Position numbers and translations under genes: made by a program | In this document: one piece after another, positions 1 to 64,000 of the stretch | How positions within the stretch are numbered: the stretch's first letter is position 1 | Layout of the letters: every line of letters starts with the position of its first letter | Assembly: GCA_038496445.1 (NCBI GenBank) | Contig: JALMLS010000185.1 | Coordinates: 1-64,000, forward strand | Length of the DNA stretch: 64,000 bases | Origin: Trichosphaerium sp. ATCC 40318 | Lineage: Eukaryota > Protista > Tubulinea | Reading direction: 5' to 3' | Notes under the pieces: generated by a model | Database searches by the model: none | Told to the model about the DNA's origin: nothing | The model's input: the letters and a program-made list of their open reading frames with translations, nothing else

Positions 1-2
1 TA

Positions 3-185
3 CACAATATTAATTTAACATGCACCAGCGTATCAGATTACAGTGTAAGTGCGCTTAAAGGTGTGCATATAATAGATCTTAGCTATACTTGTGCAACTGA
101 TATAAGTATAAAAACTCTCAAAAGCGTTCACAAGTGTCGTGTAACGACATCAATATTTTCGAATCAAACTGTTGAACCTATGTAA
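3..185 (+). CDS. 3' end of F-box/LRR family gene (runs off window start)
   Basis: Frame from nt 3 reads HNINLTCTSVSDYSVSALKGVHIIDLSYTCATDISIKTLKSVHK...EPM*, the same GVHxIxL..VTD repeat as 2074-3141. Confidence 0.8.
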   Translation, partial: HNINLTCTSVSDYSVSALKGVHIIDLSYTCATDISIKTLKSVHKCRVTTSIFSNQTVEPM

Positions 186-429
186 ATACAGATTACTCCT
201 TACCTTTCCACGTAACACCCAGTCTTGAAGTATTAGCTAGACTTCACGACACAAGGTTATTCGTGTGAACATTGAGTAAAAAACCGGATTGAAAGCATGC
301 ATATGAGCTGTGGCTTGTTAACAATGAAACAAAGGATCTAATGTTGTAATGTATTTTTACAATTGGGATAGTTAAGACGAAGCACTCCACTGCGAATCTT
401 TAAATATATGAATTGTCAATGAGGCTATA

Positions 430-760
430 CAAAGTCTATTCTTCACCATTGTAAGCCACCCACTTGCATTCACTCCTGCTTCTCGTAGCCTCTCTACGGA
501 CTCAAATTGAAATGGCTCATCCAATCAATATGATAGATTTTATACTTGCATTCTAAAATTGTATCTATCGAGGTACACCTGCCTGTATCCAACAATATCA
601 TGAACAATATCAGCCATAAAATGACATGATTGAGCAACAGGAAATAAATCTTTGTCATCCACGTGATGTAGAATATTTGAAATGATTTCAGGAGGGAAAT
701 AAATGATGTTCTTGCACTTTTGTGTCCTTTTATTACAGTGACATACAAGTTTAAGCAAGA
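430..760 (-). pseudogene. Internally deleted F-box/LRR paralogue (F-box fused to C-terminal cap)
   Basis: KNIIYFPPEIISNILHHVDDKDLFPVAQSCHFMADIVHDIVGYRQVYL is nearly identical to the N-terminus of 20864-22234. It is followed, with frameshifts, by DTILE and FESVERLREAGV, resembling that gene's C-terminal DEILE and FESIKRLEGV. Confidence 0.7.
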
Positions 761-1278
761 TGTAGTCTGTCACAAGCAAGTGTTAAGATGAGTAACTAGA
801 ATTTAATGTTGCATTTGCTGTTGTAAACTGGCAGTAGCGAACAGAATATGACGACTTTTTTGGACTATTATCGCTTGTGACCATTTTATCTCCAAAAACT
901 CCTCAAATAGTGTCTCAACTTTATTTGCATATGGCCAACTGTAGACGCAGTACATCGGGGCTAAAGCCCTCACGGATGGCATTCATACCTGACAACCTTA
1001 TTTTACCTGAAATCTCATACAGACAAATGCAACAAATGCCTACGGACAACCAAACACGAAATGAACCACGTGTGAATAAACCAAAAAAAAATGAGACAAA
1101 TTACAGTTCAACAAACAAGTACGCTTCCCTTCTATACATCTTAATAAGCTTCAAGTGATTTTAAAGTTATAACTGACTAACTTGTTAATTAAGTATAAAT
1201 CCTGTTGAACACGATCCAGTTGACTTCGCCAAGCAGCAATCAAAGTACAGAAGAATCCAAAAAATAAAATGTCATTAT

Positions 1279-1464
1279 TTGACACCCTTTTTTAGTTTCA
1301 GCCCTATCCTAATAGCAGATGATGAGCAGATTACCAGAGAACTCAATGGTTTATCCAGTCTTGTTGAAGTTGGTTTTATTACTCCAAGTGAGTACAATAA
1401 ACGGAGAAAGTGCTTGTTGTTAACACAAAAGTTGACTTGTGAGCATTTGTACATGGTACCATAG
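1279..1464 (+). pseudogene. Possible exon or remnant with SHOCT-like motif
   Basis: ELNGLSSLVEVGFITPSEYNKRRKCLL fits the SHOCT pattern L..L.e.G.It..Ey...k..lL; no complete gene model found. Confidence 0.35.
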
Positions 1465-2073
1465 ATTTTGTTTTATTTGTATTGATACAGATATACAGGT
1501 CTTCCAACCGAGGTGGGAATGGGTGTAAAAGCACAATCTACACAAGCATAAGGTTGTACACAACTCAATAAACAGTCGCGTATTCAAGTTTTATACCATT
1601 GGTGCTTTGAGTAAAAGCTAATACCGTACTTGAAGGCAATAGTATGTTTATCTGGCTTTATATACAGCCACATGTTGGCGTAAACCCCTACAGCATTCCC
1701 TCAGTTGGAAACAAGCTTTTGAGTATCTTATCCAAACGGTCTCAAGTCTGAGGGAGTGCACTCCTTCGGGAGCAGTAAGTTTCAGTATGATAGTTTTTTC
1801 CGCTTGATCGATTGTGTTTGTTTAGTGAGATGTGACACCAAGCATTACTTAATGCTACCATGTATCTTCTAAGCAACGTCTTTTATGCTTAGCGTGTGAC
1901 TTGTAGTGAAAGTGTAGAAAGTACTCCACATGGGAACGTGATATCAGTACTGTTAAGCAAAGTAAACTCAAAAATGATTAGAACCTTTATGGCCGGCGAC
2001 ATTGTCACAAGAAAAGGTACGTGGGCTATGGCTTTTATTGATTACTATCATAGTGATGTACAACTTGGCACTT

Positions 2074-3141
2074 TTAATCCAAAAAAAGACTATGAACTCC
2101 GGCCAGTTGTTTAACACCTTCATTCGTTACTTTCTTACAGCCACGCAGGCTAATAGTATGAACTCCAGTAAGTGCTTTAATACCTTCATCAGTTACTATT
2201 GTGTTGTTAAGATATATTGTATGAACACCACCTAATTCTTTGAGGCTTGTGTCTGTTACATTAGTATTAGAAAGGTTAATTCTATAAACCCCAGCCAGTG
2301 CCTTGATACCATCATCAGTGACTTTCCAACAGCGCTTTAAATTAATTGTATGTACGCCAGCTAATGCCTTAATACCTTTGTTAGTTACTGAAGTTCTACT
2401 CAGATTAATATCATGAACTCCAACTAAAGCCTTTACACCACTATTCGTCACTCTTGTGTTATGAAGGTTAATTGTATGAACACCAACCAAAGCCTTAATA
2501 CCGTGATTGGTTACTTTTCTACAACTGCTAAGATTAATTTTGTGAACGCCAGCCAATGATTTAATGCCTTCATCAGTCACACATGTATGTGCTAGATTGA
2601 TAGTATGAACACCAGCTAATGGTTTAATGCCTTCATCAGTAACACGTGTGAATGAAACATCGATTGTATGTACACCAGCCAACGCCTTGATACCTGTATC
2701 TGTCAATTGGCGCATGTTAAATAAATCTATTCTTTTGATTCCAGAAAGTTGTATGAGGTGATCATCAGTAATATACCAACTAAAGTCTATGCTTTCAGCT
2801 TTTAAGTCCGTGAAATCTATCTTCTTGATGTTATTATTACAAAGTCTAAGGCAGTACACTCCTTGAAGATACTGTAATTGTTTCTGTTTGATAGGGAACT
2901 TGATGGTTATCGTGCTTGTTTTAATTAGATGAGGCATTGTTTTGTACAGTTTTTTGAGTGATTGTTTTGATGTGATGACAATCTCTCTTCTGTTTATGTA
3001 TCCCATGTGTTGTATTGCGACAATTTTTAATAATTTTGAAGTACGTACTACCGAATGCATAGTTAACTTAGAAACAAACTGTAGAATGTAAATAATGACT
3101 TCAACAGGAATCTCATCAAAGAACGTGCTGTTTGAATTCAT
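2074..3141 (-). CDS. F-box + LRR protein (355 aa, intronless)
   Basis: N-terminal FDEIPVEVIIYILQFV F-box followed by about 9 tandem LAGVHTINL..T.VTDEGIK repeats. Confidence 0.9.
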   Translation of the reverse strand: MNSNSTFFDEIPVEVIIYILQFVSKLTMHSVVRTSKLLKIVAIQHMGYINRREIVITSKQSLKKLYKTMPHLIKTSTITIKFPIKQKQLQYLQGVYCLRLCNNNIKKIDFTDLKAESIDFSWYITDDHLIQLSGIKRIDLFNMRQLTDTGIKALAGVHTIDVSFTRVTDEGIKPLAGVHTINLAHTCVTDEGIKSLAGVHKINLSSCRKVTNHGIKALVGVHTINLHNTRVTNSGVKALVGVHDINLSRTSVTNKGIKALAGVHTINLKRCWKVTDDGIKALAGVYRINLSNTNVTDTSLKELGGVHTIYLNNTIVTDEGIKALTGVHTISLRGCKKVTNEGVKQLAGVHSLFLD

Positions 3142-3679
3142 TTTGTATCTAAAAGAGATGTAGGTTGTATGGTAGATCCTGTGTAGTAGAGACCACGAAA
3201 ATATATTTATTCGTAGTGGAGTTATGACTTAGAGTGACCTTAATGATGATCACGCCATCAAGACCCTGCTTAGGGTGAACCTGCGTGTCCGTGTGAACAT
3301 GTAGCTTGTAACTAAAAAGAGAATTTTAACTTTAAACAAGAGTTACAATGTCTACAATCAGTAACGAACAATCTTCCAGGTACATACCTCTTTACAATAG
3401 TTTGGCGAGACACGTGATAAAAACAAAAACAAATCGAATGCTCTGTTTCATTTTTCGCATTATCGAAACTCTTTAAGACGATGGCTTCAAATAGCTCCTA
3501 CCGTCCAGCCACCTGCTCTAGTAGATGCTAAAGAAAAGTTGCACATATTAGTATGGTTTTTCCTTGTCTCTTTTTAGTGTACAAATCAAGAGCAAGTTAC
3601 AAAGGCTAACAGCATGCTTTACACTAAAGAAGAGACTACGGGGAAAACAAACTTGTGAGTGTGATTTTAATATAATGGT

Positions 3680-4537
3680 TTATTTCATAGTTTTACTTCT
3701 GATAAACTTTTCTATAGTAGCTGCTAGGACAGATAACTCGAGATCAAGATCTATTTCAAGCTGCATTGCCATCTTCTTTAAGAATGCTTGAAATTGAACT
3801 TTTTCAGGGTTTTGTGTTTCCAACGCAAATAGCTCTCTTTTAACCTGTTCTAGCACGTTTTCTGAATGCATCACTTCTGTTTTTGCATGTATACTTTGTA
3901 TTATACATGGTTCTATCGCTTGTTTGTATCGGTCTTCAAGTATCTGTTCTTCATTCAATATCAATTGTCCTTGTTCCTTTATTTTTCTTATATCATCACG
4001 TGAGCTGAGGATACATTCTTCTAGAACACGTTTCTGTTTGCTATACATTCTCGTAAGTTCATTGTGCTGTTTTTCATGTGCTTCAAGGACAGCAGTTGCA
4101 TGAGAGAGATTTTTCTTGATAATTGCGATTTCTTCTTGTTTTTTCTTCAGTTCTTTTTTTACAGCCTCTGTTGTTGCGTGTACTTCATTGTTACTTATAA
4201 TTTGTTTCTGAGCATTTTTGTAACAAGATTGTAGGTGTTGTAGTTTTGCTGTTTGATTTTGAATGATAATATTTCGAGCTCTAGTTTGTTGATTGAAATT
4301 TGATTGAATTTGTTTAAAGAAACAAGTCACATCTTGCATTGTCAACTTATTCTCCTTAGAAGAACAGTGTTTTCTAAAGTTATTTGCATATAGGTTACAA
4401 ACATGTTGTCTTTTTTCAGGAGTGGCAGCGTTAAGCATGATATCTGGTAAAAAGGGACCGCCAGTGATTTTTCTTCTTTTTTTTGGACGTGTATCAATAA
4501 CATATGATGGTTGGTTGTTTTGTGTAATTGAGTTCAT
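3680..4537 (-). CDS. Intronless coiled-coil protein with basic NLS-like motif (285 aa), function unknown
   Basis: Long ORF in AT-rich DNA; RPKKRRK near the N-terminus; Q/E/K/L-rich heptad-like remainder. Confidence 0.7.
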   Translation of the reverse strand: MNSITQNNQPSYVIDTRPKKRRKITGGPFLPDIMLNAATPEKRQHVCNLYANNFRKHCSSKENKLTMQDVTCFFKQIQSNFNQQTRARNIIIQNQTAKLQHLQSCYKNAQKQIISNNEVHATTEAVKKELKKKQEEIAIIKKNLSHATAVLEAHEKQHNELTRMYSKQKRVLEECILSSRDDIRKIKEQGQLILNEEQILEDRYKQAIEPCIIQSIHAKTEVMHSENVLEQVKRELFALETQNPEKVQFQAFLKKMAMQLEIDLDLELSVLAATIEKFIRSKTMK

Positions 4538-4966
4538 CGTGGTTTTATTGCTGTTATTGTTGGGAGGTGTGTTGATTGTTGTTGAGTTGTTTAAAAAATG
4601 AACGAAAAAACCTAGATTGAAAAAGAGCTAAGGCAACTGATTGATTAGGTACAACTTAATCATGAATTTGTATCAATCTACTGATAGATTGGTTAACTAT
4701 TTGTTTGTAAGGAGAGTAATTTTTCTTGTGTATTTTTTCTTATCAAAGATGCGAGTAATCAATCATGTAATCAATCTCGTGTTGATTGAAAAATTATTGG
4801 ATTCATGTGATTGATAAGAGGCATGCCACATTATTCTTATTGAATGACGTTAACTGCAGGAAACTTGTTTTAGCTTCCAATAACTGGTATTTGGCTATTG
4901 CTCTACCACACCACTACTTTTAAGTGTTTGGTAGCTACACTTTTTTACCACTAAAACACTTCTTTT

Positions 4967-5023
4967 ATGGCCTGCACAAAGCCAACTGCACGTAGATCGA
5001 CTGGTGGTAAAGCCTCCATGTAA
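4967..5023 (+). pseudogene. Histone H3 N-terminal-tail-like fragment
   Basis: ATG...TAA translates as MACTKPTARRSTGGKASM*, versus canonical MARTKQTARKSTGGKAPR; no histone fold downstream. Confidence 0.7.
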
Positions 5024-5185
5024 ACTACATGCTAAACCCACCCACACCCCAAGTGGAAAACCAAAGTCTCTTTGAGAAAAAGCGAAACTTTGCTTGTAAA
5101 CTTGACACTTTTTTTTTTTAACGAAATTAGAAAGGCTTCGTTTATTGACATTTTGCTCGACAAATGAGGCAAAGACAAATTCAGT

Positions 5186-6250
5186 TTACAGGTTTGACAA
5201 CATATAATATCCAGTTGGCTCCAACGAAATACCTTGTGCTACTCCTGGTTGAGGAACCTACAAAGTAGTTAGCGAACTACTGCTTTAAAAAAGTGACGTG
5301 TACCTTTGTTTCTTGATACACTTCCTGGTTTGATGAAGGCTCTTCTACTGATTTACCCTTGAAGAAAAGACTGTAAAAAGTTGAACTACAAAAAAAAAAC
5401 AACATATTTAAAAGCAACCCTGGTACCTCCTCTTGGATCCATTTGTAAAGCCTGAAGCTACACATAATGCTCAATATTTGTAGAATTGCGATGAGCCACG
5501 AAGCGATGGCGTATACTATCCAGCATCGGAGTGCAAAAGCCAACAGGTAAGCATAAAAGATCATCAAAGCCGAATGAATACAACCGTTCTAGCATTATTA
5601 GTTTGCACTTGTGGTTATTTGTCCGTCCCAAGCAAGGTTGCCGAAAAAACTAAGAATGTACAGATCTGCAGGCACAGTTTGAGATTTGACAGGTTTGACA
5701 GATCTACAAGGTTGTCCAACTTGTAACAGAACTATCATAACTGAAGCTGTTGATGTGTAAAGCTTCGCTTAAAGGTGACAGATATTACAGTTCTGACAGA
5801 ACTTTTATACGCTGTGCTAGATCTTGCCTTTTGAACGAATACAGTTTGCATATTTTGCTCTGATTTTTCGTGCTTGCTTGCGACAGACAATAATTACTCA
5901 ACTGACGTACAACCAAGAAAAGGTAAGCTGAACGTTGGCGAGAAATATAGTAGCTAAAGCCAAGCATGAAGTACCTACAATCACATCAGAAGTTTACATC
6001 ACGTGTATCAGTACCACGTAATAAAATATAAGCGAGAGTGTGGTCCCATATAATATGCTACAAATGACATAACTTGAGAAACAGCCGAGAGTGCCTAAGA
6101 GATTTAACAAAACTCATTGGGATTGGTGAAGAAAAAGTATCGCTGTATTACTGTATACAGTTTGGTGAGGTTTGGTATACGTACGGCTTGTATCATTATT
6201 ATCCAGCCTGATTTTTTGACAAGGTCGTCAATGCGTTCAGTGAGGTTCAT
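5186..6250 (-). CDS. Multi-exon ~4-TM membrane protein, family copy A
   Basis: Exons MNLTERIDDLVKKSGWIIMIQA / ...FITW / YFMLGFSYYISRQRSAYLFLV / NGCIHSALMIFYAYLLAFALRCWIVYAIASWLIAILQILSIMCSFRLYKWIQEE / acidic tail ending GYIMLSNL*; GT-AG junctions shared with paralogues. Confidence 0.65.
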
Positions 6251-6463
6251 AGTGTTGTTGCTTACTAGTAAAAAATCAAAAAACGAATATGGATCTTGAT
6301 TGACTCGGTTTTGTTTGGTGTGGTATTTCAAAAAAACCCAAGTGTTAAGCACTATCCTATTACACACTGTTTTTGTTTAAACGCTCGCACTTCAATTTCA
6401 TTGAAAAAAACTTAACTCTTCTACCGTTAAGCCATTAAGTTATATAGATTTGTACTACATGCA

Positions 6464-7026
6464 ATGTGTGTTAAAAGCAGTATACATGACAAAAAACGAC
6501 AAAAAAAGGTGCTGTGATTAACTTGTGTTTTGCTTTCTACAAAAGAGTTCTACAACCCCATCAAACTACTTTTTCGAGTTTTAATCCATTGTGTGACTGA
6601 CTAGCCGGTATTAGCTGCAAAGGATATAAAAAACTCAAAACGAGACTAGTACATTCCTCTTCGCTAATTACATTTCTTGATCACGTGTTTTAGTGATTAT
6701 GAATACGCGAAAGCATGGGTTCAAGAGCTTGATAGATATGCACCAAAGGATATCCAAGCAATACTTGTTGGAACAAAGAGTGATCTCATTGAAGAACATG
6801 CTGTTGATACTGATGTTGCCCAGGTATTAACAATAGTTCCATTTTTATTGGTTTGTTAATTAAATGTAGGAATTTGCTGATGAACATGAGATGGAGTTTA
6901 TTGAAATATCTTCCAAAGATGCAATCAATGGTATGTTTACATCAACACATACAAGCGTATAACTTTATTGTTGTAGTTACAGAAGCATTTATTCTGTTAA
7001 CAGCAATGATAGTTAAATCAAAGTGA
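6464..7026 (+). pseudogene. Rab1-derived GTPase copy with in-frame deletion of G1-G3
   Basis: Same exon layout as the paralogues. DYEY joins directly to [27 protein letters not shown]; ends [25 protein letters not shown]; starts MCVKSS instead of MGxKSS. Confidence 0.75.
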
Positions 7027-7029
7027 TTT

Positions 7030-7520
7030 CACATCATTGGAACATACTGGAATGACAAAGAAACCACTCAAAATTGTAGTATGTACCTCTGCCTCTTTGC
7101 ATATTCCTCATCTGATAAAGACGCTTCAATGTCGTCAAACTGCAATGACGTATCCTACGAAAAAAAAAAAGGTGAGTTGTTGAAGAAATAAAATAGACTA
7201 ATAAAGAACCACGTTACCTCTTTTGGGATCAAATTGTAAATCGTAAAGCTATACCAAACACTCACACAGCGTTATTCCAATATAAAACCACACACTACGT
7301 GTATTCCCAGCATTCATGTTTTAGGAGAGAAAGCCAGTATGACCAGATACACAAAAGTCAAAGTTGAATGAATACAACCGTTCTATTAGTATAATCAGCC
7401 TGTCGTTCACTACAGAAACATTTAAAATTCTCAACAGACGTACAACGAAGAAAAGGTAAGCTGAACGTTGGAGAAAGGACGTAGCTAAAGCAAGTATGAT
7501 ATACCTACAATCACATATTT
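7030..7520 (-). pseudogene. 4-TM membrane family copy B (partial or degenerate)
   Basis: Shares acctacaatcacat, aggtaagctgaacgttgg and tgaatacaaccgttct blocks and intron positions with copy A; 5' exons not found. Confidence 0.55.
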
Positions 7521-8110
7521 AGATTACAGTTTTCAAAAAACCCGTGTTTCTTTAAGAACGTCTGTGACATTAATGGAAAACGGAGTGCTTAAATTTCAAA
7601 CAATAACTTTCGGTTCTTAACAATTTCTTATCCAGGACATTCACATGTGATAAACGACAAAGTAAAGTTGTACGAACAATCACATGACTTTTATATCACC
7701 TTATCAACACTACTGGGTTGGTATCAACAGTGTCAGGACTTCTCATATTGGTAGTGAAGCCAATGTTCATCTACTCAAAATCCACGTGATGTTATGACTA
7801 ACAAGCCTCAGGAATTACAGACAACCGATGTCGATGGCTATTAACAGTGATCTTATAATGTGAAGGGTTTCGTTTCTAACAGAACTTGTAAGGACATCAT
7901 CACTCACTATTGTTGAGTGTAAGGTGTTTGGTTTTTGTTGCTCAAAAATGCAAGTTTGACAAGATCTGAAAGTGCACTTTACTAAGTAGTTCTGTTCACC
8001 TAAGGACGTGTTTCAGACTAGAAAAAAAGGGTAATCAGACTGATGCCAGATAACATTGTATGTCTTTATTTACTCAACAATGACCAATTAGTTGCTGGTA
8101 GAGTTAGTTG

Positions 8111-9061
8111 TTATTCATCATTCTCGAGTATTGCGGCTGATAGCAAAATAAACATTTCATTTACTATGACAACAAAGTTAGCCATTTTGCTTACAGACCT
8201 ACACGTACCATTGATTGCATCTTTGGAAGATATTTCAATAAACTCCATCTCATGTTCATCAGCAAATTCCTAAATTTAATTAACAAACAAAAATGAAACT
8301 ATTGTTATACCTGGGCAATATCAGTATCAACAGCATGTTCTTCAATGAGATCACTCTTTGTTCCAACAAGTATTGCTTGGATTTCATATCTTTCAACTTC
8401 TTGTGCCCACCTTTTGATATTTTGAAACGTCTCTAAGTTTGTAGTATCATACATTATCAAAGCACCATTGGAACGTCGAAAGTACCTGCCATATCTTGCG
8501 TATTTTTCATCACCTATTAAAACGAAATAATTTAATGTAATAATCTCAATCAACACTCACAAAACTGATCCCAAATTTGTAGCTTGATGGTTTTCTCAAA
8601 TACTTGTATGTATTTCTCTCTCTACATCTTGTTAACATGTGCATTTTAAAGTACCAAAAGTGTCATACAAAGTTAACACTGACTGTAGGTATGAATGGTT
8701 CTGTATATGTATCATCAACAAATCTACGTATAGCACTGCTTTTTCCAACACCAGGATCTCCAAAGGTAATTATTTTGTATTCATAACCACTAAAAACACG
8801 TGGTCAAGAAAAATCGGAAAGAGCCAAAGAGGAATGTACTAGTCTTGTATGGGCGTTTCAACTTTCAAGGCTAATATGAGTGTATCAGTTACTCACACTA
8901 GGCGATTACAATTTGTAAAAAAAACTTTTCGAGTGTTTGTAAAGGGGTAGTGGAAGTCTTTTGTAGAGCTCAGAGCAAAATATACAGAGAAATCAAGTTT
9001 AACAGTTCTCACCTTTTTTTCTTCGTTTGTTGTTACTCGCTTTGCTGCTTTTACCACCCAT
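8111..9061 (-). CDS. Divergent Rab1-derived GTPase, N-terminal MGGKSSK, no C-terminal Cys
   Basis: YKIITFGDPGVGKSSAIRRFVDDTYTEPFIPTVSVNF / KTIKLQIWDQ / VGTKSDL / EISSKDAIN / ...AILENDE*. Confidence 0.8.
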
Positions 9062-9299
9062 ATTAGTTTTTGGTTTAACCTATCTTTCTATTTAACTTTC
9101 AACGAACCAAAACATGCCTTAACAGGTATTTCAAATTCGACATATGTTAACACCGACCTAAGATTGCTACAACGTACCTTAGAAGCGTTCGAATAAATCA
9201 GGTGATTGTACAGCTCTAAGAAAACCGGTTTTCGACTTACCCGTGCGTGGCAATTCGTAACTGGTTCGGTTATGGTGAAAATGAACAGTTATTGGCTTC

Positions 9300-9830
9300 A
9301 TTAGAAGCCACTAAAGGCTTTTATTACTCCAGACTACTCTCATACGCTGTAAAAACAATCTATAAGTTTGAGCGAAAGTGACAAACTATTTTATTGAGTA
9401 GATTTTTGCTACAGTTTGCCCTTGTCTAACGTGTACCTCCTTTTGGATCCATTTGTAAAGCGAAAAGCTACACCAAATACTAACACATTGTATTTCTGCA
9501 ACAGGGATGCCACACATCGCGTGTATCCTTGAGCATTCATGTTTGTTGAAAGTGAAACCAATACGCACAGATACAAAATTGTCAAAACCAGATGAATACA
9601 ACAGTTCTGTTAGCACTAATCAGTGACGTTTCACAAAGCAAAAAAGAACTGGAGAAAAGTAACGCAAGTAAGAAAAGGTAAGCTGAACGTTGGCGAGAAA
9701 TATAGTAGCTAAAGCCAAGGATGAAGTACCTACAATCACATTAGAAGTTTACATCAAGTTTTCTTTAGCATTATCAGTACCACGGAATAAAATACAATTG
9801 AGTGTATGTCCCAACACAATCTATAAATAA
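9300..9830 (-). pseudogene. 4-TM membrane family copy C (partial or degenerate)
   Basis: 9670-9790 is nearly identical to 5915-6025; exon ends CSFSLYKWIQKE. Confidence 0.55.
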
Positions 9831-10019
9831 AACTGAAAGTTGACCTAAACGAAAAAATATGAACAAACAAACATACCAAACAAAAGCGATCAGCTCTAGC
9901 AGGTGGAAATCGTTTTGGGGTGGTACAAAATGACATGTGTGAGTTAAAGGCTGACATTCATACCATAAGCTTGGTAGAACTTAGTGGTAAGCTAGGGAGT
10001 GTAGATCTCGGGTAGTCCT

Positions 10020-13000
10020 TTAAGGCTGTTGAGGAATACAAAATGTTTTAACTATCAATTTTATTGAATTACAGATACAGCATGTGCTGCTGAAGGTGGG
10101 CCAGAATCACTTTTAAACGTTCCTAGTAACTTATCATACAATCCAGACTCCCTCATTAGTGTATTCCGAACATCATCAGCCAACTCGGTCAACTGTGTGA
10201 AAAGATGCTTTAAAAAAAAACCAATCAGCATATCAACTCGGAACATATTCGAAAACACTTCTTTTGTGGACTATGGTATTGTCCTTTTTGAGCTGATAGT
10301 TATATTTATACTTACCTCATAGTTGTCTGCTATGAAATTTAATAACCGTTTGCGCATACCAGTAAGCTGATAGGCATCAGCACGTTGGTAAATATCAATA
10401 CAATTGTCTTTTGTTAAGTTCAATATAACTTGCTCTTCCAAGTGATCTATAAGCATTATATGTATATAAGAGAAATCATCAGATAATCCATAGTATCCTA
10501 TAACAATAAAATAAATAAAAGAAAAAAAAATACGTAGGTCAGAAAGAAAGGCGGAAAGAAAAAATGAGGAAGAAAATAAGAAAAAACAAAGAAAGTAAAA
10601 AATTACTTACCAGCGTTCGCTAGTATCTGCAAACAAACTTCAACATCAACTATATGAGAAAACTCTCCACTGTAAAAGTAATACACAAGTGCTTGAAGAG
10701 CAGAATACGATATCCCATGCTCATCTAAACCAGGAAGTTTCATCATACCTAAAAAAAAAGTCAGAGAAAAACACACGCTTTGCTTCATTTGGAGTTGCCA
10801 CGAAGTGGGTACCTAGTTTAGATTCGGACATGCCAGACCGTAGAACACCAGCAAAGAATTCTGATCTACAAGATAACAAAGCTTTGTGTACTTTCAACTC
10901 TCTTCCTTCAATCTCAAGCACAAAATCGCTCATTTCACCGTTTGTTAAAAGTTTAGGCAAATGCTATAATAGAAGAACATCAGTAAACATATTACTTGTG
11001 ATTACTGGTTTTAAAAAGGGTAATATTGTTGTGTTTGTGTGGTGTACGTACAGATCCAAGTAGAGGTGTCTTACACTTGCACAGATCAAGTTCTATTCTA
11101 TAGGAGCAAGGATCACTTAATTCAACTTGTAGTAATCTATCCAGAAGCTTTGAATTATCCTTGTGTTCTTCTTTAAGCGGTGAAAACTTTTCTAAAAAAG
11201 AAATTACTTCAGAGTAACACAAACGTGGGCTTGTTATCCTCAAAGGTAGAAGCAAAAAATACAAAAAAAAAATTAAGAAGAAAAAAGCACGTGCCTAGTA
11301 AACTATTTTTGTTACTGCTCACCCAAGTAAGCAAAAAATCAAGCAAAGGTTGTCTATCAAAATCTGCAGCAACACCAATAGCTTTACAAATATTTGTGCT
11401 TGTTAAAGAAGTTGCAAGGTAGCTAAAATAAAGTAAAAAAAAGCGTCCCAAACACCACCTTTTTTTTCATGAAAACCACGTGACTAAAAGTTTTTTTATA
11501 CGTCCGAAATTTCTTCGTTTTCTTGCCACAAAACAAAATCACGTGACTGGCATTACAATGTGGAAATTATAAAAAATACCTATAGCAGTGTCGCGTGAGG
11601 CATGCAATTTTAAAATCGCTTGATAGACAAAGAAGTGACATTAAATCTCTTAGATCTCTGAATTCATCTGGAAACTGATGGCAATAGATAAACTCTAAAA
11701 ACTTCGTGAATGCTTGCTCTACAAAAACACTTAGTAAATACCGAACAACACTATATACTCTCTTTAAAGAGAGCACGTACGTGTAGTGATATCTGGTACA
11801 TTGTTGCCACAAAGCAATGATGGACATCGCGCTTGAATAATAGCTCTAAAGTCAAAATGTTAATAGTTTTGTTAGGAATGAGTCGGTGGTTTTTGTTTGT
11901 ACTTGTGAACATTAAATTCCCTTCCAGAAACTGTGAGAACATGATCTGAAAAGTCTTCTTCATTTAAAAGAGTACGCATATTCCATGATAACCAGTTGAA
12001 CGCCTCTAGAAAAGAAAATCTATCAGAAAAAAATACAAGAAGAAATTATCACATCTAAAGACGCAAAGCCTTTGTTATTTTTAGTGCGTACCTCGTGTAT
12101 TCAACATGTAAACATCATTATGATATCTATTATTTCCTGAATCGAATCCACCAAATACCCATAATTTATTTTTAATAGCTACTGTTGTATGGTACCTACA
12201 AGTCAATCAGTAAAAAAAATAAAAAACCAAAATACAAATAAAAATGTTACGCACCCACAAGGAGATGGTCGGCATCCAGGCGTTTCTTCTATTGTCTCAC
12301 ATGCTCTCCACTCTTTATGTGCTTTATTTCTGGTTAGTATTTTGAAAGTAAAAGTTGATAGAGCACGAGAAATTAATAGTTCGAAAAAATAGAAATATAT
12401 CTTAGTACCTATATCAAGCATGTACACGTCATTCAAATATACATTACCACCATGTCCACCAAATATTATAATTTTATCGTTCACAACACATGCAGTGTGA
12501 TTATCTCGACGGCGTGGTGCTTGACCAGTCACAGTCATTTTCTTCCATCTTAAATGTTCTATTGAAAGAAAAATTATACCCAAGCTACTGATTATGTTTT
12601 ATATCATAACCCAAATAGTTCCACATACCTGTCGATAAATGATAAACCTCATTAGCACTTTCTAAATCATTTGTATCACCATCACCGCCAAATATGTACA
12701 TACAACTGTTAACAGAATCTGGTTTAAAATTAGTCAACTTAAAAACACTTAAATTACACCACAGAGAAGCGAATTGTTATTCGAAAAAATATACTATCAC
12801 AAGCGCAGATAGCAAGTACATCCTACTACTTAATTTTCGAGAAATCAAAGGCCAAATAGGTCAAAGAACTAGCGCACAAACAATATTTTTTTGGTTTTTT
12901 CGAATGTTTTTTTGGTACGTTGAAATGGAACGTACTCGCTGTGTGACTGTGTCTTGGTGCAGGAATTGTTCCATTAACACTAGATTTTGTCCAAACCATA

Positions 13001-14210
13001 GTCTCTATATCCACATATTAATAACACACAAAATACAAAGAACATACGTGTGTTTAATATATGTACTTCACCAAAAAAATGAGAGTTCTCTTTAAATCCT
13101 CCAAAAAAAAGTATATTACGACCTAAGCTTACAGAAGTATGATAACTCCTTGGATATGGTGTTGGTCCCTATATTAAAAATAAAATCAGTTTCAAAACAT
13201 CCAATACAAACAGATAGTTAAAACGTGAAGAACAAACACAAACTTTTCGAAAAAAAACTTTTTTCGGTTTTTTTTTCCGCACCGTAGTCTCCCCACGTGT
13301 CCAATGAAGTTCATCTGGGTTTTGCTTAACATTTAGTATATATAAGTCATTAAAACGCTCTCCACCATAACCACCAAACACAAAAATCTTATTACCAACA
13401 ACGCAAGTAGACTGACCCTAAAAAAACCAAAAATAATCAAAACCAAGAAATTCTTTTCAACTAAAAATCCCCTAAAGCCCGCAAAATCCCTAAATAACAA
13501 ATCACATACCTTACGAGGCCTAGGTATATCCCCAGTAGCCTTAACGCAACGCCATTCTGGAGTTGGTGACCCTTGAAGGTGTCAAAAAAACCAAAGTAAA
13601 TAAATCGGTTTAAACGTTATATTATAACGCTTGGCGCATATGTCATCATTTATAAAGCATTTTGGGATGCTTTAAATAAAAATAATAAAAAAAATACGCA
13701 CAAGTGTCTAGAATGTATATAACATCCATTGGATAGTACCCAGAATCACCGTCTCCTCCGAATATATACATTTGCTTATGAATTGCGCATGCACAGTGGT
13801 AATAACGGTTCTCTGGTTTTTTGCCTTTTGTCTTTACATTCATCCAAATCATCTTTGGTACTGGTATTTAAAACCAAGGTTAGCTAAAAGGAATAGAAGG
13901 AACGAATACGTTAATTTCTTTTTTGATTGTCCGCCGTACGCTGTGATTTGTTAGATGGCTTCTCATCTGGTTTTTCTATACGTTGGGCACCTATTGTAGG
14001 TGCGGTACGCTTTCCGGATGATAAATCATTTCGCTTTTTTGGTCTAACAGGCGTAGTAACAGCTGGTACAGTAGCTACGTTTTCATCAAACTTCTTTGCG
14101 AGTATAAAATCAATTGCTTGGTTAACACTGAAATTATTAAGCTTTAATGCTTCTATAGCAGCATTAGGGCCAAAACCCATGCCAACAAGCATCTCTATTT
14201 TCTTCTCCAT
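10020..14210 (-). CDS. UBA + Kelch repeats + tandem BTB/BACK protein (LZTR1-like architecture)
   Basis: UBA: IEMLVGMGFGPNAAIEALKLNNFSVNQAIDFIL. Kelch blades: RYYHCAC..MYIFGG, PRRRDNHTACVVNDKIIIFGG. BTB: SDFVLEIEGRELKVHKALLSCRSEFFAGVLRSGMSES. BACK-like: LTKDNCIDIYQRADAYQL. Many introns. Confidence 0.85.
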
Positions 14211-14468
14211 CGTTTTTGGACGCAAGAATGCGTGTGGCGTTCAAAGAGAGACTATTTTCTGAATGACGTCAGTCTGAAAATTCGTTTGCTTTTTACAAAC
14301 CATTCTACACTCTTTCAACATGTAGTATGTGAAGCCTAAAGTAACAAAACAAGCATAATAGTTTATTTTATAATAGTAGAGCCCTGTATTAAACGTATTT
14401 AATCCCAGGTAGCAACTACAGTATTTACATACAAAAAAAGAACACCTAATGGTGTATTTAATGACATC

Positions 14469-15883
14469 TTAAGCGTCTGGTGATGACGCTTTCCAAGTTT
14501 CATAATTATCCTTCAACACGTCTGTAAACGTGTATAACCCTTTTGCCTACGCACTCGTAAGCCAAATATCGTAATGACACAACTCATAAGCTACGTACAG
14601 TAGAATTAACTACAACCGTTGGCAAAGCGCCTACAGGATCCAAATGAAATAATCTGTACGCCTTTGTATCGTTTACACCACAAGGCTGGAACAAAAACGC
14701 GCTTTGTGAAAAAAAAAATAGTCAGAAAAAAATGTTCTGAGAAAGTTGGAGACGTTTTGGAGTGTACCTGATGATTACATTTGCTCTGACATATTCCTTG
14801 GGAGATCCTTCAAAATCATCTTTTTTAATAGACTTGAATACCAGGCAACAAGTGCCATCTGGTTCCTGTAGAAAAGGAGTTAAGACATTGTTGTTTCAAG
14901 AAAAAAAAAAAAAAAAAAGCAATCAAAACTTTGGTTTTTCTTTCCAACTTAGCGACCAGCTGTAGTGTATAATCGATAGAACAAGTGTTTAGCTAACCAT
15001 TAAACGACGATTTTTTCAAAAAAAATAGATCAGAACAGCACCATCGCTGCAAACATGAAATGTTGATGGATTTTTTTTCCTTTTTGCAATTTCGTACCTC
15101 TGTTTTGGACATTACTGCTAATACTTCTCTTGGCCATAAAGGCCATTGAAGCTTACTAACCTACGTCGTTTTAGCTCTTTTTACTTGACACCACAAGTAG
15201 TCGTTACTTGGTAAATGATGCGAGTAGAAGGATCGATATCTTCTACAATATCCCATTTCATCAATGTACCGTCATAATTCCACTCTTCGTGTCGGAATGA
15301 CCATAGCATATCTGCAATTAACGAACAAGTTAATTCACGTTAAATCAAGTACTAAACATTCTGTTGTGCGTCTGGGAGCGTTGTTCGATAACTTTTAAGC
15401 GCTCAACGTAGTTTTAAGCTTTTTTTTTTGAATATAAAGCAATAGATCAAACAACGTGTGGTGTTGAGTGATCAATAAGACAGCGTAAAAAACCAGTTGG
15501 AAATTGTTTTGTTTCAAATAAGGAGTTATTGATTGCTTTACCTAGTAACTCCTTTGGATTGATACCATTAATCATTCCAAACGATCTAAAACAATGGACA
15601 GCGACACCTAACATTTTTTTGTAATTTAGCGCAACGAAATAGGCAATGGAGAGCGTATATAACCTTCAAAGTGCTTAGATTGGCCAGTTCTTCCTTCTCG
15701 TTTGAATGTCTCTTTCCATCCCTTATTTTCGGCTATCATATGCTAATACGCAGTATAAGCCTAACTACTCGACTACAGTTCGCGCAACGTCATTACTTTT
15801 GCTTTTTCAAGTGTTTCTTGCGCAATTTGCTTGTACATTGGTGTAGCATCTGGCACCTGCGATACAGTACTTTCTTCAGCCAT
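14469..15883 (-). CDS. START-domain lipid-transfer protein
   Basis: Spliced model ...GWKETF...INPKELLDMLW...WDIVEDIDPSTRIIYQ/VSKLQWPLWPREVL...YVRANV...RLFHLDPVGALPTVVVN...SPDA*. Confidence 0.8.
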
Positions 15884-16539
15884 GTTTTCGTCGTTAACAA
15901 CAGTTGTAGACTAGAATAGTTAAGGCAAGTCAACTCTTTCTAATAACGTCATACAAAGCCCCAGTGACTGTATCAGTCAAATGTACAAGTGTTGGAATTG
16001 TTCAGCCAAATTGATCAAAATAGAAAAAAACGTGACTTTTTTCGTTTAGTTGTACCATGCAAACCATTCAATTGTTGCAGTCTACTGGACACACTGTCAA
16101 GCAAGTCCTAATGTCTAACTTTCACGTGATACAATCTACGAACACATATCAACATTCCTTGTGTACAGGGTTAAGGCTAAACAACGTGAACTTCTACTGT
16201 TATTTGTTTAAAACACTACAAAACCCAGTTCACATTTGTACAACATTTTCGCTTGATTACGTCTGACATAGTGTTGATAGGCTTCAACAAGAGTGAACAG
16301 TGTAGGATAACAGGTAGCCAGTAGGGTTGCCTTAGACACTCTCAGCTGTTATTCAAATTATGTCATTGGTAGTATATTGTCATGTGGCAACGCTATCTCT
16401 TGTACCATATTCCGTGGTACTGATCCACTAGAAAACAGTGATCTAAACTTCTGATGTGACTGTAGGTATATTATCCTTGCTTTTAGCTAGAAAGTACTTA
16501 CAGAAATACCATTTTTACTTTGCCTATTACTTACAAATG

Positions 16540-16680
16540 CAGTACATTCACGGACCAGAATCGGATTTTGAACGAATAGAACTGGGAAACTAATGTGTCA
16601 AATGGCGTTGGTTATTGCAACTGACAAAGATAGATTATATGCAACAGGAAAGCGTTGTAAAATAGTTGCAAGTAAAACTT
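16540..16680 (+). pseudogene. Degenerate 3' fragment of glutaminyl cyclase carried in a segmental duplication
   Basis: aaagatagattatatgcaacaggaaagcgttg (KDRLYATGKR) and cagtacattcacggaccagaa match the reverse complement of 52535-52745. Confidence 0.65.
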
Positions 16681-16752
16681 AAGGCAAACTTTGTAAAGAG
16701 TGGTGTTGGTAACACCAGGAACAATCTACAAACCCACGTAATTGGTACTAGC

Positions 16753-18151
16753 TTAATAATCAAGTCGCTTTATTATCATAGATGCTAACAGAATAAAGGT
16801 TTCTGTAACTGCAACAATAAAGTTAGACACTTGTATGTGTTGATGTAAACATACCATTGATTGCATCTTTGGAAGATATTTCAAAAAACTCCATCTTGTA
16901 TGCACTAGCAAATTCCTATTGTATTTTTAACACTTTAAGGAAATGTTAGGATGAATGTATTACCTGGGCAATATCAGTATCAACAGCACGTTCTTCAATG
17001 AGATCACTTTTTGTTCCAACAAGTATTGTTTGGGCATGCTGTTCTCCACTTCTTTCAGCCTCTAGACGCCACCGTTTTGCATCTTCAAAGCTCTGTTGGT
17101 TTGTAATATCATACAATATTAAAACCCCTCCAGCACCTCTATAAGGATTGGTACACAGTGTTCGGAATCTCTCCCTACCTGATAAAGACAAAACCATGTT
17201 AAAACAGAATCAACATTCAAAAAGGAGACTGGTCCACATCACCACAAAGTGTGAAAAGCTCACCAGAGGTATCCCAAATTTGTAGTTTAACAGTCTTATC
17301 ATACACTTTGATTGTTTTTACTTTCTACACACTATAAATTATATGGCGCTGTTTTAGCCTCAAAGGAGGTGTTTCTATTGTATGGCCTTGATTAGAGGTG
17401 GTCGCTAAAAGGCTACAAACTTGAAACGGCTAACCGACTAAGAAAAATAAGGGAAAACAAAATCCATTTTTTTGCTTGATACTAGGCATTATACCTATGT
17501 ATCGAACATAAAACGAATTTCAAAGCCATAAAGAGCATGTAGAACTTTAAAAAAACCATGTGTACCATGGTACAACACCAACAAAATCTCACATTTTTAA
17601 AAAGTTAGCAGATTACAGATCTTGCTGCTGAGTCTCTTAGCCGTCTGTTAACCAGCTTAGCCGGGACCACGACCACCTCTTATGACATAATTTTTGTGAC
17701 ATAGTGAGTTTATGTGGTGGTAAAGAATGGATTATGTGCCTTTTGAGGCACCACGTGTATTGTAACGTACAAACTCAACACCAATTGTGGAAATGGGTGA
17801 TTCGGTAAATGTGTCATCAACGAATCTAAGTATAATACTACTTTTTCCAACACCAGAATCTCCAGCTAAAACTATTTTGAATAAATAATCACTAATAACG
17901 CATCAGTAAACGGAATGAGCCATGAGGAATGTACTAGTCTGGTTTTGGCCCGTTTGTAGCCGCTGGAACTACTATAAGCTTGTCAGTCGCTCGAATACTG
18001 TAAATAGCAGAAAAAAAGCCCGAAAAGTAGTTTGATGGTTGTTGTAGTCCTCTGTAAGTTGGAAAGCAAAATATGCAGTAATCAAGTTAAACAGTCAAGT
18101 ACCTTTTTCTTGTTGTTTGGCGTGACTCTTTTTACTGCTTTTAACACCCAT
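16753..18151 (-). CDS. Divergent Rab1-derived GTPase, N-terminal MGVKSSK, no C-terminal Cys
   Basis: [42 protein letters not shown] / [19 protein letters not shown] / VGTKSDL / EISSK / ...IIKRLDY*; exon 2 boundary uncertain. Confidence 0.85.
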
Positions 18152-18981
18152 TGCTGTTTTTATTTGGTTTTTGCAAGCTTTCAAAGAATTGTATTTGACT
18201 GTTCCTGCCTTACCCGTTGAAGTTATGGTCTTTTTGCTAGTACATTGTGTTTAGCTCTAAAAGAACCACAACAACGAACCTAAGAATCTCCTTCAGCGAT
18301 GAACCTTATTTAGAACTCATACGCACAGTATGGTTTTGCGCTACTTTTCGGCAAGTGCAGGTAACAGATTAAGATAAAGATATCATAGCGGAGGATACTG
18401 TAGTTAACTAAAAGCGAGACGCATCACAACGTGATTTCTTCAAAATACAACTTAAAGTCAAATGTTCGAAGTTGAAAAAGTAGCGTGACCTGTGTTTGGT
18501 GTTACGCCAAGAGTTGTAAACCTAGCAACTTTATCTCCAAACAAGGGTGTTACAACGTGTATGTTTGTTTCAATTACTTCTGTGTTATGAAACGACATGC
18601 TTATCAATACTACTAGAATGGTTGACTTCATTCGGCTGTGATGATCTTGTATTTATCTGTTGGCTATCACATTCCAATGCGTGATAGTGTACGCCATGGT
18701 TTGCTGAAAACTTACAAGTTCTGTCAGATGCAACGGTAACAAAAATTCACCAGTATTTTTATGGTTACAATAATCACGTGTCAAGCCATGAAAACTCGCA
18801 ACAATTGGTTCAAAAGCTTGAAAAATCGATATTTCCTGTTACAAGCGACTCTCTTCTGTATAAAGACGCTAGTTAAAGGAGTTAAGAATTTTCTGGTTTC
18901 TTCTAAGATCCCAATGAACAAAAGCCAGTCAATCAAGATCCATATTCGTTATTTGGGTTTTTATTGAGAAGAAACAACACT

Positions 18982-19992
18982 ATGAACCTCAACGATGATA
19001 TTGAGCCTACAGATGGTATCAATGAACTTATCAAGTCATTCCGCCGACTGATAATAATGCAAGCCGTACGCATGCCACACTACAGTATTTGTAAAGTAAT
19101 ACACTAGCTTCTAAAGATCGAAAACCTCATCCTATTTTTTTGGGTTTTTGTTGTTGTTCATAGGTTTCTTCCTTTAGGCGTTCTCTGTTGCCACTCAAAT
19201 AGTATCATTTCTATTTTATTGTCTTGGAGCATACACCCAATTGTATTTTATTCCGTGGTACTGATAATGCTAAAGAAAACGTGATGTAAATTTCTAATGT
19301 TACTGTAGGTACTTCATCCTTATGTTAACTTACTGTGTTACTCTTAAACTTTTCCGTTCAGTTTATCTGTTCTGGCTTGTACGTTTTTTAGTGTTGCTCA
19401 TTTTTGTTATGAAACGCCATGCTGAGTAATACTAATAGAACGGTTGTATTCATTTCATTTGTTTTGTTTTGTATGTTGTTGTATTGGTTTTCACTGTCCG
19501 AGAACGTGAATGCTCAAAAGTACACTTATTGTTTGGATGGCTTGTTGCGCTTCTAGAATGCATGTGTATTTTCTGTAGCTTTTGGATTTGCAATAGAATC
19601 CAAGCTGAGGTACCACGTGCTCTTTTTTTTTTATTCGTATTTCATCAGTCATTTACAGTCTTTCAAGGATAAATCAGCAGGAGAGTCTTCATCAAAAGAG
19701 GAAGCGTATCAAGGCGCAAATGTACATATTGATTTAAAGTTGTCACTACCATTTCACCAAGCATTTTCGTAGGATAAATCACAGTTGAATCATGATGTTG
19801 AAGACTCTCCGTCAAACAAAGAAGTGCCTCAAGAACAAAATGTACAGAGCGAGTTTATCTTCTTTCTGTACCAGTGTCTTCTAACCAATTTTTAGGAGCG
19901 AACACACTTGTTTTTTTATAGAACCAGAGCCACTGCAGATACTCCATCTTCATTGCAAATAGGTTACGCTACATGGATTACCTTACAGTAAT
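18982..19992 (+). CDS. 4-TM membrane family copy D (may carry a frameshift; 3' end approximate)
   Basis: MNLNDDIEPTDGINELIKSFRRLIIMQA / ...W / YFILMLTYCVTLKLFRSVYLFWL / NGCIH...CIFCSFWICNRIQAE / repeated short acidic exons. Confidence 0.6.
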
Positions 19993-20441
19993 ACCTATTG
20001 GTACAGTACATATACTGAAAAAATTGAAAGAAACCAAAGAGTAGTTCAATAAATTGATTGTGTTGCTGTTCCTGGCTTTTCTCTCTTGTAAGATATAACA
20101 TATCTGCGTTCTTGCTAGAGGGTATATTATGTATCCGATATAGAAGTGTCAGAGACTACAGGGCCTTCCAACAGGCATGATACCCAAACAGGTTCTGAAC
20201 TTGTGTGAGAATCTCCTTTTGTACATCTTCGTCTTCCCAGGTGCTCTTCAGCAGTACCCCTTCAACATTGCAAACGTATTGTGTATAGAAACATGTTCTA
20301 AAAGGATGTATCCTCAGCTCACATGATGCTAAAGTACCCTTTATGAATGTAACTCACTCGAGAAAAATTGTGGAAAAAAGTTGACTTCTAGCAAGACAAA
20401 AAGATACCTGTTACAACATCACAAGCAACAGCTCACCTATC

Positions 20442-20840
20442 ATGAATTTATACGGAGTATCAGTAGAAAACAGTCTTGAATACTATAGCAAGCATCACAG
20501 AGAAGTGTATAGTAAAATTATGGCAAAACAACACCAAATATTCATAAAACACGTTGAACGTATTGTCACCGCTGTAAATACAAGCTTTCTCAAACAACTG
20601 GACGAAGTACTGTTACAATACACCAATCCAATAGCTATTACGACAAATAAGCGCTCAGCACATTCAAGCGATTATGAGTCACATAAACGCAAACAAAAAG
20701 AGACGCACGTTCAACAAAAGTCATCAAAATTCTTTTCCCTTTTCAGCGGTTTACAACAACAAGTGGTTTTCTTTTTGTATCTTTCTTTCAAGCTGTTTTG
20801 CAGCATTTTATTTCCCTCCACATGTCATGGTATTCGCTAA
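20442..20840 (+). CDS. Unknown ORF, possibly a 5' exon of the downstream F-box/LRR gene
   Basis: 132-codon ORF with ATG; an AG acceptor at ~20855 precedes the F-box frame. Confidence 0.35.
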   Translation: MNLYGVSVENSLEYYSKHHREVYSKIMAKQHQIFIKHVERIVTAVNTSFLKQLDEVLLQYTNPIAITTNKRSAHSSDYESHKRKQKETHVQQKSSKFFSLFSGLQQQVVFFLYLSFKLFCSILFPSTCHGIR

Positions 20841-20863
20841 CATTTACATTTAACAGGACACAA

Positions 20864-22234
20864 ATGACAGTGCAAAAAGAAGAAGAAGTGAAGAAGAACA
20901 TCATTTACTTCCCTCCTGAAATCATTTCAAATATTCTACATCACGTGGATGACAAAGATTTATTTCCTGTTGCTCAATCATGTCATTTTATGGCTGATAT
21001 TATTCATGATATTGTTGGATACAGACAGGTTTACCTCAAGCGATACTCAGATATTTTAAAGATAAGACATTACAAGGGTATCATGAATAATACCGTAGTT
21101 CAGATGGACAATATGAGGGATACTACAATATTTTCATTACTTGCTGGCTGTCGTAAACTAAAAAGATCACAAGAGAATGACTGTGTGAATGATATTGACT
21201 TGAAAGCAATAGTGGATGTAAGACAACCAAGCTTTATTGATGTTGGTGGTTGTACTAATGTGACAGATAAAGGTATCAAAGCACTTGCTGGAGCTCATAC
21301 CATTGACATTAGTGGTACTAAAGTGACAGATGAAGGTGTCAAATCACTTGCTGGTGTACATACCGTTAATTTGTCTGAAACATCAGTCACAGACGAAGGG
21401 TTAAAGGCACTCAGTGGAGTACATTCCATTAAGTTATCAGGTTGTATTGACGTGACAGATGAACGCATTAAGGCACTTGATTCAGCTCATAAAGTTAGCC
21501 TTTATGGATGTTTTAGGGTTACAGATGAAGGTATTAAATTACTTGCCGGAGTTCATACTATCAACTTAGGCCAATGTGATAAAGTTACAGATGAAGGCAT
21601 TAAAGCACTTAGAGGAGTACATAAAATTGAATTACCTTGGTGCACAAATGTTACAGATGAAGGCATTAAAGCGTTTGCTGGGGTTCATACCATTAACTTA
21701 TCGTATTGTATTCAAGTGACAGATGATGGCATTAAAGCGCTCAGAGGAGTACATAAAATTGGATTAGCTAGATGCACACAAGTTACAGATGAAGGTATCA
21801 AAGTACTAAAAGGAGTTCACACTATTGACCTTGAAGGGTGTAAAGTGACAGATGAAGGTATTAAAGCACTAACAGGAGTCCATACTATTGACCTTACCAG
21901 TTGCCAACAAGTGACAGATGAGGGTATAAGATCACTTGCTGGAGTACATAGTATTAGCCTTATTGATACTTCAGTAACTAATGAAGGCATTAAAGCACTT
22001 GCAGGTGTACATACTATTGACCTTGTTAATTGTAATCATATCTCATATGCGGGTGTTAAAGGTGTACACACAATTTCTGTTAATCAAGCTGCTGTAACAG
22101 ATGAAATTTTAGAAACACTACATCAAGGAGGAGTTTGTTACATTGTAATCTGGCAAGACTATGATGATGATTTTGTTGTATTTGAATCTATAAAGAGGCT
22201 AGAAGGAGTAAAAGTTAAACGGGAGTGTTTGTGA
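20864..22234 (+). CDS. F-box + LRR protein with ~12 GVHTI repeats (start uncertain)
   Basis: IYFPPEIISNILHHV F-box; uninterrupted VTDEGIKAL.GVHTI.L repeats; C-terminal cap. Confidence 0.9.
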   Translation: MTVQKEEEVKKNIIYFPPEIISNILHHVDDKDLFPVAQSCHFMADIIHDIVGYRQVYLKRYSDILKIRHYKGIMNNTVVQMDNMRDTTIFSLLAGCRKLKRSQENDCVNDIDLKAIVDVRQPSFIDVGGCTNVTDKGIKALAGAHTIDISGTKVTDEGVKSLAGVHTVNLSETSVTDEGLKALSGVHSIKLSGCIDVTDERIKALDSAHKVSLYGCFRVTDEGIKLLAGVHTINLGQCDKVTDEGIKALRGVHKIELPWCTNVTDEGIKAFAGVHTINLSYCIQVTDDGIKALRGVHKIGLARCTQVTDEGIKVLKGVHTIDLEGCKVTDEGIKALTGVHTIDLTSCQQVTDEGIRSLAGVHSISLIDTSVTNEGIKALAGVHTIDLVNCNHISYAGVKGVHTISVNQAAVTDEILETLHQGGVCYIVIWQDYDDDFVVFESIKRLEGVKVKRECL

Positions 22235-22740
22235 TAAGATAAACTTCCATTGACAATTAAAGACAATCAGTGCTTTGTCTTTGCTATCCGTAATTGTAAA
22301 AATAAAGAAAGAAAAACACTCTGTTGTCCCCAGAAAAGTTGCAACAATATATTTCGGCTGTAATAGCTTTGTACACTCAACAATACAATGTGTTCATTTG
22401 TAAAAGTTTGACACGTGACTTATATGGATGGATCTTGATACACAAAAATGATTGTTAACAAGGTTTTTTTGTGTACTAGTATTTGCTTATGGTAGTTTTT
22501 TGTTTAAGGGGCCCTTAACCTGTTTTCTTTTAGTTTCAAAGAACCAAAACATGCCTTAACAGAGTTCGGAGACTCTGACTTATGACACTAATACCAAGGC
22601 GATTAACCTATCACGTGATAATCTTATAAGCTTTAAAACCATGTTACAAGTTAAACCACATGTTTATTACAATACAACTAAACCTGAAAAAGATTTATCA
22701 ATCCTTTACTTTCTACTGATCGCCGAATAGTTTCGTGATG

Positions 22741-25003
22741 TCATTTTTCACTGCTTTTCTTTGTATGTTTACTTGTTGATTTCTTCCTTGACTTCTTTTT
22801 CCTACGAGTTGATTCTGGTTCTGATCTTTCATCTTTGTTAATTGTAGTATTCTTTGTGATTGAAGATATCGGGACCCTCTCGGACGTTGTCAAGGAAACT
22901 AGAGGGACAGCGTTTGACTCAGGTTGTATTGGCTTTTCTTCTGATGACCGTTTATCTGTCAAGATTATCGCTCTTGAGGTTGCCAATGTACTTCGATGAG
23001 TACGATTAGCATCAACAACAATAGCCTCTAGGCCTGCGGTCATGTCTGTAGGCATAGATCCATCAGAAGATGCTAATGGACCTGGCGGTATAGGTTTTTT
23101 ATTTTGTCGTCTTCGATATCCTCTTTTCTTCCCAATCGATCTCTCAGAATCGATCTCTTTTTTCTTCCTATGCTTTTTTTTTCTTGTTTTTTTCTTTCTT
23201 CTTTTACTGCCTTCACTTGAACTTTGTCGTTTTATTTTACTATCAGCATGATGTATTGGCTTCTCTTCACTATCTTCAGATCTTGATTTTGTGCTTTCGG
23301 ATTGCTCTGATGATGATATCATTGAATAGTTCTCATACGATGAAAGGATACTTGAGTTTACTGATATGTCTTCAACAGCATTATTGAAGCTTGCATGTCT
23401 TTTCTTTTTTTTAATAAACCTTGCTACATCTTCAACAAGCTTGTTTGCAACTTCTATACCTTGTTCATCTTGTTTATCTCTACGACCAATAACAATACCC
23501 ATTGCACTACCAATAGCAAATATATTAAATAAACCTGCAACAGTAACACTTATTGATGTCACCATCTATAACAAGTATTAGTGGATTGAGCTTCTAGTAT
23601 AAACTATCGCGCTGTTGCTTCACCACAAGGCTTTTAAAAACTTTGAATATGAAGGCCAATCGACAATTCCAAAAAGTAAAAAAAGAAATTAAATGTGGAG
23701 ACTTTGAACAAAAATTGTAAGGATAGTAAACGACTGTAGTGGTAAGCGAAAAGTAAGCTTCTGAAAAATATTTACACACAAGTACCTCACTAATCCAATG
23801 ATCTGGTCCGTATATTCCATATCCAACACCAGCATTCACAAGAACAGTATAGTAGTAAAAAATGACACCTTTAAAAAAAGTAAATGAGTTTGGTTTTTCT
23901 TTGTACAAAAAAGACCTAAACCGTACCTTTCCTCCAGGGTGAGTCAAAAGAACTTACACTTGTAAATTGTGATGGATCAAAAAAATAAAGACCAAGGTAT
24001 AAACTCGAAAAAGCAATATCAATCTCTTTAGATCAGTGTAAGCATAAAAAAACAGTTTTTGATTTTGAATTTTGTTTCGGGTACCCAAGTAAGTATCAAT
24101 GAGTATTACAATATCTAGTTGACCTTGGCGTCTCATCCTGTTTAGGAGTATATCAAGGCATACCTCGTTAAAAGTAGCATAGCGTCTACGACAAACAAAC
24201 TGTCAAAGTGGAATTTACAACAACTGAAAAAACACATCTTGTACTTGATACTCTGAACCCAAGGTGCATCTTAAATATTACTATTCGAATTACGTACCCA
24301 CTTCTGTTATATGCGCTGAGATAAAATACAACAGCAACAAGTTGAAAGAGCCAGTTCAAGATATGTATGACACTTACGATGCCAAGGACCAATGATATAT
24401 ATTTAGCAGCTAAACTGTCTTCCGCATAGAGCAATGCAATCTGTACAAGGTAAACTATCAAAGCACCCACCGTTCCAAGGGGTAAATGAAGCTAACACTG
24501 AGATGAGTTTAACTCGTCAACAGAGCATAGAGAGTTGTATAAACCAAACAGTTTCATTGAAAACCCAGAAGAGTTTTCACGTGCAAAGCCCGAAAAACAA
24601 ACCCGTTTTAGAATTTTTATTGTAAAACATTTGAACGATATGTTCCGTACGTTAATTATCTTCCAATGCCATAGTTTGAATTTACTTCGACACCATGAGA
24701 GAAATCTTGAATGTATTGGCTTTGTGGCTCTTTTAAAATTTGCTGCATTCGCCAGTACGTCGTCATCTGAGATATCTGTTGGAATTGGAGGCTTTCGCCT
24801 TGTCTAATACGTTTAACGTTAATGCAAAATACAAAAAACGCATAATATTAGCGTAGGCACATGTTAGATCAACAAACATATAACTCCTAACAGTAATCAC
24901 GTGGTCTAAGCTTGTTGATGTTTGGAGGGTAATGAAAAATTGCCGTAATGCGTACATTTGTCTTGTTAGGCGTTAGTACTGATTCGAGCTGTATTTTTTC
25001 CAT
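22741..25003 (-). CDS. Potassium-channel-like (Ion_trans_2-type pore) membrane protein with K/S/R-rich C-tail
   Basis: Spliced: two TM helices, then IAFSSLYLGLYFFDPSQF...GVIFYYYTVLVNAGVGYGIYGPDHWISE/MVTSISVTVAGLFNIFAIGSAMGIVIG = TM-pore helix-GYG-TM. Confidence 0.7.
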
Positions 25004-25404
25004 CAAGCACTAACGAAATGAATGCTGTTTTAAGTACTGTTTTCGGGTTAAGTTATCAGTGAATAGTATTGTAGGTCTGGCAGCTGAAGTACAAGGTTGT
25101 CAACGCTGATAAACCACTTGTTATAGCCGTTTACTAAAATAGAAGCAAAAGTTTAAATAATTCTTGTCACGTGCAATTAACCGACACATAAAGAATACAT
25201 AGTTGAAAAAAAGGTGATTATTACACAAGTTGATTAAAGGCTTACAAAAGGGTCCCAAGAGCGCTACTTACTGTACAACAAGCATACATATGAGGGTATT
25301 GGTGGTGGGTATAGTATTGCTTTATAACACTTCAAGTACGAAAGCCAGTCGCTAAAGAAAGAGTTGATCTTCCTTTTTTTTTTTTTTTGAAGTCCGTTAA
25401 CATG

Positions 25405-25786
25405 CTATTCATCGTATTCTGAAGTACTTTCTTTGTCTTGTAGCTTAAGAGCTTCTAACTCGTTGTTTTGCTTCTGTTTTTGTATGTACACGTAGTTTTC
25501 GTATCCTATATACCCTATAACGCCTAAAAACGCTGTTGTACCTGTTTTACGGTTAGTCTCATTTGACATTTTGTAAAAATGTCTTAAAACGTACCTAGAA
25601 TACTCATTACGCGCCAAAATGGCGATTGCCGTATAAAGAGCTCTGGGTTCATTATTCTAAAAATCGGTGAAGACCTCATTTGCCCTGTTTTTGGGTCACT
25701 AGGTCTTTATTTAGCTTGGAAAATAGTAATAGAACGTACTAGAGTGGGTCAACCCAGTTTTTTTCCTTTTTACCTCCCTTGGACAT
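25405..25786 (-). CDS. SMIM8: Small integral membrane protein 8-like (DUF4500)
   Basis: Three exons giving ...MRSSPIFRIMNPELFIRQ...ILGTTAFLGVIGYIGYE; the FRxxNPELF + TM + YIGY pattern is characteristic. Confidence 0.65.
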
Positions 25787-26007
25787 ATTTTATGTGATAT
25801 TACGCCTTAAGCGTATGACACTCGTACGTTACGCCAGTTCTTTGTAGTTTTAGTGACTTTAATACAACCAGCAGTCAACGGCGGTTCACAAAACGTTAAG
25901 TACTTCGTACGACACCTCAACGCTTGACGTAAAGTCGAACATTGATTTGTAGGCCATTAAAGCTCGTTTAGGCTCAAACCACCAAATAGTCAGCTGATTT
26001 ACATCAA

Positions 26008-26979
26008 ATGTCACTTGTGCTACTCCCTCTTGAGCTACAGCTTACCATATGCGAGTTTAGCCCTGATATTTATAAAAATTGGCCACTGCTCTCTCGTGAT
26101 GCTGTTAGGATTAGATTTAATGATTCCTTTCAAAAACACGGTCGCTGGCTAGCTTTCAAAGGTCAAAAATGTTTAAAGAAGCAAGTTTGGGAGAACGGAA
26201 AAAGGCATGGAGAGTTTAAAGAGTGGCATGAAAATGGGCATTTACAAAGGTAAGTAGAATGTCAATAATCACACGTGGTGAAATTAACATAACTTTGGAC
26301 ATCGTCACGTGTTCAACGTATGAAAACAATTTTATCAAAAAATTCTGGCACGTGAAAACGTGTTTCAGACCCTATGCTTCATAAAAACGTCACGACTTTT
26401 TGTGTTGGACACAATGATAATATTCATTTGCAACACGTCAAACTTGCATTTTAAAAAAGTTCGTGGCTAAACACCATGAACTATTGTGTTGAACCAAAGT
26501 AGCCTTCTTAACTTTGATAACATGATAAGTTTCCTTTTGCTACAGCGCTCTCAAGAGTTTTGAATAATGAAAAGCCCCTGACGGTTGTTGTAGAAAGTAT
26601 TGAAAGTAGTGGAAACTATCATGTTATCAAAGTTATTTGTGTACTTTGTTGTAACACACAATAATCTCCTTGTGAAACTTGTTTTTTTGGAAAAACAGGT
26701 TTTTTTTTTGATTGTTTTTTTTGCAGGTGTGATCATTATGAGAATGATTGTAAACATGGAGAAAGTACTACATGGTTCAGTGGAGGTCAAATAAAATATC
26801 TTTGTTTTTTCAAAGAAGGTTCACTTGAAGGAGAGTATACTTGTTATTACGGTACAGGGCAACCCAAATATAAGTGTTTTTACAAAGATGGTAAAAGACA
26901 TGGTGATTACATTTGTTGGTTTGCTGATGGTAAGATATGTGTCAGTCATAAATACAACCAAGGAACTATTGTAGAGTAA
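26008..26979 (+). CDS. F-box-like + MORN-variant repeat protein (2 exons, 477-nt intron 26250-26726)
   Basis: LLPLELQLTICEF N-terminus; repeats ENGKRHGEFKEWHENG, KEGSLEGEYTCYYGTG, KDGKRHGDYICWFADG. Confidence 0.8.
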
Positions 26980-27432
26980 CTGCAGCATGAAAAATGCAAA
27001 AAATGAAAAACTGTAAAATAAATAGAAGGACCCTAGGCCACACGATCATAATTCTAACTTACAGGATTTTCCACTTATCTTAATCTAAAATGTCAGCAAA
27101 GCTAACTTGTACAATAACAACAAAACACCTCTTTAATCCACAACAATTAATATCATCAAAACTTTGTTTACTATAAACTACCACATTTTTAGTTGTCAAG
27201 GTGCAGTTAAGCCTGTATTTTGGGCTTACTTCGATTGAGGAGCCGTTTAACAGGCCGTTTAAGTACATGCTACAATTAATGTACAATGCTGTATAACTGT
27301 GTGATATACCTGTATTTTCTAGAGTTCATGTTATCGGATCTAGATAATCCTACGGATTTGACACTTTTTACAAACTAGCAATGCAACTCAACAACAATGT
27401 AAAACAAAATGGTACGTTTTTATCAATACAAA

Positions 27433-28648
27433 TCAGGCTGGCGTAAAACAACTTTGGCCACCACATAGCCTAGATAAAGTGGTCGTTAGAAAAGGGATCA
27501 ATTGTAACCAATTAGGTTGTGTCTTTGTCCGTTGACCACCTAACTCCTTTGTAAGAAGAAAAAAAACTAACAAAATGCCACTTACTTTGTAATGTTCCAA
27601 AATTTCCCCGTTTCTCTCGCGCACGACTTCTTCGGTTTTGACGCCATTTTTTGTTTCGACTGTTGTTGTTATTTTCTCCCCTAAAACAAAAAAAGTCAAC
27701 AAAGGCAAACATAGCACGCTGAGGTAAACTAAAAACCAAAGATCAAAAGTATTTTTCATCGAAAAAAAAGAACCAATAAAATCGCACTCTATGAACTCGA
27801 AACGGAGGAGAATCAGAGTTGGCTTACCATTCATAAAGCGTGTTGATTTAGATTTGAAACTACTACCAACACCTCCACCGTCTCCAAAACCAGGAAAGCC
27901 TCCACCACCGAAAAAGTCGCTTCTTCCAGAAAAACCAAAACCAGGACTATCATCAAAAAATCCACCACCGAAACCAAACCCTCCACGTGCACCACCATTT
28001 CTAGTCCTAGCACATTATAAAAATCAGGTGATTGAATGTCCACAATAAACGTAATAGTATCGTAAAGTGAAAAACCTTCAAAAAAACTTACTGTTGTCTA
28101 GTTCCTCTGCTTTGAGAGCGAGGTGAATGTCCATCAAAGAATGACTCAAAAGGATCAAATCCATCTCCAAAGAACGATTTGAAAATATCACGTGGATCGT
28201 GAAACTCAAAGTCTAAAAAAGCAACAGTTTTTCAGTTTTTTGAGTTCCCACAGTAACGGGTTTTTTTTTGAATGTTTGATTGATTCTTATCACTTGTTAT
28301 GGCAACGTACGTGATGTAAAGTGACTACCCTGGGAGTCGTAATTGCGTCGTTTGGTTTTATCGCCTAGAATTTCGTATGCGGCTGCTACTTCTTTAAACT
28401 TCTTTTGGTGCGTTAGTAAACCGTTTAAGGGTACTATTCGGTTATTTATTGAATTCATCACTTACTTCTTCAGCTCCTGGTTCTTTATTTCTATCAGGGT
28501 GATACCTAACCTCATGGGTTTAGTTCAAGCATAATAAAAAGCTATTGTACTTCATAGCAAGTTTCTTGTAAGCTTTTTTTATTTCCGCTTCCGTTGCTTT
28601 ACGATCTACGCCCAAGACTTTGTAATAGTCCTTTGACGGCTCCATCAT
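27433..28648 (-). CDS. DnaJ/Hsp40 class B (DNAJB6-like)
   Basis: DYYKVLGVDRKATEAEIKKAYKKLAMK/YHPDRN, KFKEVAAAYEILGD, DIF motif, G/F-rich region, STRFMNG/EKITTT C-domain. Confidence 0.9.
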
Positions 28649-28758
28649 GTAACGTTGTATAGTTCTATGGCGTTTTATTCGAATTGGTACGGTTGGATGG
28701 TCGTACAAGTTCTTTTCTTGCTCAGAATCGCCCAAAACTTTTCGTTGCAACCACCAAT

Positions 28759-29481
28759 ATGTCTTCTTTTTCTCCTGTTGTGTTTGAGGATATATTTGAA
28801 GTAAAACAGGTAAATAAAGATGGAAAATACTTTGATAAAGGTACGTAACTGTAGTAATACGCTATGGGAATTATCTACGCACGTAAATTAAAATTAACAG
28901 AACAAACAGCCGCTTTAAAGCTTTTTTATTCGTTTTATGCTCTAAATACCTCTATAGTATCACGGGTTGATTGTCAATCTGAATCTTATGGCATGGACCT
29001 CGTTCTCGACATTAACTCAGACATTTTTGAATTAGACGCTGGAGTAAAGTTTACACTACTCCTAGCAAGCCAATTATCAATGCACGAAACCTCTAAGGTA
29101 AGAAAAACCTCAAATTAAATGTCATGTATTGAAAACCCTATCAACAGGACGATAGTGACAGTAAGAGCTATGTAACACCACCAAAAGGAAAAACACTCAT
29201 TGACCAATACGAGTATGTCATGTACGGCAAAGTTTTTAAATTACAAGACGAAGGGGACAATAGTTCTAGAATGTACGTGTTTTTGACAACAGGATGTCAA
29301 ACAACAACATTTTTTTTTGCTTTCTTATTGTGGTATCACTAATGAGTTTGTATACAGTGCAATCTACATTTCTTTTGGTGGACTGTTGATGCTTTTAAAA
29401 GGAGAACAACGACACTTGTCTTCAATTCATCAAAATGATAGACTCTATTTATTACTACGTGCGTATTGCGTAGCCACGTAA
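28759..29481 (+). CDS. RPB8: RNA polymerase I/II/III common subunit RPABC3
   Basis: FEDIFEV..DGKYFDK/VSR...LDIN...YEYVMYGKVF...YISFGGLLMLLKG. Confidence 0.95.
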
Positions 29482-29760
29482 TTGTCTTTAAAATTAATCT
29501 ATGTTCCTCTAGGATACAGTACAAAACCCGAAGATGCTTAAAGCGCACCACCGTACATCTCATGTGTTGCACGCTTACCATGCTATGCCACATTGTAAAA
29601 ATAAAAAAAAAATAAAATCTCATTTGGGTGGATGTTTATTTGAAGACTTTGACTGTGAAAAACCAGACATCTCTTTTTTCAAATCATACGACATAAACGA
29701 CAAGCGCTGTCACCGCCTTATTCGCTCTTCTACGCTTGAAACCACTTATCAATACCTCTG

Positions 29761-30411
29761 ATGGGTCGCTTGTTTATTCATTATTTAACCGGCCCACGCG
29801 TTTACGTCTGTACTTGTTGTAGTTCTCACCTAGCAAATCACAGCGATATTGTATCCAAGGTACATCCTTTGTGTAATTTGTACAAGCAGTTTAAACTCAC
29901 TATAAATAAAAAGGAGTTTCAAGGTCGCCATGGCAAAGCATATCTATTCCAGAGCGCGTACGCATGATTTTTAGTAACTTGACAAATCTTCGTTAACAAA
30001 TGTAACTTGTACTTTCGTTCTGTTATGCTCAAATAACTCGTAGAATAAACGTAACTGCAGGGACAGTAGAAACACGTATGCTCCGTACCGGTAGACACCA
30101 AGTAGCTGATATCTTTTGTAACAATTGTCAAGAGATTCTAGGCTGGAAATATGTACGCCCTACGCTACGTTTACATCATACGGTTTCTCCGTGGTAGTTT
30201 CAGACTATCTTTAACTAGAATTCAACCAACCGCAAAAAGTTCGCTTTACTGTCTTATTTTCCCACCAAACAGGCTTTTTTTAGGGTAAATGTTAAAAAAA
30301 CTAACTTGTAGACAGGAGTTCGCTTGGGAAGAGGACCAAAAGTACAAAGAAGGGAAATACATCATAGAGAAGGCTAAAATGAAGCGTTGTGCTACCTGGC
30401 AAATAGCTTAA
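29761..30411 (+). CDS. YPEL: Yippee-like zinc-binding protein
   Basis: MGRLFIHYL..VYVCTCC..HL..SK/EFQGRHGKAYLF...TGRHQVADIFCNNC..LGWKY/E.A.E..QKYKEGKYIIE. Confidence 0.95.
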
Positions 30412-30595
30412 AGGCCGTTACAAAAAACCACAACTCTCGGTGCACTTCAACAAAAACTGCTCTACAAAAAACTTTGTTTGAAAAAATACTTGTATTATAG
30501 CTCTCTGTACATAAAATCGCATTACAATAACAGTGTCTTCTTTTGATACTGCTATTACTTCTTTGTGAACTAAAAGACAAGCGTAACGTGGTATT

Positions 30596-32166
30596 TTAAG
30601 CGAACAAGGCAAGCAATAGAGCCAGTAGAAGTGCTTAAAAAAAATAAAGTCAGATAAGGCATTAAAACTGGTACAAAACGGTGTTACCTGATACACACAA
30701 GTTTGTTGTGGCAGAAGAAGCAGTTGGTGATCCAGTTGGGTCTTGTACGGTAAGCGAGTAAACCTAAAGTTCGTTAAGAGATTATTCTTTTTCGATAAAA
30801 CTGGTACCTCTGAGGTGATAGGATGAGCGTATTTGGAGCTGTCCATCGTTAAGTTGTGTTGTCCACCGAACATGTAGATGGTGTTTTGACCATCACTGGC
30901 AGCAGGGAATCTGAAGGTAGGCTTCACGAGAGGAGTACTAGCTGACCATTGATTCTTAAGATCAAAAAATTAGTTGATTCTCTACAAAAGCGTAGAGGAG
31001 TCGTACAGTTGCTGGATCATAAACCTCAACATCATCGACAGCGTATGAGAAAGAATTACAGTTTGTAGCATCGTTTTTCTGTTCACCACCAATCACGTAA
31101 AGTTTGCTGTTTAGCACAACACATGCTTTATCACCACGGTTATTTGATAGGTTATCTGGTGACTAAAGAAGAAAAGAATCATTAGACAAAGAGTTGAGAG
31201 GATAATTTGCCAGTACCTCTTTAACCCATTCGTTTGTTGTTGGGTTGTACTTCTCAAGCGATGTTAGTGGTTCACACCAGTTACGCTCTGAGAAACCACC
31301 AAAAACGTATCCCTCACCGTCAATCTCAACAGAACAAGCATCCCCTCTATGAGCGATAAGTGGAGCAGCTGCGCTATCGTTCCAGGCTGGACTAGCCTCG
31401 CTAGTGTCAAGTCTAAGGAGGATATTTAGTTAATTAAGACAATACCTCTAGTTTGGCTTGTTTCTATTTTTCGTACGTAAGAACTGTATCAAGAGTATTG
31501 TATACAGCGCTGTAGCCTCCAGCAACGTAGATTGTGCTTCCAATAACAAAGGCAGTCATGTCACTTCTAAAATTTCGCGTTGTGAGAATTTTCTCATGAA
31601 AATAGATGTGAACGTGTCGTACCTTTGAAATTCTGTTGATAACGGAGTTGATTGGCTCCAAGTCTTTAATTCTAAACTTTTTGTAAGTTTCCTATCGGGT
31701 AGATGGCGTAATTGAAGATAAATACGCTTGAAAATAGTTAAACGCGGTACCAGTATCAAATCTATCAACTTGAGAAATCAAAGTTTCTGTTTTGTCGTAA
31801 CCTCCAATCAAGTAAAGGTATTTGCCAACGCTTGCGGCAGCATGACGGTATCTGGCGATTGGCAATGCAGTCAAGTCTGTTTTTCTACTCTTTTGGTTAA
31901 AATACGAAAATACGCGCTGCTTACGCTGAGGTGTCGGTATTCCATTGTGTGAAGCGATCTGTGACATTTGTACATCCAGTTGGTTGATTTGTAGAGTCGT
32001 AGTATTGAAATAGCGCAGAACATCCACCAGATAGGTAAATATTGCCATTTACAAGCGTAGCGGTAAAGTCTGAACGTTGTTCCGTAAGTGTCGTTTGTAC
32101 GCTTTCCCAAGCCACAACAATAGCTAAACAGGCCAATAGAGCAATAGTAAAACGCATTACCATCAT
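30596..32166 (-). CDS. Secreted Kelch beta-propeller with GPI-signal-like C-terminus
   Basis: Signal peptide MRFTIALLACLAIVVA; about 6 Kelch blades (IYLSGG, LYLIGG, IYVAGG, GYVFGG, LYVIGG, IYMFGG); spliced end SPTASSATTNLCVS/ALLLALLLALFA*. Confidence 0.8.
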
Positions 32167-32385
32167 ATGGGAACTGGTATTACAAAATGTTATTTGAGTA
32201 AACAAAAAAACAGAATTTTTGAGGAACCTACTTGACTGTGTTCAACTTTATTGTTCTTTTACCTTGTGATAGTTGTTGGACGTTGTTCAAGAGGTTGCTG
32301 TTTTACAAACTGTTTCTTGACGTTTGACACTTTGTTCTTTTTTACCGTTAAGTCTAAGTTATTCATTACGCAATTGTAACGGCCT

Positions 32386-35082
32386 ATGGCAGTACCGCCT
32401 CAGCGTACTGGTAGTACACAATTTATAGGTATGCTGTTGTAAATGCTGTTTTGTTGAAGTTTTTGAATTTGTAGATTTAACTGCCGATGATCCACCAGTA
32501 AGCTTTACCGACGCTGTAAGAGCACCTGGTACGTTTTTCAACCAAGTAGTTGATCGTAACAGGTAGATAGGTAGAAAACGACGTCATCCGCAAGGAAACG
32601 GATCTAGACCGCCTAAGAAACGTAAATTAAAAAGGCGCCATCAAAATGACATTAGATTTCAATTCAATACTCAGAATCATCAACAAAGCAGCTCAAGCGT
32701 TGTGAATAAGCCAAAGAAGCAAGGAACGCTTGATTTTTTTCTAAGTGGACAAACACCTCCACCAAAACAAAACAGGTGCGTGCGTCACATACTACAGTAC
32801 ATAATAACGCGTTTTGCAAGTGCACCACTTCGTGGTAGAAGTGCATTTCACCATATTAAGTATCAACTAAATGGGCGGATCAAACCATCTTTAACAAAGG
32901 TTTGGACGCATAAGTTTTACGAGAGATACACTTTGGTGCGTTTATTGGTGATGTAAATAAGGAGAATTCACAGTTTCGTCGAAAACTCACTTCTACTTTT
33001 ACCTTATTCAATATCTCTTTAGGTGGCGCATACTCTAGCTCCAAAGAGATATGCTGATCACCCAATTTCACAAGTGTAAGTTGTATGAACCCAATCATCG
33101 TTTTTTTCTTTTTTGACTTGATTTCTTCTGATTTTTTTTGTTTTGCAAGGCCGTCTATCAGTTCGATTGCATTCGATTTCTCTCCTTCACAAGACTATGT
33201 TGCTACAGCATCAAGAGATGGATTTATAGAATTTCATTCATGGACAGGTAATGCCATAGCCTCATAAAAAGTTGAACAAGAACTTGCATAATTTTTTTTT
33301 GTTTTTGATCTTAGATGACATGCTTCAAGGTTTCAGAGAAAAAACGCGATTGAACCAGTTGGCATCATCTATTGAGCGTCTTTCAGTTGATGAAATTAGT
33401 AACCCTGATGATTTATATACAAGTGTTCAAAACAACATGGCTGTAAGTTTGTTTTGCAACCAGAAGACTTTACTGTTGAAAGTTTGTTTGGAATTCGGAT
33501 TTTTTTTCTGACTTTTATGCTTATAGTATCGTCCAGTGCGTTGTTTATCGCGGTATGAAAGAGATATACCAACTTCTGTCCGTGTGGAACCAGATTTTGG
33601 CATTTTTTCCGGGTAGACATTTTGACACTGTTTCATTTTCAATGAAGGCCAAAAAACACTAATTCACTCCTTTAGTTATGCTGTATCTGGTCTTACATTT
33701 TGGGAAAGTAATATGAATTATATTGTTGCATGTTCTGATTGTGATAGAAGGATCAAGATATTTGACTTTGAGGTACACCACAAACAACAAAAAATCAAAC
33801 AAATGAAAAAAAAACCCAACAAAAAGCGGCATTGTTTAACCCTTCCTCAGCGTGAAAGCGATGATCCAATATCTGTTCGGGCAGCTGATATTCATGGCCA
33901 TCGGTATTTATCAACATTTAAAGGTAAGGATAAAAATCACGTGAGATTTTTCACTTTTTTTTGGTTCCACGTGGACATTAACGGATTTTTTTCAGGTACA
34001 AAAGAAGCCTGTGTTACTATTGGAAAGGATCAAGCAATGTACATATGGGATATGAGGCAACACAAGCCGACACCAGTCCTTCAAACGAGACCAACGTTTG
34101 AAAAACAGTTCAGTGAAGTTTCCGCTCTTCAGGTTCGTTTTTACTCTTTGCTTTTTACGTTTTCAGGGTTATGAGAGTTTTGTTGTTAATGTGTAATGTA
34201 TTAGGTATCTGCTGATGGTCATAGCATATTCATGGGTACGACACATGGGCACTTTGGTTGGCTTGATATTAGAAAACTAATAGACAATAACCTTCGGCGT
34301 ATCAAAGGCCCAAAGACCGTTCAAGTTGAAGCTACACTTCCTGGTACGTTAGTACAACATCAAACCTAAAAAATACCAGCCAACAGCTGGCATGGCTTGC
34401 ATACTTTTTCTTCACCGGTTCGGCTAAACGAAGGGTTCACACTTTGTTGTTTAGGATCTGTTGAAGCTATTTGCGAAAGTATATCACTTCCTAGTCGTCG
34501 TTTCCATGTTGTTCACAGCATATATAACCAGTCAACACGCCAGCGTTGTGGATCAAGCTGTATGTTGTTTGATATACATGCAAAGAATGATAGAATTGTA
34601 AAGAGTATGCAATTTGATGATAGCAGCTCACTTACACCTTCATCTGCTACTGTTACAAGGTGACTTACTTTTTGGGTTTTTATAAGAAATCAAATCGGAT
34701 CTCGAGATTTTTAGTGTTTTGGTTTTTGCGCACTTTTTTGTGATTCTCTACGTAGAGTTGTCACATGAACTTTTTAGCCGAATATTCCACTCCTAATTTG
34801 TGCATTTAGACACGATGTGTTATGTGTAGGCAGAGCTTCAAGGATGTATTTATTCGGTACGACTTTTGCATTACGTGAAAAGTTTTTTTATTGTTGACTT
34901 TCAAATAATCTTTCTAATCTTCGTCTTTAGACTGGAGCGTAAAGAATCCTTGTGCAGCTGTTATTGAGACTAGTAAGTCCACAGATATAACTGCTATTAC
35001 TGCATCACCTAAACATGACTTTATCTTGACTGGGTTAAGAGACAACACAATGATTGCTTACGGTGAAGGAAGAGAATCGTAA
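32386..35082 (+). CDS. WD40-repeat protein with basic N-terminus (DCAF-like)
   Basis: ISSIAFDFSPSQDYVATASRDGFI, DRRIKIFD, DQAMYIWDMRQ, ITAITASPKHDFILTG; multi-intron; start inferred. Confidence 0.75.
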
Positions 35083-35448
35083 GATGTTCCATCCGAAAAA
35101 ACCCAAAAACAACAAACCAAAACGCGCTGTAAATAAAAGAAACGTTGTATCCTACCCACATTGTCTATTTTATTCGTGTTTTTGCGTGAAAGAGCTTCCA
35201 AGTATTTGACGTGCTGTGGCGTTCACAAAGACCGACATTCGTTGAATTCATGAGCTTTTTTTTTTTGTAGTTTTTTGGCGGGTATTCCGGACGCTCGGAT
35301 ACTGTTGTAATAAATTCTGTGGTGCTTTGTAGTATCAGAAAACAATATTTTCTGACTTCGGGTATTGTGGTCAACTTTTTGTTCACGTGGTTTCTTAACT
35401 GGCCTTATTTAAGCAAAGGATCTTTAATTAACGCAACAATTGCTTCTA

Positions 35449-38400
35449 ATGAGATTATCTTTGGCTACCTTAGTCTGCTTGATTGCTTTGATTCAAATCT
35501 CGTTGTCCCTCAGTGTAGGAGAAGAAACATTCTTTCAGGAGTTCTTTAATTCATTAGAAAATCCCCACATCAACATAACTAAAGCGATAGAGGACGTATG
35601 TTTAATTTTAGAGAAAATTTAATTCTAAATTTATTCGCTTTCTTTCATTTTCTTTTTTGCTCTCGTTTAGTCCTTTACCGCGAACTAACACGTGTTGTCA
35701 ATAGCCTTGTTCTCAAGACCTCATTGTTGATTGTAAAAGTGGTAGCGTAGAAGGGTTGTAAGTGGACTTTCTTGTTCGGAAAATACATTCTCCGTTTACC
35801 TTCTTTTATTTTTTTTCTTTTGGTTAACCAACTTGAATGTTTAGGAGTATTACAGCTAACATAACTGGAATTATACCTGCAAGTATCAGAGAATTACGTA
35901 GCCTAGAAACACTGTACGAACCATGGCCTTAAAAGCAAGAAAACCACTTACGCTTATAACTTAGGGAGGTTTCCGGCGCGTCTATATCGAACGATTTTTT
36001 GGAGCTATTATGCCCTTTGAACAATATTAGTAAATTGTACGGTTTTTTTGAGAATCACGTTCTTGTCACGTGTTGTAAAAAACAATACGCTAAAAAATAG
36101 TAGGTTTATTGACTCCTCAGGTCGGACGAGCATAATTCCAGAGTGTATCGGTAACATGACAAGCCTATCAAAACTGTAAGAAGGCTTTCTAACTAAAAAT
36201 TTTGTTTTCTTGTTACGTACACACTGGGATTCTAATATCTTCTATGTAGTATTATACATGGTGAGTTACATGGTGAAATACCTGAAAGTATCGGAAATTT
36301 GAGAGAGCTAACAACGCTGTATGATAGTGACAAAAGACAACGTTTTCTGAAACTTTTTTTTTCTTTAGGGATTTGTCCTTTAATGATCTAACTGGGGATT
36401 TACCTGATAGTATGGAAAATCTAACTAGCTTGATTGTTTTGTATGCTATTGTTTATTTATAATGTGGTTAACTTCGTCAAGGAACCTAAGAGGAAATATT
36501 GATTTAGATGGTGAATTGCCTGAAGAATTTTACGAACAACTTAGTACATTGTACGTGTTTTTTTACAATAGAAAGTACTATGTGATGCTAAATATCGTAC
36601 TCAAAGGAATATCACTGATACTGGGATATCATTTGATGCGGACAAGATCGATAATACCTCCCAAATCACCACATTGTACGTTTTTTCGATGTCAAAAAAA
36701 AAATGGTCTCATGTATTTTAACTTAGGGCCTTCGATACTGATGAGTCATCCATTGATGAAGAAATATTCGATTTAGCTTCTTTACAAGAATTGTAAGTCA
36801 CGTGCTCTTTGACCGTGATTTTTACTAAAGCAATCTCGTACAGGCATATTTCTGGAAGTTCTTTAACTGGCGCTATTCCTATAGGTTTTCAACGCCTCCA
36901 GAATCTTCATACTCTGTACGCAGCTCTACTTAAATGTGTTTATTTAACTAGATGATAAGGGAAATATCATACACTCAAATGGGCGGAGTTATACCTGGTT
37001 GGCTCTTCGAAATGCCAAAGCTATCAACTTTGTATGAAAACATTTTTGGTTGTTGATATTGACCTTTCTCATAGGATTCTCAATGACAACAAGTTTATTG
37101 CTATTGGACAATTTGATCCTACTCAAGAAAGAAAGCTTGTGCTGTATGTAACAATCTAAAAAGCAATTACTTACGGTGTTGTTTAGGGATCTAAGCTCAA
37201 ATAATATTTTATCACGTGTTCTTGATTTTAGCGACTTTGCGCACATGTATGTTTTCTCTTTTTCTTCGCTGCTGTTTCGTTTTTTTATTGACCTCATGTA
37301 GAGATATTTCAGATAACAGGTTCTTTGGTTGGTTACCAGCAAATATGTTGTCATGGCATGCTACGTATATGTAAGAAGAAACGTTCCAGACGGGTTTTTG
37401 TTAACACTTTTTTTTTCTTTAGAGATGTTTCAAGGAATAGTCTTATTGGACTTGTTCGTTCACTGCCTGATGCTATTGAACAACTGTAAGAGTCATACAC
37501 CGTGATACCAATAACTTATCGATATAATAGAGACATTAGCGACAATAAATTTTGGGGTGAGATGTCTCAAATGCTTGGCAGAGTAAAACACTTGTATGAA
37601 AAAGTTTTGTTTTTTGAATGCAACATTTTTGCTCACGCTCTCTAAACGTTTTTCGCTACTATCCATACTTAAAAAGAGTAAATATACTTATGATTATAAA
37701 TAGGGATATTGCAAACAATAGCTTTTGGTGTCCAGAAGTGAGAGTTCTATCGAAAACACATGAGACTTGGTAACCATCAATCTTTTTAAAGTTGTCACTA
37801 ATTTTTGAATAAGCAACTATTCTGGAAATTGGCTTTGTGATTGTGCTGCATCCCATACACAGTGTAAAACTTATGATTGTAATAATGGATCCGTTCCAAT
37901 TGACGGAACTGTACATGTTGAAGAAGAACACTACGCTATAGGCGACTACCTTGTTACTGGTATGTGGAACTTTTTGGTGTCTTTAAATCCTTTCTTTGTG
38001 CGATCACGTGATTCGTTTCAAACACCATACTTACCTTCAAACTAACAATTCATTACAAAGGTAACTGGACGATGAAGCCTACATCTAATCTTACTGTTGA
38101 AGCTGGTACTACAATCCAAGTAGTCAGCTGTGAAACAGCAAATTTAGACGGAAATATTACAATTACTGGAAATGTTACTAAGGATGTTGTACTCCAGCTT
38201 GATACTGGATGTGACGTTCAAATATCTGAGGCCCTTACTATAACTGAAGCAAGCACTGGCTGTGCTCTAGAAGTAGCAGCAAAAAGTACGCACAACGACT
38301 GGGCGTTTTTTTCGTTTTTTTCCTAGCAGTGTTTTTGATGTTTGATCTTCAGGTTCACGCCATATCAGTGTTTTTGGACTATCTGAAGGAAATTGTGGAA

Positions 38401-38618
38401 GTGATACATCAGAAGAAGAGCCTAATTATATGATCATTATAATTTGTGTAGCTATCGGTGTGGTCGTGATAATCGTGATCATTATCATCATTGTTGTAGT
38501 TAAAGTCAAGGCAGTGTCGAATTTTGTTTATCCTTTCAAAAGAAGGAAGAGAAGAACCGGAACGCTTAATGTAGTATCTACAAATACTGGCTCTAAAGTA
38601 AGAGTGGAAACATTGTAA
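35449..38618 (+). CDS. LRR receptor-like type I membrane protein (no kinase)
   Basis: Signal peptide; about 20 short exons each with one plant-type LRR (GEIPESIGNLRELTTL, DLSFNDLTGDLPDSMENLTSL); Cys-rich and beta-rich juxtamembrane region; TM IIIICVAIGVVVIIVIIIIIVVV; short basic tail. Confidence 0.85.
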
Positions 38619-39058
38619 AAACGTGATATTATTTTTTTTCTTATCAGCGTAGTATTCATAAAGAATTGTACAATAAAACACAAAAATTGAAGTAAGCATT
38701 TGTTACATTCGGCAACGTTACAAACTCCCAGCTAGGTTGTCTTAACTTGTAATTGTACCTTAACATCAGTCTTACATTCCTTGCGTCTTCCAAGCAATCG
38801 CAGTTATGATGTTACAGAGTAGGTCTCATGAGACGACACGTTTGAATAAACATAAAAAAAAAAGAAGAAAAACGTGTTTGAAGACACAAATGGGCAAATA
38901 TGGCCAAAAATTTGTTTTCCCTTTTTCTTACTTTGTTCTTATGTAATATTGATTGTCTGTTGTGTGCACTAGTAGTTATAAAAAAACTGTGTAGCGCAAT
39001 GTTCTGCCAGGGTATTCCAGGGATTCAACATCACATTCGCTCTTAGATAACGCACATA

Positions 39059-41756
39059 ATGTATCAAGTCAATACATCTCATTGGTCAGCAGTAACAGGC
39101 GCTATACAAGCAGATAAGGCAAGCTTAAAGGCCAAAAACAAACGAAAACCGAAAAACAATTCTTACGTTTACAGGTGTTTGTTGGAGGACCACAAGGACA
39201 ACATAAATGGGCGATACGTAGCGATAACTCGGTTTGGTACTCAATTGGCGGCATGAACAATTGGCAGCCTGTCACAGGGCGTTGTACATGGCTAGGCGTT
39301 GGTCGTATGGGTAGCGTATACGCTATAGATCATAATGGCTCCCTTTTTAAGTGGAATGGCCAGAGATTCCACCAAGCTGTCTTCAGCAACCAACCATGCC
39401 TCAGGAAGATTGCTGTTGCGTCGTCTAACCAAATTGTGGTACGTTGCGATTCAAATAACGGTTTTTCTCTACAAAACACTTTCTAATGGCCTCAACGCAC
39501 AGGGATTAGACCTATCAGACAATATATACCGTTTACAAGGTTCACAATGGGTTAAACTGCCTGGTTTGTGTAGGGATATTTCTATTGGCGTAGATGGTAC
39601 CATGTGGTGCGTTGAGAGTTGCTTTTAACAAGACTGAAACGTTTTCGGTTTTTATATCCAAAAAACCCAAACAAAGACATTTGCTGATTTATTCCTTCTT
39701 TTTTAAGGTGTTGTAATCGTACTATGGAGATCTATCGATGGACACCATCTAAGAACAATTGGACTAAAAAACCAGGATTGTGTCTCCAAGTACGTTCCTC
39801 CTCTCGCTGTTTATTACTAGGTTATTCTAAATGGCTATTTTAGGTATCAGTAGGTGATGCAAACCACGTCATGTGTCGTAACCAAGCCAACGAAGTACGA
39901 CTTTTTTTCCATTTTTTCTGAACGCTCAACGAGCTTGGTTTTTGTTAAAAGTCACGTGTTGTGGAAGCTATCAACGTTATTAACTTCTACACTACCGTTT
40001 GTAAAGTATAAAGTGTTCGGAGTGAGACAAAGGAGCCAACGGTTTGCGCCTGTAATCGAACTCCTTTTTGAACCTTTGCGCAATGCTGACGCTGTTTTTG
40101 TCCACGTGATTTTTGTGTATTAATTTTTTCAACAGGTTTATGCTTGGAATGAAAGAAAGGGTAACTGGGATAAACAAAGTAACCTTTCTGATGCTGGACA
40201 TATATCCGTTACACATGAAGGAATTTTATATGGAGCAAAAACCTCTGGTGTTATGATGTGTGGTAGTCTAACTCCTGGTATGCCAATTTTTGAACTTGTA
40301 TTTATCTTCGCAAGATATTTTTTCGTTTGAGTACTAACCAAATTTCAGGTAACAGGCATGGTGGCCATGGTCATGGACATGGACATAGTCACGGAGGTAA
40401 ACCTGGTCAATGTACTTTCTTGAAGACAGGATTCGATTTTAAACATCAGAGTTGGTAAGGGTTATTCTGGGTTTTTTCTTCTTGTTGACTGTTATGTATT
40501 AGGTACAACTGTATCACTTGTGGTATCGTTGGAAACTCAGGAATATGTCAAGGTTGTGCTGACACTGAGCATATGGGACATCAACTTGGGCCTAGGCGTA
40601 CAAGGTACGAAGTTCTTTGGTTGTTTTTTTCCTCGATTAACAGATGTTTAGTAACTTTTTCTGTGATTGTGCAGCTGCCGGAACTTGTAACAGATGTTAT
40701 AATACAGCAATAGTATCAAGCACTAAAAATGGACAATGCACATTCAAAGCTACAGGAACCGTAGGCACAAGACAACTTATGTATGTATCAGTGTAACGTT
40801 TTTTTTTGTTTCTCTTACTTAATCTTCAAGGTACCATTGTCACACGTGTAGCCTAACTGGAAACCTTGGATGTTGTTCAGTATGCGCAAAGACTTGTCAT
40901 GCGGGACATGCACTATCCAAACCAAAACTATCGTACGAAGTTTAGAAACAACAGATTTTTTGCAATGAAAGCTAACAAAAAATAATAGGCAGAATTTTTA
41001 CTGCGATTGCTCTGTTTATGGCAAGTGTATGCAAGCCGGTCCGGTGTACCCTGGCGGAAACCCAGTTCCTGGTTACCCAGGATCTCATATGCAGCCACCA
41101 CCGCGTCCAATGCAGCCAAACCCAATGCCAAGTTATCCAATGTATCCACAAGTAAACCCGATGCCTGTTCCATGTCAGGTTCCTAGCGCTGTTGCGTACC
41201 CTTCTGGATGTCCAAAATGCCATGGTAAAGGAGGTATGGGCACTTTTGGTCCTTGTTCACGTGGTGATATCCACTACAAGAGACCTTGTCCTACTTGCGA
41301 TGGAAATGGCGCTACAACGCTAACTCAGATTTGTATTAAATGCAATGGTCAAGGTACAATTTTTCTCCGACTTCGAATGTCGTACTAATTGCTTGTACAG
41401 GCGGTATGGGTACCTTTGGACCTTGTGAAATCAAGTCTGTTCACTTTAAGCGTATGCGAAAGGAATACAAATATCACATGTTGATTCTATTTAGGTAACT
41501 GCGAATTATGTCAAGGTAGATGCTACTTTTTGCCTGGTACGTACCATGTTAAGTGCACAATTTGCAACGGTATGGGCGGAAGAGGAACATTCGGACCTTG
41601 CTCAGTTGGTGATGTTCATTATAAGGGTAGATGTCAATCTTGCCGTGGAATAGGTAAATAACAAAACGTTTCCCAACGATTTTTTTGTAAAAACTTTTCT
41701 TTTGTTTTCCTTTTGTCTAACGTAGTTTTGTTCTCCGTTTAGGTTATCGCTCTTAA
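39059..41756 (+). CDS. Tectonin beta-propeller + two UBR-box-like Zn fingers + Pro-rich linker + CxxCxGxG Zn repeats
   Basis: W..lpG.l.qISVG..G.vW blades; CTF..TG....Q..Y.C.TC......C..CA...H.GH......F.CDC twice; three CxxCxGxGGxGTFGPC...H(Y/F)K..CxxCxG units. Confidence 0.8.
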
Positions 41757-42466
41757 TCACGATACAGAGAATTGACGTATATGTCTATTACTTCATATGT
41801 CCTTAGTTTAACCATAGCATATGTCTCTATAATAAACACATAATATTCCTTACACATGTCTTTTAGTTTTGACTTTAAAAAACGTAAATAAGCGAAACAG
41901 TTAATGTTCTAGTGTAGAACCTACTTGTACTTTTTTATGCCTTTTTTATTAGTATGTTCAGTGCACATGTTGAGTGTTGGAGTTTGTTATCATAATAAGT
42001 ATGACGCGTTTTTCTGCAAAGTATTGTGCGCAGAAACTATTAAAAATAGAAACTTCCACCGGATTGTTGCTATCATTAAATCCTTGTGTCACTGTCACGT
42101 GATACCTACGAATGTTTTTCGTTCTTGGCCCAACTACTATCGGAGATGTTATCATCATCTTGAGAGCCATAAGGAATGAGATTATTTCTTTATACCATAA
42201 CATAAAGAGGTTTGAACAAAAATCGTTTCCTGGGAATGGAATTGACATCAACAAAATCTGCGGAGCTTTCGTTTTATGAAGCTTTGTCTTTTGGTTCGCG
42301 TATACACTGACGTCCTAATAGATATAAGCTCCGCTTGAAAGTATTCGGAGATTCCTATTGAACAAAAGCACACGTGCGGAAGTAGAATAGAATTCAATTC
42401 AATTGTCCCGTATCTCCTGTGGAGTTTTAGATCTTATTTTACAAATAAATCCGACAAGTTAACAAC

Positions 42467-42931
42467 ATGTCTTCAATTGAAGTATTCTTCGCAAACAAGA
42501 AGGCAGAAGGCCCTGGATACCGAACAGTAGCCTTCACTATACCACGGAAATCAACAGACCGTCTAGAAGCGATAATAAACAGCTTCATTTCCTGCGCAAA
42601 CTCGAAGGGATTTTATTTTCCTCTTCCTAAAAACAGAGTTATAGTCACGTGTAACGGATACCTAAAAGAGAGCACAAGACCAAAGGACATACCCAAAATA
42701 TGCAATTATATCATCATATTTCCCAGAGGTTACGACACCGAGTTGGTTACGAATGCACTGAGTTATTTAACGACGACAGAGAAGAGAAATAAGGATAAGA
42801 AACGATGGCTTAAAAAAGTACCTTCGACTTTGATTAGTGTCCCAAAAAGGATCATGAGGACAAAGACTGCTTCGAATTTGCATATAAGACGTAAGAAGAT
42901 GAAAAAGACACAAAGCAGACATATATTCTAA
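42467..42931 (+). CDS. Hypothetical intronless protein (154 aa) with basic C-terminus
   Basis: ATG-initiated ORF with protein-like composition; no recognised domain. Confidence 0.55.
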   Translation: MSSIEVFFANKKAEGPGYRTVAFTIPRKSTDRLEAIINSFISCANSKGFYFPLPKNRVIVTCNGYLKESTRPKDIPKICNYIIIFPRGYDTELVTNALSYLTTTEKRNKDKKRWLKKVPSTLISVPKRIMRTKTASNLHIRRKKMKKTQSRHIF

Positions 42932-43205
42932 GTACATATTCCGTGGCAAGAAAGGGAAAAACAAGTTATTTACTCAAAAAAAAGAAACACCCTTGTACAT
43001 TTGTATCATAAAAAAAAGAATAAAAACTTAAGCTCCTACTGCCATACCCGCGTATACTGTTCCTTTCGTTTGTTTTCTTCGGTCTTGTGCCTGTCCAAGA
43101 ATCGGAGGTGTAGGCTTAGCGACTTGTTGTTTAAGTCAGTTGGACTTTTTTGGTAAAATTGTACACTCACGTGTGTTTGTTGTAAAGGGAACAAAGTGCG
43201 TTTAT

Positions 43206-44392
43206 ATGCAGGCTCAGAAATTAAAAATACTCGTTATTGGACCGGCTGGAACGGGAAAGACAAGTATTATATCAAGATATGTCAGAGACGGTTTCTCCAA
43301 AGGCTATAAAACAACGGTAAGCTTTACAATTTCCAAAAAGACGAAAAAAAAATAATTGTAAGACATTTCTTACTACTCCCTTTTTTACGCTTGTCACGTG
43401 ATTGTCACGTTTCGTTATAAGCCTTTTACATTGTTTTATCCTTTCAAAACGTTATTTGTTCCAATTGACGCTTATAACAAGATTGGCGTTGATTACGCGG
43501 TTAAATCTGTCATGCTTTGTAATACAGAGGTTACGCTTCAGTTGTGGGTGAGTATGATCAATCTCTGTGGGAAGTCATTAAATTTCGCTAGGATATTGCT
43601 GGTCAGGAGCGTTTTGAATCAATGATGCGTGTAAGCATAGTCACGTGCGACTACGTAACTGTGACGTGGTCGCTTTTTTTTTTACTGAAAAACAATTGAA
43701 GTTTACTCTTTTCTTTGTTCACTTAGGTATATTACAATAGAGCTGCTGGTGCTGTGGTTGTCACAGATGTCACAAATGCTTCAACACTTGCTTCAGCCCG
43801 AAAGTGGAAAGCAGATCTCGATACAAAACTGGTTAATCCAGCAACACAAGCTGGTGTTCCGAGTATTTTATTACTAAATAAGGTACAACTTTTCGTTCTT
43901 TATTCTTAACTTTCTTTGCACAATACGCAACGAGTAAACCATTTTTTACGACACATCCAATATTAGAAAACATATTCTTGATGAGTTTTGATTTGTACGA
44001 AAAGGCACAAACAACGGAAGCTTCACGTGTTTTTTGGGTTTTTTGAAAAAAGCGACATAATTAGTTTTCGTTGTTGATTGTGTTGACTCTTTGTGTTTGA
44101 GGTTGATCTACTGGATGATAAGAAACCAGATAGTGTAACAGCAACTCTTATGGAAGATTTTTGTCTCAATAACGGCTTCTCTAAGTGGTTTGCAACTTCA
44201 GCAAAGGATAATATAAATATAAGGGAATCTTTAGAGTTTCTAGCAAAGGAAATCTTAATGCATCAAGGTTTCAATACAAAGAAAAATACAAAAGATGACG
44301 ATACGATACATATAGAAAAAAATACAAGTGATTTTGAAACAAGTGATAATAACACGAGCGGATGCTGTGGATCAAAAGGAGATGTAAAATAA
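43206..44392 (+). CDS. Rab32/38/29-like GTPase
   Basis: GPAGTGKTS, TT/IGVDY, subfamily-diagnostic W/DIAGQERF, KWKADLD, LLNK/VDL, WFATSAKDNINI; ends GCCGSKGDVK*. Confidence 0.9.
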
Positions 44393-45877
44393 ATAACAAA
44401 ATAAAAATAAAAAAAAATTCTTTGTTTGGAACAACTTTACTTACTTGTTGCGTACTTCTTTCGCTCGCACATGTGCCTGGGAGTGTACTGGCATGATTGT
44501 ATTGGTGTATATTAAAAAAAGTCACGTTTAACAATAATCATCCGAAAAGCACCACACGTGGTACTTGTTGTTCTCACGTGTTGATAGAACGTTAATATTC
44601 TAATGCAAATCACACTTCGTCAGCAGCGCTAGTGCTGTCTAATATGCTGGTACCTCCCCCTTGCTACAGTAACAATGATAAATAGGGTCTAAGAAGTTTC
44701 TAATTGGCTAACGGATATTACGTGACGTGGTAGCGTCGTATTAAGTGTCGAGTAAACATACCAATAACATGGACTATGCGGCGCTATGAGCACATCTTTT
44801 TGTACGTTGAATACAGCGACATCATTAACAACACTGAAAGTTCACCTAAGAGATCCTAGTAGGCCTTGTCGCGAAAAAGTGAAAAGTAAACAAACCCCAA
44901 TAGTTTTTCTGTTGCTAAATCCCATTGGAAATGTCAAAGTTTTTGACGTTTTGGTTTCAAAAGAATTCCGGATACATTATAAACGTCTTGTTTTGCTACA
45001 CTAATCATAATATCTGATCGGATGGCTTCAAATAAAATGCTAAGGTTAAAACCAAAGGGGAGACTAGTCAAGGTATTCAAAGAACTGTTTGTAACCGTCG
45101 TATGTATAAGTTGTTTAACACACGTGTTATTTCTAATTACAGATTTTGTCACCGCTCTATTCCCAAAATATCTGTAGTATTAGAGTACTGATTGCTAAGT
45201 TCTAGTATTGTTATGATGGTGCGATAAGATTTCTTGGCCTATCTCCATGCTTCAGCTCGAACTGTACCGGAAATACTTCCCGGCTCATCACACGTGATAC
45301 TTTGTTCTAACCAGCCTATTTAAATTGTCGAACTGCGATTTACAATGACGAAATAACTGAATGCTACAAATATCACTACCACAAAGTATTATCAATGACA
45401 AACATAGAAACGGGAGTAATCTGAAGTACCAGGTGTTCGTAATATTGTTTTATATTTTTTCGGACATACTTGAATACAACGCACACATGTGTTTCGAACA
45501 AGCAAGGCCTCAAATTTTGTTTTAGGTTCTAGCCTTTACAAAGGTTGTACTTGCCATCATCGGTTTTTTGTGCGTTCTTCATGTAACACATTGCAATCTC
45601 CTATTATTTTGTAAAAAAAAGTTCTGTTGGCAACAAATTGCTTTAGTTTAGAAAACAAAGCCCTCGTTTTCTCTCTTTGGCCTTATTTTGTGAAACGCAC
45701 GTTTAACTTGAAGCCCTTCCACAACGTTTTTAACGCGTCGAGGTACTTAAAATACATGTTATTGAGCGTAGCGCTATGTAGATGACCACCTAACTTACAG
45801 GTCTGTAGCGTTTGAAAAAAAAAGACAAAACTACAAAGACCTTCAAATAACAATCTTATTATTCTATAAGCACTGAC

Positions 45878-47254
45878 ATGTGTATGCAAACAACAGTAGA
45901 GGTAATTCATATTTTACTATCACGTGGCATTTCTTGCTCTCTGTACAGTACAGTAAATTTACCTTACTGGGTTTTTGTAGGAGGCATCAACAGCTGCTGT
46001 TTTATTGCAGTTAGCCAAACGTGATACGATCGCAAATGAGTTTCCGTCTCTCCCTACAGACCTTCGTGATCCCACACAAGATAGCTACACTTCGAGAGCA
46101 GGCGAAACAAATAAAAGAGCAAGCAGTAGAAGGATGAGCAAGCGCAAGGCAGCAAGTAAAAGCGAGAACGTGGTCGTTAAAAAGATAGACTTCAATATTG
46201 AAAAGGTTGCTTATTCTGTGTTTGCAATGAAGAATGGAAGACCCGACACTAAACAGTACGTATTATGATTCATTTTAGACACTTTAGAAAATGTTACACA
46301 AGCGCCAATTGAAACGAACAAGCGTGCTGAGTGAAGTAACAGCTTTCAAACAAAGATACATTTTATGGCCAAATAAAATATTGTCGAAAGGAAAATAGTT
46401 CACACCGTTTAAACATAAGTACGCTGTTTCGTTGACTCTTTCTATTTTAGCTTTAAACAATATGACGTGAAAGAATTGATGAATAGAGAAGCCTATGATG
46501 AAGGTATGGATGGCGCTTTTTGTATCAACATGGGACTTGTTGGTACTATTCTACATCGACGAGTGTTATTTTTCGAGCGATTTGCCAACCTAGAGTGCGT
46601 CTACAATCCTTTAAAAAAAATATTACGTAGTTCGTTAGTATCATTGCGCTTGAAAACATTATAAATTGGTTGTAGCGAAATGCCTGATTTTGATTTCAAA
46701 CGTGAATAAACTATGTTTTTGTTTTTAAACTTCAATCTTTTTTTGTTTTGTCGTTTGTAGTTCACTTTCCTCTAACACCTTCTTGTAGTGGATCTATTTA
46801 CCGCGTTGCTATTTATACCAAATCACGTGATAGTAAAAAGAACAAGTGGCAAGTCCTCAGTTGGCAAGATATGCGCGTATTTTCCCACAGAACAAAAAGA
46901 AAAAGGAGAGAACGAACAAAACCGAAATTGCTCGGAAAAAGAAGTTTACCAAACAATTTTCGTTTGAGCTCAATGGACTACCCTTCAAACCCTAATGATA
47001 CAAACAATCAACACTCACAGAAACGCGCAAGGAGATTACCACCACTTCAACCATTACTAAAACTGACACCACTACCACCACAAGCAAGACAACACAGCCA
47101 AACGGCGATAAGTGACAAGCGTAATTGTCTAGCGTTCAACAGAAGAATGAGGCTACCTCCCATTGAAGTATTGCCTCCATTATTAAAACTGCCATGTTCC
47201 AGACTTAGATGGAAACCGCTGAGGCATAGTGGGTCGCGTTTGAATGACTTGTAA
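45878..47254 (+). CDS. Putative transcription-factor-like protein, copy 1 (4 exons)
   Basis: Open spliced frame; beta-rich domain ending MRVFSH plus basic RTKRKRRER; AAVLLQLA and LPPL/LPPI motifs; exons conserved with copy 2 while introns diverge. Confidence 0.65.
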
Positions 47255-48924
47255 TCTTTTTCCAGATTTTTTTTGTATTTTTAACAAACACGTTGTACCA
47301 TGTTGGTGTAAAAACGTGTTGTAAAATTGGTGATGGTTTATTTTTTTATTTGAACACGTGATTTTGTATTTTAGAAATAAACAATGTAAAAATTAATATG
47401 TGTACATAACGACTATGTTCTTTTGATTTATTTTTGTACCTGAACACTGTCAATGCTGTTGCATTGTTCTACGTAGTTGTAATTGTTTCAAAGCTAAACT
47501 GTTAAGCCCTTTTGTTCCTTGAACGTAACAACGTTTCCGCAACCCTACGATAGCACCCAACCAAAAAATCTAGAATGTCAAAAAAGAAAAATGGAATATG
47601 ATGAAATCAACCTACGGAGAGAAGAAATTTGTGTTGCTTACACTTTACAACAACAAAACTATTCTCTATAAGAGTTCCTAGCAGATATGTAAATCAGTTG
47701 GGGCCGCTAAGGAATAAATTCGGCGGCTATTGTACCTTATACACCCACAATAGTATTGTTATTAACGCAGAACAATACCTGTTAGAATTTGTAGCATTTT
47801 TTGGTCAGCTATTGATGAACTTACTGTTGTTTTGGTCTCCATCACACCTACGTACAACACGTGGTGAACCTTTTTAAAAATCAGATTATGCACGATACCA
47901 GATTGTAAAAGACTACATTAAAATAAACACCATACTTCTAATTAACGACGCACCATAGCAAAAAACACGTTGGTTGATTTTTTCAATTACAAAATAAGAA
48001 TTAAGAAAACATGTCAAAACCCCTCGAAGAAATCTATCGTAAGCTTATGGAACAGCAAGTATTTAACTACGCATAGTATACCACGTGCACTTCGAAGAAT
48101 GTGTTAGAACCAGGAGGTCAATAATGCTTCAACAAACTTTTATTGAGCCAAATAGAATGAGTTCACATACGGTTCAGTAGCTCAACCCATGTCTTCAGAA
48201 ACGTCCTCGTTGTTTCTGCTAACCTAACACATAAGTTTACGTGATGTTAAGTACTGCATGTGCCGTAGTGGGCGTGATAATATTTCCTATCAATCTCCGA
48301 CCTTCGGCTAGTAAATGAGCCGGAAATATGTCCCTTCATACCACAATGATACTCTATTCTAACTAACGCACTTTGATCGGCCAAGAGCCATCACATACCA
48401 ATAACATCTATAAACATGATGAACATAACCTTCTCATCAAGTAAAACACTAAACTAGCGAAAAACTTGGAAGAAGTTCGATCAATATCTACCACTTTTGT
48501 ATTGGGATATTTAGATTGTCCCGAAGCACAAATCGCTCGTATATTGTAGGTTTGAACTGGGAAGAGTAATCATGATATTGTTCCAGTCGGTTTTTTTTTG
48601 TTAACGTACTTTTAATGTTTCGGCTCTCACAAACTTTGTGTACTTGCTATTCCCCCGACGTTATGATACACATTGCACGTGACTTTTGTTTATTTTGTAT
48701 TTGTAACAACAACAGAGCTCTTCTTTCGAAATCAAAGGAGACTCGGCCTCTTTTTGTGATACACAGAGCGAACAGTTTGATAGTTTAGTCAAAGTAGCTA
48801 GAGAGCACGTGAAATTCATTATTTTGAACGTAAGATGATGTAGAAAGGCGTGTTAACTAACTGGCCTTAGAAACAAAATAAAAAGGCTTCAAAAAACAAT
48901 CATATTGATCTTATAAGCACTAGC

Positions 48925-50307
48925 ATGTGTATGCAAACGACAGTAGAGGTAATTCATATTTTATATAATCACACGTGGCGTCTTCATGCCGTTTTGTACG
49001 GTAAAAAAAACTTACGTTGGGTATTTATAGGAGGCATCAACAGCTGCTGTTTTATTGCAGTTAGCCAAGCGTGATACGATCGCAAATGAGTTTCCGTCTC
49101 TCCCTACAGACCTTCGTGATCCCACACAAGATAGCTACACTTCAAGAGCAGGCGAAACAAATAAAAGAGCAAGCAGTAGAAGGATGAGCAAGCGCAAAGC
49201 AGCAAGTAAAAGCGAAAACTTGGTTGTTACAAAGATAGACTTCAATATTGAAAAGGTTGCTTATTCTGTGTTTGCAATGAAGAATGGAAGACCTGATACT
49301 AAACAGTACGTAATAATACGATTAATTTCAAACGCTCTATAAACTTCTACAAACCCTTACAACGAGAGAAAAAGCGAATTAAACTGTATCAAAAGCAAAG
49401 ATACATTTTATGGCTTCTCCAGAAAACTAAAAATATTTTCATGCATTCACAATGTCCCCACCGTTTAAACATAAGTACGCTGTTTCCGCTGACTCTTTCT
49501 ATTTTAGCTTTAAGCAATATGACGTGAAAGAATTGATGAATAGAGAAGCCTATGATGAAGGTATGGATGGCGCTTTTTGTATCAACATGGGACTTGTTGG
49601 TACTATCCTACATCGCCGAGTGTTATTTTTCGAGCGATTTGCCAACCTAGAGTGCGTCTAAAACCCTTTAAAAAATGGTTCACAATTCAACAGTTCAATG
49701 GCGGTTAATAGGCCAATTGTTTTTTTTTGTACCTAATTCTATACCTCCTTGTAAGGAGGTTAAATGATTGATATTGTTTTTAAACTTTTGCTCTTTTTTT
49801 CTGTTTTGTCGTTTGTCGTTCACTTGCCTCTAACACCTTATTGTAGTGGATCCATTTACCGTGTTGCTATTTATACCAAATCACGTGATAGTAAAAAGAA
49901 CAAGTGGCGTCCTCAGTTGGCAAGATATGCGCGTATTTTCCCACAGAACAAAAAGAAAAAGGAGAGAACGAACAAAACCGAAATTGCTCGGAAAAAGAAG
50001 TTTACCAAACAATTTTCGTTTGGGCTCAATGGACTACCCTTCAAACCCTAATGATACAAACAATCAACACTCACAGAAACGCGCAAGGAAATTACCATCA
50101 CTTCAACCATTACTAAAACTGACACCTCTACCACCACAACCACAATACGCCCAAATGGCGATAAATGAGAACCGTAGTTGGCTAGCGTTCAACAGAAGAA
50201 TGAGGCTACCTCCCATTGAAGTATTGCCTCCATTATTAAAACTGCCATGTTCTAAACTTAGATGGAAACCGCTGAGGCATGGTGGGTCGTGTTTGAATGA
50301 CTTGTAA
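48925..50307 (+). pseudogene. Copy 2 of the TF-like gene with 2-nt deletion in last exon
   Basis: aagtggc--gtcctcag at 49908 versus aagtggcaagtcctcag in copy 1 shifts the frame before VFSH. Confidence 0.65.
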
Positions 50308-50829
50308 TCTTTTTTCAGATTTTTTTTTTGTATTTTTAATAAACACGTTGTACCATTGTTTGGAGATAAAATTGTTAGGTTTACAACACTTGGCGTAAAA
50401 CCAAACACAGGTCACGCTACTTTTTTAACTTCGAACATTTGACTTCAAGTCGTACTTTGAAGAAATCACGTGATATTGTGTCTCGCTTTTAGATAACTCC
50501 GGTATCCTCCGCTATGATAGCTTTATCATAATCTGGTACCTGCACTTGAATTGGCCCTGTTGGGTAACATTTTTGCAGAAAACAGCATTGTTTAGTCAAT
50601 CGCGCTCTATTCAACTTCAATTCGATGTTGGCGAAAAGTAGCGCAAAACCATACTGTGCGTATGACTTCTAAATAAGGTTCATTGCTGAAGGAGATTCTT
50701 AGGTTCGTTGTTGTGGTTCTTTTAGAGCTAAACACAATGTACTAGCAAAAGCCCATAACTTCAACGGCTAAGGCAGGAACAGTTCTTTGAAAGGTAAAAT
50801 AAGCTTGCAGAAACCAAATAAAAACGGCA

Positions 50830-52197
50830 ATGGGTGCTAAAAGCAGTAAACACAGTCGCGACAAACAACAAGAAAAAGGTACTTGACTGTTTAACTTGAT
50901 AACTGCATTTTGCTCCAACTTTACAACAGAGGATTACAACAACCCATCAAACTACTTTTCGGGCTGCCCTTGTGCTAGTTATAGTACTTGAGCGACTGAT
51001 ACGCTTGTATTAGGTTCAACGGCTACAAACAGGCCAAAACCAGACTAGTACATTCCTCACTGGCTCATTCCGTTTACTGATGCGCTACTAGTGACTACTT
51101 ATTCAAAATAAATACAGTTGGAGATTTTGGTGTTGGGAAAAGTAGTATTATACTTAGATTCGTTGATGATACATTTACAGAATCACTCATCTCCACAATT
51201 GGTGTTGATTTTGTACGTTACACGTGCCTCAAAGGCACATACTCCATTCTTTACCACAGCTGTGCTATATCACAAAAATTATGCCATCAGAGGTGGTCGT
51301 GGTCCCGGTTTCGCCCGGGTAATAGACGGCTAAGAAACTCAGCAACAAAATCTGCAATCGGCTAAACTGTTTAAAAATGTGAGATTTTGTTGGTGTTGTA
51401 CCATGGTACATATGCTTTTTTTAAGTTATACATGCTCTCTGTTGCTTTGGAATTCGTTGAATGTTCGATACATAGGTACAATGCCTAGTATCAAGCAAAA
51501 AAATTCAAAAAATGGATTGAGTTATTTCCCTTATTTTCCTTAGCCGGTTAGCCGTGTAAGTTTATAGCCGATTAGAGACCACCTCTAATCGGGGCCATAA
51601 AATAGAAACACCTTCTTTGAGACTAAAACAGCACCATATAATTTATAGTGTAGAAAGTAAAAACAATCAAAGTGTATGATAAGACTGTTAAACTACAAAT
51701 TTGGGATACCTCTGGTGAGCTTTTTTTCTTGAAGTTGTTTTGGTGTTTTACAAGTACTTAGTTTTTATTAGGTAAGGACAGATTCCGAACAGTTTGTGCC
51801 AGTCCCTATAGAGGTGCTGCAGGGGCTTTAATATTGTACGATACTACAGACCAACAGAGTTTTGAAAATGCAAAACTGTGGCGGCAAGAGGTTGAAAGAT
51901 ATACATCAGAGGATATCCAAACAATACTTGTTGGGACAAAAAGTGATCTCATTGAAGAACGTGCTGTTGATACTGATATTGCCCAGGTAATACATTAATC
52001 CTAACATTTCCTTAAAGTGTTAAAAATACAATAGGAATTTGCTAGTGCATACAAGATGGAGTTTTTTGAAATATCTTCCAAAGATGCAATCAATGGTATG
52101 TTTACATCAACACATACAATTGTCTAACTTGATTGTTGTAGTTAAAGAAACCTTTATTCTGTTAGCATCTATGATAATAAAGCAACTTGATTATTAA
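50830..52197 (+). CDS. Divergent Rab1-derived GTPase, N-terminal MGAKSSK, no C-terminal Cys
   Basis: [43 protein letters not shown] / [19 protein letters not shown] / VGTKSDL / EISSKDAIN / [18 protein letters not shown]. Confidence 0.85.
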
Positions 52198-52440
52198 GCT
52201 AGTAGCTATTACGTGAGTTTGTAGATTGTTCAGTGCTTTACAAAGTTTGCCTTTTTGTTTCACTTGCAACTGTATTTACCACGCTTTACATGTATTCTGA
52301 TATACAATCTTCTCAACAGCTGCATTCTTAGCACAAAAAAAAAGTAAGATATAAACACGTGACAGCTTTTCAAACTTTTGTTTTCTTTGTGGGATGCTTG
52401 TTTGTTTTTTTAATAAGCAATTGGTACACTACTTAATCAT

Positions 52441-54015
52441 CTAGAAACCTTCATTATTTGTTTTACATTCGTTTTCTCTTTGTGCGTATGTATCTATTGA
52501 TGACATATCAACTTCTATTTCATAAAGAAAACTCCAACGCTTTCCTGTTACATATAATCTATCTTTCTCAGCGTTGTAAGCAATACCATTTAAGACGTTA
52601 TTAATTCCGTTTGCTGACTTTAACAGTGAGAGATCAAGATATCCTAAAAAAGAAGCCCAAAGTCAGAACAGAAAACACAAAAAAACTAGTTACCCAGTTC
52701 TATTCGTTCAAATTCCTACTTTCTGGTCCATGAATGTACTGAGTTTATACGCGAAGTATAGAACAGTATTTTTGTAGGGTTGGTGGAGCAAGAAAAAGCG
52801 ATGATTTGAACGAATAGAACTGTACTTTCTTGGGGGGTTTTTTTTCGGATTTTTTTTGTGGTTTTTTTTTGGCTGTCACGTGATTTTTATTTCACAAAAC
52901 TACGAAATCGTACCATCAACTTTCCCGTCATTAGGATCAATTATAGCTATCTTTGATTGACCCCATATATTAGCGAATATTTTACCATAGATGTACTCTA
53001 GTTCATTTAAGTTTTGTATTTTATGATCGCCATCTGATACTTCTAATGTACATCCATACGCCATTATCTCAGTATCCAAGAAATAAATATTTGAAGAACC
53101 ATCACTCATCATTATAGTTTCGCCATCAGTAGCTAATCCCCATCCCTTCAGTAAGCAAAAAAAGTTAGACTCGTTTTTTTTGCATGATTTCTTGTTCTTG
53201 GATTAGCCTCGTACCTCTGTTCCATATGTCCAGTCTTGTACTACGTTAAAGTTCTTATCGTATACAAACCCAGTATTCTCACGCCAAGTGAACTGCATCA
53301 AGACACCATCAACAGTCGTCAAACCTATCAAATGAAGAATAAATCAATCAAGTACCTTAACTAAATACCACGATCTACTAACCCTCAGCAAAATATTTGG
53401 TCTCTAAAGGCTCACTTCTTATAACGCGACCCGTAGTCACTTCAACCTTTAAAGAAAAAAATGCATTGGTCACGTGACATTAGAATATTGACAAATACGC
53501 GTACCTTACGAATATCTGATGCACCGTACAACCCACATGATTCATAAAAAATCTAAAAAGAAATATTAAGCGTAGTACTGTAAAATGTTTGTCACGTGAC
53601 GAAAATCTTATGTTGAGATAAAACTAATACGTACACCGTCTTCATAAACAAGACCTTGTGTAAAACAAAGATTATCATGCGGATAAGTAGCTCTAAGCGT
53701 CCACGGTATTGTTGGGGCACCTGAAGAGCTTATTAGTTTTAATTTAAGCTAATATCACTTCAGACTGTTTCTATAACGTGCCTGCTACAAACACAACAAA
53801 CAAGATGAACGAGAGTTTATAGGACAGCATCACAATGTATATTCTGTGGAGAGATGGGTTTTAGTGCTATACTGTTGTTTTATATTAACGAAAATACAAA
53901 AAGGTACGTACCTGTAAGCAGATGTTCTATCTGTTAAGCTGTTTGGGAATTGAAATGTTTCTCTGTTTTCTGTGAAACTGTTTGTCGTAATTTTGACCTT
54001 TTGCAAAACCCTCAT
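52441..54015 (-). CDS. Glutaminyl-peptide cyclotransferase, plant/bacterial type (start may be ATG at 53830)
   Basis: YPHD..FTQGL, YESCGLYG.S, YFAEG/LT, FTWRE, E/GWGLATDG..MSDGSS, LNELE, FANIW, VLNGIAY..DRLYVTGKRW. Confidence 0.92.
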
Positions 54016-55021
54016 CGTGACTAAGTTCTAGGGAAGTATTGACAAGAATGGCTCTAAAATACGGAAAGTCCTTGAGCTAAATATCAAGTGTTTGCAGTTC
54101 TACTGTGTTGTTTTCTTAGCTTTCAACTTTCAACAGCCACTCTTGATTAGTAAGTACGTTACCTTTCTGGTCTTTACAAGTAGTCCATCTGTTTTAGTTG
54201 CAGAAATGGACAAACTCAAAAGCAACGCTAAATTAGCGATGTTCCAAACGAATAGAATACCGAATCTATCGCCAGAACGTTAAAAGTTGGAAATAGTCGA
54301 ATATATTCCGATTCGGTTTTCAGAGAAGAGCGACTGTGAAACTGAAAGTTGTTGGCTTTTTTTTTAATCACCAAGTGCTTTTTGTTCATCCAAACCACTC
54401 TCATACGTTTTAAAATGCATATTTCTATACATAGAGTGGTTGAAAGCCCTATATTGAGTGAGTTTAAGATATCTGCATTTTAGCGGTAAAACTAAGTAAC
54501 AGTAAGCCTAACCGACACTTTTGTTGTGTGAAATTGTGCCAGTGGTGACGTTTTTTTGACAATTCGAGCCAATCTTGAGCCCGCCACGTGATCTATTTTT
54601 TTTGATGTCTCAAAACCACTTTTTGGTACTTTCCACGCGTAGAAATAGCCATCACTTGAGGTAAAACATATTTTAACACAATTTTTTTGTAGTTTTATGT
54701 ATTCACTTGCTCTATTAAAAAAAAGTCTCAGACATGTTCGGATGTAAAAAAATGGGTTCAGGACAGCAATAAGGATGCAATTTGTGCCGTTTTATCTCAC
54801 CACAAAAAAAGCGAGAAGAATATATTCGAATAAACCAAGAAAATTTGATTCAAATACGAATTTTGCAATCTATCCGTTTGGAACATCGCTACGCTAAATC
54901 ACTTGTGATGTACTAAGTCACATAATACACGGCTTTCATTGAAGATGAAGTTTAGTGGCATTTTCATATTCATCTATTTTACCACTGTTTACGTAAGTCT
55001 CACGCAAAGCTCTTAGCATAA

Positions 55022-55640
55022 ATGGAGAAAATAGATGTTGAGCTTGTGGATATACCAACGGAAATACTCGCTCACTTATTCAAGTATATTAGGCGTTCAG
55101 ATCGATTTTATGTTGCTCAAAGCTGTAAACTACTATCAGACATAATCCACCACCATATTGGCTATGAAATCATCTTTATTCAATCAAGTTCAGAGTGTTC
55201 TCTTCTCTCAGGAAGCCCTCTATTAAAAAACACAACAATATCATTCAAGTATTTCCAGGAAGCGACAGACGAAGATCTTGCTTTGCTTTCTGGACTTCAT
55301 GTACTCCACCTTTCCTTCAACCAATATATCACAGATAAGGGACTAAAATCTATTTGCGGGTCTGTAACTTGATGATAGAGGATTGTCCTAACGTAGGCAT
55401 TATACCTCTTGTTAACATCTCAGGTCAATTGATCTATACTGCAATCCTGGAGTTACTCAGCTGGTATGAAAGCACTTGCTGGAATACAACATGTTTATCT
55501 ATCTCGCTCTCAATGTTTCAGATGATGTACTGTTTGCATTGTCTGGAGTACGTACCATACATTTAAGTTATTGTCAATCGATCACAGACAAAGGAGTTTC
55601 TGCTTTATCTGGTGTTCACAACAGCTTAGTCTACGCTTAA
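55022..55640 (+). pseudogene. F-box/LRR gene, frameshifted and interrupted at 55622
   Basis: LVDIPTEILAHLFKYI F-box; LRRs with frameshifts; last repeat ITDKGVSALSGVHN runs directly into the inverted-repeat arm. Confidence 0.75.
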
Positions 55641-55969
55641 AAACGATGTCTGGAAGGTCATCTGTCGCTGTATTCGAACTGAGGATTTTCACTGATACAG
55701 CGCAATGATCTTGCTCGATTATAAACGTGGGATTACAGTTTACATAGCGTTGTTGTTGAAACTAAAAGGCTGATACAATATTTCAGCCTTGACCGTAAAG
55801 TGACATGATCAATCGCAATAGCGTAAGCAATACTCTCAAGTGATACCATTCGCGTGTATGACCGATTTACTAGATACTACAAAGGACGTGTACGTTAACG
55901 GTCTTTTTTTCTGTTTTTTTCGCTTTAATCAACTCTCGACATAAAATTACCCCTCGTTGTAGTCATTTA

Positions 55970-57600
55970 ATGATGTTTACGGACTCTTACGTTATTCATC
56001 ATAGGTGTTCACCTCCCGTTACTGAAACCGTCTTAACGCCATCTACTAATATCCTGGACTTGCCTGTAGAGATAATAGCGTTAATTCTTGGGTTTGTGAA
56101 CAGCCCAAGATTCGCAGTAGTTCAGGTGCGAGAAGATCTCACTTTTTTTTTTGCTTTTTTTTTGCTTTTTTCCAAAATCATTTATTCTCAAGTGTGCGTG
56201 CCACTACATCAATGAAATGAATACTTAGCTGGTTGATTAGTGCTAATGCACTAGGGAAATTAACTACAAATGTAAAAATGAGGTTGTTCATTGATGTTGT
56301 AGAGCGAGAGATTTTGTTTTCATTGTCGCACAAGTATGACTTAACACTTTGGGACTGCTTCGCTGATGTTAAGCACATGGAGTCAAGTTTTTGTGCTTCG
56401 ACTACAGCTTACGCTTTTGTGATATTAACATATACCTTAAGAATGATGATACCAATCTTATCGTTTTTGTAAAGCTATCACAAAAGCGACTTAAGTTTTT
56501 GAACTTATTGCAGAATTGGATAATCTCATGACTTTTTTAGGTATGTTCCTTAATGGCTAGCATAGTATGGACACATGTAGGATACGGTAAATTAGCTCTA
56601 TCTTCAGAAGAACACTTTGATCAGTTTATAAAAAGACCACAATTATTAAAAAACACGTGTGTTGAAGTATACAGATATAAAGCAACAGATGAAGACATTA
56701 AAAAACTCTCTGGTATTAAAACAATATACTTGTATTGTCAAAACGTTAGTGATGAAGCAATAAAGGCTCTTGAGGGCGTACATACAATAGGACTAAGCTT
56801 ATGCCATGAAATAACAGATGAGAGTTTCAAGTCATTATCTGGAGTACACAAGATGAGACTGTTCGGTTGCAGGCAGATAACAAATGAAGGCATAAAGTCT
56901 CTTGCTGGGATTCATACTTTTGAGCTTCACAACTCAAGTAGCATAACAGATGATGGTATTGGAGCGTTAGGTGGTGTACATACTATAACTCTACAAGGGT
57001 CAAAAGTCTCTGATAAGGCTATTCAAAAACTATCAGGTGTTCACACTGCACGTCTTGCTGCTTGTAGGAAACTTAGTGATGTAGGTGTTGTAAGTCTTGC
57101 TGGTGTACATGAAATTAGTCTCTGGTAATAAGATGATAACAGATAAGAGTTTAATAGCACTTGCAGGTGTCCATACAATTAATCTGAGAGGATGTAAGAG
57201 TATAACAGATAAAGGTGTAAAGTCATTATCAGGTGTCTTTTCAATCGATATTACTGCTTGCAGGAGGATTACAGATAAAGGTGTTATTCCTTTGTCTCCT
57301 GATGTTAAGAAAATTTATTTGCTTGAAACGAGTGTTACAGATGCTAGTATTAAGGCTCTTGCTGGTGTTTATGAAATTAAAGTTTCAGGACCTAGGGTTA
57401 CAAGTGAAGGTATTAAAGCACTTTCTGGTGTACATGATATTACTATTTATGATATGGATTTAAGTGATGAAGCTTTAATGTCTCTTGAAGATGTCCATTC
57501 TCTCACATTGGACAAATGTATAATTAACCATGATATTATTACAGGGTTTAAAGATATGGACAAAGTTTGTACTCGTGATTGTAAGTATAAAAATGTATAG
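55970..57600 (+). pseudogene. F-box/LRR gene, left arm copy (intron 56126-56540), with 2-nt frameshift at ~57120
   Basis: ILDLPVEIIALILGFV F-box exon; agtctctggt versus agtctctctggt in the right copy splits the ORF. Confidence 0.8.
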
Positions 57601-57879
57601 TTACAAATAAACTTAATTTCAAGCCAAGTTGTCATTTACAAAAGCTGTATAGATTTGGACCAATTTGGGTTGTGCTGTTTAGAATTTGTTTGTTAAAATA
57701 CTTTTCAATGTAGCTTCTATTAGTAGCAAACACTGTGATTTCTGCTCACAAAATAGTTCATAAAGACACACCAATAAGATAACTTCACAGTTACCTATGC
57801 TCACAAACCATCTTGAAACTAAATTTAGCACTAGTAAAAAAACCAAGTAGCCTGTTACTGATGATAGTGTAATTATATG

Positions 57880-58103
57880 TTACTTCTTCTTATGGTATAC
57901 TTTAACACCTTTGGCTTTGAGTGATCTAATAGCTTCACATGTAATATTTTTGCAATAGTACAGGTACAATATTTTAACTCTGAACAATGGAACAACCCAA
58001 TTATCTGTCGCTTTTGTATATGGTAGGTTTATGCAGTGAGCACTTGCAAGGTTATTCATGCAATCACCAGTGATCCCTTTACAAGAAAAAAGATCGATGT
58101 GGG
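57880..58103 (-). pseudogene. Orphan C-terminal LRR fragment in the spacer
   Basis: AHIDLFSCKGITGDCMNNLASAHCINLPYTKATDNWVVPLFRVKILYLYYCKNITCEAIRSLKAKGVKVYHKKK*. Confidence 0.7.
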
Positions 58104-58203
58104 CAATAAAGTAGTAAACAAGGTGACTTTACTACCCAAATTGGTCAAAATCTATACAGTTGCTGTAAACAACCAACTCATTTGAAATTAGGTTTATTTG
58201 TAA

Positions 58204-59833
58204 TTATACATTTTTATACTTACACTCCTGTATAAAAACTTTGTCCATATCTTTAAATCCTTTAATAATATCATAGTTAATTATACATTTGTCCAATGTG
58301 AGAGAATGGACATCTTCAAGAGACATTAAAGCTTCATCACTTAAATCCATATCATAAATAGTAATATCATGTACACCAGAAAGTGCTTTAATACCTTCAC
58401 TTGTAACCCTAGGTCCTGAAACTTTAATTTCATAAACACCAGCAAGAGCCTTAATACTAGCATATGTAACACTCGTTTCAAGCAAATAAATTTCCTTAAC
58501 ATCAGGAGATAAAGGAATAACACCTTTATCTGTAATCCTCCTGCAAGCAGTAATATCGATTGAAAAGACACCTGATAATGACTTTACACCTTTATCTGTT
58601 ATACTCTTACATCCTCGTAGACCAATCGTATGGACACCTGCAAGCGCTATTAAACTCTTGTCTGTTATCATCTTATTACCAGAGAGACTAATTTCATGTA
58701 CACCAGCAAGACTCATAACACCTACATCGCTAAGTTTCATACAAGCAGCAAGACATGCAGTGTGAACACCTGATAGTTTTTGAATAGCCTTATCAGATAC
58801 ATCTGACCCTTGTAGAGTTATAGTATGTACACCACCTAATGCTCCAATACCATCATCTGTTATGCTACTTGAGTTGTGAAGCTCAAAAGTATGAATCCCA
58901 GCAAGAGACTTTATGCCTTCATTTGTTATCCGCCTGCACCCGAACAATCTCATTTTGTGTACTCCAGATAATGACTTGAAACTCTTATCTGTTATTTTAT
59001 GGCATAAGCTTAGTCCTATTGTATGTACGCCCTCAAGAGACTTGACTGCTCGATCACTAATGTTTTGGCAATACAAGTATATTGTTTTAATACCAGAGAG
59101 TTTTTTAATGTCTTCATCTGTTGCTTTGTATCTGTATACTTCAACACACGTGTTTTTTAATAATTGTGGTCTTTTTATAAACTGATCAAAGTGTTCTTCT
59201 GAAGATAGAGATACTTTACCGTATCCTACATGTGTCCATACTATGCTAGCCATTAAGGAACATACCTAAAAAAGTCATGAGATTATCCAATTCTGCAATA
59301 AGTTCAAAAACTTAAGTCGCTTTTGTGATAGCTTTACAAAAGCGATAAGATTGGTATCATCATTCTTGAGGTATATTTTAATATCACAAAAACCTAAGTT
59401 GTAGTCGAAGCACAAAAACTTGACTCCATGTGCTTAACATCAGCGAAGCAGTCCCAAAGTGTTAAGTCATACTTGTGCGACAATGAAAACAAAATCTCTC
59501 GCTCTACAACATCAATGAACAACCTCATTTTTACATTTGTAGTTAATTTCCCTAGTGCATTAGCACTAATCAACCAGCTAAGTATTCATTTCATTGATGT
59601 TGTGGCGAGCACACTTGAGAATAATAGATTTTGGAAAAAAGCAAAAAAAAAGAAAAAAAAAAGTGAACTTCTCGCACCTGAACTACTGCGAATCTTGGGC
59701 TGTTCACAAACCCAAGAATTAACGCTATTATCTCTACAGGCAAGTCCAGGATATTAGTAGATGGCGTTAAGACGGTTTCAGTAACGGGAGGTGAACACCT
59801 ATGATGAATAACGTAAGAGTCCGTAAACATCAT
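58204..59833 (-). CDS. F-box/LRR gene, right arm copy (intact; intron 59266-59677)
   Basis: F-box exon spliced to VCSLMASIVWTHVGY and an uninterrupted 349-aa LRR frame. Confidence 0.88.
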
Positions 59834-60736
59834 TAAATGACTACAACGAGGGGTAATTTTATGTCGAGAGTTGATTAAAGCGAAAAAAACAGAAAAAAAG
59901 ACCGTTAACGTACGCGTCCTTTGTAGTATCTAGTAAATCGGTCATACACGCGAATGGTATCACTTGAGAGTATCGCTTACGCTATTGCGATTGATGTCAC
60001 TTTACGGTCAAGGCTGAAATATTGTATCAGCCTTTTAGTTTCAACAACAACGCTATGTAAACTGTAATCCCACGTTTATTATCGAGCGCAAGATCAATGT
60101 GCTGTATCATTGAAAATCCTCAGTTCGAATGCAGCGACAGATGACCTTCCAGGCATCATTTCTAAGCGTAGACTAAGCTGTCAAACTACTTTTTCTGTGA
60201 TAAGACAAAAAACAAACAAAACATGCTTCTCATGGAGCTAACCTGTCTACAGCTGATGCATAGTAGGCAACTAAGCAAAACAAGCAGCTTCCTAGATTTG
60301 TAGCTATATTGGACTATTCAAGAAACGATTAACCAAATCACCGTTTTTCAGAAATACACTGTGAATACTCTTCTAGTAATGTCATAGGAGGAAGTCACAT
60401 GTGTTTTGAGATGCTACATAGGTGTTTCGTCGCCATCGCAGAAGTTCATTGGTGTCACTTCCTAAACTTCGGTTTTATGGTATTCTACGCTTTCTTAAAT
60501 CTTCAAAAGAACGCGCCATCACGTACACGACACTGCACTATATTAACAGAGTCCTGTTCTCCTTTTAAGCGTAATTCGTGAATAGTGTTTTTTCACGTAA
60601 CAATTAGACTTTGAGTTGTGTTCGCGTTTGAGCGAACGTAGCACTGTCTAGAGTTTTTAAGCGAAACGAGGTATTTTGACATTTGTTACTCGTTAAATGA
60701 ATCGAGAGCATTCAAAAATCATAAAGCACAACAAGA

Positions 60737-61144
60737 ATGCAGCAACACCAGTTCACCTTCAACGTTTCTGGGTCATGTAGACAAACCTCTACACATGCTC
60801 CAACAATAGCAACCTTATTACACGCCCAACAAAGCCCAGCGTCAGCAAACGCAAACGCAGGATGCATATTCAAGCACTTGGATAGTTTAAACACGCGTAG
60901 TGATAAATCTCAAGCGCATAGAATTCCATCGCAACTTGTTTTTTATCACATGGATTGTTCTAAAAGCGCTACAGAACAACCAGCCGTAACAATAAAAAAA
61001 ACTCCAATGAAACGGACTCTACAAAAACGAAAAAGTGTCATTGCAAGGCCATGCGCATTGAGGCTAACACCTCCAATACCTGGTAATTGTAGCTACCAAG
61101 AGCAAATAGCATACCTGCTACACTCATACGCGAACATCTTATAA
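60737..61144 (+). CDS. Hypothetical intronless protein (135 aa)
   Basis: ATG-initiated ORF; no recognised domain. Confidence 0.4.
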   Translation: MQQHQFTFNVSGSCRQTSTHAPTIATLLHAQQSPASANANAGCIFKHLDSLNTRSDKSQAHRIPSQLVFYHMDCSKSATEQPAVTIKKTPMKRTLQKRKSVIARPCALRLTPPIPGNCSYQEQIAYLLHSYANIL

Positions 61145-61427
61145 AAGAATCCCGTAATTAACAAAACACACCACATGTACATACACAATCATGTAAACTA
61201 AACTAAAACAGAATTCCGACAAGAAAACTTCAGTCTACAATTTCTTTGTTTGACGACACACAACACGTACCATTCAATTAATTTCATGCACCAATCCGCT
61301 ACCCTCCAGTTGGGTTTTTAGTGCTTGTCTCAAAAGCTTATTTTAGGTAAAAGTTAGTGACCAAACAGAGAATTTTCATTTAACGAGGTCGATTATGTAA
61401 TCGAAAGTTTCTTTTTTACTTTTGTTT

Positions 61428-63311
61428 TCAGGATATCGAAAGACGAGATTCAAGATCTAAAATTTGGTTTACAAGGCCCAATCTATCTTGAATACGTTCT
61501 TTTACCTTACGCATATCTCTCTACAAGCAAGAAACTGTGAGTAACTGTACCTGAAGGAACAACAAATATAGCTTTTTTTTTCAATTGCACGTGAATTCGT
61601 TTTTTATTACTTGGTTTTTTTTTTTGATGAAAAATGACCGTGCCTGTAAGAAATGTACACCAACTGCAGTAACAACAAGTAACCCAGGAAGACCAGAATC
61701 GCTGAAATCCTCAAAGTACAAACCACATATTGGCGCTCCAAAATTACGCTTGAAAAGAAGTGTATACTCTGATCTTGCTGCAATATTTGTATGAGAGGAT
61801 ATCTCTTTTTCTTCATCAGTAGACTTGCTAGGACAGTATTTGTACACTAAAACAACACCTAAAAGAGAATTAAACAAGCTACCAGAAAGAGAATTGACTT
61901 GAACATAAAAACCTCACCTGACGCAGTTCCCAAGAAAATCTCACTGTCACCATCCCAATCATAGTCACCAATAGTTGACGTGGTTATAGTTCCATAACTT
62001 GTAGAATCTGGGAGGTAATGTACGTCACTTAAGCCATGCATAACGGACCTTAAGACAGGAAAGCGTTAACACTGTTGCAAAACAAGCAAACATTTACTCG
62101 TACCTAAAAACAGCTGCGAATCCAATTGCTGAGCCAACCAAAACGTTTAAACCTACATTTTCTTTACGCGGAGAGTTGGTTTCAACTGCTCTCGAATGTA
62201 TAGCTTTTAACAAATGGTTACGAGGCTCAACGGCTTTGCTACGATCTCTGAATGCTAATACTGTTGATAAAGGTCCATCTAAAAGCTTATTGTATATTCT
62301 AAATGTTTCTCCAGCTATCAAACGAATCAGCAGCGCCACAATAATCTCAGCAGTTTACCTTCGCGTTGCCGCACGTAAACTTGTAACAACCCGTTTTCAC
62401 ATGCCAACACACAGAACCTACGTGCAGTTGTATCTATGAGCCTTGCGTTGGAATCAACATCTAACGCTAAAACACATTCTTGAAAGCATTAAGGAGTAAA
62501 CAACGAAATATGAGCGTATGAAATATAGGAACTTGTAGGATACCGTCTGGTAAGTTTTTTGGAAGGAGTTCTGGGATTTGTTGCTGAATGCCTTCAAATA
62601 TCTGAAAGTTGCCAATCTCAGAACGATGATACGCGTATACACCATTATCAGACCCAGTAACTAGGAGAAGGGATTCTCCAGTCTTTTTTAATCTGATAAA
62701 TTCAATCAAAACTACAAACCGGATTTTATCATTACCTTGTACTCGATATTGCTATAGGTACGTAATCAACGCTTAACACTTGTCTGAACATGACACCTGG
62801 GGATAATTCTTGCCCATCGGAGCTTGACCCTGCTAGCAATTTGTCGTAAAAGTGTAACTGATATGATTTCTGCTTTTCTATCTAAATAGCTGAGCGTAGA
62901 GCGTTATTGGTTTAGTTGTACCTTTTCTACGACACCAACTGCAATTATTGGTACAGGAGCACTCAAATCAACGTAGCAACCCATACATACAATCCTTGTG
63001 CTATAGTATACCATTAACAACACAGAGCATGACAGTTTCACTAAATGTGGAGTACATTACCTCTTGTTGTAAAAATCAACGTTGAGAAGCTGCTTAGACA
63101 CTAATGCAAGGCTCCCATTATCATTCTTCACAACGTTAAACGCCAAAATGCCAGTTTCAACAGCTAAGACAACCTGTGGGTTAAAACAAGCTACAAGAGC
63201 AATATCGCGTACTGTATGGCCTTTTGGGCCGTATTGGACCAACGCGCTACTACAACGATTTGTACGGCCATTCACATGAAGGTAATCAAGTTCATCAAGT
63301 CCTACATCCAT
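61428..63311 (-). CDS. KPTN: Kaptin (KICSTOR subunit)-like
   Basis: LLVTGSDNGVYAY, LDGPLSTVLAF, NVLVGSAIGFAAVF, DYDWDGDSEIFLGTASGEVFMFK, FGAPICGL..DFSDSGLPGLLVVTAVGVHFLQ, C-terminal helix. Confidence 0.8.
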
Positions 63312-63685
63312 AATACCATTACTTCAGTGTAATATTGCCACTTATCTCAAAATTGAAACACACAAAAAGCTTAACAATAATAAAAGGTAGCTTAATTTAA
63401 GATCTCTCAAAGACGTTATTTTTACAAGACATAATACAAGGTTGGATATAGCGGTTTGGCGCGTTAAAGAATTCAGCCAACACGATTTTTTTTTTGTAAG
63501 TTTCTGTTCGGCCATGCCATTAACCAGGTTTTTTTTTGTTGCAGATCACCACATCCTAAAAAGCTTGGTTAGAATATACACTTTGTGTACCGCCGAGAAT
63601 TATAATAAAAAAACGGCACGAAAATTAGACAAAAAAAAAAATCCTTGCTGGGGAGAAAACTACGTACTGCGTTTGTTACAGTTGT

Positions 63686-64000
63686 TTATAACAACGTGCA
63701 AACGCGTTTTCGCTTTACACGAACAGCGCCACCTGAACCATCCTAAAACACAATTTTAGAATACACGAGGTATGCTAGAATAAAACAATATACCTCATTA
63801 ACTGTAATAGAAACTACAGCACGCGCTGCTTCATCAAAAACTAATTTGAGACCTCTTTGAGTTAAAGCAGAGCACTCAACATAGCATGTAGCATTAATTT
63901 CTTTGCATAGTGACTCTCCTTGTTCAGTGGCGATTGGTTGTTGTCCTTGTGCGTCTAGTTCTTTGAGGGTGCCTTCTTCTTCACGTAAATCAATTTTTGT
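63686..64000 (-). CDS. Rac/Rho-family GTPase, 3' part (runs off window end)
   Basis: TKIDLRE...YVECSALTQRGLKLVFDEAARAV / ...RVKRKRVCTLL* (polybasic + CaaX). Confidence 0.92.

Follow-up and report, generated by a model that had tools for sequence, protein, structure and literature searches.

Rab GTPases are defined in part by a C-terminal geranylgeranyl anchor and by the REP/GDI cycle that is built on it. The N-acylated Rabs named in the literature searched are of the Rab5 type only, namely plant ARA6/RABF1 and the Rab5b proteins of Plasmodium and other alveolates (PMC3398913, PMC3912013, PMC5869587). The gene family described here, from the amoeba Trichosphaerium sp. ATCC 40318, resembles these proteins in combining a Rab fold with an MG... 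acylation signal on an N-terminal extension and in having no C-terminal Cys, and for it, too, independence from REP, RabGGTase and GDI is predicted. However, its core is Rab1-like and not Rab5-like, and hence the anchor swap was independent of that in ARA6 and PfRab5b: the family shares their working style but is not one of them. Unlike them, it also lacks Cys3, so that the predicted anchor is myristate plus a basic patch rather than myristate plus palmitate, and it has expanded to at least 30 loci, many of whose members have lost catalytic residues. Judged from its sequences, the family would add a second, independent case of a non-prenylated, N-acylated Rab, this time in the Rab1 lineage.

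The best explanation, which we consider probable, is that this is an intact birth-and-death family with at least 30 first exons, derived from an older Rab1 paralogue that was already N-acylated (MGC...) and is conserved in Tubulinea. The finding thus has two layers: a conserved, putatively dually acylated Rab1 paralogue present in several Tubulinea, and its expansion in this amoeba, where the copies appear to have swapped the predicted palmitoylation for a basic patch while losing catalytic residues. We found no published N-acylated Rab1 in the literature searched, although this did not cover the main survey of Amoebozoa Rabs. The Trichosphaerium genome paper (70.87 Mb, GC 37.7%) does not mention Rabs (PMC10521059).

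The window, i.e. the whole 64,000-nucleotide stretch of DNA that was analysed, is AT-rich (GC ~36%), and its introns are short with GT-AG borders. Gene models came from a script that used the exon phases of copy 3 as a template when scanning the loci. Complete seven-exon models were obtained at all three positions where the initial annotation had placed Rab1-like loci (Table 1). Every intron is GT-AG, and the ORFs of copies 3, 2 and 1 are uninterrupted over 198, 198 and 192 aa, respectively. The spliced models also bear out the termini proposed earlier. The three proteins start with MG[A/V/G]KSSK (copies 3/2/1) followed by a basic stretch, the N-terminus of copy 1 reading MGGKSSKASNNKRRKK, and they stop just after helix 5, 17-20 residues beyond the SSKDAIN motif, with the C-termini ..MIIKQLDY, ..MIIKRLDY and ..AAILENDE. 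The final 10 residues are free of Cys in these three proteins and in all 21 modelled members of the family. The G motifs, too, are as first read: G3 is WDTSGK, WDTSGR and WDQFCD in copies 3, 2 and 1, so that copy 1 has lost the Gly of DxxG as well, G4 is GTKSD in 3/3 copies, and G5 is SSK.

Table 1. Rab1-like genes and gene fragment in the window (a slash marks a splice junction; residues in parentheses have split codons)
Feature	Coordinates	Strand	Description
Copy 3, gene	50830-52197	+	Seven-exon model, 198 aa
Copy 3, exon 1	50830..50878	+	49 nt, phase 1; donor AAG/GTACTT; predicted N-myristoylation site and basic patch
Copy 3, exon 2	51014..51047	+	34 nt; linker and first two nt of Tyr codon; acceptor cgcttgtattag/, donor ACTA/GTACAT
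Copy 3, exon 3	51092..51212	+	(Y)...STIGVDF: beta1, P-loop, helix 1, switch I; Pfam Ras PF00071 E=1.4e-9; PDB Rab1 55 bits
Copy 3, exon 4	51654..51714	+	Interswitch and G3; ends in split Gly codon
Copy 3, exon 5	51772..51986	+	(G)KDRFRT...; Lys replaces switch II catalytic Gln; G4 TKSD; Pfam Ras E=6.7e-18
Copy 3, exon 6	52035..52095	+	beta6; G5 = SSK
Copy 3, exon 7	52142..52197	+	(V)... then stop; helix 5, without Cys or hypervariable tail
Copy 2, gene	16753..18151	-	198 aa; MGVKSSK start; P-loop GDSGVGKS; G3 WDTSGR; G4 GTKSD
Copy 2, exons	18103-18151, 17935-17968, 17771-17891, 17264-17324, 16964-17178, 16855-16915, 16753-16808	-	
Copy 1, gene	8111..9061	-	192 aa; MGGKSSK start; P-loop GDPGVGKS; G3 WDQFCD; G4 GTKSD
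Copy 1, exons	9013-9061, 8840-8870, 8669-8789, 8561-8621, 8311-8513, 8209-8269, 8111-8163	-	
Truncated fourth copy	6680..6929	+	Second half of exon 5 and exon 6 only

The extra 5' exon carrying the MG start is present in the models, but it cannot be joined directly to the P-loop exon. Exon 1 is 49 nt long and ends in phase 1 and the P-loop exon needs two upstream nucleotides, so the direct join (with an intron of 213 nt in copy 3) loses the frame in all copies and was ruled out; a small second exon is required between them. An internal acceptor that would remove beta1 keeps the frame, yet it lies at non-homologous positions and was rejected. In the window copies exon 2 measures 31-34 nt, and across the paralogues its length is 25, 31, 34, 40 or 46 nt, always 1 mod 3 and stop-free. 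Both of its borders are conserved, the acceptor as ..ATTAG/ or ..TGTAG/ and the donor as a D/E codon followed by TA/GTAC. As this donor splits a Tyr codon, splicing makes the Rab1-like sequence (D/E)YDYLFK. A micro-exon of 4 nt (ACTA, at the nearer AG) would also restore the frame. We favour the 25-46-nt exon because of its conserved acceptor and because exon 2 of copy 3 resembles, and is homologous to, exon 2 of a conserved gene elsewhere in this genome (G000:C81, see below).

Database searches with the spliced genes were run exon by exon, whereas models joined from the locus coordinates served for the alignment, the dN/dS estimates, the tree and local BLAST. Pfam PF00071 (Ras) matched individual exons with E-values of 6.7e-18, 1.4e-9 and 0.0073. 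The best PDB matches were all Rabs, and a Ras-type G domain is accompanied by Rab motifs. In phmmer searches of the PDB, exon 5 scored 74-75 bits with Rab1A/B and 71 bits with Ypt1, followed by Sec4/Rab3/Rab8 at ~54 bits, and the P-loop exon scored 55 bits with Rab1, 46 with Rab35 and 40 with Rab8. Rab1 was on top and Rab5 was absent from the best 60 PDB matches. These bit scores, with Rab1/Ypt1 ahead of the other Rabs, confirm the Rab1-like character of the core. A search of 1.84 billion representative proteins was likewise dominated by Rab1, and its single-domain matches were ordinary Rab1 proteins of at most 56% identity.

The likeness to canonical Rab1/Ypt1, which is the best match by a margin of 20 bits, extends to YDYLFK, to TIGVDF in switch I, to KLQIWD and to an intron after WDTxG whose position matches that in the genomic ORF of an amoeba Rab1 (P0159). 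Unlike canonical Rab1, the family has neither a CC/CxC tail nor a hypervariable region and carries an N-terminal extension of 27 residues. In addition, NKxD has become TKSD, the window copies depart from DTAGQ, and overall identity is only ~50-56%.

The initial annotation counted three copies, a number that the whole genome does not sustain. The window itself contains a truncated fourth copy, which is probably a pseudogene fragment, as no P-loop exon or MG exon was found 5' of it. Genome-wide, the first-exon pattern ATGGGNNNNAARAGYAGYAAR gave 30 matches in 70 Mb, against 0 for the reversed control, and at each locus examined the MGxKSSK match is followed, a few hundred bases downstream, by a Rab-like P-loop exon. 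When the complete assembly (70.3 Mb, 642 contigs) was searched at the exon level, 71 Ras-like exon matches were obtained. The 21 paralogues that could be modelled have common intron positions and phases, and GTKSD or GTKCD is nearly universal at G4. Besides the window fragment, five loci show clear damage: L013 lacks the P-loop, exon 1 of L020 is frameshifted, GK[ST] of L032 is damaged, and L022 and L033 also belong here. A 26-mer spanning a spliced junction matched the organism's own genome only at exon-intron boundaries; there are thus no retrocopies. In the reading that we favour, the three window loci belong, as intact genes, to a birth-and-death family of small GTPases that is specific to this lineage.

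In the window copies the catalytic Gln is indeed missing, with Lys, Arg or Cys-Asp where Gly-Gln is expected, so that the Q61 equivalent is K, R or D. This is not a trait of the family, since six modelled members retain the Gln: L010, L009, L019 and L015 keep Gly-Gln, and L006 and L008 keep Gln but have lost the Gly of DxxG. The G3 motif reads DTSGK, DTSGR, DQFCD, DTAGT, DACCD, DTCDQ, DTCAQ, DTCGQ, EYLSP, DICGQ or DTFGQ, among others. Given this variation, Gln loss is a feature of the window copies and of some other members only. An unaltered WDTAGQ is kept only in two conserved genes of this genome (G000:C81 and G000:C27, both described below). The third P-loop residue, at the Ras G12 position, is similarly variable (F, S, P, I, L, M, T, G, N or R in the family and F, S or P in the window copies). 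The residues required for nucleotide binding, on the other hand, are kept: GxxxxGK[ST], the switch I Thr, the G3 Asp, TKxD (the Rho-family form of G4) and SSK.

Replacement of the switch II Gln, together with that of the DxxG Gly in copy 1, predicts poor intrinsic GTP hydrolysis. A Gln finger is provided in trans by RabGAPs of the TBC type, and therefore hydrolysis with GAP assistance may survive the loss of the cis Gln. A substitution pattern of this kind, as in Rnd/RhoH-type proteins, predicts constitutive GTP binding or lost switching. The window copies resemble these GTPase-deficient GTPases or pseudoGTPases in having substitutions at the G12 and Q61 equivalents while nucleotide-binding residues are kept (a pseudoGTPase review, as cited in PMC13393502). 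Unlike Rnd/RhoH, they belong to the Rab and not the Rho branch, and their substitutions differ from copy to copy and are not fixed.

The proposal that MGxxxSK is an NMT consensus holds for the three window copies but not for every paralogue. The PROSITE pattern G-{EDRKHPFYW}-x(2)-[STAGCN]-{P} fits 22/30 first exons genome-wide; the remaining 8/30 violate it, having His or Asp directly after Gly2, at position 3, where the pattern excludes both. An NMT gene is present in the genome. MGxKSSK followed by a basic stretch resembles the myristate-plus-basic anchors of the Src type. The family probably binds membranes via an N-terminal fatty acid and not via the usual lipid tail.

Are these genes still under selection? 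We estimated dN/dS by the Nei-Gojobori method, in which the counts are small. Between copies 2 and 3 dN/dS is 0.74, and their exon dS (0.118) is near the intron mismatch (0.107). Other recent pairs range over 0.6-2.1, and older pairs with intact ORFs over 0.3-0.5. When seven sister pairs were pooled, dN/dS was 0.79 overall, 1.58 in G3/switch II, 1.47 in beta1/P-loop and 0.4-0.8 elsewhere. Recent paralogues thus evolve almost neutrally, and a value of ~0.8 is compatible with weak or no constraint.

These figures are what one would expect if the window copies and a large part of the family were decaying or functionless duplicates, the products of a recent burst of segmental duplication under nearly neutral drift, whose MG start and missing tail had simply been inherited from a functional MGC-type parent. 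The loss of catalytic and DxxG residues and the existence of truncated or broken copies agree with such decay, and so does the failure of our database searches to find a transcript-derived family protein. A word search with the read-through ORF of L019, a ten-ORF profile, the exon 5 representative search and local BLAST yielded no transcript or same-organism protein above ~56% identity, a negative that is weak as 50%-identity clusters could conceal fragments; the spliced-junction 26-mer was absent from JGI metagenome contigs. At the transcript level, support is indirect and comes from MGC-type relatives in other amoebae (see below). Nevertheless, we regard general decay as unlikely. The three copies and the 21 modelled loci preserve every one of the seven exons, with splice sites and reading frames undamaged. 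This intactness persists between subfamilies at dS of 0.4-0.6, where dN/dS is 0.3-0.5, which argues that coding capacity has been maintained. Furthermore, all length changes of exon 2 are multiples of three, and conservation is retained in the nucleotide-binding motifs as well as in the beta5-G4-alpha4-beta6 block.

The origin of the family became clearer when its relatives were searched for. Word searches first surfaced other MG-starting, Cys-less, Rab1-like proteins, among them P0208, a transcript-derived protein of Flabellula baltica that starts with MGSGLFRPKKKK and has GTKSD. A search with P0208 then opened the whole class. Its members, which we call MGC-type, start with MGC(G/N)xSK, have a linker of ~35 residues, WDTAGQERF and GNKCD, and end in ..AIKEKLEE without a Cys. 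The named sources are Flabellula baltica, Nolandella sp. AFSM9 and Difflugia compressa (EukProt; all Tubulinea), and ~25 JGI/Logan clusters contain environmental relatives. The MGC-type paralogue is apparently an undescribed and unnamed Rab subfamily, to which the present data point evolutionary cell biologists.

The Trichosphaerium genome contains an orthologue of this class, G000:C81, a Cys-less Rab1 paralogue ending in ..AIRDKLEE and a stop. Its P-loop exon is 100% identical to that of Nolandella P0295, and identity between the gene of this amoeba and the environmental relatives is 91%. We modelled its 5' end as three exons, MGCGNSKGNKSK / GLGSSALNVSGSTSKRPPAGNNKSSNPE / YDYLFK, with the same TA/GTAC donor as in the family, and this model agrees with the N-termini of the environmental relatives P0333 and P0355 (MGCGGSKTNRSQPGLNVKTSGSTSDPTKRPPNTKSANPEYDYLFK). 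The family and the MGC-type gene therefore have the same 5' structure, i.e. a phase-1 MG exon, a linker exon ending in (D/E)-TA/GTAC and a P-loop exon starting from DY(L)FK. They also share the end after helix 5, the absence of Cys and the GVGKSS..Dx wording. The MGC-type parent is highly conserved, retains WDTAGQERF and GNKCD and shares with ARA6/Rab5b the Gly2-Cys3 dual-acylation motif, in which Cys3 would be available for palmitoylation. In contrast, the window family is divergent, has MGxKSSK without Cys3, GTKSD, and variable G1 and G3. From this comparison of sequences and gene structures we conclude that the window family is likely a derived offshoot, and not an orthologue, of the older N-acylated Rab1 paralogue.

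We also computed a maximum likelihood tree of 57 rows, comprising 21 family models, the two conserved genes, 14 MG-type relatives, 9 Rab1 sequences and references of the Rab8/10/3/19/30/43/11 types; two long rows, P0230 and P0004, were omitted. A search with P0003 gave no clear locus for a canonical prenylated Rab1 in this genome, and as a result the organism's own canonical Rab1 is missing from the tree. The phylogeny suggested by the initial annotation answers one question and leaves another: the family is monophyletic (support 95/85), as are the MGC-type clade (89/89) and canonical Rab1 (93/52), but these three and the Rab8/10/3 clade meet at a node (81/89) where their branching order is not resolved. 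The free tree did not recover the family and the MGC-type sequences as one clade. Constraining them to a single clade cost 10.6 units of lnL and was not rejected by the AU test (p=0.215). Descent from the MGC-type gene is therefore argued mainly from gene structure.

Could the swap to N-myristoylation instead have arisen inside the window family, straight from a canonical Rab1? The family is Rab1-like, its MGxKSSK is not the MGC motif found in the conserved paralogue, and the free tree does not place it inside the MGC-type clade, all of which would fit. This scenario is nonetheless very doubtful, as the family has much in common with G000:C81: the three-exon 5' architecture, the unusual TA/GTAC donor that splits a Tyr codon, the homologous linker exon and the same end after helix 5 with an acidic tail. 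A single clade of the family and the MGC-type genes is, moreover, permitted by the AU test. An independent origin from Rab1, as initially suggested, thus stands insofar as the Rab1-like core separates these proteins from the Rab5-group cases; the swap, however, probably did not begin in this family, as this genome also has the conserved MGC-type gene with the same exon 1-2-3 layout, and transcript-derived relatives exist in three other Tubulinea.

The members of the family might work as follows. Gly2 would be N-myristoylated co-translationally by the NMT encoded in the genome, at the motif MGxKSSK with its Ser6 and Lys7. The myristate and the basic stretch would then hold the protein on acidic membranes via a flexible linker of ~27 residues. 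The REP/RabGGTase/GDI cycle cannot apply to a protein that has no C-terminal Cys, so there should be neither prenylation by REP/RabGGTase nor extraction by GDI, and membrane binding would be uncoupled from the nucleotide state. The G domain presumably still binds nucleotide, with the catalytic positions (the Ras G12 equivalent and the switch II Gly and Gln) free to vary. For the window copies, poor unassisted GTP hydrolysis is expected; they may be either GTP-locked or no longer switching. Switch II, the fastest-changing part, may point to diversified or relaxed partner binding. The paralogues would form a natural series in which to examine how much of its coupling to GDI and to GTP hydrolysis a Rab can shed and yet stay under selection.

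Intracellular bacteria of amoebae target switch II of Rab1. It is conceivable, if most improbable, that the family consists of membrane-tethered Rab1 look-alikes which act as decoys for, or sensors of, microbial effectors by which Rab1 is modified or bound. Were this true, it would account for the fast evolution of switch II and the catalytic positions (dN/dS ~1.6), for copies that need neither GDI cycling nor GTP hydrolysis, and for the birth-and-death turnover.

Finally, it is extremely unlikely that the MG exon is not the true start, i.e. that the genes begin with an exon further upstream or that the ATGGG..AAAAGCAGYAAA block is a non-coding element: RNA support for window-type genes was not found and the block is conserved at synonymous positions as well, which could mean a nucleotide-level function, but the related MGC-type proteins, whose complete ORFs are derived from transcripts, begin with MG at the equivalent place, copy 3 has an in-frame stop 10 codons 5' of its MG ATG, and the phase-1 donor of the MG exon is conserved in all paralogues.

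Also present in the genome is a second conserved relative, G000:C27, which starts with MGALFGKKK, has WDTAGQ and GNKTD, and ends in ..KEDQDDE followed by a stop.

The conserved relatives L039 and L048, both found elsewhere in the genome, retain WDTAGQ and GNKxD and score 64–66% at the exon level against P0003, a canonical, prenylated Rab1 protein. When the whole G000 genome assembly was searched with the same query for a canonical prenylated Rab1, no locus turned out to be nearer than these two paralogues. The ordinary Rab1 gene either is broken up into very small exons, or is absent from the assembly, or is unusually divergent.

Within the family itself, the KSSK codons read AAA AGC AGY AAA in 29 of the 30 first exons found genome-wide (for example, at window 50830-50850), and their synonymous positions are near-invariant even among paralogues that are otherwise only ~50% identical. 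This invariance may stem from codon bias, from gene conversion or from a signal that acts at the nucleotide level close to the start. The count of 30 is probably due in part to allelic or duplicated contigs. Several family loci (L026, L027, L031, L034 and L036) are identical across contigs G000:C60, C139 and C380, and a comparison of L026 with L027 shows zero differences in exons and introns alike.

Intron 3 is 441–446 nt long in copies 2 and 3 of the family in the window, whereas the remaining paralogues have 46–162 nt at this place. The additional segment has 13-nt inverted repeats at its two ends (ATCAGAGGTGGTC and GACCACCTCTAAT) and therefore looks like a MITE-type insertion.

The window also contains a truncated fourth copy, ~1.2 kb away from copy 1 and on the other strand, and, as a weak match in a tblastn search of the window, an exon of a different gene.

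Locations of the paralogues, intron segments and additional exons
Feature	Location	Strand	Details
L039, conserved Cys-less Rab1 paralogue, predicted N-acylated	G000:C81:174887-178165		start MGCGNSK, end AIRDKLEE*
L048, conserved Cys-less Rab1 paralogue, predicted N-acylated	G000:C27:317733-320963		start MGALFGKKK, end KEDQDDE*
Extra segment, roughly 300 nt	window 51286-51589		inside intron 3 of copy 3
Copy 2 intron equivalent to copy 3 intron 3	window 17325-17770		
Fourth family copy, truncated	window 6680-6929	+	second half of exon 5 and exon 6 only
Exon of another Ras-like GTPase gene	window 43709-43822	+	..YYNRAAGAVVVTDVTNASTLASARKWKADLD
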